Below are positions 1 through 35,314 of a stretch of DNA of 35,314 bases, piece by piece (position 1 is the stretch's first letter; the number at the start of each line of letters is the position of its first letter). The translations under genes were made by a program, and so were the position numbers. Source of the stretch: Candidatus Latescibacterota bacterium (GTDB taxonomy: Bacteria; Latescibacterota; 4484-107; B68-G9); assembly GCA_012962735.1 (NCBI GenBank), contig DTXA01000513.1, forward strand, positions 1 through 35,314. The letters run 5' to 3'. The notes under the pieces were generated by a model that ran no database searches, was not told the origin of the DNA, and was given only the letters and a program-made list of their open reading frames with translations.

Positions 1-45
1 ACCTTAGCCTTAAATTCTGGAGAGTATTTCCTCGTTGACATATCG

Positions 46-124
46 CACCCCCCTGTTGGACTCTCAAGATATATCCTCTATTTGTTGCTTTCACAAATGT
101 CCAACTTTTGGGGTGCAGTATACA
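46..124 (-). repeat. Degenerate fourth copy of the stem-loop leader module (see 23069-23119)
   Basis: Minus-strand reading is TATACTGCACCCCAAAAGTTGGAC...GAGGATATATCTTG. It shares TATAC, CCCCAAAAGTT and a GGA(G)ATATA-type SD with copies A and B. Arms 46-60 (CACCCCCCTGTTGGA) and 100-115 (TCCAACTTTTGGGGTG) can pair as 6+6 bp. An inner hairpin ATTTGT/ACAAAT is also present. Confidence 0.3.
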
Positions 125-142
125 CTTCGCTCATATATACCC

Positions 143-171
143 TTGCAACAGATTGGAAGATGGCCTATATT
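143..171 (+). promoter_or_regulatory. Candidate sigma70-type promoter for the URO-D-like gene
   Basis: TTGCAA (143-148), 17-nt spacer, TATATT (166-171). It lies in an AT-rich stretch about 40 nt upstream of ATG 211. Confidence 0.35.
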
Positions 172-210
172 TTGAGGGAAACCCTAAATCGAAAAGAACG
201 AGAGGGCGAT

Positions 211-1287
211 ATGACCTATAGAGCTCCTCTGTGTCATCCCAGACCGGACGTAAGAAACTTCCTGGACGCCGTGTTAGGGCGAAAACTCCCCGAAAGGCCT
301 CCTTTGGTGGAGTACATCGTGGACGATGCCGTGATGAGGCCCATATTGGAAGATATGGGCCGGGAGTGGGTCCCCTTCCGGGAGGGAGACCCGGAGGCCG
401 GATACTGGGACAATTTCATAGAGTTTTGGTTCCGTATGGGATATGATTTCGTGCGCTTTGAGATATCCCTCCTCTTCCCCTCCCGCTCCCGATTGGGAGA
501 GGACCCAACGAAGCTGGACCGGAGTCGCTCGTGGGCCGAGACCCAAAGAGGCCTGATCGCCACCTGGGAGGATTACGAGCGGTATCCCTGGCCAGAGGTG
601 GAGGATTTCCTCTTTAGACACTTCGAGTACATCTCCGGGCACCTTCCCGACGGAATGGGGCTGGTGGCCTGCCATGCGGGGGGGATATACGAGCACGTGT
701 CCGACCTTATGGGGTACGAAAACCTCTGTATGGCCCTATACGACGCCCCAGGCCTCGTGGAGGCCGTGTGCGAGGCTGTTGGGTCCCGTATGGTGCGCTT
801 CTACGATAAGCTCCTCCAGATAGACCGCTTGGCGGCAATCTTCCAGGGGGACGATATGGGATTCCGCTCTGGCCCTCTTTTAAGCCCCGAGCACCTCAGG
901 CGCTTCTTCCTGCCCTGGCACAGGAAGTTCGCCGATATGGCCCACGAAAGGGGCCTTCCCTACTTCCTCCACTCCTGCGGGAACATATACGTCCTTATGG
1001 AGGACCTCATAGAGGAGGTGGGCATAGACGCCAAACACTCCTTCGAGGATGTAATCCTTCCAGCTTATGAGTTCCAGCAGAGGTACGGCGACCGGGTCGG
1101 AACTCTCGGCGGGGTGGACGTGGACGTGCTGGGCCGGAGGACTCCACAGGAGGTGAGACGATACGTCCGGGATCTCATAGAGCGATGTGCCTCTAAGGGC
1201 AGGTTCGCTGTAGGTTCGGGCAACTCCATCCCCAGCTATGTTACCCCCGAGAACTACCTGACGATGCTGGACGAGGCCCTGAAGTAG
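211..1287 (+). CDS. Uroporphyrinogen decarboxylase (URO-D) family protein, MtaA/CmuA-like
   Basis: The C-terminal half has the URO-D fold pattern (FQGDDMG...HSCGN...GSGNSIP). Start moved to ATG 211 (MTYRAPL), which is preceded by GAGAGGG. The 82-210 extension is AT-rich, hydrophobic and looks non-coding. Confidence 0.75.
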   Translation: MTYRAPLCHPRPDVRNFLDAVLGRKLPERPPLVEYIVDDAVMRPILEDMGREWVPFREGDPEAGYWDNFIEFWFRMGYDFVRFEISLLFPSRSRLGEDPTKLDRSRSWAETQRGLIATWEDYERYPWPEVEDFLFRHFEYISGHLPDGMGLVACHAGGIYEHVSDLMGYENLCMALYDAPGLVEAVCEAVGSRMVRFYDKLLQIDRLAAIFQGDDMGFRSGPLLSPEHLRRFFLPWHRKFADMAHERGLPYFLHSCGNIYVLMEDLIEEVGIDAKHSFEDVILPAYEFQQRYGDRVGTLGGVDVDVLGRRTPQEVRRYVRDLIERCASKGRFAVGSGNSIPSYVTPENYLTMLDEALK

Positions 1288-1305
1288 AGCAAAGAAGGAG
1301 GCAAG

Positions 1306-2010
1306 ATGGGAAAGTTCGTGGCGTTCGTGTGCATCGAGACCCAGGAGAAGATGGAGGCCAACGGCATCTACTACTTCCAGGTGAAGCACCTGTTGGAAAA
1401 GACAAGCGGCCTCCCATGTCTTCTGTTGGACTGGAGGTGGGTCCGGCCCGGCTTCTTAGAGGAGCTGGGCGTGCGGGCCGCCGTCCTGAGCGGCACCGGC
1501 ACCGACTTCCTAGACATCGCCCCACCTGAGCGCTGGGAGGAATTCCGGAGGTTCGTCCAGGGGACCGAAATATCCCTTTTAGGCATCTGCGGCGGACATC
1601 AGCTTCTCGCCGCCCTTCTGGGCCCGAAGCCCCTCTCCGAGACGCTCCAGATTCCGCCTATGCGTAAGCTCCGTCCCGGGGAACCGGATCTCGAGCCTTC
1701 GTATCACCCTGGGTTCTTCAAGGAGAAGGGGATGTTCTGGGTGGAGGTCGTGCGGGATGACCCCATATTCCGGGGTCTTGAGAAAGGGCTGTACGTGGCC
1801 GAGAGCCACTACTGCGAGGTCAAGGAACTCCCGAAGGAACTGAAACTCTTAGCCTCCACCCCCGACTGTCGGGTTCAAGCCTTCAGACACAGGACCAGGC
1901 CCATCTACGGGTGTCAGTTTCATCCAGAAAGCACAGAACTGCGTTACGGGGGTCACTACCCTGACGGCAGGAAGTTCTTGGAGAACTTCTTCCGTGTGGT
2001 CGGGATATAG
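1306..2010 (+). CDS. Class I (type 1) glutamine amidotransferase domain protein
   Basis: Nucleophile elbow GICGGHQ and the QFHPE His/Glu motif. RBS AAGGAGG precedes the ATG, 18 nt after the upstream stop. Confidence 0.8.
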   Translation: MGKFVAFVCIETQEKMEANGIYYFQVKHLLEKTSGLPCLLLDWRWVRPGFLEELGVRAAVLSGTGTDFLDIAPPERWEEFRRFVQGTEISLLGICGGHQLLAALLGPKPLSETLQIPPMRKLRPGEPDLEPSYHPGFFKEKGMFWVEVVRDDPIFRGLEKGLYVAESHYCEVKELPKELKLLASTPDCRVQAFRHRTRPIYGCQFHPESTELRYGGHYPDGRKFLENFFRVVGI

Positions 2011-2018
2011 GGGAACAT

Positions 2019-3128
2019 ATGGTCATCGGAATCCCCAAGGAGATCAAAGACAAAGAATTCCGAGTTGCCCTTCCTCCCGGCGGAGTAGCTCATCTGGTTC
2101 AGGCCGGCCATAAGGTTGTGGTGGAAAGCGGCGCCGGGGAGGGAAGCGGGTTCTCGGATATACAGTACAGTGAGGCCGGGGCCGAGGTCGTGGCTAAACT
2201 GGAGGAGGCCTGGGCGGCCGACTTAGTGATGAAGGTCAAGGAGCCTCTGCCCTCAGAGTATCCATACCTCCGGGAGGGCTTGGTGCTCTTCACCTTCCTC
2301 CACTTAGCAGCAGACGAACGGCTCACCCGAGAGCTGCTCTCCCGGAAGGTAACGGCCATCGCCTATGAAACCGTCGAACTTCCCGACGGCCGCCTTCCCC
2401 TTTTGATCCCCATGAGCGAGGTGGCTGGAAGGATGTCTATCCAGATAGCCGCCCATTACTTGGAGGAGACCTACGGAGGACGGGGGAAGCTCTTAGGGGG
2501 TGTCCCGGGCGTGAGGCCAGCGGATGTGGTGATATTGGGGGCAGGTACCGTCGGAAAGAACGCCGCCCACGTCGCTCTTGGCATGGGAGCACACGTAGCC
2601 CTCATAGACAGGGACATAGACCGCCTCCGGTACCTCTCCGAGGTCCTCCACGGCAACCTCACGACCTTAAGCTCCAACCCCCTCAACATCGCCTCTTCGA
2701 TGAGGTATGCGGACGTGGTCATAGGAGCTGTACTGGTCAAGGGGGCCCGGGCTCCCGTCCTAGTTACCGAGGAGATGGTAAAGGAAATGGAACCCGGAAG
2801 CGTGATAGTGGACGTAGCCGTGGACCAGGGTGGATGCGTGGAGACCATCCGCCCGACCACCCATAGTGACCCGGTGTATAAGCTTCACGGCGTGCTCCAC
2901 TACGGCGTCCCCAACATCCCTGGAGCCGTCCCCCGGACATCCACATATGCCCTCTCAAACGCCACCCTCCCCTACGCCCTCAAGCTCGCGGAACTTGGCT
3001 TCCCGAAGGCCGTAAGGGAGGATCTGGCCTTAGCTAAGGGGGTAAACATGTTCCGAGGGGAAGTCACCTACCGGGCAGTAGCCGAGACATTCGGCCTTCC
3101 ATACGCCCCCCTGGAGGAGCTCCTTTGA
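2019..3128 (+). CDS. ald: Alanine dehydrogenase
   Basis: N-terminus MVIGIPKEIKDKEFRVALPPGG, Rossmann motif VVILGAGTVG, a length of 369 aa, and HYGVPNIPGAVPRTST are all typical of Ald. Confidence 0.9.
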   Translation: MVIGIPKEIKDKEFRVALPPGGVAHLVQAGHKVVVESGAGEGSGFSDIQYSEAGAEVVAKLEEAWAADLVMKVKEPLPSEYPYLREGLVLFTFLHLAADERLTRELLSRKVTAIAYETVELPDGRLPLLIPMSEVAGRMSIQIAAHYLEETYGGRGKLLGGVPGVRPADVVILGAGTVGKNAAHVALGMGAHVALIDRDIDRLRYLSEVLHGNLTTLSSNPLNIASSMRYADVVIGAVLVKGARAPVLVTEEMVKEMEPGSVIVDVAVDQGGCVETIRPTTHSDPVYKLHGVLHYGVPNIPGAVPRTSTYALSNATLPYALKLAELGFPKAVREDLALAKGVNMFRGEVTYRAVAETFGLPYAPLEELL

Positions 3129-3540
3129 GGGCATATATCTACCTCGAATTCGTGGTGGCCACCTGGGCTGCCACGCCGCTTCTGGTGAGCCACCTCTGCC
3201 GCGATGTCCCCCTTTCCCCCTCTTGGCCTATCAGACCGCCTTAGCCGGTACAGCCGACGCCTTGGCCACCCTTTTGAAGGGTGGGTTCCGGTAACTTGGA
3301 GTGATATAGGCCGCATGGCCTTGACCGGGATAACCGGAAGCGGTGTTCTGGGGAAGCGCTATGGGTACGAGGAGTTCTCCTCTATGGCGGTGTACAACGG
3401 AGTAGGATTGGCCTACTCTGGACTGGTTTCAAATAACCTTGCCTTCGTCCTCTGGTTCAAATTCCTGCGCTCGGGCAACACCGCAAGGATGGCGGGCCTG
3501 GTCTACCTCACCCCCTTCTTAGCCTTCCTGTACCCAGAGT
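3125..3540 (+). pseudogene. Decayed EamA/DMT-family transporter gene (frameshifted, internally deleted, 3' truncated)
   Basis: EamA-like peptide segments sit in three different frames. MRAYIYLEFVVATWAATPLLVSHLCRDVP runs from TTG 3125, which has GGAGGAG upstream. LLAYQTALAGTADALATLLKGGFR is in the next frame, after the C5/T3/C5 runs near 3205-3220. AVYNGVGLAYSGLVSNNLAFVLWFKFLRSGNTARMAGLVYLTPFLAFLY is in the third frame. The total is far shorter than a roughly 290-aa DMT protein, and the 3' end runs into the convergent NYN gene. Confidence 0.5.
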
Positions 3541-3875
3541 CCTTCCCGAATATCTCCAGCCACTCCTACATCCACCGGCCCTTCGGGCTTCGAGGAGACC
3601 ACGAGGGCCTCTTGAGGGTTGCGCATCCTGCTGATCCGCTCCAATATTAGGGAGTCGGCCGTGCTTCCGTTTCGGGCATATGCTACTTGGATCCCTCCGA
3701 GGGACCTGAGGGATGGACCTACACCCATGCCCGGGTCGAAGGCCACGAAAATCCGGCCCTTCATCCTGCCCCTATGTTGGGACAGAAGCCTGAGCAGCTT
3801 CTCCTCGTCGTCCGGGTCCTCTAAGGATAGCCCCGGAAGCCGCCCTATGAGGTTATGTCCGTCTATCAAAATCAT
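3519..3875 (-). CDS. NYN/YacP-like (PIN-related) putative RNase domain protein
   Basis: MILIDGHNLIG...IFVAFDPG...NGSTADSLILERI matches the YacP/NYN acidic-residue pattern. It is short (118 aa), and the final TSD-type motif reads SSK. Confidence 0.6.
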   Translation of the reverse strand: MILIDGHNLIGRLPGLSLEDPDDEEKLLRLLSQHRGRMKGRIFVAFDPGMGVGPSLRSLGGIQVAYARNGSTADSLILERISRMRNPQEALVVSSKPEGPVDVGVAGDIREGLWVQEG

Positions 3876-3882
3876 CTCGGGG

Positions 3883-5025
3883 TTATATCAGTCCGGCAGC
3901 TTCGTACATGGCCAGCACGTTCTCCACCGGGGTCTTAGGCAAAATCGTGTTGCTGGACCCCAATATCCACCTTCCCATAGGAAGGGCCTTCTCTATAAGC
4001 TCTCTTACGGCATCTTTCACCTGCTCAGGCCTTCCTCTCCTCAGAAGCCTGGAGCTTACGTTCCCCCAACAAGTGAGCTTCGGGAACCTCTCCTGCACCT
4101 CGGGTATCCTCATACCGGCGTCGTGGTCTATCTCCCCGTATCCATCCACCCCCGACTTCCCGAAGAGCTCCTCCGCTATGGACCAGAGGTCCCCATCGCT
4201 CCGGAAGACGTATTTCAACCCGAGCTTGTGCGCATATCCCACGATCCGCTTGAGCCTGGGCAGGACGATCTCCCTGAAGACCCTCTGCCCGTAAATCGGT
4301 CCACGGTTGTCGGCCAAGTCTCCCCCTCCCCAGACGATCCGTACGCCCAGCTCAGCTTGGGCCTCCAACTGCTGCCGTGCTCTTTCCACCTGCGCGTCCA
4401 AGTACTCCCCTACAAGGTCCGGAGCTAAGGCGCAGGCCGTGAGCCATTCCTCGTTGAGAGGGACCGAGAGCCCGGCCCCCCGTCCCAGTACTTCGAGCTC
4501 CTCCCCGACCAGCTCACGCCAGTGCAAGATGTGTCTTGTGAATTCTTCCCTTTCCTCCTCCGCCCACATCTCCGCCCCGCGCCAGGCCTCATCCACCCGG
4601 GCTTTGAGGGCTTCCCTCCCCCTCCATGCCGGCTTCCGGTTGTACTGAACCGGTCCATAGGTGCCGGAGTCCGGATCGTACCTGTACACCGCCCAATCCC
4701 CCTCTGGGTCCCCGTACAGGAATTCGTATTCCCCCACCTGTTTCGTGGGAGGCCCTATAGTCCACGGTCCCGCCACAGCCCCAAGTCTAAGAGCTCGAGC
4801 TAAGTCCACCACGTCCCGTTCCATCCTCTTCCTGAAATCCCTGTACGCCTCCGGCCCCTTTACTGCCGCGACCGCCTCCTGGTAGTGCAGCATAACCGAA
4901 CCCGTATGTGCCTCCCGCCCCAAGATTTCCGAGGCGACGTCCGAGGCGAAGGCCTGCTCGTAGGCCGGAGGCCGATCCGTGGCCTTCCCTTCAAAGGCCG
5001 CTAAGAACCTCTCCCTCTCCGTCAT
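3883..5025 (-). CDS. Uroporphyrinogen decarboxylase (URO-D) family protein, second paralogue
   Basis: The C-terminal half (GGGDLADNRGP...FRSDGDL...GSSNTILP) parallels the URO-D-like gene at 211-1287. Confidence 0.7.
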   Translation of the reverse strand: MTERERFLAAFEGKATDRPPAYEQAFASDVASEILGREAHTGSVMLHYQEAVAAVKGPEAYRDFRKRMERDVVDLARALRLGAVAGPWTIGPPTKQVGEYEFLYGDPEGDWAVYRYDPDSGTYGPVQYNRKPAWRGREALKARVDEAWRGAEMWAEEEREEFTRHILHWRELVGEELEVLGRGAGLSVPLNEEWLTACALAPDLVGEYLDAQVERARQQLEAQAELGVRIVWGGGDLADNRGPIYGQRVFREIVLPRLKRIVGYAHKLGLKYVFRSDGDLWSIAEELFGKSGVDGYGEIDHDAGMRIPEVQERFPKLTCWGNVSSRLLRRGRPEQVKDAVRELIEKALPMGRWILGSSNTILPKTPVENVLAMYEAAGLI

Positions 5026-5034
5026 CTTTCCCTC

Positions 5035-5808
5035 TTACTCCGAGATCTTGGCCCCCACGCATCCTTCCTCGCACGGCACCACCTTGCCGTTTACTATCTC
5101 AAACACCTTCCAGACCGTGCCCCTTACGCCCCTCGGCACGGTGAACGTCCACTGCCTATCCCCTGCATAGAGAATCACGGTTGCGTGGGAGTTCTTAGAA
5201 AGGCCCTTGGAGCGGGGTTTGTTCCGATTTGTGTAGTCGTGGACGTAGTAAATATAGTGCTCCTCCGGGTCTATACAGGTCAGGGTGATGGTCTCCGGTC
5301 CCCGGCCATCCCGGCAGTCTATATCCAACAGTGCCTCTTTACCCTTTCTCATATCCCGGTAGCTAATGTGGTACCGACCTACACACACGAGGTGGGCATC
5401 TAAGTCCTTCGGCTTCTTTCCCCATACTAACACGATCCTGGCCTGGTCTATTTCGAGCTTCGGGGAGATCGGCAGATACAGCACGAAAGCGGTTCCGGCC
5501 ATAACTTCTACGGGGAAGGATGTGGGTTCGTACCCCTCGGCCGAGACCTGGGCCTCATATGTCCCGTCCTCCGGGATGGGGAAACATATCTTTCCCTCCT
5601 CGTCCGTCTTATACTCCCCACCCGCTATTTTCACAACGGCCCACGGGACCGGCTTCCTGTCCAGTGCGTTGATCACGTATAAGGTCAAGCACTCCTCTTC
5701 TAACTCCCTGAAGGCGGCCTCCGCCTTCTCCTTAAGCTCCCTGGGACCTTCCTGCGCCCAAAGCGGAATGGCCCAAAGCATGACCAGAAATCCCGTAAGA
5801 TAGCGCAT
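5035..5808 (-). CDS. Secreted protein with a carboxypeptidase-regulatory-like beta-sandwich and a YfaP/DUF2135-like C-terminal domain
   Basis: Start moved to ATG 5808 (MRYLTGFLVMLWAIPLWAQE, a signal peptide), with AAGGAG 6 nt upstream. The C-terminal pattern IVLVWG..PKDLDAHL...LDIDCRDGRGPETITL...YYVHDY resembles DUF2135. Confidence 0.6.
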   Translation of the reverse strand: MRYLTGFLVMLWAIPLWAQEGPRELKEKAEAAFRELEEECLTLYVINALDRKPVPWAVVKIAGGEYKTDEEGKICFPIPEDGTYEAQVSAEGYEPTSFPVEVMAGTAFVLYLPISPKLEIDQARIVLVWGKKPKDLDAHLVCVGRYHISYRDMRKGKEALLDIDCRDGRGPETITLTCIDPEEHYIYYVHDYTNRNKPRSKGLSKNSHATVILYAGDRQWTFTVPRGVRGTVWKVFEIVNGKVVPCEEGCVGAKISE

Positions 5809-5818
5809 AGCGTTCTCC

Positions 5819-7312
5819 TTACGTCGTCCCCAACAACGTTTCATATAGCCTCCTCTGGCGCTCCATGGCCCTTAGATAAACCTCGTGCCTTCCGGGGTCC
5901 GGCTCGTAGGCATCTCCCGTGAAGTCCGGAATCTCTGATATGTCCTGGAGCGCGCCGATGGACTCCAAGGCCAAAAGCGCCGTGCCCCTGGCGGTCGCCT
6001 CCGGTACGCCCGAAAGCACAACCGGCCTCCCCAACACATCCGCCAACATCTGAGCCCAGGTCGGAGATGCCATAAGAGCCCCCCCGCTTGCCACGATCTC
6101 CCCGGCCTTAGGCAGGGCTTTCCGGAGGAGCTCGTATATCAAGCCGAACCTGTAGGCGACCGCCTCCATACCGGCCCTTAGCACGTCCAAAGGCCCGTGG
6201 TGAAGGGAAAGTCCCTCTATCGCCATTTTAGCATCCCCCCTCCAGCCCGGGCTCCTCTCGCCGGAGATGAAGGGAAGCACAGTAAGTCCGTGCCCGTCCG
6301 GAGGCATCCGAGAGAGGGCCTCCTCGGGGTCCTCGGGCACCCTGAGCAGATCCCTGAGCCAGAGACACAGCCCCCCTCCCTCGGTCAAAGCCCCCCCCAG
6401 AAGCCCCCTCCTGCGGTCCACCCTGTAGTCCCAAAGCCCCCGGGGAAGCAAAACGTCCTCCGTGTGCACCGCCCGCAGGGCTCCAGTGGTGCCTAATGTC
6501 AGGGCGACCCTTTCGGGTTCCGTACACCCGCTGCCTATGTTAGCTGCCGCCCCATCTCCTATGGCCGGAAACCATGGCACCTCCCGCAGGGCCGGCCACC
6601 TTCGCGCCCACTCTCCCAAGAGGCCCAGGAAGGGAGTATCGACATCCACAAGCTCGGGCAGTTCCTCCCGCCCCACCGGAAGAGCCGAGAGCAGCTTTTC
6701 GTCCCATGAAAGGTCGTGCCTGTTCAGGAATCCTGCCCAGGAGGCGACCGAAAGGCTCTCCCCTGTCCTGCCGAACAGCCTCAGGAGCACGAAGGCCCCG
6801 AACGAAAGCCAGAGCTTCACCCTGCGAAATTCCCCCTCCAAGGCCCTTCTGGCCCACAGGAAGCGGGCGGGAAGGTAGCTGGTGTGGAAGGGCACGCCCG
6901 TGCGCTCGTAACATTCCCCCTCGTCCAAAAGCTCCCTCAGCTTCTCCACCTCCCTTTCGTTTCGGACGTCCGCATAGGTATATATAGGGGTTATGGGTCT
7001 GCCGTCCGGGTCCACGCCTAAGACGTTGGAGACCATAGTATCCATGCCCACGGCCCGGACCTTTCCGGATAACTCCCCAGCAGAGTCCAATACCTCGTCC
7101 AAGGCATCCGCTAAAAGCCCGAACAGCCCCTCGGGGTCCAAAACCGCCCCCCCGTCCGGCGTGGCCTCCAGCCTATACTCCCTGCGAGCCGATAGTCCCT
7201 TTATGCTCCGGCCCAGGGAATCGAAGAACACAGCCCTGAGGGAGGAGCTCCCTATGTCCAAGGCCAAAACGAACGGGGCCTCGGCTTCTCTCCTTTCCAC
7301 CTCAGGGCTCAT
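5819..7312 (-). CDS. FGGY-family carbohydrate kinase (gluconokinase-like)
   Basis: N-terminal LALDIGSSSLRAVFFD ATPase motif, a length of 497 aa, and a C-terminal GGALMASPTWAQMLADVLGRPV motif. The start overlaps the LarA-like stop by 4 nt. Confidence 0.8.
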   Translation of the reverse strand: MSPEVERREAEAPFVLALDIGSSSLRAVFFDSLGRSIKGLSARREYRLEATPDGGAVLDPEGLFGLLADALDEVLDSAGELSGKVRAVGMDTMVSNVLGVDPDGRPITPIYTYADVRNEREVEKLRELLDEGECYERTGVPFHTSYLPARFLWARRALEGEFRRVKLWLSFGAFVLLRLFGRTGESLSVASWAGFLNRHDLSWDEKLLSALPVGREELPELVDVDTPFLGLLGEWARRWPALREVPWFPAIGDGAAANIGSGCTEPERVALTLGTTGALRAVHTEDVLLPRGLWDYRVDRRRGLLGGALTEGGGLCLWLRDLLRVPEDPEEALSRMPPDGHGLTVLPFISGERSPGWRGDAKMAIEGLSLHHGPLDVLRAGMEAVAYRFGLIYELLRKALPKAGEIVASGGALMASPTWAQMLADVLGRPVVLSGVPEATARGTALLALESIGALQDISEIPDFTGDAYEPDPGRHEVYLRAMERQRRLYETLLGTT

Positions 7313-8571
7313 CCTCCCTCCTTCTTAAGCCGGTAGAGCACCTCTCCGGCCTTGGGAAGCACCAAGATCCCATCGTCCTCCCTGCCCATGTAGTCCTCCG
7401 GCCGGAACGAAGAAGGATCTATGTACTTCAGGTTCACCCTCTCGACGCGCTCCTTGGGTATCCCAGTGGCCAAATAGACCTCGACCCTAGGCTTTTCCAC
7501 GCCCGTGCGCTCGTCGTACCATCCGAAGCCCTTAAGGTGCGTCGAATGCGCCAGCACACCCCAGGGATAGTGTTTGAACTTATCCCACTGCTTGAGGAAG
7601 TAGTCCCGTACGTGATACCCTATCTCGTCCAACACATTGCCGTGTGTGTAGGAGATCTCCGTGATGTGCGGGGCATATATGATCACCTCACCGCCGTCCG
7701 CCACCGCCGGCTCCACCTTGTACATCCCCTTTGCGGCCGTCCATATGTCGTCGTACATCTCGGGCATCACCGATATCACCTTGCGGAATGGCCTTTCCAC
7801 CCATACCACGTGCACCTTTGCCGAAAGGTCCACGGCCAGCTCGTACGCCTCCTCGGGCGTTCCCGTATAAAGCCCCGCCAGACCCTCGTCCTTCACCACC
7901 ATCGCCAAACAGTACTTGGGCTTGTCCAAGAGGCCGGCGGCTCTGTCTATGACCCTCCTTACTGGGGTATGTTTGACGCCTATTATCTTGAGTATGGTGA
8001 TGACCGCGCCAAGCCAGTGGGAGAAGTTTATGACCTCCCAACCCCCTATGCCCGGGAAGAAGTACTTGTTCCCCCCAGAAAACCCCACGACCTCGTGCGG
8101 GAACACCGGGCCGCATATGACGATGCTGTCGTAATCCAAGACCATCTGGTTCAGCCTGACCTCGACCGGCATCTCTATGAGCCCCTCGGTGATCTCCGCT
8201 ATCTCCGAGGCCGGTATAGTCCCTAAGGAGGCGAAGATATCCGGAAGGTCCCAGCGGTGGTTGAAGACCCTCACATCCCTGTACCTTCCTTCCCAATCCT
8301 CGGGTGAGACGCCGGCCAGTCTGTTTATGGCCTCCTGCGACATGGGAGGATGGGTGCCTAAGGCTATGAGGTAGTCCAAAGCCCTCACCTTCCCCGAAAG
8401 CAGCTCGTGGAAAAGTCGGAACATCATAGGGATAGGTGCCGTGCGTGTCCCGTCGGGAACGATGAAGAGCACCCTTTTGCCTTCTAAGTCCCACTTAGAG
8501 AAGGCATCCTCAACTATGGAACGCACCTCGCCTTCTCCAAGGAGCCGGTCTACGTACCCCTTTCCAGTCAT
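7309..8571 (-). CDS. LarA-like nickel-pincer-dependent 2-hydroxyacid racemase/epimerase family protein (DUF2088)
   Basis: FIVPDGTRTAP (the DxTR motif) and PHEVVGFSGGNKYFFPG (the PH...SGG.K segment that holds the catalytic His and the cofactor-binding Lys in LarA), followed by a downstream His (INFSHW). Length 420 aa. RBS GGAGGGAG. Confidence 0.75.
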   Translation of the reverse strand: MTGKGYVDRLLGEGEVRSIVEDAFSKWDLEGKRVLFIVPDGTRTAPIPMMFRLFHELLSGKVRALDYLIALGTHPPMSQEAINRLAGVSPEDWEGRYRDVRVFNHRWDLPDIFASLGTIPASEIAEITEGLIEMPVEVRLNQMVLDYDSIVICGPVFPHEVVGFSGGNKYFFPGIGGWEVINFSHWLGAVITILKIIGVKHTPVRRVIDRAAGLLDKPKYCLAMVVKDEGLAGLYTGTPEEAYELAVDLSAKVHVVWVERPFRKVISVMPEMYDDIWTAAKGMYKVEPAVADGGEVIIYAPHITEISYTHGNVLDEIGYHVRDYFLKQWDKFKHYPWGVLAHSTHLKGFGWYDERTGVEKPRVEVYLATGIPKERVERVNLKYIDPSSFRPEDYMGREDDGILVLPKAGEVLYRLKKEGG

Positions 8572-8580
8572 ACTCCCTCC

Positions 8581-9405
8581 TCACACCCCGCTGAAGGCCG
8601 AGAACCCCCCGTCTATGGGCACGACGATCCCGGTGACGAAGGAAGCCGAAGGGGAAAGAAGCCAAGCCACGACACCTATGAGGTCCTCCGGGTCCCCGAA
8701 CCTCCCCTGGGGCGTGTGGTCTATTATGGTCCTACCCCGCGGGGTCAGGTCCCCCTTATCGTCCAAAAGGAGGTATCTGTTCTGCTCGGTCAAGAAGAAC
8801 CCCGGCGCTATGGCCACTACGCGGATGTTAGGGGAGTATTCCTGGGCCATATGCACCGCCAACCACTGCGTGAAGTTGCTCACAGCTGCCTTGGCCGCCG
8901 AATACGCTGGTATGCGGGTCAGCGGCCTGAAGGCGTTCATGGAGGAGATGTTGAGTATGACACCTTCGCCCCGTTCGGCCATATGCTCCCCGAAGACCTG
9001 GCTTGCTAAGAAAGTTCCCGTGAAGTTCAGCCCAAAGACCCACTGGAGGGCATCCTCCGGGAGATCGAAGAAGGGAAGCTCCGGAGAGGTGGTCGCCTGA
9101 GGTCTGTTACCACCTGCGCCGTTTATCAGGAAGTCCACCCCCTCGAACCTTTCCAACACCCTGTCCCTGGCGGCCTTCAAACTGTCCTTATCCATAACAT
9201 CGCACTGTACCGCCAATGCCTCCCCGCCCCCGGAGTTCACTTCGTCCACCACCTTCCCGGCCGCCTCCTCCGATATGTCCAAGACCGCCACTCTCACCCC
9301 GAGCTTCCCCAACGCCCGTGACATCGTCCCGCAGAGCACTCCACCTCCACCGGTTACGGCCGCGACCTTTCCTTCTAACTCGAAAAGCTTCTCCAAGTAT
9401 CCCAT
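8581..9405 (-). CDS. SDR-family oxidoreductase (UxuB / D-mannonate oxidoreductase-like subgroup possible)
   Basis: TGGGGVLCG dinucleotide motif and YSAAK catalytic motif, plus an insertion GGNRPQATTS...FFDLPEDALQWVFGLNFTG. Start moved to ATG 9405 (MGYLEK), preceded by GGGAGGAAGGA. This removes the overlap with the upstream gene. Confidence 0.8.
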   Translation of the reverse strand: MGYLEKLFELEGKVAAVTGGGGVLCGTMSRALGKLGVRVAVLDISEEAAGKVVDEVNSGGGEALAVQCDVMDKDSLKAARDRVLERFEGVDFLINGAGGNRPQATTSPELPFFDLPEDALQWVFGLNFTGTFLASQVFGEHMAERGEGVILNISSMNAFRPLTRIPAYSAAKAAVSNFTQWLAVHMAQEYSPNIRVVAIAPGFFLTEQNRYLLLDDKGDLTPRGRTIIDHTPQGRFGDPEDLIGVVAWLLSPSASFVTGIVVPIDGGFSAFSGV

Positions 9406-9418
9406 TCCTTCCTCCCGG

Positions 9419-10573
9419 CTATCGCACGATATGCCCACCCTGGACCACGTGCACCACCCAGCCCAGGGCAGCGATATCCTCCAAGGGGTTCCCCTCTACC
9501 GCTACGAGGTCCGCATACTTGCCCGGCTCCACCGTGCCCAGCTTCCCCTCAAGCCCGAGCAGCTCGGCCGCTGTGCGAGTGACAGCCGCCAGTGCTTCCT
9601 CCTCGGTGAACCCTCCGAGCCTCACGGCCACCACGAGGGTCTTGTACAGCTCGTCGATGGGGGTATTCGGTATCCCAGCGTCCGAGCCCAGGGCCACCTT
9701 GACGCCCGAGCGCAGCGCCCGAAGCTGGAAGCAGAGGGGAGGACCCGGGTTCCCCGATGCCTCCCTCTTGCCGGCTATAGTGTGGCAGATGAAGGTCCCC
9801 CCTCCCCGGATGTGCTCCAAAAGCTCCTCATCGAAGGCGAAGCCCTCCCCCTCGGCCATCCAAGAGCAGTGTTCCAAGCTGTCCACTCCGGCCAGAACTG
9901 CGTTTCGGATACCCTCGGTGCCGTGGACGTGGGCTGAGACCCTGCGCCCCATCCGATGCACGTCCCGGACCAGCACCGACAGCTCCTCCGCGCTGTACCG
10001 GGCCATCCGCACGTTGGAACCCGGGGTGAGCCCCCCTCCGGTGACGCAGACCTTCACCCAGTCCACGCCCCTCCGCACCAGCTCCCGTGCGGCCCTTATA
10101 AGCTCCGGACCGCTGTCCGCAGAGATTCCCATAAACCACAGGTGCCCTCCGGTCGTGGTCAGGGGAGGGCCGGAGACGAAGAGCCTAGGGCTGGACACCA
10201 GCCCCTGTACCGCCGCCTTTTTGAGGGAAAGTGTCACCCCTCCACGATCCCCGCAGTCCCGGAATGCCGTTATCCCGGCTTTGAGGGCCCTTTCGGCGTT
10301 GTGTACGGCCCTGAGGAGCAGGTCCCAGTCGTCCTCCCGCTGCAGGACTTCCACAGCATCAGGCTCCCCAGAGAACACCAGGTGCCCGTGGGATTCTATC
10401 AGGCCGGGGACCAAGGTCAGACCGCCGAAGTCCACCCGCTCGGCTTTGGCCGGAAGCCCGTCCCTGGTGCGGATCTCCCTTATCCTCCCGTCCCGCACTA
10501 TCACGGCGGGCTTGGGAAGAGGGTCCCTTCCGGTCCCGTCCACCAATAGCTCACCTAAGAAGATCTTCTCCAT
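9419..10573 (-). CDS. Metal-dependent amidohydrolase family protein (COG1228-like)
   Basis: VPGLIESHGHLV (the HxH motif), SAHVHG, LEHCSW and ALGSDAG are the metal-ligand motifs of the amidohydrolase superfamily. Confidence 0.8.
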   Translation of the reverse strand: MEKIFLGELLVDGTGRDPLPKPAVIVRDGRIREIRTRDGLPAKAERVDFGGLTLVPGLIESHGHLVFSGEPDAVEVLQREDDWDLLLRAVHNAERALKAGITAFRDCGDRGGVTLSLKKAAVQGLVSSPRLFVSGPPLTTTGGHLWFMGISADSGPELIRAARELVRRGVDWVKVCVTGGGLTPGSNVRMARYSAEELSVLVRDVHRMGRRVSAHVHGTEGIRNAVLAGVDSLEHCSWMAEGEGFAFDEELLEHIRGGGTFICHTIAGKREASGNPGPPLCFQLRALRSGVKVALGSDAGIPNTPIDELYKTLVVAVRLGGFTEEEALAAVTRTAAELLGLEGKLGTVEPGKYADLVAVEGNPLEDIAALGWVVHVVQGGHIVR

Positions 10574-10577
10574 AAAA

Positions 10578-12494
10578 TTATATCCCGAGTCCGAGCTCGT
10601 ACCCCTCGTGCACCGCCTCTAAGGCGCTCCGGGGGGCCTTGGCGTCCCCCACGACCCATAGGGGCACTTTCCCCTGCAGCTCCCGTGCCAGCCCGTCTTC
10701 GGGCCTTAAGCCAAAGGCCACCACCACCGCGTCGTACCCCGAGAGCCTCCTTTCCCTGCCGTCGCACCTTACAAGGGCTCCGTCCGGGAGGAAGGCCAAA
10801 ACCTCGGTCTCCGTCGTAAGCTCCACATCTTTCTCCTCCAATATCTTGAGGAGGAAGTGCCTACAGTGGCCTGTAAGGTCCTCCCCGAGCCTTTCCTTGC
10901 GGTCCACGACCGCCACCCGACATCCCCGCTCGGAGAGAAAATCCGCCGTCTCCAGGCCCGTCACCTCCCCCCCCACGATCAGAACCCGTCCGTCCACCTG
11001 CACCCTTCCCTCCAATACATCCACGGCCAAGACCGTATACTCCGCCCCGGGAAGGTCGGGAGGGCGGTATTCGGCCCCGGTGGCCACCACCACCGCGTCC
11101 GGAGATAGGGCCAATACGTCCTCCGCCGTCGCCTCCGTACTCAAGCGGACATCCACCCCGGCCTCCCGAACTTCCCGTTCCAAGTATCTCAGAAACTTGA
11201 GCATATACCCCTTCCCCGGAGGCCTGGCTGCTATCCGCAACATCCCTCCGAGCACTCCCTCCCGCTCCAAAAGCACCACCAGATGTCCCCTGCGGGCAGC
11301 CACCGAGGCCACCTCCATCCCGGCCGGCCCCCCTCCGACCACCACCACCCACTTGGGGCTTTCCGCAGGTCTCGGGGGCCCCTCCCACTCCCTTCCGGTC
11401 TCGGGCCTCACTAAACACCTCACCTCGCCCTCAGGCCCCCTGTGGTCGCAACATCCCCTGTTGCCCAGAATGCAGGGTCTGATGCGGCGTCCTTCCTGAG
11501 CCTTCCTCGGCCACTCTGGGTCCGCCAGAAGGGCCCTCCCGAGCGCCACCAGGTCGGCATAGCCCTCCCTTAGGGCTTTCTCCGCGACCTCGGGGTCCAC
11601 AATGTTCCCTACCCCTATGACCGGGACGGATACTATATCCCTTATAGCCTTGGCGTATTTAAGCAGGTGTCCCTGGGGCAGGTAATAGGGCGCCGAGGCG
11701 TAGAGCGTGCCCTCTCCGTGGCCGAAGGAGACGTGTATCGCGTCCGAGCCCGCCTCCTCCAATATCCTGCATATGCGCTTGGCCTCGTCGGACCTTATCC
11801 CTTGCTCCTCCAAGCCCTCGTCCCCGTCCACCCTGAACCAGACCGGGAAGTCATCCCCCACTAGCTCCCTCACCCTCCGGAGCACCTCTACTGCGAACCT
11901 GCACCTGTTTTCGGTGCTCCCCCCGTACCGGTCCGTCCTCTTGTTGGTCCAGGGGGAGAGGAACTGGTTGATAAGGTAACCGTGTGCTCCGTGTAGCTCC
12001 ACAGCATCGAACCTTGCCTCCCTCGCCCTGAGAGCGGCCCTGGTGAAGTACTCCACCCGAAGTGGTATCTCCTCCTCGGAAAGCTCATGGGGGGTCCTCC
12101 GGTCGCGGGACTTCCCCACCGTCGATGGGCCCACCGCCGGAAGTCCCGTGACATCGAAGGACGCCGTCCTCCCAACGTGGTTGAGCTGGAGGGCGATCTT
12201 GGCACCCTCCCCATGCACGGCCTCGGCCAGGCGGGCAAGGCCCGGGATGTACCGGTCGTCGTAGGCGCACAGCATCCTCCGACTGGACCTGCCCTCCAAG
12301 GCCACAGCGGTATGCTCCACTATCACCAGCCCGACACCCCCACGGGCCCTTTCCCTATAGTACGCCACCAGCCTGTCCGTGACGAACCCTTCCTCGTCCG
12401 CATACCACGTCCCCATAGGGGCCATGACGATCCTGTTGCGCAGGGAAAGGGCCCTTATGCGAAAAGGGGAGAAGAGCAGGGAGAACCTATCCAT
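10578..12494 (-). CDS. Two-domain NADH:flavin oxidoreductase (OYE-like TIM barrel, Cys cluster, and FAD/NAD(P)-binding domain; 2,4-dienoyl-CoA reductase-like)
   Basis: N-terminal RNRIVMAPMGT and HGAHGYLINQFLSP OYE motifs, a Cys-rich linker (RPCILGNRGCCDH...C), and the VVVVGGGPAGMEVA Rossmann motif. Length 638 aa. Confidence 0.85.
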   Translation of the reverse strand: MDRFSLLFSPFRIRALSLRNRIVMAPMGTWYADEEGFVTDRLVAYYRERARGGVGLVIVEHTAVALEGRSSRRMLCAYDDRYIPGLARLAEAVHGEGAKIALQLNHVGRTASFDVTGLPAVGPSTVGKSRDRRTPHELSEEEIPLRVEYFTRAALRAREARFDAVELHGAHGYLINQFLSPWTNKRTDRYGGSTENRCRFAVEVLRRVRELVGDDFPVWFRVDGDEGLEEQGIRSDEAKRICRILEEAGSDAIHVSFGHGEGTLYASAPYYLPQGHLLKYAKAIRDIVSVPVIGVGNIVDPEVAEKALREGYADLVALGRALLADPEWPRKAQEGRRIRPCILGNRGCCDHRGPEGEVRCLVRPETGREWEGPPRPAESPKWVVVVGGGPAGMEVASVAARRGHLVVLLEREGVLGGMLRIAARPPGKGYMLKFLRYLEREVREAGVDVRLSTEATAEDVLALSPDAVVVATGAEYRPPDLPGAEYTVLAVDVLEGRVQVDGRVLIVGGEVTGLETADFLSERGCRVAVVDRKERLGEDLTGHCRHFLLKILEEKDVELTTETEVLAFLPDGALVRCDGRERRLSGYDAVVVAFGLRPEDGLARELQGKVPLWVVGDAKAPRSALEAVHEGYELGLGI

Positions 12495-13827
12495 CGTCCT
12501 CCTCTAAGATGCCCATAACCTCATCTATAAGCCTATCAGCCGTCACCTCAGCCTCGGCCACCACCCTGATCAAAGGTTCGGTGTTGGAAGGCCGTATGTG
12601 GACCCATGCCCTATCCCGCACGATCCGGACCCCGTCCCTCAGATCCAGGTCCTCCCCCCCGAAGTGGGAGCGCACCCGTTCCATAGCCGCTTCCCTGTCC
12701 AGCCCAGGCCTTCGGTACGTCGCCTTGCGCATAACGTACCGTGGGAGCCGGGCCACAAGCCGGGACAGGGGCTCATCCGCCTCGGCCAAGTACTGAAGGA
12801 TCAGTGTCATGCCCACAAGGGAATCCCGGCCGTAGTTCACCTCGGGCAATATAACCCCGCCGTTCCCCTCCCCGCCTATCGGGGCTCTGAGCCTCAACAT
12901 CTCCATCAACACGTTCACCTCTCCCACAGGAGCCCTGTAGACCTGGACCCCGAACTCTCCGGCTACATCCTCCACCATCCGGCTGGTGGAGAGATTCACG
13001 GCCACAGGCCCGGGTTCTTTCCCGAGCACGAAGCGCACCGCTAAGGCCAGCGTATACTCCTCCCCCACCGCCCTTCCCTCCTCCGAGACTAAAGATAGCC
13101 TGTCCGCGTCCGGGTCCAGGCCGAACCCCACGTCGGCTCCGTGCTCTCGCACAGCTCTTTCCAATTCCCCCAAGTTCTCCGGCACGGGCTCGGGCCCCCT
13201 GGGGAAACGTCCGTCCGGCCTGCAGTGGACCGGAACAACCTCGCATCCCAGGCGCTCTAAGAGCTTCCTCCCGGCTTCGCTTCCTGCCCCGTCCACGGCG
13301 TCCAGCGCCACCTTAAACCCTCGTTCCTTTATGGCCTCCGGGTCCACCAGTTCCGAGGACAGAACCTTCTCTATGTGCAGGTCCGCTGCATCCCTCCTCT
13401 GGGCGACCTGACCCACGTCCTCCCATGAGCCCCTCGATGGCCCCTCCCTGTATCGCTTCAGGACTTCCTCCCCCTCCCCGGCCGTGAGGAAACGGCCCTC
13501 AGGGGAGACCAACTTCAGCCCGTTCCAGGATATGGGATTGTGGCTTGCAGTGATCACTGCACCGCCGGAGAGTCCCTCCCAGCGCACGAAGCACAGGACG
13601 GTAGGCGTGGGTATGACTCCCAGTCGCACGACATCGCTTCCTGCGGAGAGCAGGCCGGAGATCGCCGCCATCTCCAACATCTCCCCCGTGGGCCGGGTAT
13701 CCCTCCCCACTGCCACCGGCCCGCCGGTCCATCCCCCGAAAGCGACCCCAAATCGACAGGCCACCTCAGGGGTGAGGCCCTCACCCACCACCCCCCGTAT
13801 TCCGGACACGCTAATTAAAAGTCCCAC
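12487..13827 (-). CDS. Phosphomannomutase / phosphoglucomutase / phosphoglucosamine mutase family protein
   Basis: SGIRG near the N-terminus, the active-site TASHNP loop, and the GLDPDADR metal loop. GTG start at 13827. Confidence 0.85.
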   Translation of the reverse strand: MGLLISVSGIRGVVGEGLTPEVACRFGVAFGGWTGGPVAVGRDTRPTGEMLEMAAISGLLSAGSDVVRLGVIPTPTVLCFVRWEGLSGGAVITASHNPISWNGLKLVSPEGRFLTAGEGEEVLKRYREGPSRGSWEDVGQVAQRRDAADLHIEKVLSSELVDPEAIKERGFKVALDAVDGAGSEAGRKLLERLGCEVVPVHCRPDGRFPRGPEPVPENLGELERAVREHGADVGFGLDPDADRLSLVSEEGRAVGEEYTLALAVRFVLGKEPGPVAVNLSTSRMVEDVAGEFGVQVYRAPVGEVNVLMEMLRLRAPIGGEGNGGVILPEVNYGRDSLVGMTLILQYLAEADEPLSRLVARLPRYVMRKATYRRPGLDREAAMERVRSHFGGEDLDLRDGVRIVRDRAWVHIRPSNTEPLIRVVAEAEVTADRLIDEVMGILEEDDG

Positions 13828-14098
13828 CGTACAATCCTCTATGGTTCTGACACGTTCTGCCGAAGCTGCGGAAGAACTTCTTTAACTGGGCCCAGAAAAA
13901 CTTACCTTTATCCCTCAAGCACAACTGGCGGATATGGGGTCTGGAGGTGATCCCGGGCTCCTCACGGACCATCTCCACAGCACTCTTGCCCCGGACGTGG
14001 GCGTTGGCCATAAGGTTCTTAAACGCCTCCACGTCTACAGGGTCCTCGAGCTGACGCAGCACCTCCTCGTCCTCAGGATATGTCCGTTCATCCGGCAC
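13811..14098 (-). CDS. Small hypothetical protein (95 aa)
   Basis: The ORF is wedged between HAD (11-nt overlap) and the mutase (17-nt overlap), which suggests translational coupling. It has an acidic N-terminus and a basic C-terminus. I recognise no family. Confidence 0.4.
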   Translation of the reverse strand: MPDERTYPEDEEVLRQLEDPVDVEAFKNLMANAHVRGKSAVEMVREEPGITSRPHIRQLCLRDKGKFFWAQLKKFFRSFGRTCQNHRGLYGGTFN

Positions 14099-14771
14099 AG
14101 GTCCTCACCTCCTTCCGGGAAAGCAGGTCCACGATCTGAACGACCTCGCCAGGACGGTCCACCAAGAAATCCGGATTCAGCCTTCGCAGCTCGGACTCCG
14201 GGAAGTACCCCCATGTGACCCCACAGGTCAAGGCTCCCAAGGACTTCCCGGCTAAGATATCGTTGTCGGTATCTCCCACCACCAGGACCTCCAAGGCCTC
14301 CACACCCAGGCGCTCTAGAGCCAGCGCCAACATCTCCGGGTCCGGCTTGATGCGGGAGACGTCCTCCGGACCCACGACCAAGTCTACGAAGCGGGCCAAG
14401 CCCAACTCCTCTAAGATCTTCTCCGCCATATACCGGGGCTTATTCGTGACTACGGCTATCCAGCAGCGTAGCTTTAGGACCTCTAACATCTCCGGAACCC
14501 CGGCAAAGGGCCGGGAGCGCTCAGCACAGTGTTCGGTATAATACCTCCTGTACCGAAAGAGCCACTCCTCCCACCTCTCCCTCCCCTCCTCCGGCAGCAT
14601 TATCTTCGCAAACGCCTCCGAACCCGGGCCTATGCCTTTGCGCACCCGATCAGGAGATGCCGCAGGGAAGCCCATCTCTCCAAGAGCATGGTTCACCGCC
14701 CTTCGGATGTCGGGCTCTGTGTCCACGAGCGTACCGTCCAAATCGAAGATAATCATGCCGATCCTCACCAT
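14088..14771 (-). CDS. HAD-superfamily hydrolase, phosphoglycolate phosphatase-like
   Basis: MIIFDLDGTLVDT motif I, VTNK motif II, and GDTDNDI motif IV. The start could be ATG 14771 or ATG 14756; AAGGAGG lies just upstream. Confidence 0.85.
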   Translation of the reverse strand: MVRIGMIIFDLDGTLVDTEPDIRRAVNHALGEMGFPAASPDRVRKGIGPGSEAFAKIMLPEEGRERWEEWLFRYRRYYTEHCAERSRPFAGVPEMLEVLKLRCWIAVVTNKPRYMAEKILEELGLARFVDLVVGPEDVSRIKPDPEMLALALERLGVEALEVLVVGDTDNDILAGKSLGALTCGVTWGYFPESELRRLNPDFLVDRPGEVVQIVDLLSRKEVRTCAG

Positions 14772-14777
14772 TCCTCC

Positions 14778-14939
14778 TTATCCCTTGTGTCCGAACTCCG
14801 CGTCCCGGATGTCCTGAGGGCGGCCCACCATGACCTTATAGACGATGAGGTCCTCGGGGGAGCACACTCGCACAGTGCGCCTACTCCGGGCAGGCCTAGG
14901 GATATATCCACTTCTTCCTTCGAGTTGAGGCCAACACAT
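14778..14939 (-). pseudogene. Possible relic of a small nucleotidyltransferase-like (DUF2204-type) gene, 53 codons
   Basis: The minus-strand ORF MCWPQLEGRSGYIPRPARSRRTVRVCSPEDLIVYKVMVGRPQDIRDAEFGHKG contains SPEDLIVYKVMVGRPQDIRDAE. This resembles the C-terminal EDLI..KL.aGR.kD..D motif of small nucleotidyltransferase-fold proteins. No N-terminal catalytic part is present. Confidence 0.25.
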
Positions 14940-14954
14940 CCCGAAGCCGCATCT

Positions 14955-16289
14955 TCACCACCTGTACCGCACCCTATATGCCAGCTCGGCTCGGCCCTTG
15001 GCCGGCACCCAGATCGGGAAGACCACGGTCCTGGCGTCCTTCCTCTCCCAGTCGTGTGTGTTCTTGAGTATCTCCCAGTCCCCCCAGAGGTGTTCCACCA
15101 CCTGTACAGTTATATCTTTCTTCTCCTTGTGGTTTCTGAGAACCACCTGTACTTGTTCCTCGAAGGCGCGGTCGTCTATTTTCTTATGCTCCAGAACTTT
15201 TCTCTCCCCTACTATATCAAACGCCTGCCCTATGGCCACCTCCACCTTTTCATCCCTGGGAATGTGGTCTATCCTGTCCTCTCCCAAGAAGATCAAACTA
15301 CCGTCCCGATCTCGCTTGTAGGCCCGGACCTTTCCTGCCGGCAGGGGGAAACCCAGGCCCGAGGACTTCTCGTTGAGGAAGACTAAGCGCACAAGGATAT
15401 GGCGTTCGTCCTTCAGAGCATCGTAGGTGTACTCCTTCTCCACAGGCACCCTGGTCCCTGGGAAGAGGGAGATCTGCTTGGTCTGTCTGTCCTTGAGGGT
15501 GGTCCTGCGACCTAGGGTGTACAGATGGTACTCGAAGAACGCCCGTTCTTCAAAGGGCCTCTCGGGCCGTCTCTCCATTATCTCCATCGCCACCCTTGGC
15601 GGGCCTGGGGGAACCTTCTTAATCCGGCGGGGCCTCCCGGCCACGAGCTTGAGGAGGGCATCCCGGTAGGTGGCCCCGGAGCGGTTGTCTATAGAAACCC
15701 AGCCGGAAAGCTCCATGGTCCCCTCCTTCTCTCCCACCACTCCCACGTACTCGGCATGCCAGCCCATCCCCTCGGTGAGGTAGCTCACATCAACCTCGTG
15801 CCTTCCGGGCTTCCTACACTCCACCTCCCACACCAGGGTCGGCCGGGTGATGAGTCCCTGGGGGAGGGAGGGGAAGACAATGGTCTGTATGGCCTCGGGA
15901 CGGACCACCCTGACCCCCCCATCTGGCATCTCTAATACGAGTTCCTGACCTGAGCTTAAAAGCTTCCCGGAAAGCTCCCCTTCCTCGGTGCGGACAGTTA
16001 TGTCCTGGTCTATATACTTCTCCAAGAGCTTCTCGGGGCTCACCAGGTCGTACTCGAAGTTCTGCTCTAAAAGCTCGACCTTGTCCGGGGCTGTGAGCGA
16101 ACGGAAGTGCACCGAAGTCGGGTCTATGCGAGCTGCCACGTCTATAAAGGGTAGGCGGTTTACCCCCTTCTCCAGCTCCACCTCCCTTATCTCCCGTACC
16201 AACCCGAACCCCTCGCTGTACACCGTCACAGAAGTCTCCCCGAGGACCTGAGAGCAAAGCGCCAGAACGGCCAGCAACAGCATCGTCAT
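14955..16289 (-). CDS. Secreted DUF4139 / MuiA-family (TIGR02231-like) protein
   Basis: Signal peptide MTMLLLAVLALCSQVLG and a DUF4140-like N-terminus (VTVYSEGFGLVREIREVELEKGVNRLPF...VHFRSL). The C-terminus follows the DUF4139 pattern (GLGFPLPAGKVRAYKRDRDGSLIFLGEDRIDHIPRDEKVEVAIGQAFD). Confidence 0.85.
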   Translation of the reverse strand: MTMLLLAVLALCSQVLGETSVTVYSEGFGLVREIREVELEKGVNRLPFIDVAARIDPTSVHFRSLTAPDKVELLEQNFEYDLVSPEKLLEKYIDQDITVRTEEGELSGKLLSSGQELVLEMPDGGVRVVRPEAIQTIVFPSLPQGLITRPTLVWEVECRKPGRHEVDVSYLTEGMGWHAEYVGVVGEKEGTMELSGWVSIDNRSGATYRDALLKLVAGRPRRIKKVPPGPPRVAMEIMERRPERPFEERAFFEYHLYTLGRRTTLKDRQTKQISLFPGTRVPVEKEYTYDALKDERHILVRLVFLNEKSSGLGFPLPAGKVRAYKRDRDGSLIFLGEDRIDHIPRDEKVEVAIGQAFDIVGERKVLEHKKIDDRAFEEQVQVVLRNHKEKKDITVQVVEHLWGDWEILKNTHDWERKDARTVVFPIWVPAKGRAELAYRVRYRW

Positions 16290-16312
16290 CGTCGCCTCCC
16301 TTGAGGGGCATC

Positions 16313-16346
16313 TATTTAAAACAGCCGGAGCTATCGTGTTTAAATA
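16313..16346. promoter_or_regulatory. AT-rich inverted repeat in the divergent intergenic region
   Basis: TATTTAAAACA (16313-16323), 13 nt, then TGTTTAAATA (16337-16346). The arms are complementary apart from one extra A. It lies 24 nt upstream of the DUF4139 start. Confidence 0.3.
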
Positions 16347-16411
16347 AAACCAAAACCTCCCGGAAACGCAAGCTCTTTGTCCGAAGTCTCATAATTCGAG
16401 CCGATAGCGGA

Positions 16412-16440
16412 TTGTGCGAGGACGGGAATTTTGGTATATT
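16412..16440 (+). promoter_or_regulatory. Candidate extended -10 promoter for the flavin reductase-thrB-murD-rtcA array
   Basis: TTGTGC (16412-16417), 17-nt spacer, TGgTATATT (16432-16440). It lies 51 nt upstream of ATG 16492. Confidence 0.35.
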
Positions 16441-16491
16441 ACATAAGACTCAAAAGGAGGACAATATACTTCAAAGACACGGGAGGAGGAA

Positions 16492-17025
16492 ATGAGGAAG
16501 TTGTCTTCGCCGGGAGAAGGATGGGCGAGGGTCCGGCCGGAATGGGTGGCCCTGGCAGTCACGATGGACGACGTCCACGGCCGGCCCAACATAATCACCT
16601 TAGGCTGGACGATGCATGCCTCGGGCAGGCCTTCCATGGCGGCAATAGCCGTGGGAAAGACCCGTTATAGCCACGAACTCCTCCTCAAAACCCGGGAGTT
16701 CGTGCTCGCCTACCCCAACTCCCGGATGGGGGAGGCAGCCCTGTTCTGCGGCACCCACTCCGGAAGGGATGTGGACAAGTTCGCCGAAACCGACTTAGAG
16801 CCCCTCCCGGCCAAGTTGGTCCGCCCTCCCCTGATCGAGGGCGCTGTGGTGAACTTCGAGTGCCGGGTGGCGGGGACGGCCGACGCCGGCGACCACACGA
16901 TCTTCATAGGGGAGATATTGATGGCCCACGAAGAACCCGACGAGCGGGAGATACTTCTGAACTTCGGCCCCCTGCCCTCGGGAGGGCGGTACCTGACCGG
17001 GATAAGCGAATATATGTCCAGATAA
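16492..17025 (+). CDS. Flavin reductase-like FMN-binding domain protein
   Basis: Length (177 aa) and pattern (NIITLGWTM...FVLAYP...CGTHSGRDVDKF...GDHTIFIGEI) are typical of the flavin reductase / DIM6-NTAB family. RBS GGGAGGAGGAA. Confidence 0.8.
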   Translation: MRKLSSPGEGWARVRPEWVALAVTMDDVHGRPNIITLGWTMHASGRPSMAAIAVGKTRYSHELLLKTREFVLAYPNSRMGEAALFCGTHSGRDVDKFAETDLEPLPAKLVRPPLIEGAVVNFECRVAGTADAGDHTIFIGEILMAHEEPDEREILLNFGPLPSGGRYLTGISEYMSR

Positions 17026-17034
17026 GGGGGAATA

Positions 17035-17883
17035 TTGAAGGTACGGGTGCCGGCCAGCACATCCAACCTGGGTCCGGGGCTCGACTGTCTGGGACTTGCC
17101 CTGAAGCTCTACCGGACCTTCGAGGTCTCCCCTGGGGGACCTCCGGCCCCGGAGGGGGACCTGGTGGTCCAGGGGTTGTGCGAGGCATTTCGGAGGGCCG
17201 GAAGGAAGGCCCCCGAGGTTTCGGTGCGTTGGGAGGGGGAGGTCCCCGTGGCCCGCGGTCTGGGCAGCAGCGCGGCCGCGCGGGTGGCAGGACTTATGGC
17301 CGGGAACGGGCTTTTGGGGGAACCATTCTCTAAAGAAGAGCTACTGGATATGGCCGCTGAACTGGAGGGCCATCCGGACAACGCCGCCCCGGCCCTGTTG
17401 GGGGGGCTGGTGGTCGCGGTGAGGACGGAGGGCGGGGTGGTCTGGGTCAGGATGGACCCTCCGGATGGGCTATTTGTAGCCCTGGCGGTCCCGGAGTTCT
17501 CCCTGGACACGGAACGGGCGAGAAAGCTTCTCCCCGGACTGGTGGCCCTGAAGGACGCAGTGTACAACATAAGCCGGGCAGCTCTTCTAGTGGCCGCTTT
17601 AGCCGAAGGAAGATGCGAACTCTTAAGGGAGGCCACGAAGGACCGGCTCCACCAGCCGTACAGGGAGCCACTCGTCCCGGGGTTCGGGGAGGTGTGCCGG
17701 GCGGCCCTCGATGCGGGGGCATGTGGCGTCGCCCTGAGCGGAGCTGGGCCTTCGGTGGTGGCCCTGTGCTTCGACGATGGGTGGAAGGTGGCGAGGGCGA
17801 TGGCAGATGCGTGGGAGAGGTCCGGCGTGCGGGCCGAGCCGATGGCCCTGGAGCCGGACAGAAAGGGCGCGCGGTATGTATGA
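17035..17883 (+). CDS. thrB: Homoserine kinase
   Basis: VPASTSNLGPGLDCLG and the GLGSSAA GHMP-kinase motifs. Length 282 aa. TTG start. Confidence 0.9.
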   Translation: MKVRVPASTSNLGPGLDCLGLALKLYRTFEVSPGGPPAPEGDLVVQGLCEAFRRAGRKAPEVSVRWEGEVPVARGLGSSAAARVAGLMAGNGLLGEPFSKEELLDMAAELEGHPDNAAPALLGGLVVAVRTEGGVVWVRMDPPDGLFVALAVPEFSLDTERARKLLPGLVALKDAVYNISRAALLVAALAEGRCELLREATKDRLHQPYREPLVPGFGEVCRAALDAGACGVALSGAGPSVVALCFDDGWKVARAMADAWERSGVRAEPMALEPDRKGARYV

Positions 17884-19249
17884 CTTTAAGGGCAAAAGCG
17901 TCCTAATCGTGGGCCTCGGACTGTTCGGGGGAGGTGTGGGGGCGGTCCGGTTCTTCGTGCGGAAGGGAGCGGAGGTGACGGTCACGGACCTCAAATCCCG
18001 AGGTGAGCTCGTGGAGACGGTCGAGGCCCTCTCGGACCTTCCAGTGCACTTTGTGCTCGGTGGACACCGGGAGGAGGACTTCCGGAACTCAGACATAGTG
18101 GTACCCGGCCCCGCAGTGCACCCGGATTCGCCGCACCTCAAGGCCGCGAGGGAGGCGGGGGTTCCAGTCGTCTGGCGGGACAACCTGCTCTTCCTGCTGT
18201 GCCGTGCCCCGATCATAGGGGTCACCGGCTCCAACGGCAAGTCCACCGCAACGAGCCTGTTGGGCGACATCCTAGTCCACCACGACCCCCGCACCCTTGT
18301 GGGCGGCAACCTGGGGGGGTCTCTTTTGGAGGAGGTAGAGAACGTTCCCGAAGACGTGCCTGTCGTGCTGGAGCTCTCAAGCTTCCAGTTGGAGGCCCTG
18401 ACCGAGGTCCGGAGGAGCCCCCACATCGCCGTAGTATTGAACTTTTCCCCCGACCATCTGGACCGACACGGCACGCTGAGGGCCTACGCCGAGGCCAAGC
18501 GCAATATCCTGAGGTTCCAGGGGCCGGAGGACCTTGCCGTGCTCAACCAAGACGACCCCGAGGTCCGATGTTGGGGGAAGGGACATCCGGGGAAGGTATG
18601 GGGGTTCTCCGCTGAAAGGCCGGTAGAGGGGGTGTTCTTGCGGGATGGAAAGGTATGGGGAAGGAGAAATGGGGAGGAGGTGGTCCTCTTTGAACGGGAC
18701 GACTTAGCCCTGCCCGGCCTCCACAACCTGTACAACGCCATGGCCGCCTCCGCTGCCGCCTGGGCCTGGGGGGTCCCGCCGGAGACCATCCGGGAAGAGG
18801 TCCGGGCTTTTAGGGGCCTGGAGCACAGGTTGGAATTCGTGCGGGAGGTGAGGGGGGTGCGGTACTACAACGACTCCAAAGCCACGACCCCGGAGGCGAC
18901 GTTGGCGGCTATTCGGGCGTTCGGGGAAGGTGTGGTGCTCATCGCCGGCGGATACGACAAGAAGCTCCCCTTGGACGAACTGGCCGGGGAGATAGCCCAC
19001 AGGGCCAAGGCTGCGGTGTTCATGGGCCAGACAGGGTCACTTCTCGCCCGGCTGGTGGAGGAAGCCGGAGGGGAAAGTCGCCCCCGGGTGCGACTCTGCG
19101 CATCCCTGGAGGAGGCGGTGGACGAGGCCAGCCGTCTGGCTGGACCGGGCGACGTGGTGGTGCTCTCCCCTGCCTGCGCCAGCTACGATATGTTCCGCAA
19201 CTACGAGGAGCGCGGGAAGAAGTTCAAAGATCTCGTGATGGCTCTGTGA
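17876..19249 (+). CDS. murD: UDP-N-acetylmuramoyl-L-alanine--D-glutamate ligase
   Basis: MYDFKGKSVLIVGLGLFGGG N-terminus, GVTGSNGKST P-loop, and the DSKATTPEA and SPACASYDMFRNYEERG motifs. Start moved to ATG 17876, which overlaps the thrB stop (ATGTATGA). Confidence 0.9.
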   Translation: MYDFKGKSVLIVGLGLFGGGVGAVRFFVRKGAEVTVTDLKSRGELVETVEALSDLPVHFVLGGHREEDFRNSDIVVPGPAVHPDSPHLKAAREAGVPVVWRDNLLFLLCRAPIIGVTGSNGKSTATSLLGDILVHHDPRTLVGGNLGGSLLEEVENVPEDVPVVLELSSFQLEALTEVRRSPHIAVVLNFSPDHLDRHGTLRAYAEAKRNILRFQGPEDLAVLNQDDPEVRCWGKGHPGKVWGFSAERPVEGVFLRDGKVWGRRNGEEVVLFERDDLALPGLHNLYNAMAASAAAWAWGVPPETIREEVRAFRGLEHRLEFVREVRGVRYYNDSKATTPEATLAAIRAFGEGVVLIAGGYDKKLPLDELAGEIAHRAKAAVFMGQTGSLLARLVEEAGGESRPRVRLCASLEEAVDEASRLAGPGDVVVLSPACASYDMFRNYEERGKKFKDLVMAL

Positions 19250-20265
19250 TATCCGTAGACGGCTCATACGGGGAAGCCGGGGGTCAGATCCTCCGCACTG
19301 CCGTGGCCCTCTCGGCCGCTACCGGGATACCCTGTCGCATCCACGACATCCGCCGGGGCAGGCCCAACCCCGGCCTCCGCCCACAACACCTCTTTGGACT
19401 CCGTGCGGCAGCCCAGATGTGCGGTGCGGAAGTAGAGGGAGACCGGGTGGGCTCCTCCGGAGTAACCTTCCGCCCCAAGTCCGTCCGTCCGGGCTCCTAC
19501 CGGGTGGACGTGAGCACGGCCGGCGCCGTAACACTCGTGCTTCAAACCCTCCTTCCCATAGCCGCCCAGGCAGGTGGAGAGGTATTCTTGGATCTCACCG
19601 GTGGCACCTGCGTGGCCTGGAGTCCCACCGTGGGGTACTTCCGGGACGTGTTCTGTTGGTACCTGAACCGCCTCGGAATATCTGTGAAAGTAAAGTTCAT
19701 CCGTCACGGCTTTTACCCCAAGGGCGGGGGCAGGGTACAGGTCAGAGTGAAACCGGGAGAGCTCGATAAGGTGTGCTTCGTAGAAAGAGGGGAGCCCAAG
19801 GGGATATATGCGGAGAGCATAGCCTCCGAACACCTCCGCAAGGCCCAAGTGGCAGAGCGCCAGGCCGAGGCGTTCTTAAAGTCCTTCCCGGACGCCGAGG
19901 TAAAGGTCTCCTATGTAGAAGCCCTCAGTTCGGGCTCCTGCCTGCACGCCTGGGCGAGGTACACCGGAGGAACACTGGGAGGGGACGCCTTGGGGGAGCG
20001 GGGCAAACGGTCAGAACAAGTCGGAAGGGAGGCCGCGGAGCTTCTGAAGGCCCAGGTCGACTCCGGGGCACCCTTGGACGAATGGATGGGGGACCAGATA
20101 CTCCCCTTTATGGCCTTTTCGGCTTTACACCACAAGGGGGAAATGGAAGTCAGGGTCTCCCGTGTGACCGAGCACACCTGGACCAACATCTGGGTTATAG
20201 GACACTTCCTTTCTGTTCGCTTCATCGCGGAAGGAGACAGGATCATATGCGAGCCCGGGGAGTGA
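19246..20265 (+). CDS. rtcA: RNA 3'-terminal phosphate cyclase
   Basis: IDGSYGEAGGQILRTAVALSA...RPNPGLRPQHL and the C-terminal TEHTWTNIWVI are the RtcA signature. The GTG start overlaps the murD stop (GTGA). Confidence 0.9.
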   Translation: MISVDGSYGEAGGQILRTAVALSAATGIPCRIHDIRRGRPNPGLRPQHLFGLRAAAQMCGAEVEGDRVGSSGVTFRPKSVRPGSYRVDVSTAGAVTLVLQTLLPIAAQAGGEVFLDLTGGTCVAWSPTVGYFRDVFCWYLNRLGISVKVKFIRHGFYPKGGGRVQVRVKPGELDKVCFVERGEPKGIYAESIASEHLRKAQVAERQAEAFLKSFPDAEVKVSYVEALSSGSCLHAWARYTGGTLGGDALGERGKRSEQVGREAAELLKAQVDSGAPLDEWMGDQILPFMAFSALHHKGEMEVRVSRVTEHTWTNIWVIGHFLSVRFIAEGDRIICEPGE

Positions 20266-20380
20266 TTCTATAAAAGCCGAATTTTTCTTGACGAAAGCGA
20301 GAAGATGTGACATCTTGCCGAATCAAAGACACAGCCTTTCCACGACGGATTATAGGTGCGAAGCGGGTACCTACGGGGAA

Positions 20381-20435
20381 GGGCCGGCGCCGTTTGGACC
20401 TGTGGGGTAAGCCTGAGGGTCGGCTCTTTTCTTTT
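20381..20435 (+). terminator. Terminator-like stem followed by a T-run inside the 250-nt non-coding region
   Basis: GGGCCGGC (20381-20388) can pair with GTCGGCTC (20419-20426), using two G-U pairs. TTTTCTTTT (20427-20435) follows. The 30-nt loop is atypically large. Confidence 0.3.
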
Positions 20436-20522
20436 GACCCAAGACCGGCGATAGAGGGATAGATATGGTCCGAGTTGTGGAGCTTCTCTCTCCCGGGGAA
20501 TCTATAAGAGGAGGTGATTTCT

Positions 20523-21062
20523 TTGAAAAAGGCGGTGCTTGTGTTTCTCCTTGCGGCGTGCGGAGCAGGGCCCGAGATGCCTCCTTTTGTGGGTAAGTGG
20601 ATATCGAAAGATGCCCTTGTGGATACCGCAATGGTAGCTCGTAGGGTAGGCGACAGGGTGATAGGAGAATTTATACCCTATGCTGTAGAGAGGACCTACA
20701 TCCTCAACATAAAGCCCGGTGGTACATACGGGAGTTTTATCCTACACAGGTTGTACGGAACAGAGGATATGGGATGGAGAGAACCTTTCGACGAAACCTA
20801 CTGGATCACCTGGAGGGGCAGGTGGTATCAGAGCGGGACTATACTTAGGTTTGTCATAGAAAGTGTGGAGAGATGGGGCAGGTGGTCGGTGTATGCAGGC
20901 AATGAGTACTCGGTCTGGTGGGAGAGGAAGGAGGACACTCTTGTCTTCCTGTGGAGGGACGACAGCGGCTATTTCAGCGAGGAGGGATATCGTAGGGTGT
21001 ATCACAGGCTTGAGGAAGACCTGCCGGTGGTATCGCTGCTTAAGAGGGCCTGGGGACGATGA
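20523..21062 (+). CDS. Hypothetical lipoprotein
   Basis: TTG 20523 gives MKKAVLVFLLAACG, a lipobox (L-A-A-C), with GGAGGTGA 6 nt upstream. The mature part is Trp/Arg-rich and I recognise no family. Confidence 0.6.
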   Translation: MKKAVLVFLLAACGAGPEMPPFVGKWISKDALVDTAMVARRVGDRVIGEFIPYAVERTYILNIKPGGTYGSFILHRLYGTEDMGWREPFDETYWITWRGRWYQSGTILRFVIESVERWGRWSVYAGNEYSVWWERKEDTLVFLWRDDSGYFSEEGYRRVYHRLEEDLPVVSLLKRAWGR

Positions 21063-21165
21063 GAATACTGGGCAACAAGGAACTTCGGCGTTTTATGCCG
21101 GTTTATCGAGCGTCAAAGGCCGAAGACCGACAACTGATGTGGACTCCTCCAAGCTCTTGCTGGAC

Positions 21166-22122
21166 TTACTCCTCCGGGGAGGCCAGGGGCTTCAGGCGCG
21201 AGGAAAGCTCCCTCAAAGCCCCGAAGAGGCCCTGGGGTGCGAAAAGCATTATGCCCAGCAATATTCCCCCGTACACCAAGATGTCGTAATCCCTGAAGCC
21301 CCGGAGCACCTCGGGCAGAAGCCCCAGCAGCACGGCACCCATCACAGCCCCCCACACCGAGGAGAGCCCCCCGACCACCACCATGGCCACGAACAATATA
21401 GAGGCCTTCAGGCCGAAGGAGCTGGGGCTGATGAAGGTGACGAAGTGGGCGTAGAAGCTACCGGCCAGGCAGGCCAGGAGCGCGCTCCACACGAAAGCCT
21501 GTAGCTTGTACCGGGCCACATGCACCCCGACAGAGCTGGCGGCCACCTCCCCGGTGTGGAGCGTGCGCAGGGCCCGGCCCACCCGAGAATGGATCAGGTT
21601 GAGGGTGAGCATAAGGGCCAGAAGGGCGAAGGCCCATACGGTCACATAACAGGCTCGAGGGTCTTCTATCACCAGGGACTCCACCCCAAGCCTGGGTATA
21701 CCTCCGAACCCGGACGGTCCTCCCGTAAGGGAGACAGAGGCGTTGAGGAAGATGTACACGACCTCACCAAACCCCAAGGTGGCCATAGCTAAGTAATGTC
21801 CCCGGAGCCTCAAGGTGGGCAGGCCCACTGAGAGGGCCAACAGGGCAGCCAAAACCAGGGCGACCAGGAGCGCAGGGATGGGGTGGAACCCCCATCTCGT
21901 GGTCGACAGACCAGAGGTGTAAGCGCCGACGGCGAAGAACGCTGCATGGCCTAAGGATATCTGACCGGCGTACCCCATAAGGAGGCTGAGGCCCGTGGCG
22001 ATGAGCACGTACATCCCCACGAAGGTGAGGACGCCCAGGTAGTAAGGGTTCCCCACGAGCACGGCGGAAAGCCCGATCGCTCCAGCCAAGATGGCCAACC
22101 CTATGCGGTCTCCCTTATCCAT
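21166..22122 (-). CDS. Branched-chain amino acid ABC transporter permease, LivM-like
   Basis: LMGYAGQISLGHAAFFAVGAY is the LivM/LivH signature. The protein has multiple hydrophobic helices and is 318 aa long. Confidence 0.8.
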   Translation of the reverse strand: MDKGDRIGLAILAGAIGLSAVLVGNPYYLGVLTFVGMYVLIATGLSLLMGYAGQISLGHAAFFAVGAYTSGLSTTRWGFHPIPALLVALVLAALLALSVGLPTLRLRGHYLAMATLGFGEVVYIFLNASVSLTGGPSGFGGIPRLGVESLVIEDPRACYVTVWAFALLALMLTLNLIHSRVGRALRTLHTGEVAASSVGVHVARYKLQAFVWSALLACLAGSFYAHFVTFISPSSFGLKASILFVAMVVVGGLSSVWGAVMGAVLLGLLPEVLRGFRDYDILVYGGILLGIMLFAPQGLFGALRELSSRLKPLASPEE

Positions 22123-22139
22123 CGCTCTCCGTGTACCTC

Positions 22140-22186
22140 AGACCGAGAAACGGTCGTTTACTTCAAAGGGGCCTCTCTTTCGGTCT
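22140..22186 (-). other. Imperfect intercistronic stem-loop between the ABC permease stop and the livM-like start
   Basis: Minus-strand AGACCGAAAGA...TTTCTCGGTCT gives an 11-position stem with one mismatch and one G-U pair and a 25-nt loop. The SD GGAGAG and the ATG follow. Confidence 0.3.
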
Positions 22187-22228
22187 AATACAAACCAACT
22201 GGAGACCTCAGGGGTTATATTTAAGAGG

Positions 22229-23068
22229 CTATCCCTTAAGCCCGGCTCGGGCCATACTCTCGATGAAGTACCGCTGGAAGAAGACATAGGCCAGAAGAAT
22301 GGGTACGGCAAGCAAGGTAGCCGCCGCAAGTTTGGGCCCCAGCAGTGCCTCCGACCGTCCGCTGACCGCAAAGAGGGCCACCACCTGGGGCATAGTCATC
22401 AGCTTTGGCTCCCGGATCACGATCAGCGGCCAGAGGACCTCGTTCCAGCTGGCCATGAAGGTAAGGATACCCACAGTGACCATAGCGGGCCGCGCCAAAG
22501 GCCAGACGATCCTGAACAGGATCGTCAGCTCGCCGCAGCCGTCGATCCTGGCCGCATCTATCAGGTCTTGGGGGATGCTCCGGAAGAACTGCCGGAACAG
22601 GAAGATGCCGAAAGCGCTGACCATACCGGGTACGATCAAGGCCAGGTACGTGTCCACCCACCGAAACTTGACCATGAGCACATAGGTGGGTATCAAAGTG
22701 AGCTGGAACGGGACCATCATGGTAAACAGGACCACCCCGAAGATAAGTTCCCCTCCCCGGAACCTCAGCCGCGATAGGGCGTATCCGATCATCGAGCCGA
22801 AGACCAGTACCGAGACGGTGATAGTCAGCGCCACGAACAGGCTGTTGAAGAAGGATCGACCGATGGGGGTCCGTTCCAGGACCATCCGATAGCTGGCCAG
22901 GGTCCAGTTGTGGGGAACCAGGCCGAGGCTCGGGATTTCCACCTCGGGCTTGAACGTGGCCGCCACCATCCAGAGGAACGGATACAGAAAGATCAGGCCC
23001 CCGGCCAGTAACACGGCATACAGCAACAATCTGGAAAGTTCCCGAAGTTGTCCCATATATATCTCCAA
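22229..23068 (-). CDS. Carbohydrate ABC transporter permease (MalG/UgpE-like)
   Basis: FLYPFLWMVAATFK N-terminus and an EAA-type loop (DLIDAARIDGCGELTILFRIVWPLARP). Confidence 0.85.
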   Translation of the reverse strand: MEIYMGQLRELSRLLLYAVLLAGGLIFLYPFLWMVAATFKPEVEIPSLGLVPHNWTLASYRMVLERTPIGRSFFNSLFVALTITVSVLVFGSMIGYALSRLRFRGGELIFGVVLFTMMVPFQLTLIPTYVLMVKFRWVDTYLALIVPGMVSAFGIFLFRQFFRSIPQDLIDAARIDGCGELTILFRIVWPLARPAMVTVGILTFMASWNEVLWPLIVIREPKLMTMPQVVALFAVSGRSEALLGPKLAAATLLAVPILLAYVFFQRYFIESMARAGLKG

Positions 23069-23119
23069 GGGCCCCTAAAAAGTATCTGAGCGGAGCGAAG
23101 AACTCTTCGGGGCTGTATA
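23069..23119 (-). repeat. Stem-loop leader module, copy A (malF-like / malG-like intercistronic)
   Basis: Minus strand: TATACAGCCCCGAAGAGTTCTTCGCTCCGCTCAGATACTTTTTAGGGGCCCTTGGAGATATATATG. The hairpin arms lie within 23072-23112. It is near-identical to copy B at 34361-34429. Confidence 0.7.
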
Positions 23120-23126
23120 CCCCTCC

Positions 23127-24023
23127 TCATACGTAGACCTCACGTTCCACGAAACGACGCTGAAGTGCCACCACTGCGAATATAATCACGGCGAACACGA
23201 ACCCGAGCGTGGCCGCATAACCCATTCTGTAAAAATAGAAGGCTTGCTTGTAAATGTAAAGAACCGCCGAAAGGGTGGAGTTGAGAGGTCCTCCACCCGT
23301 CATCATGTACGGTTCTATGAACAGTGAGAAACCGCCGATGGTCGAGAGCACCAGGACGAGCACCACGACCGGGTTGAGCATGGGCAACGTTATATGCCAG
23401 AACATCCGCCAACGGGAAGCTCCGTCCAGCTCGGCTGCCTCGTATAGATCGGGAGAGATCCCCTGGAGTCCCGCTAAGAACAGGACGATATAAAGGCCCA
23501 CGTTCTTCCAGGTGGCCATCAGCGCTATGGAGGGCATAGCCCAATAGGGGCTGGAGAGCCATGGGACTCTCCCCAATCCCAGCTTCGTCAAAATGCCATT
23601 GAGGAGCCCGGTCTCCTCGGCGTAGAGATGCTGCCAGAGGATCGTCACAACGACGCCGGATACTACCACCGGGGCGAAGTAGGCCGCTCGAAAGAAGCCC
23701 CTGAGACGAATCCTACTGTTTAGAAGCTCTGCGAAGAAGAGGGCCACAGCGATCTGGAGGGGGATGTGGATGGCCAAGAAGACCAGCGTGTTCAACAGCG
23801 CCCGAAAGAAGAGGAGGTCCGAGCTAAGCCGGGCGAAGTTGGCGAGTCCCACCCACTTCATAGGGGATACTATGTCCCACTTGTGGAACACCAGCACGAG
23901 GGAAAAACTCAAGGGGTAAGCTATGAACACGAGGAAGTGGAGGCTGTACGGGATGCAGAAGAAGTACCCTATCCTGGCCAATCGCCTTTGCAACCCAGAG
24001 GGCTTTTTCCCATCGGTCCTCAC
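23127..24023 (-). CDS. Carbohydrate ABC transporter permease (MalF/UgpA-like)
   Basis: An EAA loop (LYEAAELDGASRWRMFWHITLPML) and six predicted TM helices. Confidence 0.85.
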   Translation of the reverse strand: MRTDGKKPSGLQRRLARIGYFFCIPYSLHFLVFIAYPLSFSLVLVFHKWDIVSPMKWVGLANFARLSSDLLFFRALLNTLVFLAIHIPLQIAVALFFAELLNSRIRLRGFFRAAYFAPVVVSGVVVTILWQHLYAEETGLLNGILTKLGLGRVPWLSSPYWAMPSIALMATWKNVGLYIVLFLAGLQGISPDLYEAAELDGASRWRMFWHITLPMLNPVVVLVLVLSTIGGFSLFIEPYMMTGGGPLNSTLSAVLYIYKQAFYFYRMGYAATLGFVFAVIIFAVVALQRRFVEREVYV

Positions 24024-24026
24024 CGC

Positions 24027-25325
24027 TCACTCCATCAAGATCTGACGGCACCGCCCAGCGGCGTCCCAGACCCCCTCTTCGGGCGTCTTCGTCCCATAGA
24101 TGCATGCCGCCTCGAACTCCATAGAGATGGCGTCGAAGACCTCCTTGAGCTCCGGCACGGGATCGACCCCTCGGGTATAGAGGACCTGGCGGGCGAAGCG
24201 CTCCATCATAGGGTTGCTCCGGAAGTAGCCGGCGAAACGTGGATCGGTCAGCAGGTCCTTCCGGATGGGGAGCTGGTTGGTCCGCTCCAAGAGCAGCCGG
24301 TCAGCCTCCTCGCTGATGAGGTAACGGGCGAATTCCCAGGCTACCTGTGGGTTTCGGCACGTTGCGAAGATAACTATGTTCTTGGGGTCCCCGTACGTAT
24401 AGAGAGGCCCTTCGTAATCGTCCGGGACGGGGATAGGCATAAAGTCGTACTCGAACCCGGGCGGTCTGTACTTCTCCACGTAAGGGATGCTCCAGGGGCC
24501 GGTGACTTGGGCGGCGATCAGTCCCCTCAAAAAGGCATCCCCCTGGAAGCCCGCCCTGGGGAAGATGCTCCTCCTGAACCCCTCCTGGAAGAACCGGAAC
24601 ACGGCCGCAGCCGCCTGGTCATCGAATGCTACCTCCCTACCCCGTAGCAGGGTCCGCCCCCCGGAGGCGGCGATATAGAAGGTGTAGAAGTCGAAGAACC
24701 GTTGCCACCAACGGACGTCGGGATTGACGAACATCATCCACCGGTCGGGCCGGCCGTCCCCGTCCAGGTCTCGGGTCACCCTCTCGCCGGCCTCTAAGAA
24801 CTCCGAATAGGTGCGGGGCACCTTATCTATGCCCGCCTCCCGGAGGAGCTTCTTGTTGTACTGGATAAGGATGGGGTTGGTCTTCCAGGGGATCTGGTAG
24901 AAGCCGCCGTCCAGGGACCGGTACTGCTCTAAGAGGCCCGAGTCCATCCGAGCGGTCATGACGGCGAAAAAATCGGGGAAGGTATCCAGTCGGACAAGCG
25001 CCCGGGCCCTTACGAACTGCTCGACCACGCCCGGCCATATGGCCGAGCAGAGGTCCGGGGTGGTCTTGGCGGCGATAGCCGCCAACAGCACTTCCTCGCT
25101 GGACTGGCTCTCCGGGATGGGCTGGTGGACCACTTGGGCCTCGGGGTGCTCTGCGTTCCACCGGGCAGTGAGCTCCCTGGCCAGCTCGACCTCCTGTACG
25201 TTGGCAGCGGACCAATAGGTCAACCGGACGGGCTCGTTTCCCCGGCCGGCTTGCGAGCACCCGTCGAAACCCAATGCCACGACCTCAAAAGCGACTACAA
25301 GTAGTCCGAGGACCCGTCCCATCAC
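24027..25325 (-). CDS. ABC transporter extracellular solute-binding protein, family 1 (sugar)
   Basis: N-terminal hydrophobic signal with Cys (LGFDGCS), a length of 432 aa, and the typical SBP_bac_1 pattern. The start overlaps the GTPase stop (ATGA). Confidence 0.8.
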   Translation of the reverse strand: MMGRVLGLLVVAFEVVALGFDGCSQAGRGNEPVRLTYWSAANVQEVELARELTARWNAEHPEAQVVHQPIPESQSSEEVLLAAIAAKTTPDLCSAIWPGVVEQFVRARALVRLDTFPDFFAVMTARMDSGLLEQYRSLDGGFYQIPWKTNPILIQYNKKLLREAGIDKVPRTYSEFLEAGERVTRDLDGDGRPDRWMMFVNPDVRWWQRFFDFYTFYIAASGGRTLLRGREVAFDDQAAAAVFRFFQEGFRRSIFPRAGFQGDAFLRGLIAAQVTGPWSIPYVEKYRPPGFEYDFMPIPVPDDYEGPLYTYGDPKNIVIFATCRNPQVAWEFARYLISEEADRLLLERTNQLPIRKDLLTDPRFAGYFRSNPMMERFARQVLYTRGVDPVPELKEVFDAISMEFEAACIYGTKTPEEGVWDAAGRCRQILME

Positions 25326-26284
25326 CCTCCGTGCACCTCCAAGATGTCCCCGTCCTCGACCTCTAAATCCCTCGGGGCCCGCAGCCCATTGTACTGGTCC
25401 TTGCGCCAGATACGGGCATAACGGAAGTTCCGGGCCAGGTCCTTGTGGATGGCCGCTGCTAAGTCTAAGATAGTACTCCCCTTAGGTAGAACATAGGGTT
25501 TCTCCATGTCAGGCTTGTGGCCAGGTTCCTTGGTGTACACCCGCACCACCCCGAGCCTCTCGAATATTTCCCTCTTGAGCTCCTCGAGGCCATAGCCCGT
25601 CTCAGCTGAGACACAGACTAAGGGTAAGTCATCGCCTAAGGCGTCCTCGAGGGCCTCGGCCTTCTCGGGGGCGCCGACCGCGTCCCACATGTTGGCCACC
25701 AGGATACCGGGTTTAGCCCCTTCGCCCGTGAGTCGGACCCTGGCTTCCTCTAAGAGCCCCAGTGCCTCGAGGACCTGGTCCTCCGGATCGTCGTCGGAGA
25801 GGGAGACCACCACCAGCACCAGCTCGGAGGTGCGGATGAGGTGATACACCCATGGTTCGGTGACATCGGGGTGTAGGGGAGGAAGGTCCACGAGCTGGAC
25901 CTGGACGTCCTCGTATGGCATCATACCGGGGGTAGGGAGGAAGGTGGAGAAGGGATAGGGGGCCACCTGGGGCCTCGCCCTGGTCAGGGCCGCGAGGAGG
26001 CTGGATTTTCCGGTGTTCGGAGGGCCAGCCAACGTCGCCTGACCAGCCCCCTCCCGCTTTATGCGGTCTATGGGGGAGGAACGGGCCACCTTGGGCTTCT
26101 TCCGGGCCTCCCGGGAGAGCTGGGCAAGGCGGCGCCGGAGGTAGGCGTGAAGTTTCTCCGTGCCCTTGTGTTTGGGCATTACAGCCAGCATCTTCCGGAT
26201 GGCAGCTATCTTCTCCTGGGGCGTCCGAGCCTTCTGGAACTCCTCCTCCGCTTCGAAGTACTGAGGGGGTAGGTTGGCTGGCAT
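25322..26284 (-). CDS. DRG/Rbg-like (Obg-class) GTPase with a C-terminal TGS domain; G3/G4 are non-canonical
   Basis: A DRG-type N-terminal helix (ARTPQEKIAAIRKMLAVMPKHKGTEKLHAYLRRRLAQL), G1 GPPNTGKS, G5-like VSAETG, and a C-terminal TGS-like segment. The expected DxxG reads DLPP and the expected NKxD reads NMWD. Confidence 0.7.
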   Translation of the reverse strand: MPANLPPQYFEAEEEFQKARTPQEKIAAIRKMLAVMPKHKGTEKLHAYLRRRLAQLSREARKKPKVARSSPIDRIKREGAGQATLAGPPNTGKSSLLAALTRARPQVAPYPFSTFLPTPGMMPYEDVQVQLVDLPPLHPDVTEPWVYHLIRTSELVLVVVSLSDDDPEDQVLEALGLLEEARVRLTGEGAKPGILVANMWDAVGAPEKAEALEDALGDDLPLVCVSAETGYGLEELKREIFERLGVVRVYTKEPGHKPDMEKPYVLPKGSTILDLAAAIHKDLARNFRYARIWRKDQYNGLRAPRDLEVEDGDILEVHGG

Positions 26285-26358
26285 ATTATTCTCTCCAAAG
26301 AACGATCGTTCGCTTTAGAGTGGCTTTTTCGGCCTAATATGGGCCAATTGATAAGAGA

Positions 26359-26383
26359 CCCCAAAGCGGAGAACTTTTCGGGG
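26359..26383 (-). repeat. Stem-loop leader module, shortened copy C
   Basis: Minus strand: TATTGGCCCCGAAAAGTTCTCCGCTTTGGGGTCTCTTAT, immediately after the aminotransferase stop. It shares GCCCCGAAAAGTTCT and TTTGGGG with copies A and B. A similar SD (TTTGGAGAGAATAATATG) sits at the GTPase start. Confidence 0.5.
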
Positions 26384-26392
26384 CCAATAGCT

Positions 26393-27523
26393 TCACTCCC
26401 GTGCCAGAACCTCCTGGGCTGCGGCTATTCCCTTCCCCATCGGAACCTTCCAGCCTACGTCCCTAAGGGCCCTTTCGAGGGCCGCCACGGCCGAGATGGC
26501 GTCGAAATCGTCCACATATCCCAGGTGTGTGATGCGGACCACCTTGCCGGAGAGTCCCTCCTGCCCGCCCGCGAAGGTAACCCCGTAAGCCTGGGCTGCC
26601 TTCAGCAGCGCCTTCCCGTCCACCCCTTCCGGGGCACGCACGATGGTGAGCACGTTGGATGGAGCCCGAGCGAAGAGCTCTAATCCCAAAGCCTGAACCG
26701 CCCTTCTAGTGGCCTCCGCATGTCGGGCGTGTCGGCGCCAGAGTGCCTCTAAGCCTATCTCCCGGATGGTCCTCAGGGACCGAGCAAGGCCCACGATCAG
26801 GGACACCGCAGGGGTGTATGGGGTCTGGCCCTTGGCCAGGGACGAGCGGGCCTTCCGAAGGTCCCAGTAGTACTTGGGGAGGTCGGAGCGCTTCACAGCC
26901 TCCCAGGCCTTTTCGCTCAGGGAGATGAAGGCCATGCCCGGAGGGAGCATCAGGCCCTTCTGGGAGCCGGTGAGCACCACGTCCACCCCCCACTCGTCCA
27001 TGGGCAGTGGATGCGCCCCCAGGGAGGATATGGCGTCCACTACAAGGAGGACACCCGCCTTCTTAGCCACCTCGGCCAGGGCCTTTACGTCGTGGAGGAC
27101 CCCGGTGGAGGTCTCGCTGTAGGTGGCGAAGACCACCTTGACCTCGGGGTGCTCTTTCAGGGCCCTCCCCACCTCCTCTGGGTCCACCGCATCCCCCCAT
27201 TCCACGTCCACGGGCACGCACCGTATCCCGTAAGCCTCGCACAGCTCCCCCCACCGCTCCCCGAACTTCCCACCACGTATCACCAAGGCCGTATCCTTCC
27301 GGGCAAGTAGGTTGACCACGGCCGTCTCCATAGCCCCGGTTCCGGAGGAGGTCAGAGTCAACACGGGGTTTTCGGTCTGGAAGAGGTACTTCAGGTCCTC
27401 CAGAACCTTTCCGAAGAGCTCTGCGAATGCCTTAGAACGGTGGTGTATTATAGGCCGTGCCATCTCCAACAACACTTCCTCCGGTACCGTAGTGGGTCCC
27501 GGGGTAAAGAGCCGCTGTTTCAT
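26393..27523 (-). CDS. Class V aminotransferase (serine-pyruvate / alanine-glyoxylate aminotransferase family)
   Basis: The N-terminus LFTPGPTTVPEEVL is the class V hallmark. Also present are SSGTGAMETAV and TGSQKGLMLPPG (the PLP Lys). Confidence 0.85.
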   Translation of the reverse strand: MKQRLFTPGPTTVPEEVLLEMARPIIHHRSKAFAELFGKVLEDLKYLFQTENPVLTLTSSGTGAMETAVVNLLARKDTALVIRGGKFGERWGELCEAYGIRCVPVDVEWGDAVDPEEVGRALKEHPEVKVVFATYSETSTGVLHDVKALAEVAKKAGVLLVVDAISSLGAHPLPMDEWGVDVVLTGSQKGLMLPPGMAFISLSEKAWEAVKRSDLPKYYWDLRKARSSLAKGQTPYTPAVSLIVGLARSLRTIREIGLEALWRRHARHAEATRRAVQALGLELFARAPSNVLTIVRAPEGVDGKALLKAAQAYGVTFAGGQEGLSGKVVRITHLGYVDDFDAISAVAALERALRDVGWKVPMGKGIAAAQEVLARE

Positions 27524-27571
27524 CTCACCTCCTTAAGATGTAAAGGGCTGTCTCTCAACTCCTGGATAACT

Positions 27572-28465
27572 TCATAATAGCTCCTCCCACACCCGCCCCC
27601 ATGCCTCTGAGAGCATCCGCTTGGCCCCGGCCAACACCAGGTCTGGGTCCTCGCCAGGCAGGGGCCGCACCTCGAGGCTCACGATCGGCGGGTCCTCCGG
27701 GTCCAGGAACCCCGCCTCCCCCAGGGCCCAGAGGAACTCGGTCACCTCCTCTACCCCGTTAGCCCCTCCCTCCAACCCGAGGCGGGGGTGCTTGTCACCG
27801 TAAGCCGGGTGGGATGGGTCGAGGACGCAGTTGCCCACGTGGACCTGAAGGAGGTATTCCCCAGCGGACTCCATCGCATCCCAGGGGTCCTCCCCCAGCA
27901 AAGGCAGGTGAGATAGGTCCACCAAAAGCCCCAAATTGGCCCGGTTGGTCCGCTCCACGACCTCCACGGCCTCCTCGGTGGGGCCTATCAGGGCCCTCTT
28001 TTCCACATCCCGGTCGAAGGTCTCCAGAGCCACCTCTATGCCATATCCCCAAGCGTAGTCGCACACCTCCCGGAGGGAGCAGACCAGCTGTTCTCGAGCC
28101 CGTTCCCGCTCCCCTTCCCCTGGGTCCGGTCCGGACATCACAGCCATCCGTCCAACCCCCAGCCTCCGGGCCCGGTCTACGTGCCCCTTGAGGAGGTCCA
28201 CCGCCCGCCTGCGCTCGGAGTTCTCTAAGGCGTTGGGGTTGACACCCTCGACCAGCACTGCCGGCTGGGCGCAGTACACCAAGGTCAACCCCGAGGTCTC
28301 GGCTATCTCCATCACCTGTCCCTCCTCTTCAGGCAGGGGGGGGACCTCCGCAACCGAGAAGAAGGGGTCCGCCGCTATTTTCCTAAGGGCCTCTGGAAAG
28401 GGAAGGTCGGGATAGACCATATTCACGACGACTCCCAAACGCATATACGTCGAAAGCGGCTCCAT
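27572..28465 (-). CDS. Sugar phosphate isomerase/epimerase (xylose isomerase-like TIM barrel) family protein
   Basis: The pattern of conserved E/D/H residues (ALETF, LLVDLSHL, HVGNC, SLEVRP) and the 297-aa length fit the AP_endonuc_2 / IolI-IolE-like fold. Confidence 0.65.
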   Translation of the reverse strand: MEPLSTYMRLGVVVNMVYPDLPFPEALRKIAADPFFSVAEVPPLPEEEGQVMEIAETSGLTLVYCAQPAVLVEGVNPNALENSERRRAVDLLKGHVDRARRLGVGRMAVMSGPDPGEGERERAREQLVCSLREVCDYAWGYGIEVALETFDRDVEKRALIGPTEEAVEVVERTNRANLGLLVDLSHLPLLGEDPWDAMESAGEYLLQVHVGNCVLDPSHPAYGDKHPRLGLEGGANGVEEVTEFLWALGEAGFLDPEDPPIVSLEVRPLPGEDPDLVLAGAKRMLSEAWGRVWEELL

Positions 28466-28476
28466 GTTCTCCTCCT

Positions 28477-29319
28477 TTAACGCCCGATACTCTTCTGGTA
28501 TTGCAGCCCCGCCTCCTCAACTATAGGCTCGACGTCCTTCAACCACCGGTGGGCCGGGTCGTCGTAGGGCAGGAGAATACGTTCCCTCCCGGCCAAGACC
28601 CAAAGGTAGCACAGTCGGTAGCCCGGCCCGGCGACAACTGGATGGTATCCCCTTGGAATCACGACGGTGTCCCCGTCCTCCACAACGTAGACCTCGTCCA
28701 CATCCCGGTCCTCCGTGTAGATGCGCTGGATCCCGAAGCCCTGGCGAGGCTTAACCTTGAAGAAGTAAACCTCCTCCATATCCGCCTCCTCCGGGGGGCG
28801 GTCGAAGTCGTGGCGGTGGGGGGGCGAGCTGGACCAGTTCCCAGGGGGGTTCACGGTCTCCCCTACAAGCAGGTGCTGCGCAGACACCTGCGGGCCCACG
28901 ATCTCCTTGACCTCCCTCCTCCAGTTCAACTTCCCCACCGAGCGGACCCGCACCTCCCCGGGGAAGATCAGCCTGGGAGGCCCCTCCCGGTCGGAGGGCG
29001 CCTTGCACACGGCCACCTCCACATCGCCCAGACCTACCACCCGCACCCGATGCCCCGGAGGTACGAAGACCGCATGGGCCTCCCCGGAGAACACGTCCTG
29101 CCTTTCCCCTATGCCCTCGTACGCCTCCACCCCTGCATAGACCGTGCACCTTCCCCCTAACACCACCAAGGCCGCCTCCTTACCCTCCGGACCCCACCGG
29201 TACTCCTCCCCATCCCTCAGCCTCAGCAGTCCGAACTCGATGAAATCGGTCCTGGGGTCCCCCTCGGGTACGACGGGCAGGAACCCGTATTCCTCCCTCC
29301 CCTTGATATGCCAGTCCAT
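28477..29319 (-). CDS. iolB: 5-deoxy-glucuronate isomerase (KduI/IolB family cupin)
   Basis: GNWSSSPPHRHD...PEEADMEEVYFFK..PRQGFGIQRIYT.DR.VDE...V.DGDTVVIPRGYHPVVAGPGY...YLWVLAG...DDPAHRWL closely follows the Bacillus subtilis IolB signature as I recall it. Confidence 0.85.
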   Translation of the reverse strand: MDWHIKGREEYGFLPVVPEGDPRTDFIEFGLLRLRDGEEYRWGPEGKEAALVVLGGRCTVYAGVEAYEGIGERQDVFSGEAHAVFVPPGHRVRVVGLGDVEVAVCKAPSDREGPPRLIFPGEVRVRSVGKLNWRREVKEIVGPQVSAQHLLVGETVNPPGNWSSSPPHRHDFDRPPEEADMEEVYFFKVKPRQGFGIQRIYTEDRDVDEVYVVEDGDTVVIPRGYHPVVAGPGYRLCYLWVLAGRERILLPYDDPAHRWLKDVEPIVEEAGLQYQKSIGR

Positions 29320-29337
29320 CTTACCTCCTCACCGACT

Positions 29338-30666
29338 CTATGCATTGCGGCCAGCCATAGCCCGGCGCACCCCCTTAAGCTTCTCCTGACATATACGGTA
29401 CACCAGCTCCGGCGGGTACCCATCGCCGAACCTACCTAAGTCCCTGGGCCTGTGCTCCTCGAATTCCCTCAACGCCATCTCGTACTCCCTGGCAGCCGGG
29501 CCAAGGAGACCTCCCTCCCGGTAGATGTCCCCTAAATACATCCTGGCCAGCACGTCCGGCCGCAGGAGGAGCACCCTCCGGAACTCCTCGGAAGCCCGGC
29601 CCGTCTCGCCCATCGCCTTGTAGATCAACCCCTTGAGGAAGTGGGCGTCCGCATATGTTGGGTCCTTCTTCAGGGCCTCCTCGCAGAGCCTGAGGGCCTC
29701 TCCGTGCCTCCCAGCATCTGCATGTCCCTCCGCCAGGCAGATGAGTTCGTCCGGGCTCTCCCCCGCATCCTGGAGCGGAGGCTTCGGCTTGGGCCTCTCG
29801 GCCATCCTCGGCTCTACAACCTCCCGCTTCCGGTAGGCCCAGGCGTCCCCGAGCCAAACCGGGCGGAATTTGTCGGTCAGAAACCTCAGGTTCTCGGAAT
29901 ATCCAACGAACAGATACCCCAGGTCATCCAGGCTCAGGTAGAAGTTGTGGATCACCCGCTTGGTCGACCTCAGCTTGAAGTAGATCGTCACGTTCCGGCA
30001 GAATATGATGTCCCACCCTTTCATCTTGGAGAGGGGATAGGGTTCGAAGATTAGGTTAAAGTACTCAAACCGCACCATTCCTTTGATCTCTTCCGAGACG
30101 TGGAACAGCCCTCCCCGTTCCTCGAAGTACCGTCTTCTGTACCTCTCCTCCAGCTCCTTAAGGGAGCGAGGCCTGTAGACTCCTCTCCTGGCGTCCCGCA
30201 GCGCCCTCTCGCTCACATCGGTCCCCAGTATCTCCACCTTCCACCGTCCAAGGTCGGGCAGTACGTCCCTCACCACCATGGCTATGGAATAGGGCTCCTC
30301 CCCAGTGGAACAACCGGCGCTCCATATGCGTATCGTGCGGGTGTCCCTCTTGTGCCTTGCGATCTCAGGAAGAACATGCGACCTAAGGGCTTCGAACTGG
30401 GCTCTGTCCCGGAAGAACCACGTCTCGTTCACCGTGAGGATGTCCAGAAGCCTGCGGAATTCCGCCTCACGGTCGGGCCCCCAGGTGAGTCGTTCGTAAT
30501 ACTCCCTGTATTCGGTCAACTCCAGCGCACTCATCCGGGACACGAGGGCGATGCGCAGCGCATCCCTCCTCTCCTCCCCGAAGTGAAGCCCACTGTTGCG
30601 CTCTATGAAGTCTCCGAACAGAGCGAACTCCTCATCGCTCAGGTCCGGCCTGATCTTCGGATACAT
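29338..30666 (-). CDS. cheR: Chemotaxis protein methyltransferase CheR with a C-terminal TPR extension
   Basis: VNETWFFRD and IWSAGCSTGEEPYSIAM SAM-binding motifs. The C-terminal roughly 130 aa are TPR-like (ALRLCEEALKKDPTYADAHFLKGLIYKAMGE...). Confidence 0.85.
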   Translation of the reverse strand: MYPKIRPDLSDEEFALFGDFIERNSGLHFGEERRDALRIALVSRMSALELTEYREYYERLTWGPDREAEFRRLLDILTVNETWFFRDRAQFEALRSHVLPEIARHKRDTRTIRIWSAGCSTGEEPYSIAMVVRDVLPDLGRWKVEILGTDVSERALRDARRGVYRPRSLKELEERYRRRYFEERGGLFHVSEEIKGMVRFEYFNLIFEPYPLSKMKGWDIIFCRNVTIYFKLRSTKRVIHNFYLSLDDLGYLFVGYSENLRFLTDKFRPVWLGDAWAYRKREVVEPRMAERPKPKPPLQDAGESPDELICLAEGHADAGRHGEALRLCEEALKKDPTYADAHFLKGLIYKAMGETGRASEEFRRVLLLRPDVLARMYLGDIYREGGLLGPAAREYEMALREFEEHRPRDLGRFGDGYPPELVYRICQEKLKGVRRAMAGRNA

Positions 30667-31684
30667 CGGAAACCTCTCGCACGGTTCGGACGAGCTCCTC
30701 TGCGATGCGCTCCAGGGGTATCACTTCATCCACTGCATCTAAGGCTATAGCAGCCTGAGGCATAGATGCGACCACGCAGGTGGAGGCCTCCTGGGCTATG
30801 GTCCTTCCGCCCCTGTCCCGTATCGCCTTGATCCCCCTGGCCCCGTCGTCCAGCATACCCGTCAGGATCACCCCCACCGCCCGAGGTCCTCGGGCCTCGG
30901 CCACAGAGGACAGCAGTATATCCGCTGAAGGACGGAACGCCCGCAGGGGGGGGCCATCCCTAAGGCGCACCCTCGCCCTCCCATCCACGGCCATATGGAC
31001 TCCGTCAGGGGCGAAAAGCACCACCCCAGGCGCCACCTCGTCTCCTTCCTCCCCCACCCTGACCTCCAGCGGACACCTCTCGTCTATGGAGGCCGCCAGC
31101 CCCTCTATGAACCCCTTGGCCATATGCTGCACCACCACAACCCCGGCCGGGAAGTCGGGAGGGAGCTCGGACAGGATATACGACAGGGCTGACGGCCCCC
31201 CAGTGGAGGACGCCACAGCCACTATGGGGCTCCCGGATGCGGGGGAGCGTCGAGGGGGTTTGACCCGCCTGCGGCGTGGGGTGGGTCTGACCCTACAGAG
31301 CACCTTCACCTGGCGGGCGAAACACAGTGCAGCCTCGGGGTGCCGCCTGGAGAGGAGGAGGGGGGGTTTGGGCAGGACGTCCAGGGCCCCGGCCTCTAAG
31401 GACCGCTTCAGCAACATCTCCTCGTCGTCGTATGAGGCGGTCACCATAACGATGGGGACGGAATGCTCCTGCAGGACCCTGCGGGCAGCTTCGAACCCGT
31501 CCATACCCCCCGGAAGCCGAATGTCCATAAGCACCACATCAGGTCGGAGCTTCATGACCTCGGCGACCGCCTCCTCCCCCCGTACGGCGAACCCCACCAC
31601 CCGGAACTCCGGGTCCACCTCGAGCGCCTCCTGTATCGCTCTCTGAGCCGTGCGAAGGTCGTCCACAACGAGGGCACGGATCAC
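30632..31684 (-). CDS. cheB: Protein-glutamate methylesterase CheB (REC plus methylesterase)
   Basis: REC domain with DVVLMDIRLPGGMDG. Esterase triad context: ASSTGGPSAL, VVVQHM, LTGMLDDGARG. It overlaps cheR by 35 nt. Confidence 0.9.
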   Translation of the reverse strand: MIRALVVDDLRTAQRAIQEALEVDPEFRVVGFAVRGEEAVAEVMKLRPDVVLMDIRLPGGMDGFEAARRVLQEHSVPIVMVTASYDDEEMLLKRSLEAGALDVLPKPPLLLSRRHPEAALCFARQVKVLCRVRPTPRRRRVKPPRRSPASGSPIVAVASSTGGPSALSYILSELPPDFPAGVVVVQHMAKGFIEGLAASIDERCPLEVRVGEEGDEVAPGVVLFAPDGVHMAVDGRARVRLRDGPPLRAFRPSADILLSSVAEARGPRAVGVILTGMLDDGARGIKAIRDRGGRTIAQEASTCVVASMPQAAIALDAVDEVIPLERIAEELVRTVREVSDVSEDQAGPER

Positions 31685-34011
31685 CTCCGCCTCCTGCCGA
31701 TCAAGAGACGCACTGTGTCTATCAAGTTCTCCCCCCGAAACCCGCTTTTCAGGATATACGCATCCGCTCCCGCCTCCAATCCTCTCCTCCTGTCCTCCTC
31801 CCTCACCATCGAGGTCACTATTACCACGGGAACGTCCATGTACCTCTCGTCCCCGCGGATGCGCTGGATCAGGGTGAACCCATCCATACGGGGCATTTGG
31901 ATGTCCGTAACCACCAGGTCGAAGGGCTTTTCGGCCAGTTTCCCGAGCGCCTCTTCGCCGTCGCTGGCCACCTCCACCTCAAATCCCGCACCCTCGAGCA
32001 GGCTCTTCTCCACCTGCTGGGTTACCAGTTGGTCCTCCACCAGGAGCACCCTCGGCCTGCGATGTCCGGGCTCAGGCTCCCCCTGGGCCCCTCTCCTGCC
32101 GGCCAGCCGCACCAGGGCCGACGGCTCTAAGATGGGGACCACTTCCCCGCTCCCTAAGACCGTGACTCCCGAGAGGAACGGGGTCCTGCGCAACAGGAAG
32201 GACCCGGGGGACTTCACCACCACCTCCTGCTCCCCCAAAACCTCCTCCACCCCGAGTGCCACCCAGCGTCCTTCCGTCCGGACCACAAGCGCCTGGGTGG
32301 GGTCATCACCTCCATTCCACCCCAAGGCCTCCATCAGGGAGATCAAGGGGATCAGATGGCCGCCTATGTAGATCGTCCTCCCACCGTCCTGGCGGTAGGC
32401 ATCGTCCTTCCGCAGTCGCACCGCCTGCTCCACCGCGTCCGCCGGCAGGGCCAAGGTCCTACCCCCAGTCTTCAACAGGAAGGCCGGGGCGGTGATCAAA
32501 GTGAGGGGGAAGTCCAGGACAAATTTGGTCCCCCTCCCCTTCCTCGTGGAAACCGAAACTCTTCCCTTGAGCCGCTCTACGTTTGTGCGCACGACGTCCA
32601 GCCCGATTCCTCTCCCGGAGACGTCGGTGACCGAGGTGCTCGTGCTGAACCCGGGCAGGAATATCAGCTCGCACGCTTCCTCAGAGGAAAGGGCATCTGC
32701 CTCCCGGTGGGAGAGCAGGCCTCGACGCACGGCCGTATCCTTCAGCTCTTCCGGATCCATCCCCCGGCCGTCGTCCTCCACCTCTATCAACACCCGTCCC
32801 TCCTGCTGACGGGCCGTGACCCGGACCGTGCCGGCTTCGGGCTTGCCGGACTTCCTCCGCTCTTCTTTGGGCTCTATCCCGTGGTCCAGAGCGTTGCGGA
32901 TGAGGTGGATAAGAGGGTCCCAGATTTGCTCTAAGATGCTCTTGTCCACCTCCACCTCTCCTCCCTCCTGCACAAGCTTCGCCTCCTTGCCGAACTGCTT
33001 AGCCAGGTCCCGGACGGCCCTGGGAAGCATGTGGAATACAGTTGAGACCGGCAACATTCTGGCACGCATTATGGTGTCCCGCAACTCGGAGAGGAGGAGG
33101 TGGACCCCCTCCAATCGGTCCCCGAATTGCCTGCAGAAGTCGTCCATACGAGCTGCGAGTTGGGGGGCTTCCGTCCTGAGGTCCGCCAGCGTCTCCTCTG
33201 CGTCCGCCTGGAGCTCGGAGAGGCCAAGGTGGTGCGTGAACAGCTCCTCTAAGAGGTTCAAGAGGGCGTCTAAAAGTTCGGTGCGCACCCGGACGGTCTC
33301 CCCCAGGGCCTCTTGGGGGACGGAGGGAGGCCTCGGGGGCGCCTCCTTCCGCCTCCCCCAGGAAAGGGCATCCAAGCTCCGGTTGATGGCGTCTAAGGCC
33401 TCTAAGACCCCATCTAACACTTCCTCCGAGAGTTCCCCTCGTCCCTCGCTGAGGTCCCGGAAGACCTCCTCGATCCCGTGCGCCAGAGAGCTTATTTCGG
33501 TAAGTCCCATAGTCATAGCAGAGCCCTTGAGGCTGTGAGCTCTGCGGAACACTTCTTGGAGGGCTTCCTCGTTCCCCGGCTCTTCCCTCAACCGCCCCAG
33601 CCCCGTGTTGATCCCCCCCAAATGTTCCCTCGCGGACTCCAAGAAGTCGGGGAGGAACTGGGCCAGCTCCCCAAGGTCCTCTTCGGTAGGGGGGAGCTTC
33701 TGGCCGGCGGCGGCCTTCAGGAGGGAGCCCACCACGTCCAGGTCCCGCAGGAAGGCCTCTAAGTGGCCGGAGTCCATGGCACCGCCCCGCTCCCATATGC
33801 CCTTCAATCTTCCCTCCATCTCGTGCACCAGGTTCACTGCTCGTCCGACCCCTAACATCCTTCCCAGCGCCTTCAAGTTGTGGAAACCCTGGGAGACCGA
33901 GCGCCGGAGCTCCTCGTCCTGAGGATCGAGAGAGAGGGCCAGAAGGTCCTCGTTGAGACGCTGTACCTGTTCCGATATGTCCTCCCGCACGAACTCATGG
34001 GACATCGGCAT
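31681..34011 (-). CDS. cheA: Hybrid chemotaxis histidine kinase CheA (two HPt, dimerisation/HATPase, CheW-like, and C-terminal REC domains)
   Basis: HPt-1 is FHNLKALGRMLG and HPt-2 is AHSLKGSAMTMG. N-box HLIRNALDHGIE, G1 DDGRGMD, G2 GRGIGLDVV, a CheW-like P5 domain, and REC DLVVTDIQMPRMDG. Confidence 0.9.
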   Translation of the reverse strand: MPMSHEFVREDISEQVQRLNEDLLALSLDPQDEELRRSVSQGFHNLKALGRMLGVGRAVNLVHEMEGRLKGIWERGGAMDSGHLEAFLRDLDVVGSLLKAAAGQKLPPTEEDLGELAQFLPDFLESAREHLGGINTGLGRLREEPGNEEALQEVFRRAHSLKGSAMTMGLTEISSLAHGIEEVFRDLSEGRGELSEEVLDGVLEALDAINRSLDALSWGRRKEAPPRPPSVPQEALGETVRVRTELLDALLNLLEELFTHHLGLSELQADAEETLADLRTEAPQLAARMDDFCRQFGDRLEGVHLLLSELRDTIMRARMLPVSTVFHMLPRAVRDLAKQFGKEAKLVQEGGEVEVDKSILEQIWDPLIHLIRNALDHGIEPKEERRKSGKPEAGTVRVTARQQEGRVLIEVEDDGRGMDPEELKDTAVRRGLLSHREADALSSEEACELIFLPGFSTSTSVTDVSGRGIGLDVVRTNVERLKGRVSVSTRKGRGTKFVLDFPLTLITAPAFLLKTGGRTLALPADAVEQAVRLRKDDAYRQDGGRTIYIGGHLIPLISLMEALGWNGGDDPTQALVVRTEGRWVALGVEEVLGEQEVVVKSPGSFLLRRTPFLSGVTVLGSGEVVPILEPSALVRLAGRRGAQGEPEPGHRRPRVLLVEDQLVTQQVEKSLLEGAGFEVEVASDGEEALGKLAEKPFDLVVTDIQMPRMDGFTLIQRIRGDERYMDVPVVIVTSMVREEDRRRGLEAGADAYILKSGFRGENLIDTVRLLIGRRRR

Positions 34012-34360
34012 CCCCTCCTTTCGGGACGAGGGCGGGGAGATCGACCAGCCACAGGACCCTCTCCTCCCTGTATGCCAGGGCCCATATCCATGGGAAGCGG
34101 AGCTTCGCCTCGATGAGAGTGGGGAGAGGGTAGATCTGGGCAGGGGATAGGGAGGTCACCCCATCCACCTCATCCACCACTACCAAGAATGGACTCTCCC
34201 CACCCACCACCAAAGCCTCCCCCGAAAAGCCACCGAACCCCAGCTCCTCCGCCAAGATCACCTTGGGGAGGGAAAAGTTCGGCTCCCGCAAGACTTCCTC
34301 CACCTCCCGGAGGTCTGCGGCAAAGGGAAACCCACTGGCCCAGAAGGTCAGTACCTCCAT
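33995..34360 (-). CDS. cheW: CheW-like coupling protein (short, 121 aa)
   Basis: The position is immediately upstream of cheA, overlapping it by 17 nt. The CheW-like pattern is (F.ASGFPFAADLREVEEV...LVVVDEVDGV...LWLVDL). Confidence 0.65.
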   Translation of the reverse strand: MEVLTFWASGFPFAADLREVEEVLREPNFSLPKVILAEELGFGGFSGEALVVGGESPFLVVVDEVDGVTSLSPAQIYPLPTLIEAKLRFPWIWALAYREERVLWLVDLPALVPKGGDADVP

Positions 34361-34429
34361 CTATATCTCCAAAATAAGGGATCCCCAAAAAGTACCTGAG
34401 CGAAGCGAAGAACTTTTTGGGGCTATATA
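34361..34429 (-). repeat. Stem-loop leader module, copy B (perfect 11-bp stem)
   Basis: Minus strand: TATATAGCCCCAAAAAGTTCTTCGCTTCGCTCAGGTACTTTTTGGGGATCCCTTATTTTGGAGATATAGATG. The arms at 34383-34393 and 34412-34422 are perfectly complementary, with an 18-nt loop. Confidence 0.75.
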
Positions 34430-34446
34430 ACTTGACAATGTCACAT

Positions 34447-35314
34447 TTAAGGTGGTGAGTGGGAATGGTGCTGAGCTTTCAGCCGACTCTTACGCGAGCG
34501 GGTGCGGCGCACCAGAAGCTCGATGACGTGAGCTTGGGCTTCCTCGGGCGAAAGCTTGGGCAAAGGCATCACCGCCTTCAGCAATGTACGCACATTAGCC
34601 ACCGACAGAGCCGGCAGTACCTCCACTTCGAACTGCGCCGCCAGTCTCGGGTCCCGGCTATAGCGCTGCACCCAACGCAGCTTTGTCTCGGCGATGAACC
34701 AAGTGGCCAGGATGGTCATGGCAAGATGGTGCATCCAGGCTGTATACTTCTGGGCTTGCAACTCATCCCAGCCTACCTCAGATTTGGCCTCCTGGTGAGC
34801 CCGCTCGCAAAAGTAGCGCTGACATTTCAGATAGGCCAACCGCTCCAGTGGGGTGTCCGCTGGGGCATTGCTCAAGGCATAGGTCATCCTCCCGTTGGAC
34901 TCTTTGCGCATCACCAGCCATTCTTCTGCCACTTCCCCTTCGTGCACCGTCCACACACGCCTGGCGGCAAACTCGTCCTCAAGCACTCCCCGCTCGGTGC
35001 TGCGCACACGGACACGTTGCCAACGGGTCTCCTTTTGGCTGGACAGGCTATGCACAGCCACCGCTGGGGTGCCAGATACCACCTGAGGGCGGATGGGATG
35101 ACGTCCCCTGTTGCCACGCCTGGGCGGCACCGCCAGGGTAGGAAGGCTCAGGTAGACCTGAGTGTCCCGGGGAACCTCGGCAATATAGACCACCCCAGCC
35201 TGTCGCAACTGATCCCGAAACCAGCCACTTTGCCCGTAGAGGGTATCACAGGCAACCGCCTCAAAGGGCAATACCCCTTGGGCCAAGATCTGCTGGATCA
35301 TCTGCCAGCCCAGC
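34447..35314 (-). mobile_element. IS701-family (DDE) transposase gene, C-terminal part; the 5' end lies beyond the window edge
   Basis: VACDTLYGQSGWFRDQLRQAGVVYIAEV and CERAHQEAKSEVGWDELQAQKYTAWMHHLAMTILATWFI match the IS701/ISRSO17-type DDE transposase C-terminus. The reading frame stays open to the window edge upstream of the listed Met. Confidence 0.75.

Follow-up and report, generated by a model that had tools for sequence, protein, structure and literature searches.

Two enzymes of the LarA superfamily, GntE1 of C. glutamicum (LarAH19) and GntE2 of T. maritima, have been demonstrated to convert D-mannonate to D-gluconate (Desguin et al. 2020, PMC7583248), in line with the preliminary description of our locus, which mentions a reported D-gluconate 2-epimerase. 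For D-mannonate, GntE1 has a Km of 120 mM and a kcat of 59 per second, and GntE2 a Km of 17 mM and a kcat of 197 per second; Desguin et al. doubted that mannonate is the native substrate of GntE1 (PMC7583248). As cited in PMC6978723 and PMC7583248, Rodionova et al. 2012 put forward a pathway for T. maritima in which fructuronate is turned into mannonate, mannonate into gluconate by GntE, and gluconate into 6-phosphogluconate. There, TM0441-TM0442-TM0443 encode UxaD, GntE2 and GntK, and in group 20 of Desguin et al., which comprises the GntE2 type, an SDR is linked in 100% and a COG1070 kinase in 86%. GntE1 represents group 19, for which the published contexts are larB/larE/larC, LacI, UxaC and COG0246; those of actinobacterial members contain COG0246 dehydrogenases and a beta-glucuronidase. 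A second connection from the hexuronate isomerase pathway to 6-phosphogluconate, also made by one kinase and one C2 epimerisation, has been described in L. suebicus (PMC6978723). In this route, however, a mannonate kinase acts first and a 6-phosphomannonate 2-epimerase second, and no genes have been assigned to either reaction. The gluconokinase GntK of E. coli (EC 2.7.1.12) has no mannonate activity (PMC6978723).

The locus reported here lies in a window of 35,314 nucleotides, the whole stretch of DNA analysed, from a Candidatus Latescibacterota bacterium. Three co-directional genes on the minus strand encode an SDR (8581..9405, 274 aa), a LarA homologue (7309..8571, 420 aa) and an FGGY-family sugar-acid kinase (5819..7312, 497 aa), which is the gene order of the T. 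maritima cluster. This SDR and kinase neighbourhood differs from the published contexts of group 19. The trio most likely forms a module that links hexuronates to the pentose phosphate pathway in the known GntE manner and would lead from fructuronate to mannonate, gluconate and 6-phosphogluconate. The close linkage previously described, with a 9-nt gap and a 4-nt overlap, was borne out by the open reading frame listing and the junction sequences. The SDR starts at an ATG at 9405 with GGGAGGAAGGA just before it, and an in-frame GTG further upstream, at 9438, is an unlikely start. The SDR and epimerase genes are separated by a 9-nt spacer (8572..8580, minus strand), which, read directly, falls within the Shine-Dalgarno sequence GGAGGGAG. 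The stop of the LarA homologue and the start of the kinase overlap in ATGA (7309-7312), with GGAGGGAGG ahead of the overlap. Each of the three genes has a strong Shine-Dalgarno site. The three are presumably co-transcribed. Tight spacing alone says little here, because the trio is part of a run of about 11 co-directional, tightly packed genes with tiny gaps and mixed, unrelated functions, the others including PGM/GlmM, an OYE-type flavoenzyme, an amidohydrolase, a secreted protein and a URO-D-like protein. Promoter and terminator scans of the locus gave results at chance level and were uninformative.

The LarA homologue matched Lar_N (PF09861) with 62.8 bits against a cut-off of 23.3, and aligned near full length (residues 31-419 of 420) to PDB 4NAR, the structure of T. 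maritima GntE2 (234 bits, E 1.9e-68). Both motifs noted earlier, DxTR and PHEVVGFSGGNK, are in the translation, as PDGTRT (D40, R43) and as H159...K169. A MAFFT alignment that included LarA, GntE1 and GntE2 showed all catalytic and cofactor-binding residues to be retained: D40, R43, H74, H159, K169, H185 and K281, which correspond to D72, R75, H108, H174, K184, H200 and K298 of Lactiplantibacillus plantarum LarA (PDB 5HUQ). The protein is thus predicted to be a nickel-pincer-nucleotide (NPN)-dependent enzyme of the LarA superfamily, sharing fold family and NPN chemistry with 5HUQ. On the other hand, its identity to 5HUQ is only 22%, and the substrate-loop residues F175/F176 as well as Y294/Q295/V297 of the lactate racemase are replaced by E/V and W/T/A, the same residues as in hexonate epimerases. 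The signature D40 R43 H74 H159 E160 V161 K169 H185 V204 W277 T278 A280 K281 matched the group-19 rows of Dataset S2 at 13 of 13 alignable positions. The diagnostic residues of this group (E V ... V W T A K; G-L-A-S-T-H) lie in the substrate loop, alpha-11 and alpha-14. GntE1 shares these 13 residues and the motif WGVLAHSTHL, which is also identical in Rcas_3031. Identities were 60-62% to group-19 members (62% to Npun_F5335 and 60% to Rcas_3031, with RoseRS_2056 also in that range), 44% to the characterised GntE1, 36% to GntE2 and group 20, 26% to group 18 and 22-24% to lactate racemase. A maximum-likelihood tree placed the protein inside the group-19 radiation and far from LarA, with the deep branching among groups 18-20 left unresolved. 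By these sequence measures, the LarA homologue belongs to group 19 of Desguin et al. ('G2E2', D-gluconate 2-epimerases), in its non-actinobacterial part, and does not fall with the lactate or malate racemases. Two other assignments were rejected. For group 18 (NF052594, putative hexonate epimerase), the protein scored 196 bits where 500 are required. Orthology to GntE2 disagrees with the higher identity to group 19 and with the signature, since group 20 (Thermotoga) has S, A and G at the positions of V161, V204 and A280.

The SDR passed the NCBI model NF006132 (PRK08277, 'D-mannonate oxidoreductase') with 381 bits against a cut-off of 281 over profile positions 2-280 of 280, in agreement with the earlier remark that its insertion resembles the mannonate/fructuronate oxidoreductase subgroup; we predict a UxuB-like D-fructuronate reductase / D-mannonate oxidoreductase. 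Its domain call was adh_short (150 bits) and its best PDB match 4WUV (253 bits). The T. maritima SDR structure 1VL8, which we take to be TM0441, scored only 105 bits against this PRK08277-type protein. The kinase consists of FGGY_N (98.7 bits) and FGGY_C (86.1 bits) domains. Among NCBIfam models its best match was TIGR01314 (gntK_FGGY), with 183 bits, well under the equivalog cut-off of 648 and only 25 bits above XylB (158 bits), with GlpK at 134. Among PDB entries, the gluconate kinase 3GBT (173 bits) exceeded the best glycerol kinase (119 bits). The gluconokinase-like character that had been suggested therefore stood as a ranking over xylulose and glycerol kinases, but not at the equivalog level: the protein is closest to FGGY gluconokinases, below their cut-off, and is a predicted gluconokinase.

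Beyond the trio, the genome was searched for the genes with which such a route would have to be connected. As stated before, larB, larC and larE are absent from the window; all three are elsewhere in the genome above cut-offs, on contigs C247, C420 and C548 (larB: NF033503, 295 bits, cut-off 175; larC: PF01969, 480 bits; larE: TIGR00268, 347 bits, cut-off 150). The genome also encodes a second LarA paralogue, which these three genes could serve too. Of the genes of the GntE route, uxaE (523 bits, contig C351), the SDR, the GntE-like epimerase, the FGGY kinase and gnd (713 bits, contig C18) are present, and the sole UxaC is a divergent homologue on contig C535 that scores 93 bits, where the cut-off is 387. 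A bypass of UxuA had been proposed, and a search that covered the PF03786 type of uxuA found none in the genome, which is estimated to be 99.3% complete. A KDG-kinase-like PfkB, a KDPG aldolase and a GD_AH-family dehydratase are also encoded, so some sugar acids may be broken down by way of a dehydratase.

We then have to ask which neighbours accompany the epimerase in general. We surveyed 80 orthologous loci (55-67% identity to the epimerase) from Acidobacteriota, Chloroflexota, Nostoc and others, counting an SDR as orthologous at an identity of at least 40% and a distance of at most 6 kb from the epimerase. An SDR orthologue was present in 58 of the 80 loci, mostly directly upstream of the epimerase. 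UxaE occurred in 24/80 and UxaC in 18/80 (one or the other in 37/80), Gnd, the 6-phosphogluconate dehydrogenase, in 28/80, and LacI in 21/80. Overall, 71 of the 80 loci had at least one of SDR, UxaE, UxaC and Gnd. The kinase slot was filled by varied non-orthologous kinases: PfkB in 12/80, PFK in 9/80, a gluconokinase of the GntK/IdnK type, scoring above its cut-off, in nine Nostocaceae loci (eight Nostoc, one Mojavia), and an FGGY orthologue directly after the epimerase in 5/80. Loci of Caldilineales and of Chloroflexia independently show the epimerase next to an FGGY kinase, and so does the genus, where both other genomes keep the pair. By contrast, the upstream amidohydrolase, the OYE-type flavoenzyme and PGM, considered as parts of the module, were not found within 6 kb of the epimerase in any of the 80 loci from other phyla; they stay beside it only within the genus. 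The survey lends comparative support to a mannonate/gluconate function in non-actinobacterial group 19, which Desguin et al. had left open.

From these patterns we infer the substrates and the order of steps as follows. Glucuronate would give D-fructuronate via the UxaC-like isomerase, or galacturonate and tagaturonate would give it via UxaE, both enzymes being encoded elsewhere in the genome. The SDR, using NAD(P)H, would then form D-mannonate by reduction of D-fructuronate. LarB, LarE and LarC would supply the nickel-pincer nucleotide that is loaded onto the LarA homologue. This enzyme would pass a hydride transiently to the cofactor and thereby convert D-mannonate to D-gluconate by inversion at C2. 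H74 and H159 would probably serve as acid and base, K169 would tether the cofactor and H185 would bind the nickel. The FGGY kinase would convert gluconate to 6-phosphogluconate. Gnd would then oxidise and decarboxylate this product to ribulose 5-phosphate, so that a mannonate dehydratase would be dispensable. The preliminary description had put forward the same three steps from fructuronate to 6-phosphogluconate, and our results support them; none of the three findings it named as contrary was made, namely a LarA homologue clustering with another racemase subfamily, a genome lacking larBCE, or a kinase of xylulose/glycerol type. The route itself is already known, as the GntE route of the 2012 proposal with its epimerase step demonstrated in 2020, and the trio is an ordinary fresh example that reveals no new mechanism. 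It adds one further case, in a poorly studied lineage, of a probable nickel-pincer-dependent shortcut from plant-derived hexuronates to the pentose phosphate pathway.

The same genes could also be read in the reverse order, as in L. suebicus. The FGGY protein would then be a mannonate kinase, and 6-phosphomannonate would be epimerised to 6-phosphogluconate by the LarA homologue. The high Km values of GntE1 and GntE2 for free D-mannonate, the subthreshold gluconokinase score and the translational coupling of epimerase and kinase, the very pair that the genus retains, are consistent with this order, and our text search found no paper that assigns genes to reactions of the L. suebicus type. If it were true, the coupled pair would supply those genes and the very high Km values would be explained. 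Nevertheless, mannonate without a phosphate is a substrate of both GntE1 and GntE2, at the rates given above; the linked kinase in the nine Nostocaceae loci is a gluconokinase of the GntK/IdnK type; E. coli GntK does not use mannonate (PMC6978723); and the gene order of reductase, epimerase and kinase fits an epimerase-first route, although this is weak evidence. We therefore regard the reverse order as unlikely.

Another reading gives the group-19 epimerase a substrate other than mannonate (another hexonate, a uronate, or an aldarate such as glucarate/mannarate), and the kinase would take the product. Desguin et al. speculated in this direction for GntE1, citing the 120 mM Km and its uronate-linked context; the actinobacterial contexts differ, and 13 of our 80 loci contain a GFO/IDH/MocA oxidoreductase. 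However, the partners in this clade are a mannonate-forming SDR upstream, and 6-phosphogluconate dehydrogenase and gluconokinases downstream, a pattern that would fix both substrate and product, and we think another substrate quite improbable. That the three genes serve unrelated processes and are adjacent merely through incidental packing in a streamlined genome would fit the mixed run of about 11 genes, the absence of its other members from epimerase loci in other phyla and the chance-level promoter and terminator scans, but it is very hard to reconcile with the SDR-epimerase adjacency across several phyla and the independent recurrence of the epimerase-FGGY adjacency.

Two minor observations concern neighbouring and related genes. 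A KduI/IolB gene at 28477-29319, considered as a uronate gene, turned out to be IolB of inositol catabolism, with a score of 254 bits (cut-off 205). Orthologues of the kinase (50-57% identity) had unrelated neighbours in most of six neighbourhoods, a point against the proposed route, and one of them lies in an MFS-FGGY-6PGD arrangement.

The three linked genes lie on the minus strand in the order SDR (8581-9405), LarA homologue (7309-8571) and FGGY kinase (5819-7312). Their ORFs, their junction sequences, the translation and the Pfam family confirmed for each product bear out the 9-nt gap, the short overlap and the LarA motifs of the preliminary description. For the SDR, the most likely start codon is the ATG at 9405, directly after GGGAGGAAGGA. 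The 9-nt gap between the SDR and the LarA homologue contains a Shine-Dalgarno sequence, and an ATGA overlap joins the stop of the LarA homologue to the start of the kinase. PDGTRT and PHEVVGFSGGNK were both found in the translated LarA homologue. Promoter and terminator scans gave results no better than chance.

We compared the LarA homologue (the epimerase) with the sequences and signature residues of 25 LarAH groups (Dataset S2 of PMC7583248). By BLASTP, its identity within group 19 was 62% to Nostoc punctiforme Npun_F5335, 60% to Roseiflexus Rcas_3031 and RoseRS_2056, 53% to a Planctomyces member, 46-51% to actinobacterial members and 44% to the characterised C. glutamicum GntE1. Elsewhere it was 36% to T. 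maritima GntE2 (group 20), 26% to group-18 members and 22-24% to LarA (group 1). When it is aligned with L. plantarum LarA as the index sequence, its residues D40, R43, H74, H159, E160, V161, K169, H185, V204, W277, T278, A280 and K281 reproduce the group-19 signature (D R H H E V K H V W T A K) without exception; group 20 departs from this signature by S, A and G and group 18 by V/L and N. Therefore, all LarA catalytic and cofactor-binding residues are present. The maximum-likelihood tree put the protein at a distance from LarA and within the radiation of group 19, which is poorly resolved; the deep order of groups 18-20 also lacks resolution in this tree, and T. maritima sits on a long branch. 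Identity, signature and tree thus place it in group 19, away from lactate racemase. A PDB search returned 4NAR as the closest solved structure (234 bits, E 1.9e-68), which is T. maritima GntE2, a demonstrated D-gluconate 2-epimerase (PMC7583248); lactate racemase structures scored at most 34 bits. The best NCBIfam LarA model was the putative hexonate epimerase (196 bits, far under its cut-off of 500), and the malate and lactate racemase models reached at most 83 bits.

The SDR passed NCBIfam NF006132 (PRK08277, D-mannonate oxidoreductase) with 381 bits (cut-off 281), in agreement with its earlier likening to mannonate/fructuronate oxidoreductases. Its closest solved structure is 4WUV (253 bits, PDB search), which we take to be the H. 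influenzae UxuB-type enzyme. HiUxuB reduces D-fructuronate to D-mannonate (PMC5788505). For the kinase, described as gluconokinase-like, TIGR01314 (FGGY gluconokinase) scored best with 183 bits, ahead of XylB (158) and GlpK (134); all three NCBIfam scores fell below the equivalog cut-offs. In the PDB, gluconate kinase 3GBT scored 173 bits and the highest-scoring glycerol kinase 119. Gluconate specificity is a prediction from best-matching family and context only.

The epimerase family is very large, with more than 8000 database proteins matching at E ≤1e-10. Scanning species-representative genomes gave 80 loci with 55-67% identity to the epimerase, from Acidobacteriota, Chloroflexota, Nostoc, Planctomycetota, Verrucomicrobiota, Spirochaetota and Betaproteobacteria. 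Neighbours within 6 kb were called by tblastn (identity ≥40%, query coverage ≥60%) and named with Pfam and NCBIfam. A PRK08277-type SDR occurred in 58 of the 80 loci, followed by 6-phosphogluconate dehydrogenase (Gnd, 28), UxaE (24), a LacI regulator (21), UxaC (18), a HAD-like protein (16), a GFO/IDH/MocA oxidoreductase (13), a PfkB kinase (12), a GntK/IdnK-type gluconokinase (9), a PFK-family protein (9) and an FGGY orthologue (5). At least one of SDR, UxaE, UxaC and Gnd was found in 71. Common orders were LacI-UxaE-SDR-epimerase-Gnd-PfkB and GntK-LacI-UxaC-SDR-epimerase; together, counts and orders mark the SDR and the epimerase as the conserved core. The kinase slot is taken by non-orthologous kinases, and the gluconokinase of nine Nostocaceae loci (8 Nostoc, 1 Mojavia) passed TIGR01313 (154 bits, cut-off 114). 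Because fructuronate-forming enzymes lie upstream of the core and 6-phosphogluconate-consuming enzymes downstream, the epimerase likely converts mannonate to gluconate.

Desguin et al. doubted mannonate as the native group-19 substrate (PMC7583248); the gene context of the 80 loci argues for it in the clade of the window protein. In L. suebicus extracts mannonate is phosphorylated before 6-phosphomannonate is epimerised, with no genes assigned to either reaction (PMC6978723), and our literature search found no later paper assigning them. We consider this reversed order improbable for the trio, whose interpretation as a hexuronate-to-gluconate route is supported by gene content and context.

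This route, proposed for the trio as a bypass of UxuA, was thus right in substance but already described. As reported in PMC6978723 and PMC7583248, Rodionova et al. (2012) proposed it for T. maritima, where gntE lies between fructuronate reductase and gluconate kinase genes: fructuronate to mannonate, to gluconate (GntE), to 6-phosphogluconate (GntK), then Gnd. Conversion of D-mannonate to D-gluconate has been shown for GntE2, with a Km of 17 mM and a kcat of 197 per second, and for GntE1, with a Km of 120 mM and a kcat of 59 per second (PMC7583248). Standard group-20 partners are an SDR and a COG1070 kinase, and group-19 partners include UxaC, LacI and SDR (Table S1, PMC7583248). The trio shares its gene order with Thermotoga but differs in epimerase group (19 against 20 in T. 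maritima); what the window adds is a group-19 epimerase in a Thermotoga-like gene order.

The assembly (2.49 Mb, 574 contigs, estimated completeness 99.3%) supplied the cofactor genes sought, larB (295 bits, cut-off 175), larE (347 bits, cut-off 150) and larC (480 bits), each on a separate contig. At that completeness the genome search found no PF03786 (UxuA) family member, which fits a dehydratase bypass. UxaE (C351, 523 bits) and Gnd (C18, 713 bits) are present; the only UxaC is a divergent homologue on C535 (Pfam 47.7 bits; NCBIfam 93 bits, cut-off 387). The genome also encodes a KDPG aldolase, a KDG-kinase-like PfkB and a GD_AH-family dehydratase, so a dehydratase-type route may serve some sugar acids. 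A second, lactate-racemase-like LarA-family gene (34-44% identity to lactate racemases) is split between contig ends, C489:2490-2846 and C233:7779-8801, which share the peptide PNEGEELVELLG; two or more NPN-dependent enzymes would therefore be encoded in this genome.

In a comparison that took in genomes G010, G011, G016, G019, G023 and G027, the epimerase shared 65-69% identity with proteins of Chloroflexota and Acidobacteriota and only 46-50% with same-phylum proteins outside the genus, suggesting that the module was horizontally acquired. Within the genus, one locus (L123, G001:C36) keeps epimerase-FGGY, with an AT-rich non-coding stretch in place of the SDR and upstream array; another genome retains HAD-PGM-OYE-amidohydrolase-SDR-epimerase-FGGY. 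The amidohydrolase, OYE-type flavoenzyme, PGM/GlmM, secreted CarboxypepD_reg protein and URO-D-like protein were never beside the epimerase outside the genus, and we rejected them as module members.

A HAD-motif protein of about 300-340 aa (motifs DSDGCAFDT and GDALGD) lies directly upstream of the epimerase, sometimes between it and the SDR, in 16 of the 80 loci (e.g. L025:5047-5985) and in same-phylum loci L106-L111. Neither Pfam (at 1e-5) nor a PDB sequence search gave a match, and the protein is a partner of the GntE cluster that awaits characterisation. Nine loci without a recognisable gluconokinase (e.g. L025, L027, L032, L036, L041, L054, L060) have, after Gnd or the epimerase, a PFK-family (PF00365) protein of about 435 aa that may be an alternative hexonate kinase. 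URO-D/MtaA-like genes recur beside sugar-acid kinase genes, at 3883-5025 downstream of the trio and at C372:2398-3486 of the same genome, adjoining a KDG-kinase-like PfkB. The gene at 28477-29319 was rejected as a KduI uronate gene, being IolB (5-deoxy-glucuronate isomerase; 254 bits, cut-off 205); it adjoins a xylose-isomerase-like TIM-barrel protein, and the pair (27572-29319) hints at inositol catabolism. A chemotaxis run on the minus strand (29338-34011) comprises a CheA-like hybrid kinase (776 aa), a CheB methylesterase and a CheR with TPR repeats.

Follow-up and report, generated by a model that had tools for sequence, protein, structure and literature searches.

MIRUs, which are among the systems closest to the element described here, point in the same direction as their operon, maintain translational coupling through small ORFs and are often arranged in tandem. 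The end of the Correia element begins with TATAG, as does the left end of our element, and, in the work of De Gregorio and co-workers, Correia-type hairpins are reportedly targets of RNase III or RNase E. According to a review, MIRUs are co-transcribed repeats of 40-100 bp in polycistronic operons, and their ends overlap the stop and start codons of the neighbouring genes; they have imperfect inverted repeats at their termini, GC-rich ones inside and short direct repeats beside them, and both empty and filled sites are known (PMC3184786, citing Supply 1997). [quoted passage not shown] Correia and ERIC are among the bacterial MITEs that were reviewed in the same work (PMC3184786). A further group, the CGTC-tagged REPs, was found in five phyla and is characterised by a CGTC/TGTC tag, a stem that starts with A-T and head-to-head dimers (PMC3733652).

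The locus that we compared with these systems belongs to a Candidatus Latescibacterota bacterium (GCA_012962735.1 DTXA01000513.1:1-35314), and this whole stretch of 35,314 nt is referred to as the window. The first-pass annotation had noticed a stem-loop that was repeated directly upstream of several minus-strand genes, and had read it as a leader under RNA-level selection while also recalling REP-type intercistronic elements. The second of these likenesses was borne out. Our analysis indicates that the stem-loop is quite probably the left half of a non-autonomous, MITE/REP-like mobile intergenic repeat of 65-135 bp.

Results

Copies in the window and architecture of the repeat

Copies A and B were present on the minus strand, near-identical as had been quoted, and their 47-nt core (87% identical) was the longest direct repeat of the window (Table 1). 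The 19-nt apex AGTTCTTCGCTYCGCTCAG occurred within the window in these two copies only, with 0 occurrences expected from shuffled sequences. The placement of copy A inside an operon was also correct; both genes beside it encode BPD_transp_1 permeases of a sugar ABC operon, while copy B lies 5' of the gene for a 121-aa CheW that heads a cheA-cheB-cheR cluster. The perfect stem that had been claimed for copy B was confirmed. Inside it are three further pairs and a 3-nt loop that is closed by a GC/GC pair. The fold reached -21.2 kcal/mol (z -2.5) when the minus strand was used, compared with -20.1 kcal/mol (z -3.0) for the plus strand. In copy A, the two G.U pairs described for the minus strand do exist, but a bulged A had gone unmentioned and the hairpin was not the minimum-energy fold in its local context (z -0.2).

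The shortened relative before the GTPase gene, copy C, reached no more than 13.5 bits (E 0.06) under the hairpin model, whereas its downstream 58 nt, the right module, matched with E 4.6e-15, which identifies copy C as a true relative of the family. The right-module profile gave two further matches in the window, copies C and E. The latter had been overlooked, so that the earlier inventory of copies was incomplete; its hairpin 1 is almost wholly deleted. The degenerate copy that had been proposed at 46-124 (copy D) could not be recovered on the minus strand, where the hairpin and right-module models both failed; the sole match of the hairpin model was at 112-145 on the plus strand (9.6 bits, E 1.1), and the right-module profile found nothing. 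The divergent intergenic region at 46-145 contains, on its minus strand, scattered pieces that resemble the ends and the apex (TATAC..CCCCAAAAGTT, GAGCGAAG and GATATATC) in no recognisable arrangement. This region may be a rearranged old copy.

Table 1. Positions of the repeat copies and their parts in the window, of the adjoining insertion sequence and of examples of the cross-phylum unit.
Feature	Coordinates	Strand	Anatomy	Score	Placement
Copy A, short form	23057-23119	minus	TATACAG, CCCCGAAGAGT, TCTTCGCTCCGCTCAGAT, ACTTTTTAGGGG, CCC, TTGGAGATATAT, ATG (23119 down to 23054)	hairpin model 71.7 bits, E 2e-20	between malF-like gene (stop 23127) and malG-like gene (ATG 23054-23056), both minus
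Copy A, hairpin 1	23072-23112	minus	arms CCCCGAAGAGT and ACTTTTT(A)GGGG, apex TCTTCGCTCCGCTCAGAT
Copy A, GGAG	23063-23066	minus	right end		6 nt before malG-like ATG
Copy B, short form	34362-34429	minus	TATATAG, CCCCAAAAAGT, TCTTCGCTTCGCTCAGGT, ACTTTTTGGGG, ATCCCTTATTTTGGAGATATAG, ATG (34429 down to 34358); part 3' of hairpin is ATCCCTTATTTTGGAGATATA, then GAT	hairpin model 80.6 bits	GAT restores CheW ATG (34358-34360)
Copy B, hairpin 1	34383-34422	minus	perfect 11-bp outer stem
Copy C, long form	26285-26389	minus	3' of hairpin 1: second hairpin GGCCGAAAAAGCC, then CTCTAAAGCGAACGATCGTTCTTTGGAGAGAATAAT, then ATG		abuts ATG of Obg/TGS-type GTPase
Copy C, hairpin 1	26359-26383	minus	apical deletion
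Copy E, long form	22141-22220	minus	ATATAACCCC/TGAGG (remnant of hairpin 1), TCTCCAGTTGGTTTGT, second hairpin, TTTGAAGTAAACGACCGTTTCTCGG	right-module profile E 2e-12	directly after malG-like stop, before BPD_transp_2 gene start (22122)
IS701-family end, not part of repeat	34431-35314	minus	transposase C-terminal half, ORF 34447-35301
Cross-phylum unit, L010 (loci L005-L112)	1083-1186
Cross-phylum unit, L065 (loci L005-L112)	4320-4394
Cross-phylum unit, L094 (loci L005-L112)	1463-1500

The family comprised 16 copies: the four of the window and about 12 distinct copies on metagenome contigs from related Latescibacterota-labelled organisms. Metagenomes were scanned with an exact 22-nt apex pattern, which extended the apex by four bases, and about 11 distinct loci were obtained; because the pattern had to match exactly, the metagenome copies are biased towards young, near-identical ones. 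A covariance model that was built from 12 copies recovered one more, L126b, in which the hairpin has a 5-nt apical deletion. The metagenome loci share the hairpin (TATAG)CCCCAAAAAG...CTTTTTGGGG(G/A)CCCC, and many copies have a longer second module, ...CCCCTTATGT-CGGGCCGAAGGAAAGGCC-TCTCTAAAGTGAACGATCATTTCTTGGAGATATAT. Overall, the element is a mosaic of 65-135 nt, which occurs in a short form (A, B and L124) and in long forms (C, E, L115, L126a and L131). In order, it consists of the left end (T)ATAG, a 40-nt hairpin CCCCAAAAAGT...ACTTTTTGGGG, a GCCCC linker, optional middle modules, including a second small hairpin, and the right end TTTCTTGGAGATATA(T). The hairpin is damaged in four of the 16 copies, having lost the apex (C and L126b), the 3' arm (L130) or nearly everything (E), which shows that it decays after insertion. 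On the 3.6-kb contig L126, two antisense copies (790-843 and 1737-1785) bracket a single DHDPS-family gene; this pair, in which the second copy is without the five apical nucleotides, illustrates both the local density and the decay of the family.

In the right module of L115, L121 and L126a, the sequence GAACGATC(G/A)TT(T)C is conserved, and it is palindromic in copy C, where a perfect 12-nt palindrome, GAACGATCGTTC, lies at 26299-26310 on the minus strand, 3 nt before the GGAG. This sequence could be a protein-binding site or a part of a hairpin that masks the Shine-Dalgarno sequence.

The element contains no ORF, and no start-to-stop ORF runs across it in the copies of the family. That it is not a described family, as had been supposed, agrees with Rfam, in which the window had no match at the gathering score and copies A, B, C and E gave nothing meaningful at E<=10 or E<=1. 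Full-text literature that was searched for the core sequence returned chance primer matches only, viral contigs scanned with the left-arm and right-module patterns gave 0 matches, and a tRNA/tmRNA scan found none. Another 10 kb of flanking sequence from the source genome held 0 further copies, compared with four in the 35-kb window, and a query with the protein that neighbours the L123 element matched the same 7-kb contig only and added no copies. Of two window proteins that were looked up for more sequence from the source genome, the IS701 transposase was not on record, and one from the left end of the window gave short contigs only.

Empty sites, ends and target duplications

Close relatives of the malG-like permease occur in two NCBI MAGs that bear the label Candidatus Latescibacterota (89% identity), in a JGI contig (79%) and in a Logan contig (73%), which are the loci L132-L135. 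Site A is empty in all four, with permease genes that overlap or abut, e.g., ...TACCTGTGAGGAGGGTGCTGCTC in L132, and site E is empty in L132-L134, in which the spacer after malG is only 4-20 nt long. There was no copy anywhere across the 28 kb of these loci. For the 121-aa CheW, the only relative that was found (L139, 70% identity) is also without the element; the junction between the upstream cheW and this gene reads GGAGGGATGATGGAAG, a TGATG stop/start overlap. In the lineage of the window, site B reads GGAGGGGTGAT-[TATATAG...GGAGATATA]-GATGGAGG, which is the L139 junction plus the element plus a duplicated GAT. Based on these empty orthologous junctions, copies A, E and B, i.e., all but one of the four in the window, are insertions with respect to the relatives.

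The left end ATATAGCCCCAAAAAGTT and the reverse complement of the right end ATATATCTCCAAGAAATG agree at 13 of 18 positions (permutation p 4e-4), i.e., they are imperfect inverted repeats that are 72% alike. When the ends were defined strictly, as 4 nt before CCCC and as GGAGATATA, perfect 3-bp flanking repeats (TAT, TTT, GAT and TCT) were present in 4/8 complete copies, compared with 3/56 mismatched controls. The left boundary varies among the copies (4 or 7 nt before CCCC), and the duplication test therefore needed some freedom in the ends; with ends sliding by up to 3 nt, the repeats were found in 6/8 copies compared with 12/56 controls, and 2/8 copies were without a duplication. That the repeat has spread by insertion is shown by the filled and empty sites, together with the target duplications and the imperfectly inverted ends. 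No inverted dimers occurred among the 16 copies. No cognate transposase was found in about 45 kb of the source genome, in which the sole IS, of the IS701 family, has different ends.

This IS, which was assigned by a match to DDE_5 and by a match to NF033540 (1e-35), sits precisely at the left tip of copy B and parts cheW121-cheA-cheB-cheR from the upstream cheW genes. In L001 (9920-9940) and L004, from other assemblies of the same organism, copy B lies between the two cheW genes and the IS is absent, while the contigs L002 and L003 begin or break at that base; the IS701 insertion is thus polymorphic in the population.

Placement, orientation and gene starts

Genes were told from other frames by their base composition, since real genes in this 61% GC genome have a GC3 of about 0.75-0.8 and a GC2 of about 0.42. 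Every copy has co-directional genes on both sides, and it takes up nearly all of the spacer except in L118, where a gap of about 380 nt precedes the next gene. The GTTCTTCGC strand is sense to the genes in seven of the 16 copies (A, B, C, E, L119, L121 and L124) and antisense in the other nine (L113, L115, L118, L122, L123, L126a, L126b, L130 and L131). Pfam confirmed 9/10 ORFs that flank antisense copies; the matches were histidine kinase, class II tRNA synthetase, AP_endonuc_2, YbbR, POR, galactokinase, NifU, DHDPS and DUF362.

The two orientations are placed differently. In the five sense copies with an intact right end (A, B, C, L121 and L124), GGAGATATA(G/T) abuts the ATG, which is 0-2 nt away, and the upstream stop is at a distance of 0-10 nt. 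In the antisense copies, the hairpin end is about 13-31 nt upstream of the next start codon, the next gene keeps its own Shine-Dalgarno sequence and, L118 excepted, the other end lies 0-30 nt past the previous stop. That the module ends in a Shine-Dalgarno sequence beside a start codon had been stated correctly: each of the five sense copies has its own GGAG 5-8 nt before the ATG. The same five still show a purine-rich native Shine-Dalgarno sequence 1-12 nt before their left end. The native sequences that were seen are GGAGGGG (A and B), GGAGG (L121), AAGGAG (L124) and GAGGAAAGG (L119). The native GGAGGGG of site A (23121-23127) has come to lie about 65 nt upstream of the malG-like start, and both the sequence and the comparison with the empty sites leave the GGAG of copy A as the only Shine-Dalgarno sequence within reach of that start. 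This geometry makes it rather more probable than its opposite that the GGAG end of the element replaces the displaced Shine-Dalgarno sequence in the sense copies. Such a putative ribosome site would explain why sense insertions are tolerated past the native Shine-Dalgarno sequence and antisense insertions only upstream of it.

Gene starts may also be altered by the insertion. The ATG of the malG-like gene in the window lies directly past the end of the repeat, and the N-terminus is MGQLRELSRLLLYAV in the window, VRRVLLYAV in L132 and MYRPRWSHVLSYSV in L134, so the insertion apparently rewrote the start of this gene. The number of residues before the conserved LLAG varies among close relatives of this permease (13, 18 and 19, in a comparison of window 23054-23080 with L132 2133-2160 and L134 2110-2160). 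According to one reading of site A, the ancestral start was in the ATGA overlap (ATG AGG AGG GGA CAA...), the element landed after codon 3 with a duplication of GGG, and its terminal ...AT together with a host G formed the new ATG; an alternative reading is an insertion into an AT-rich spacer. At site B, it is the duplicated GAT that restores the ATG.

The apex unit in other phyla

On the opposite strand, hairpin 1 has the apex GTATCTGAGCGAAGCGAAGAAC, which is nearly equal to a unit, (T)GTCAT(T/C)CTGAGCGNAGCGAAGAAC, that was met across phyla. A scan of a genome collection with the 19-nt apex gave, among the matches listed, more than 108 loci of at least seven phyla (Acidobacteriota, Bacteroidota, Proteobacteria, Bacillota, Actinomycetota, Verrucomicrobiota and one haloarchaeon), with the source genome not among the matches listed. 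As a pattern, the 19-nt apex is unspecific, the matches listed being REP-like units from unrelated phyla. Their commonest context on the other strand is (T)GTCAT(T/C)-CTGAGCG-N-AGCGAAGAAC, in which N is free (A 57, C 19, G 19 and T 15 among the matches listed). The unit reads CU/GA/GC/GNA/GC/GA/AG, that is, a GNA triloop with two closing G-C pairs and flanking tandem G.A, and a free middle base is what would be expected for such a triloop. As DNA, d(GCGNAGC) forms an exceptionally stable mini-hairpin. The unit often occurs in inverted pairs; several genomes have two facing units that are 70-100 nt apart and form the ends of a palindromic repeat of about 85-110 nt. The arrangement CCCCGCGAA-GTTCTTCGCTGCGCTCAGATAC-ATTCGCGGGG on an actinobacterial contig from a termite gut resembles the architecture in the window. 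Rfam returned no match for 18 of the cross-phylum loci. The unit resembles the CGTC/TGTC-tagged REP superfamily and fits its published description. The window family has a degenerate tag (AAGTAT), and its old copies can do without the apex.

The same 19-mer also occurs within head-to-tail tandem arrays (L021 5148-5517; L029 6604-6676; L058 1061-1315 and 5540-5945), whose periods are 117 nt in Neglectibacter caecimuris, 54 nt in an Alistipes MAG and about 127 nt in MAG SKYG40. Related units with conserved flanks were observed in Acutalibacter and Prevotellaceae MAGs.

Discussion

The claim that the stem-loop is a leader fixed on the coding strand did not hold, since nine of the 16 copies are antisense and the orthologous junctions of the relatives are without it. 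Mixed orientation, empty orthologous junctions, inverted-repeat ends, 3-bp duplications and hairpin deletions all argue against a fixed leader. The first-pass annotation itself had named the occurrence of copies in both orientations as the mark of a generic REP/MITE, and this is largely what was found. We propose that the repeat spreads in the Latescibacterota-labelled lineage by inserting into the few non-essential bases at gene junctions, usually leaving a 3-bp target duplication; a parent IS that mobilised it would carry the ends TATAGCCCCAAAAAG. A sense repeat may land between the native Shine-Dalgarno sequence and the start codon, or even within the first codons, after which, judging from the geometry, its own GGAG would take over the initiation of translation. 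In the opposite orientation, the repeat would survive only upstream of the native Shine-Dalgarno sequence. Inside operons it would be co-transcribed in either orientation, and the RNA hairpin would be as stable in one as in the other (about -21 to -23 kcal/mol). The weakest step is the last one, in which the hairpin, by analogy with REP and Correia elements, would act as a barrier to or a target for RNases and uncouple the stability of the neighbouring cistrons. We therefore put forward a modulation of segmental mRNA stability by the co-transcribed hairpin only tentatively.

A different explanation, which we regard as rather unlikely, is that the hairpin is a host-selected cis-acting RNA element that is kept because it stabilises or processes operon mRNA, with mobility being a mere route of arrival. 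The hairpin fold is indeed stable in both orientations, and the single-sided changes in the stem mostly give G.U pairs on the transcribed strand (two each in copy A and L118, and one each in copies B and C, L126b and L131), with an A.C mismatch on that strand in L121 only. The asymmetry between G-U and A/C that had been reported before is thus present at 8:1 (one-sided binomial about 0.02). These changes did not all arise separately, however, because stem variants are shared within sub-families: A and C have CCCCG in common, L126b and L131 have GGGA, and GAGG occurs in L113, L121 and E. The number of independent events is therefore nearer to five or six. A deamination bias on the non-template strand would yield the same wobble asymmetry. 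Because of these shared variants and of this transcription-linked mutation bias, the ratio is a lead only, and as a sign of RNA-level selection it is suggestive only. G.T pairing in REP stems has been read in the same way before (PMC3733652). Covariation, on which the leader had been argued, was not significant in this hairpin. Across the 12 full hairpins, 97.4% of the cells pair and 10/16 pairs never vary; the one pair that changed on both sides, with pairing preserved (L113, CCTC/GAGG), was matched or exceeded in 113/500 shuffles. Moreover, the hairpin is deleted in four of the 16 copies and the repeat still precedes those genes, and the genes downstream have no function in common (permeases, CheW, GTPase, DHDPS, NifU, galactokinase and histidine kinase).

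A still bolder combination can be imagined, in which the right inverted repeat has been shaped into a portable ribosome site, the hairpin is selected as RNA in either orientation and the tip module (CTGA-GCGNAGC-GAAG) that is shared across phyla points to one conserved recognition or mobilisation factor. We consider this combination improbable. If it were true, the portable ribosome site would let a transposon colonise the ATGA/TGATG junctions of coupled genes with the downstream gene surviving.

Even less probable, in our opinion, is a portable promoter or 5'-UTR cassette like Neisseria REP2, in which the TATA(T/C)AG of the left end would be a -10 box and transcripts would start at the hairpin. 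TATATA or TATACA does lie 2-3 nt 5' of the hairpin, and the IS701 insertion in the window severs the cheW-cheA operon from its upstream genes, yet the allele persists. However, a scan with the sigma-70 consensus, from which the phylum's own promoter consensus may differ, found no promoter at copy A or B, the -35 position would fall in unrelated coding sequence, more than half of the copies face away from the downstream gene, and copies lie in the middle of operons. Finally, a solo end of the neighbouring IS701-family IS or a bidirectional intrinsic terminator can practically be dismissed: copy B touches the IS end in the window and the hairpin is GC-clamped, but copy B exists IS-free in L001 and L004, the IS tip (CTTGACAATGTCAC...) is unlike either end of the repeat, and the terminator scan gave nothing at A or B, the stem running into GCCCC or CTATA with no U-tract beyond it on either strand. 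The first-pass annotation had likewise spoken against a bidirectional terminator.

With the stem-loop understood as part of a mobile repeat, what appeared to be a novel RNA leader becomes a mobile intergenic repeat family of an uncultured FCB-group lineage (Latescibacterota-labelled MAGs). In practice, such repeats break assemblies (two contigs end at copy B), mimic conserved leaders and alter gene starts. A transposon end that doubles as a Shine-Dalgarno sequence, as the geometry suggests, would explain a life inside tightly coupled operons, and the filled and empty junctions are natural pairs for studying how coupling is replaced by independent initiation.

Compared with the known systems, the element resembles MIRU in being intercistronic, in touching stop and start codons and in having known empty and filled sites, but it differs in occurring in both orientations and as single copies, with no evident ORF and no sequence similarity. 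Its long form matches the layout of REP2 and the Borrelia IR repeats. Unlike the element, REP2 is without terminal inverted repeats, has a promoter and faces its gene, whereas here there are imperfect inverted ends, target duplications, no promoter consensus and a majority of copies that face the other way. The Correia/NEMIS and ERIC-type MITEs are about 100-160 bp long, have inverted-repeat ends and short target duplications, insert next to genes, are co-transcribed and form long hairpins, a description that our element, with its imperfect ends, resembles. The Correia hairpin, in contrast, is formed from its two ends and the target is TA, while in our element the left end pairs with its internal copy to give the main hairpin, the target duplication has 3 bp and a putative Shine-Dalgarno sequence makes up the right end. 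The apex is near the cross-phylum unit (T)GTCAT(T/C)CTGAGCGNAGCGAAGAAC, which fits the description of the CGTC-tagged REPs (Di Nocera et al. 2013, PMC3733652), but in our element the unit lies buried in a longer A5/C4 stem, at its tip, with a degenerate tag, and dimers never occur; the flanks of the palindrome are (T)ATAG/ACAG and AAGTAT, neither GTAG nor CGTC. Judged by its sequence, the element is not a member of MIRU, REP2, Borrelia IR, Correia/ERIC or the CGTC-tagged REPs, and it lacks at least one defining feature of each of these families. It is a non-coding, multi-copy repeat of less than 300 bp with target-site duplication and with presence or absence at orthologous sites, and in these features it fits the general definition of a MITE best. 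It is an ordinary kind of bacterial repeat, which was found here in a little-studied phylum.

Follow-up and report, generated by a model that had tools for sequence, protein, structure and literature searches.

A probable Frz/ACF-type chemosensory cassette without a receptor gene of its own in Candidatus Latescibacterota, and a likely receptor at a separate locus

The window, i.e., the whole stretch of 35,314 nucleotides analyzed here, is an entire contig, the end of which falls within an IS701-family element. Next to the element, 4 che open reading frames (ORFs) lie on the minus strand and overlap by 17, 4, and 35 nt in the ORF list, exactly as the preliminary description of this DNA had reported. 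These 4 genes form the downstream part of a five-gene cassette, cheW (172 aa)-cheW′ (121 aa)-cheA(2xHPt)-REC-cheB-cheR-TPR. The features of the locus are as follows:

28477..29319, minus strand, kduI (KduI/IolB family, Pfam), a flank gene outside the pathway that marks the downstream cassette boundary
29338..30666, minus strand, cheR-TPR, 442 aa (CheR_N, CheR, and TPR in Pfam; CheR in NCBIfam), dN/dS 0.12 versus species B
30632..31684, minus strand, cheB, 350 aa (REC and CheB_methylest in Pfam), dN/dS 0.09
31681..34011, minus strand, cheA-REC, 776 aa (Pfam, motifs, N-terminal alignment, and tree), dN/dS 0.10
33995..34360, minus strand, cheW′, 121 aa, CheW fold, FrzB-like, dN/dS 0.17
34361..34430, no strand assigned, a short hairpin repeat (one copy; dispersed in the genome) with the core CCCCAAAAAG...CTTTTTGGGG
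34431..35314, minus strand, end of an IS701-family insertion sequence (IS) (DDE_5 in Pfam, IS701 in NCBIfam), with the C-terminal 288 aa of the transposase at 34447-35313

The product of cheA-REC, for which the gene callers place the start 2 codons later (774 aa), matches the Pfam models Hpt, H-kinase_dim, HATPase_c, CheW (P5), and Response_reg, the receiver spanning residues 655-765; P1 (HPt), P3 (dimerization), P4 (HATPase), and P5 (CheW-like) are all present. The 2 HPt domains and the fused receiver described earlier were recovered, with H44 in HPt1 and H159 in HPt2. The N-terminal HPt1 (FHNLKA) is barely detectable: a scan restricted to residues 1-111 gives 24.7 bits against a cutoff of 24.6. 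The closest homologues conserve it as LHNIKG; in the N-terminal alignment, it is common only to CheAs of the L106/L144 type, and FrzE is without it. The motifs AHSLKGSA (H box), HLIRNALDHG (N), DDGRG (G1), FLPGFS (F), and GRGIG (G2) and the receiver motif DIQMP can all be read in the translation. CheB scores 304.6 bits against the NCBIfam CheB subfamily model (cutoff 293) and carries the motifs SSTGGP, VQHM, and LDDG together with the Ser-His-Asp triad. CheR-TPR, a SAM-dependent methyltransferase with the motif CSTGEEPYS and C-terminal TPR repeats (Pfam) at residues about 305-402, is FrzF/WspC-like, and CheR-TPR fusions are associated with alternative cellular function (ACF) clusters (PMC3447774). 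The intactness of the catalytic motifs in CheA, CheB, and CheR and the TPR extension of CheR, both noted in the preliminary description, are confirmed by these translations and models.

The first of the 4 genes had been called cheW, a call that holds for the fold but not for a canonical CheW: the protein has only 121 aa, scores 22.3 bits, below the Pfam CheW cutoff of 23.5, and matches the C-terminal half of the model only. CheW′ and FrzB share the same deletion of ~20 residues (alignment A2, and also A1), and the stretch missing from FrzB comprises strands beta4-beta5, which contact CheA P5 (function: PMC6952110). A phmmer search of the CheW′ sequence (w121) against PDB sequences gave no match, and a word-based homologue search recovered one relative cluster only; structure prediction was needed. 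The AF2 model has a pLDDT of 87.8, and its Foldseek matches are CheW structures (TMq 0.76-0.80). CheW′ is a truncated, FrzB-like CheW with a CheW fold rather than a canonical one.

The upstream flank had been described as an IS with nothing further in view. The first part stands, the element belonging to the IS701 family; the second was partly an assembly limit, since the IS runs off the contig end. Positions 1-77 of a second contig, C337, are identical to window positions 34354-34430 (a 77-nt graph overlap), and a canonical cheW follows at C337:78-596, past the IS. The same arrangement is found on L103, an independent, IS-free contig of 78 kb (99.96% identity to the window and 99.7% to C337), which carries, uninterrupted, DJ-1, gene remnants, the TPR gene, cheW, cheW′, cheA, cheB, cheR, and kduI. 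According to the C337 overlap and L103, the genes past the IS are the canonical cheW, a TPR-lipoprotein gene, gene remnants, DJ-1, and dprA. No MCP, CheY, output, or flagellar gene was found beyond the IS in this continuation, so that the reported absence of a receptor, CheY, or output in cis extends through it. Likewise, there is no response-regulator gene in or adjoining the cassette, the sole receivers being those fused to CheA and CheB, and a scan of the cassette yielded no promoter-like site, with terminator-like matches below the chance level. Two upstream ORFs, h206 and h105, were considered as a novel sensor and rejected as gene remnants: they are domain-free, and the matching pieces in the same-genus genome G001 lie kilobases apart inside larger genes. 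The sequence of h105 suggests the C-terminal part of an oxidoreductase, with no model matched. The TPR lipoprotein was ruled out as a pathway member, being kept beside kduI in cassette-less genomes.

The insertion point of the IS701 element lies a few bases 3′ of the cheW stop codon, and L103 provides the IS-free allele; the element is polymorphic within the population. The insertion is recent, carried by part of the population, and parts cheW from the other 4 genes; it may inactivate the operon in that part of the population. The hairpin repeat, the folding of which was computed, fills the cheW-cheW′ spacer and supplies a GGAG ahead of the cheW′ ATG. A blastn search with the window end against the genome located copies on 8 other contigs, 5 of them at contig ends; the copy on C337, one of the 8 contigs, and that of the window belong to a single locus. 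In species B, which lacks the repeat, the stop codon of cheW and the start codon of cheW′ overlap.

To place the cassette, we relied on a CheA core tree of 41 sequences with open basal forks, which serves as a proxy for the ACF label in place of the published class HMMs. The window CheA groups with that of L105 (support 100), and the pair is joined by L106 and L107 (89) within a CheA-REC clade that includes FrzE. The MotAB-linked CheA of the same genome and its same-genus orthologues belong to another clade, split from the CheA-REC clade at SH-aLRT 96. FrzE branches at the base of the CheA-REC clade in a polytomy, and the 38% identity between the 2 proteins does not imply orthology. The assignment to an alternative-function pathway of the Wsp or Frz type, proposed in the preliminary description, agrees with this placement, and the gene order, apart from the missing mcp, and the truncated CheW match frz rather than wsp.

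The closest counterpart among characterized systems is Frz of Myxococcus xanthus (PMC4546325, PMC6952110, PMC2535941), in which the order frzA-B-CD-E-G-F corresponds to MXAN_4143 to MXAN_4138 (PMC4546325), an order also confirmed in Myxococcus sp. Y35. The 5 genes of the cassette follow the same order, and the likeness extends to a FrzE-like CheA with a fused receiver falling into the broad clade of FrzE, a FrzF-like CheR with a C-terminal TPR, and a second CheW of roughly 120 aa with the FrzB deletion. The cassette differs in having neither a receptor gene between cheW′ and cheA nor an adjoining FrzZ-like dual receiver, and the candidate receptor (see below) has transmembrane and periplasmic sensor regions, whereas FrzCD is cytoplasmic and nucleoid-bound. 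With Wsp (wspA-F and wspR of Pseudomonas), the cassette shares the CheA-REC hybrid, CheR-TPR, 2 CheWs, CheB, and a non-flagellar function; however, the Wsp order MCP-W-R-W-A-B-RR is found in other genomes of the phylum and not in the cassette, and the genome is without any REC-GGDEF protein.

In the homologous clusters nearest to the cassette, with CheA identities of 38-42%, the organization is [MshEN-T2SSE(-REC)]-cheW-short cheW-MCP-cheA-REC-cheB-cheR-TPR, which corresponds to the order frzA-B-CD-E-G-F; they often adjoin a PilB/MshE-type ATPase. Among them, the uncharacterized L106/L144 clusters, from MAGs labeled Syntrophobacteria/Deltaproteobacteria, hold the nearest CheA relatives (38-40% over the full length) and have the second HPt, the short second CheW, and CheR-TPR in common with the cassette. 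They also encode a 721-aa MCP within the cluster and, directly upstream, an MshEN-T2SSE-REC ATPase, an obvious output, whereas the cassette has neither. Relative to the nearest homologous clusters, the lack of an MCP is a derived state. Unlike the clusters adjoining MshEN-T2SSE, the cassette has no type IV pilus linkage and no PilG/PilH-type regulators beside it. Che clusters without mcp genes, their receptors being encoded elsewhere, are known from the alpha and beta groups of Geobacter (PMC2577667), which makes the cassette less unusual than the preliminary description implied. We consider that the cassette is probably an ordinary non-flagellar CheA-REC/CheR-TPR chemosensory unit of the Frz/ACF type, with its MCP encoded elsewhere, on contig C22. 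Systems of this kind are already known, and no new kind is revealed.

Comparison with related genomes provides evidence on both the maintenance of the cassette and its receptor. In 2 genomes of the same genus, G001 and G002, a spacer of 17-18 nt lies between the stop codon of the TPR gene and kduI, the cassette being cleanly absent; it is an exact indel between these 2 genes. Among genomes of the same class, 3 are without it. Where present, in 2 species ~22% diverged at the protein level and both without an in-cluster MCP, all 5 ORFs are intact, and all 5 genes display dN/dS of 0.09-0.17 with dS >1; the cassette genes are under purifying selection.

A genome-wide search identified 2 MCPs in total, on C22 and C364. 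The C22 MCP (644 aa), an orphan, has a HAMP domain, a periplasmic domain, and 2 transmembrane segments (predicted); in its orthologues, dCache_1 is matched weakly. In a search of 5.8 billion proteins, its best matches other than orthologues were the 721-aa MCPs encoded within the homologous clusters (E 1e-43 to 1e-48), compared with E values of only 1e-6 to 1e-12 for the C364 MCP. In G001 and G002, the DUF4398 and gltD-like flanks of the C22 gene are adjacent, with no MCP in between. Cassette and MCP occur together, at the same 2 sites, in a second species (MAG GCA_964520735.1; L150 and L143), and the JGI sample 3300005098 contains the cassette (L105) and the MCP (L152) of this same species. 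Because the C22 MCP is present in both cassette-bearing species and absent from both cassette-less ones, it is the likely input receptor, apparently gained and lost with the cassette, a co-variation that covers 2 “present” and 2 “absent” species of one genus, with one “present” case resting on MAG binning and one shared sample. The C364 MCP has orthologues 67-68% identical in the cassette-less G001 and G002 and is therefore independent of the cassette. The tip sequences of the 2 MCPs are similar, and the tip motif was discarded as uninformative for discriminating partners. The input of the pathway, previously considered undefined, thus has a best candidate.

In the best explanation, for which we infer the protein-protein contacts, phosphotransfer steps, and output, the transmembrane sensor-HAMP MCP of C22 would sense a periplasmic ligand from its separate locus, and the 172-aa CheW would connect CheA, through its P5 domain, with the tip of the MCP. 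Like FrzB, the truncated CheW′ would interact with receptors and not with CheA, and would thereby shape the array. CheA would autophosphorylate on HPt2, with its fused receiver, CheB, and a further response regulator as acceptors of the phosphate, while CheR-TPR and CheB would adapt the receptor through methylation and demethylation.

The genome candidates examined for an output include no protein that co-varies with the cassette. There is no REC-GGDEF protein, the single GGDEF protein being without a receiver, and the single-domain receivers on C206 and C534 were set aside because orthologues occur in cassette-less relatives. The sole PilB/GspE-type (T2SSE) ATPase, on C451, has no receiver and was rejected as a co-varying output, being 89% conserved in the cassette-less G002. 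The hybrid kinase end on C574 has no nucleotide match, and a REC-REC architecture was found in a single protein, a PP2C phosphatase (C209). Receiver domains number roughly 25 in the genome. One might suppose that no separate response regulator exists and that the HPt domains and receiver of CheA form an internal His-Asp-His relay feeding a core machine or partner-switching module, the cassette being a Frz-like controller of reversal or surface behavior; separately, FrzB-like, CheA-blind CheWs would be an ancient and widespread array-organizing component rather than a myxobacterial invention. We regard both as unlikely. As potential targets of such a relay, the genome offers a single type IV pilus/T2SS-like apparatus (C451) and a REC-REC-PP2C/STAS module (C209).

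It is also quite unlikely that the cassette has no dedicated receptor, either joining the flagellar-type array of the C364 MCP as a second kinase/adaptation branch or working receptor-free. Such a scheme would be in keeping with the presence of just 2 MCPs, their similar tips, and the mcp-less che clusters of other organisms (PMC2577667), but G001 and G002, which have no cassette, also encode orthologues of the C364 MCP (67-68%), and this MCP is far less like the cluster-embedded MCPs than that of C22, which is gained and lost with the cassette. Moreover, purifying selection on CheB and CheR implies a methyl-accepting substrate.

Still less probable, in our view, is a decaying remnant that has lost its receptor and ATPase/response-regulator neighbor, been hit by an IS, and ceased to signal. 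The MCP and T2SSE-REC genes are indeed missing relative to the nearest homologues, the cassette is wholly absent from 2 congeners, in part of the population the IS701 element lies between cheW and the other 4 genes, and the upstream neighbors h206 and h105 are themselves remnants. Against decay stand the 5 ORFs intact across the ~22% protein divergence between the 2 species (dN/dS 0.09-0.17, dS >1), the retention of every catalytic motif, the existence of an IS-free allele, and a matching MCP that is kept elsewhere and co-varies with the cassette. Finally, a flagellar-class operon with an MCP, CheY, and flagellar genes just past the IS, conceivable as long as the contig ended in the IS and the upstream region was hidden, is refuted and retains next to no probability, given that the IS-free contig has cheW, the TPR-lipoprotein gene, remnants, DJ-1, and dprA there, that the flagellar-type system is encoded elsewhere, as cheY-cheA-cheB-motA-motB (C268) and cheW-mcp-cheY-cheZ-like-cheR (C364), and that the 2 CheAs belong to different clades.

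If the internal-relay reading were true, a flagellated member of a phylum without cultured motility data would possess a controller of reversal or surface behavior. A survey from 2015 confined the FrzB-type truncated CheW to Cystobacterineae (PMC4546325), and CheW′ extends its range beyond this group. Under the preferred reading, a Frz/ACF-type unit served by the C22 MCP, the second, non-flagellar pathway of an uncultured lineage receives a testable wiring diagram that runs from receptor and adaptors to kinase and adaptation enzymes. The case also illustrates that an orphan receptor can be matched to a che cluster without an mcp gene when presence and absence are paired at 2 clean indel sites.

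The four che genes of the window are contiguous on the minus strand and overlap by 17, 4, and 35 nt, as the preliminary description claimed:

33995–34360, minus strand: cheW', 121-aa ORF
31681–34011, minus strand: cheA, 776-aa ORF
30632–31684, minus strand: cheB, 350-aa ORF
29338–30666, minus strand: cheR-TPR, 442-aa ORF

Pfam scans assigned Hpt, H-kinase_dim, HATPase_c, CheW-like P5, and C-terminal receiver domains to CheA, receiver and methylesterase domains to CheB, and CheR_N, CheR, and TPR repeats to CheR, bearing out the fused receiver and the TPR extension read from the sequence. Reading the translations shows the catalytic motifs to be intact: CheA has its H, N, G1, F, and G2 boxes, CheB its Ser/His/Asp triad, and CheR its SAM motif. 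When residues 1–111 of CheA were scanned separately, they only just exceeded the Hpt cut-off (24.7 versus 24.6 bits); because the His motif of this HPt1 is conserved in the nearest homologues, both HPt domains described in CheA are real. The gene described as cheW does encode a CheW-fold protein, but not a normal CheW: its Pfam score is under the cut-off, and the match is confined to the model's C-terminal half.

The window is an entire contig (C513), one of 574 in the metagenome-assembled genome (MAG). Its upstream flank is indeed an insertion sequence, an IS701-family element that starts at 34431 and within which the contig ends. Contig C337 begins with the same 77 nt that make up window 34354–34430, after which the window enters the IS and C337 enters a cheW gene at its 3' end; such overlap and divergence is typical of an assembly graph that branches at a polymorphic insertion. 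An independent 78-kb assembly of the locus (L103), 99.96% identical to window 21681–34430 and 99.7% to C337, crosses the junction uninterrupted and without the IS, and a third assembly (L104) stops at exactly window position 34430. These sequences together give the locus order as dprA (divergent), DJ-1/PfpI, 206- and 105-aa ORFs, a TPR lipoprotein gene, cheW, a 70-nt repeat, cheW', cheA, cheB, cheR-TPR, and kduI. The upstream CheW (172 aa) scores 101 bits in Pfam, and the IS inserted a few bases past its stop codon, beside a copy of a hairpin repeat. The IS-free L103 places cheW, the TPR lipoprotein gene, the two short ORFs, DJ-1/PfpI, and dprA upstream; the flagellar, MCP, and CheY regulon whose presence beyond the IS had been named as counting against the original reading is absent from the locus read through.

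The repeat (window 34361–34430; CCCCAAAAAG-loop-CTTTTTGGGG, with TATA-rich ends) is scattered over the genome in both orientations, frequently at contig ends, with further copies at the starts of C433, C405, C558, C66, and C423 and at C548:5808–5859 and C229:1235–1275. The copy between cheW and cheW' provides a GGAG before the cheW' ATG; in the sister species the repeat is missing and cheW overlaps cheW'. The two ORFs of 206 and 105 aa that precede the TPR gene (C337:1608–2228 and about 1267–1584; L103:7425–8386) are gene remnants: their matches in the same-genus genome G001 (55–73% identity) lie kilobases apart within larger genes, and deletions have therefore affected the stretch upstream of the cassette in the window's genome.

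The che genes are a unit, a five-gene cassette. All five are absent from two same-genus genomes (G001 and G002), in which kduI (80% identical) follows the TPR gene after 17–18 nt at a clean junction, with the same genes beyond kduI as in the window. The cassette and CheA-REC are also absent from three same-class genomes, all of which carry kduI. In a second lineage, the cassette (L105) lies at the TPR/kduI junction as well and likewise has no MCP gene; its CheA is 77–78% identical, and the cheW stop overlaps the cheW' start. Between the two lineages, dN/dS is 0.09–0.17 for all five genes (dS about 1.1–1.5), so selection maintains the cassette in its mcp-less form. The neighborhood holds a further small indel, an AP_endonuc_2 (xylose-isomerase-like TIM barrel) gene at 27572–28465, between kduI and an aminotransferase gene, present in the window's genome and G002 and without a match at the same position in G001.

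The window's genome carries a second, flagellar-type chemotaxis system, spread over two contigs:

C268:13000–21252: cheY-cheA-cheB-motA-motB and several REC/HK genes
C364: cheW-(ABC_sub_bind-like)-mcp-cheY-cheZ-like-HisKA fragment-HEAT repeat protein-HDOD fragment-cheR

The C268 CheA has two Hpt stretches and no REC. For the CheA core, a maximum-likelihood tree of 41 sequences split into two groups (SH-aLRT 96). In one, this CheA stands with its orthologues from the same genus and class; the other consists of CheA-REC kinases, among them FrzE of Myxococcus sp. Y35 (identified by synteny with the divergent dual-receiver frzZ), which is part of a polytomy at the base of the group. Window CheA falls in the CheA-REC group, in line with an alternative-function assignment; it pairs with that of L105 (support 100), and the two join L106 and L107 (89). 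The nearest clusters (L106, L107, L108, and L144; 38–42% CheA identity) share the order cheW, short cheW, MCP, cheA-REC, cheB, cheR(-TPR), matching frzA-B-CD-E-G-F as known from locus tags (PMC4546325), whereas CheA-REC systems of other same-phylum genomes have a Wsp-like order. CheR-TPR fusions are typical of alternative cellular function (ACF)-type clusters (PMC3447774). The extra HPt1 is common only to window CheA, L106, and L144. The MCP within L107 (8522–9999) is called as two ORFs without a recorded Pfam match, of 139 aa (transmembrane segment) and 337 aa (HAMP and signalling domain), probably reflecting a frameshift or mis-called start and not a missing receptor.

The cassette lacks a receptor gene in cis, as noted previously, and the proposed genome-wide search for MCPs found two, on C364 and C22. 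The C364 MCP belongs to the flagellar-type system and has full-length orthologues (67–68%) in the cassette-less G001 and G002. The C22 MCP (644 aa; two transmembrane segments, a periplasmic domain, and HAMP, with a weak dCache_1 match in its orthologues) has no orthologue in either. Its best matches are cluster-embedded MCPs (L108, 3e-48; L106, 9e-47; L107, 5e-43), with FrzCD at 2e-39. Among 5.8 billion proteins, the best non-orthologous matches are 721-aa MCPs, one of which (P0132) sits between a short cheW and a cheA-REC whose product is a 40% homologue of window CheA. The C22 MCP gene is itself a clean indel: the order is DUF4398, MCP, gltD-like, DUF58 on C22, and the gltD-like gene directly follows DUF4398 in G001 and G002. 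In the second lineage, MAG GCA_964520735.1 contains both TPR-cheW-cheW'-cheA (L150) and DUF4398-MCP-gltD (L143), and JGI sample 3300005098 contains both the cassette (L105) and the MCP locus (L152). Two species thus have both loci and two have neither, with empty sites seen at each. Mainly because of this co-variation, which is correlative, the C22 MCP is a candidate input of the cassette.

In alignments with canonical CheWs, CheW' lacks about 20 residues, the 'PxxPxfixGvxnxRGexxP' stretch; the gap is shared by FrzB of Myxococcus sp. Y35 and, in part, by the short second CheWs of L106, L107, and L144. The AlphaFold2 model of CheW' (pLDDT 87.8) matches CheW structures at TMq 0.76–0.80, with E down to 1e-7. 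In M. xanthus FrzB, the deletion takes out strands beta4–beta5, which bind CheA P5, and FrzB therefore binds the receptor, not the kinase, and organises arrays (PMC6952110). By analogy, we infer that CheW' may have the same receptor-binding, array-organising, CheA-blind role. A 2015 survey found FrzB only in Cystobacterineae (PMC4546325). Clusters of several phyla have FrzB-type short CheWs at the frzB position:

L106:7258–7674, short second CheW with FrzB-type deletion
L107:7982–8386, the same
L144:9542–9952, the same
L125:11192–11566, the same

No gene within or next to the cassette can act as its output, in agreement with the preliminary description. Elsewhere in the genome, the single GGDEF protein lacks a receiver, and so does the sole PilB/GspE-type ATPase (C451, within a pilin/PilC-like cluster), which is 89% conserved in cassette-less G002. 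Genomes without the cassette have orthologues of single receivers on C206 and C534. One signalling module was also considered:

C209:7988–12407: single REC, PAS/HisKA-like protein without ATPase domain, REC-HD-GYP, STAS protein, and REC-REC-PP2C (SpoIIE) phosphatase

Partner-switching sets of this type are often an ACF output; nothing connects this one to the cassette, and in the REC census, 546- and 557-aa frames from G001 and G002 match the 548-aa REC-REC-PP2C in size and score, which suggests that the gene is present there too. In three of the four nearest clusters, an MshEN-T2SSE (PilB/MshE-like) ATPase gene lies directly upstream:

L106:4465–6630, MshEN-T2SSE ATPase
L144:6671–8836, MshEN-T2SSE ATPase
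L108:5713–7557, MshEN-T2SSE ATPase

The L106 and L144 ATPases carry a fused C-terminal receiver, through which the chemosensory pathway would seem to act directly on a pilus or secretion motor as its output. These clusters come from Deltaproteobacteria/Syntrophobacteria-labelled MAGs. By analogy, a pilus or secretion-type machine would be a first guess for the output of the cassette; the signal could also be relayed within CheA by its second HPt.

The evidence supports an ACF/Frz-like chemosensory pathway, a system of a known kind, and che clusters without mcp have precedent (PMC2577667). To this, the present analysis adds the full cassette and its boundaries, a polymorphic IS, a putative FrzB-like adaptor outside myxobacteria, and a specific candidate receptor.
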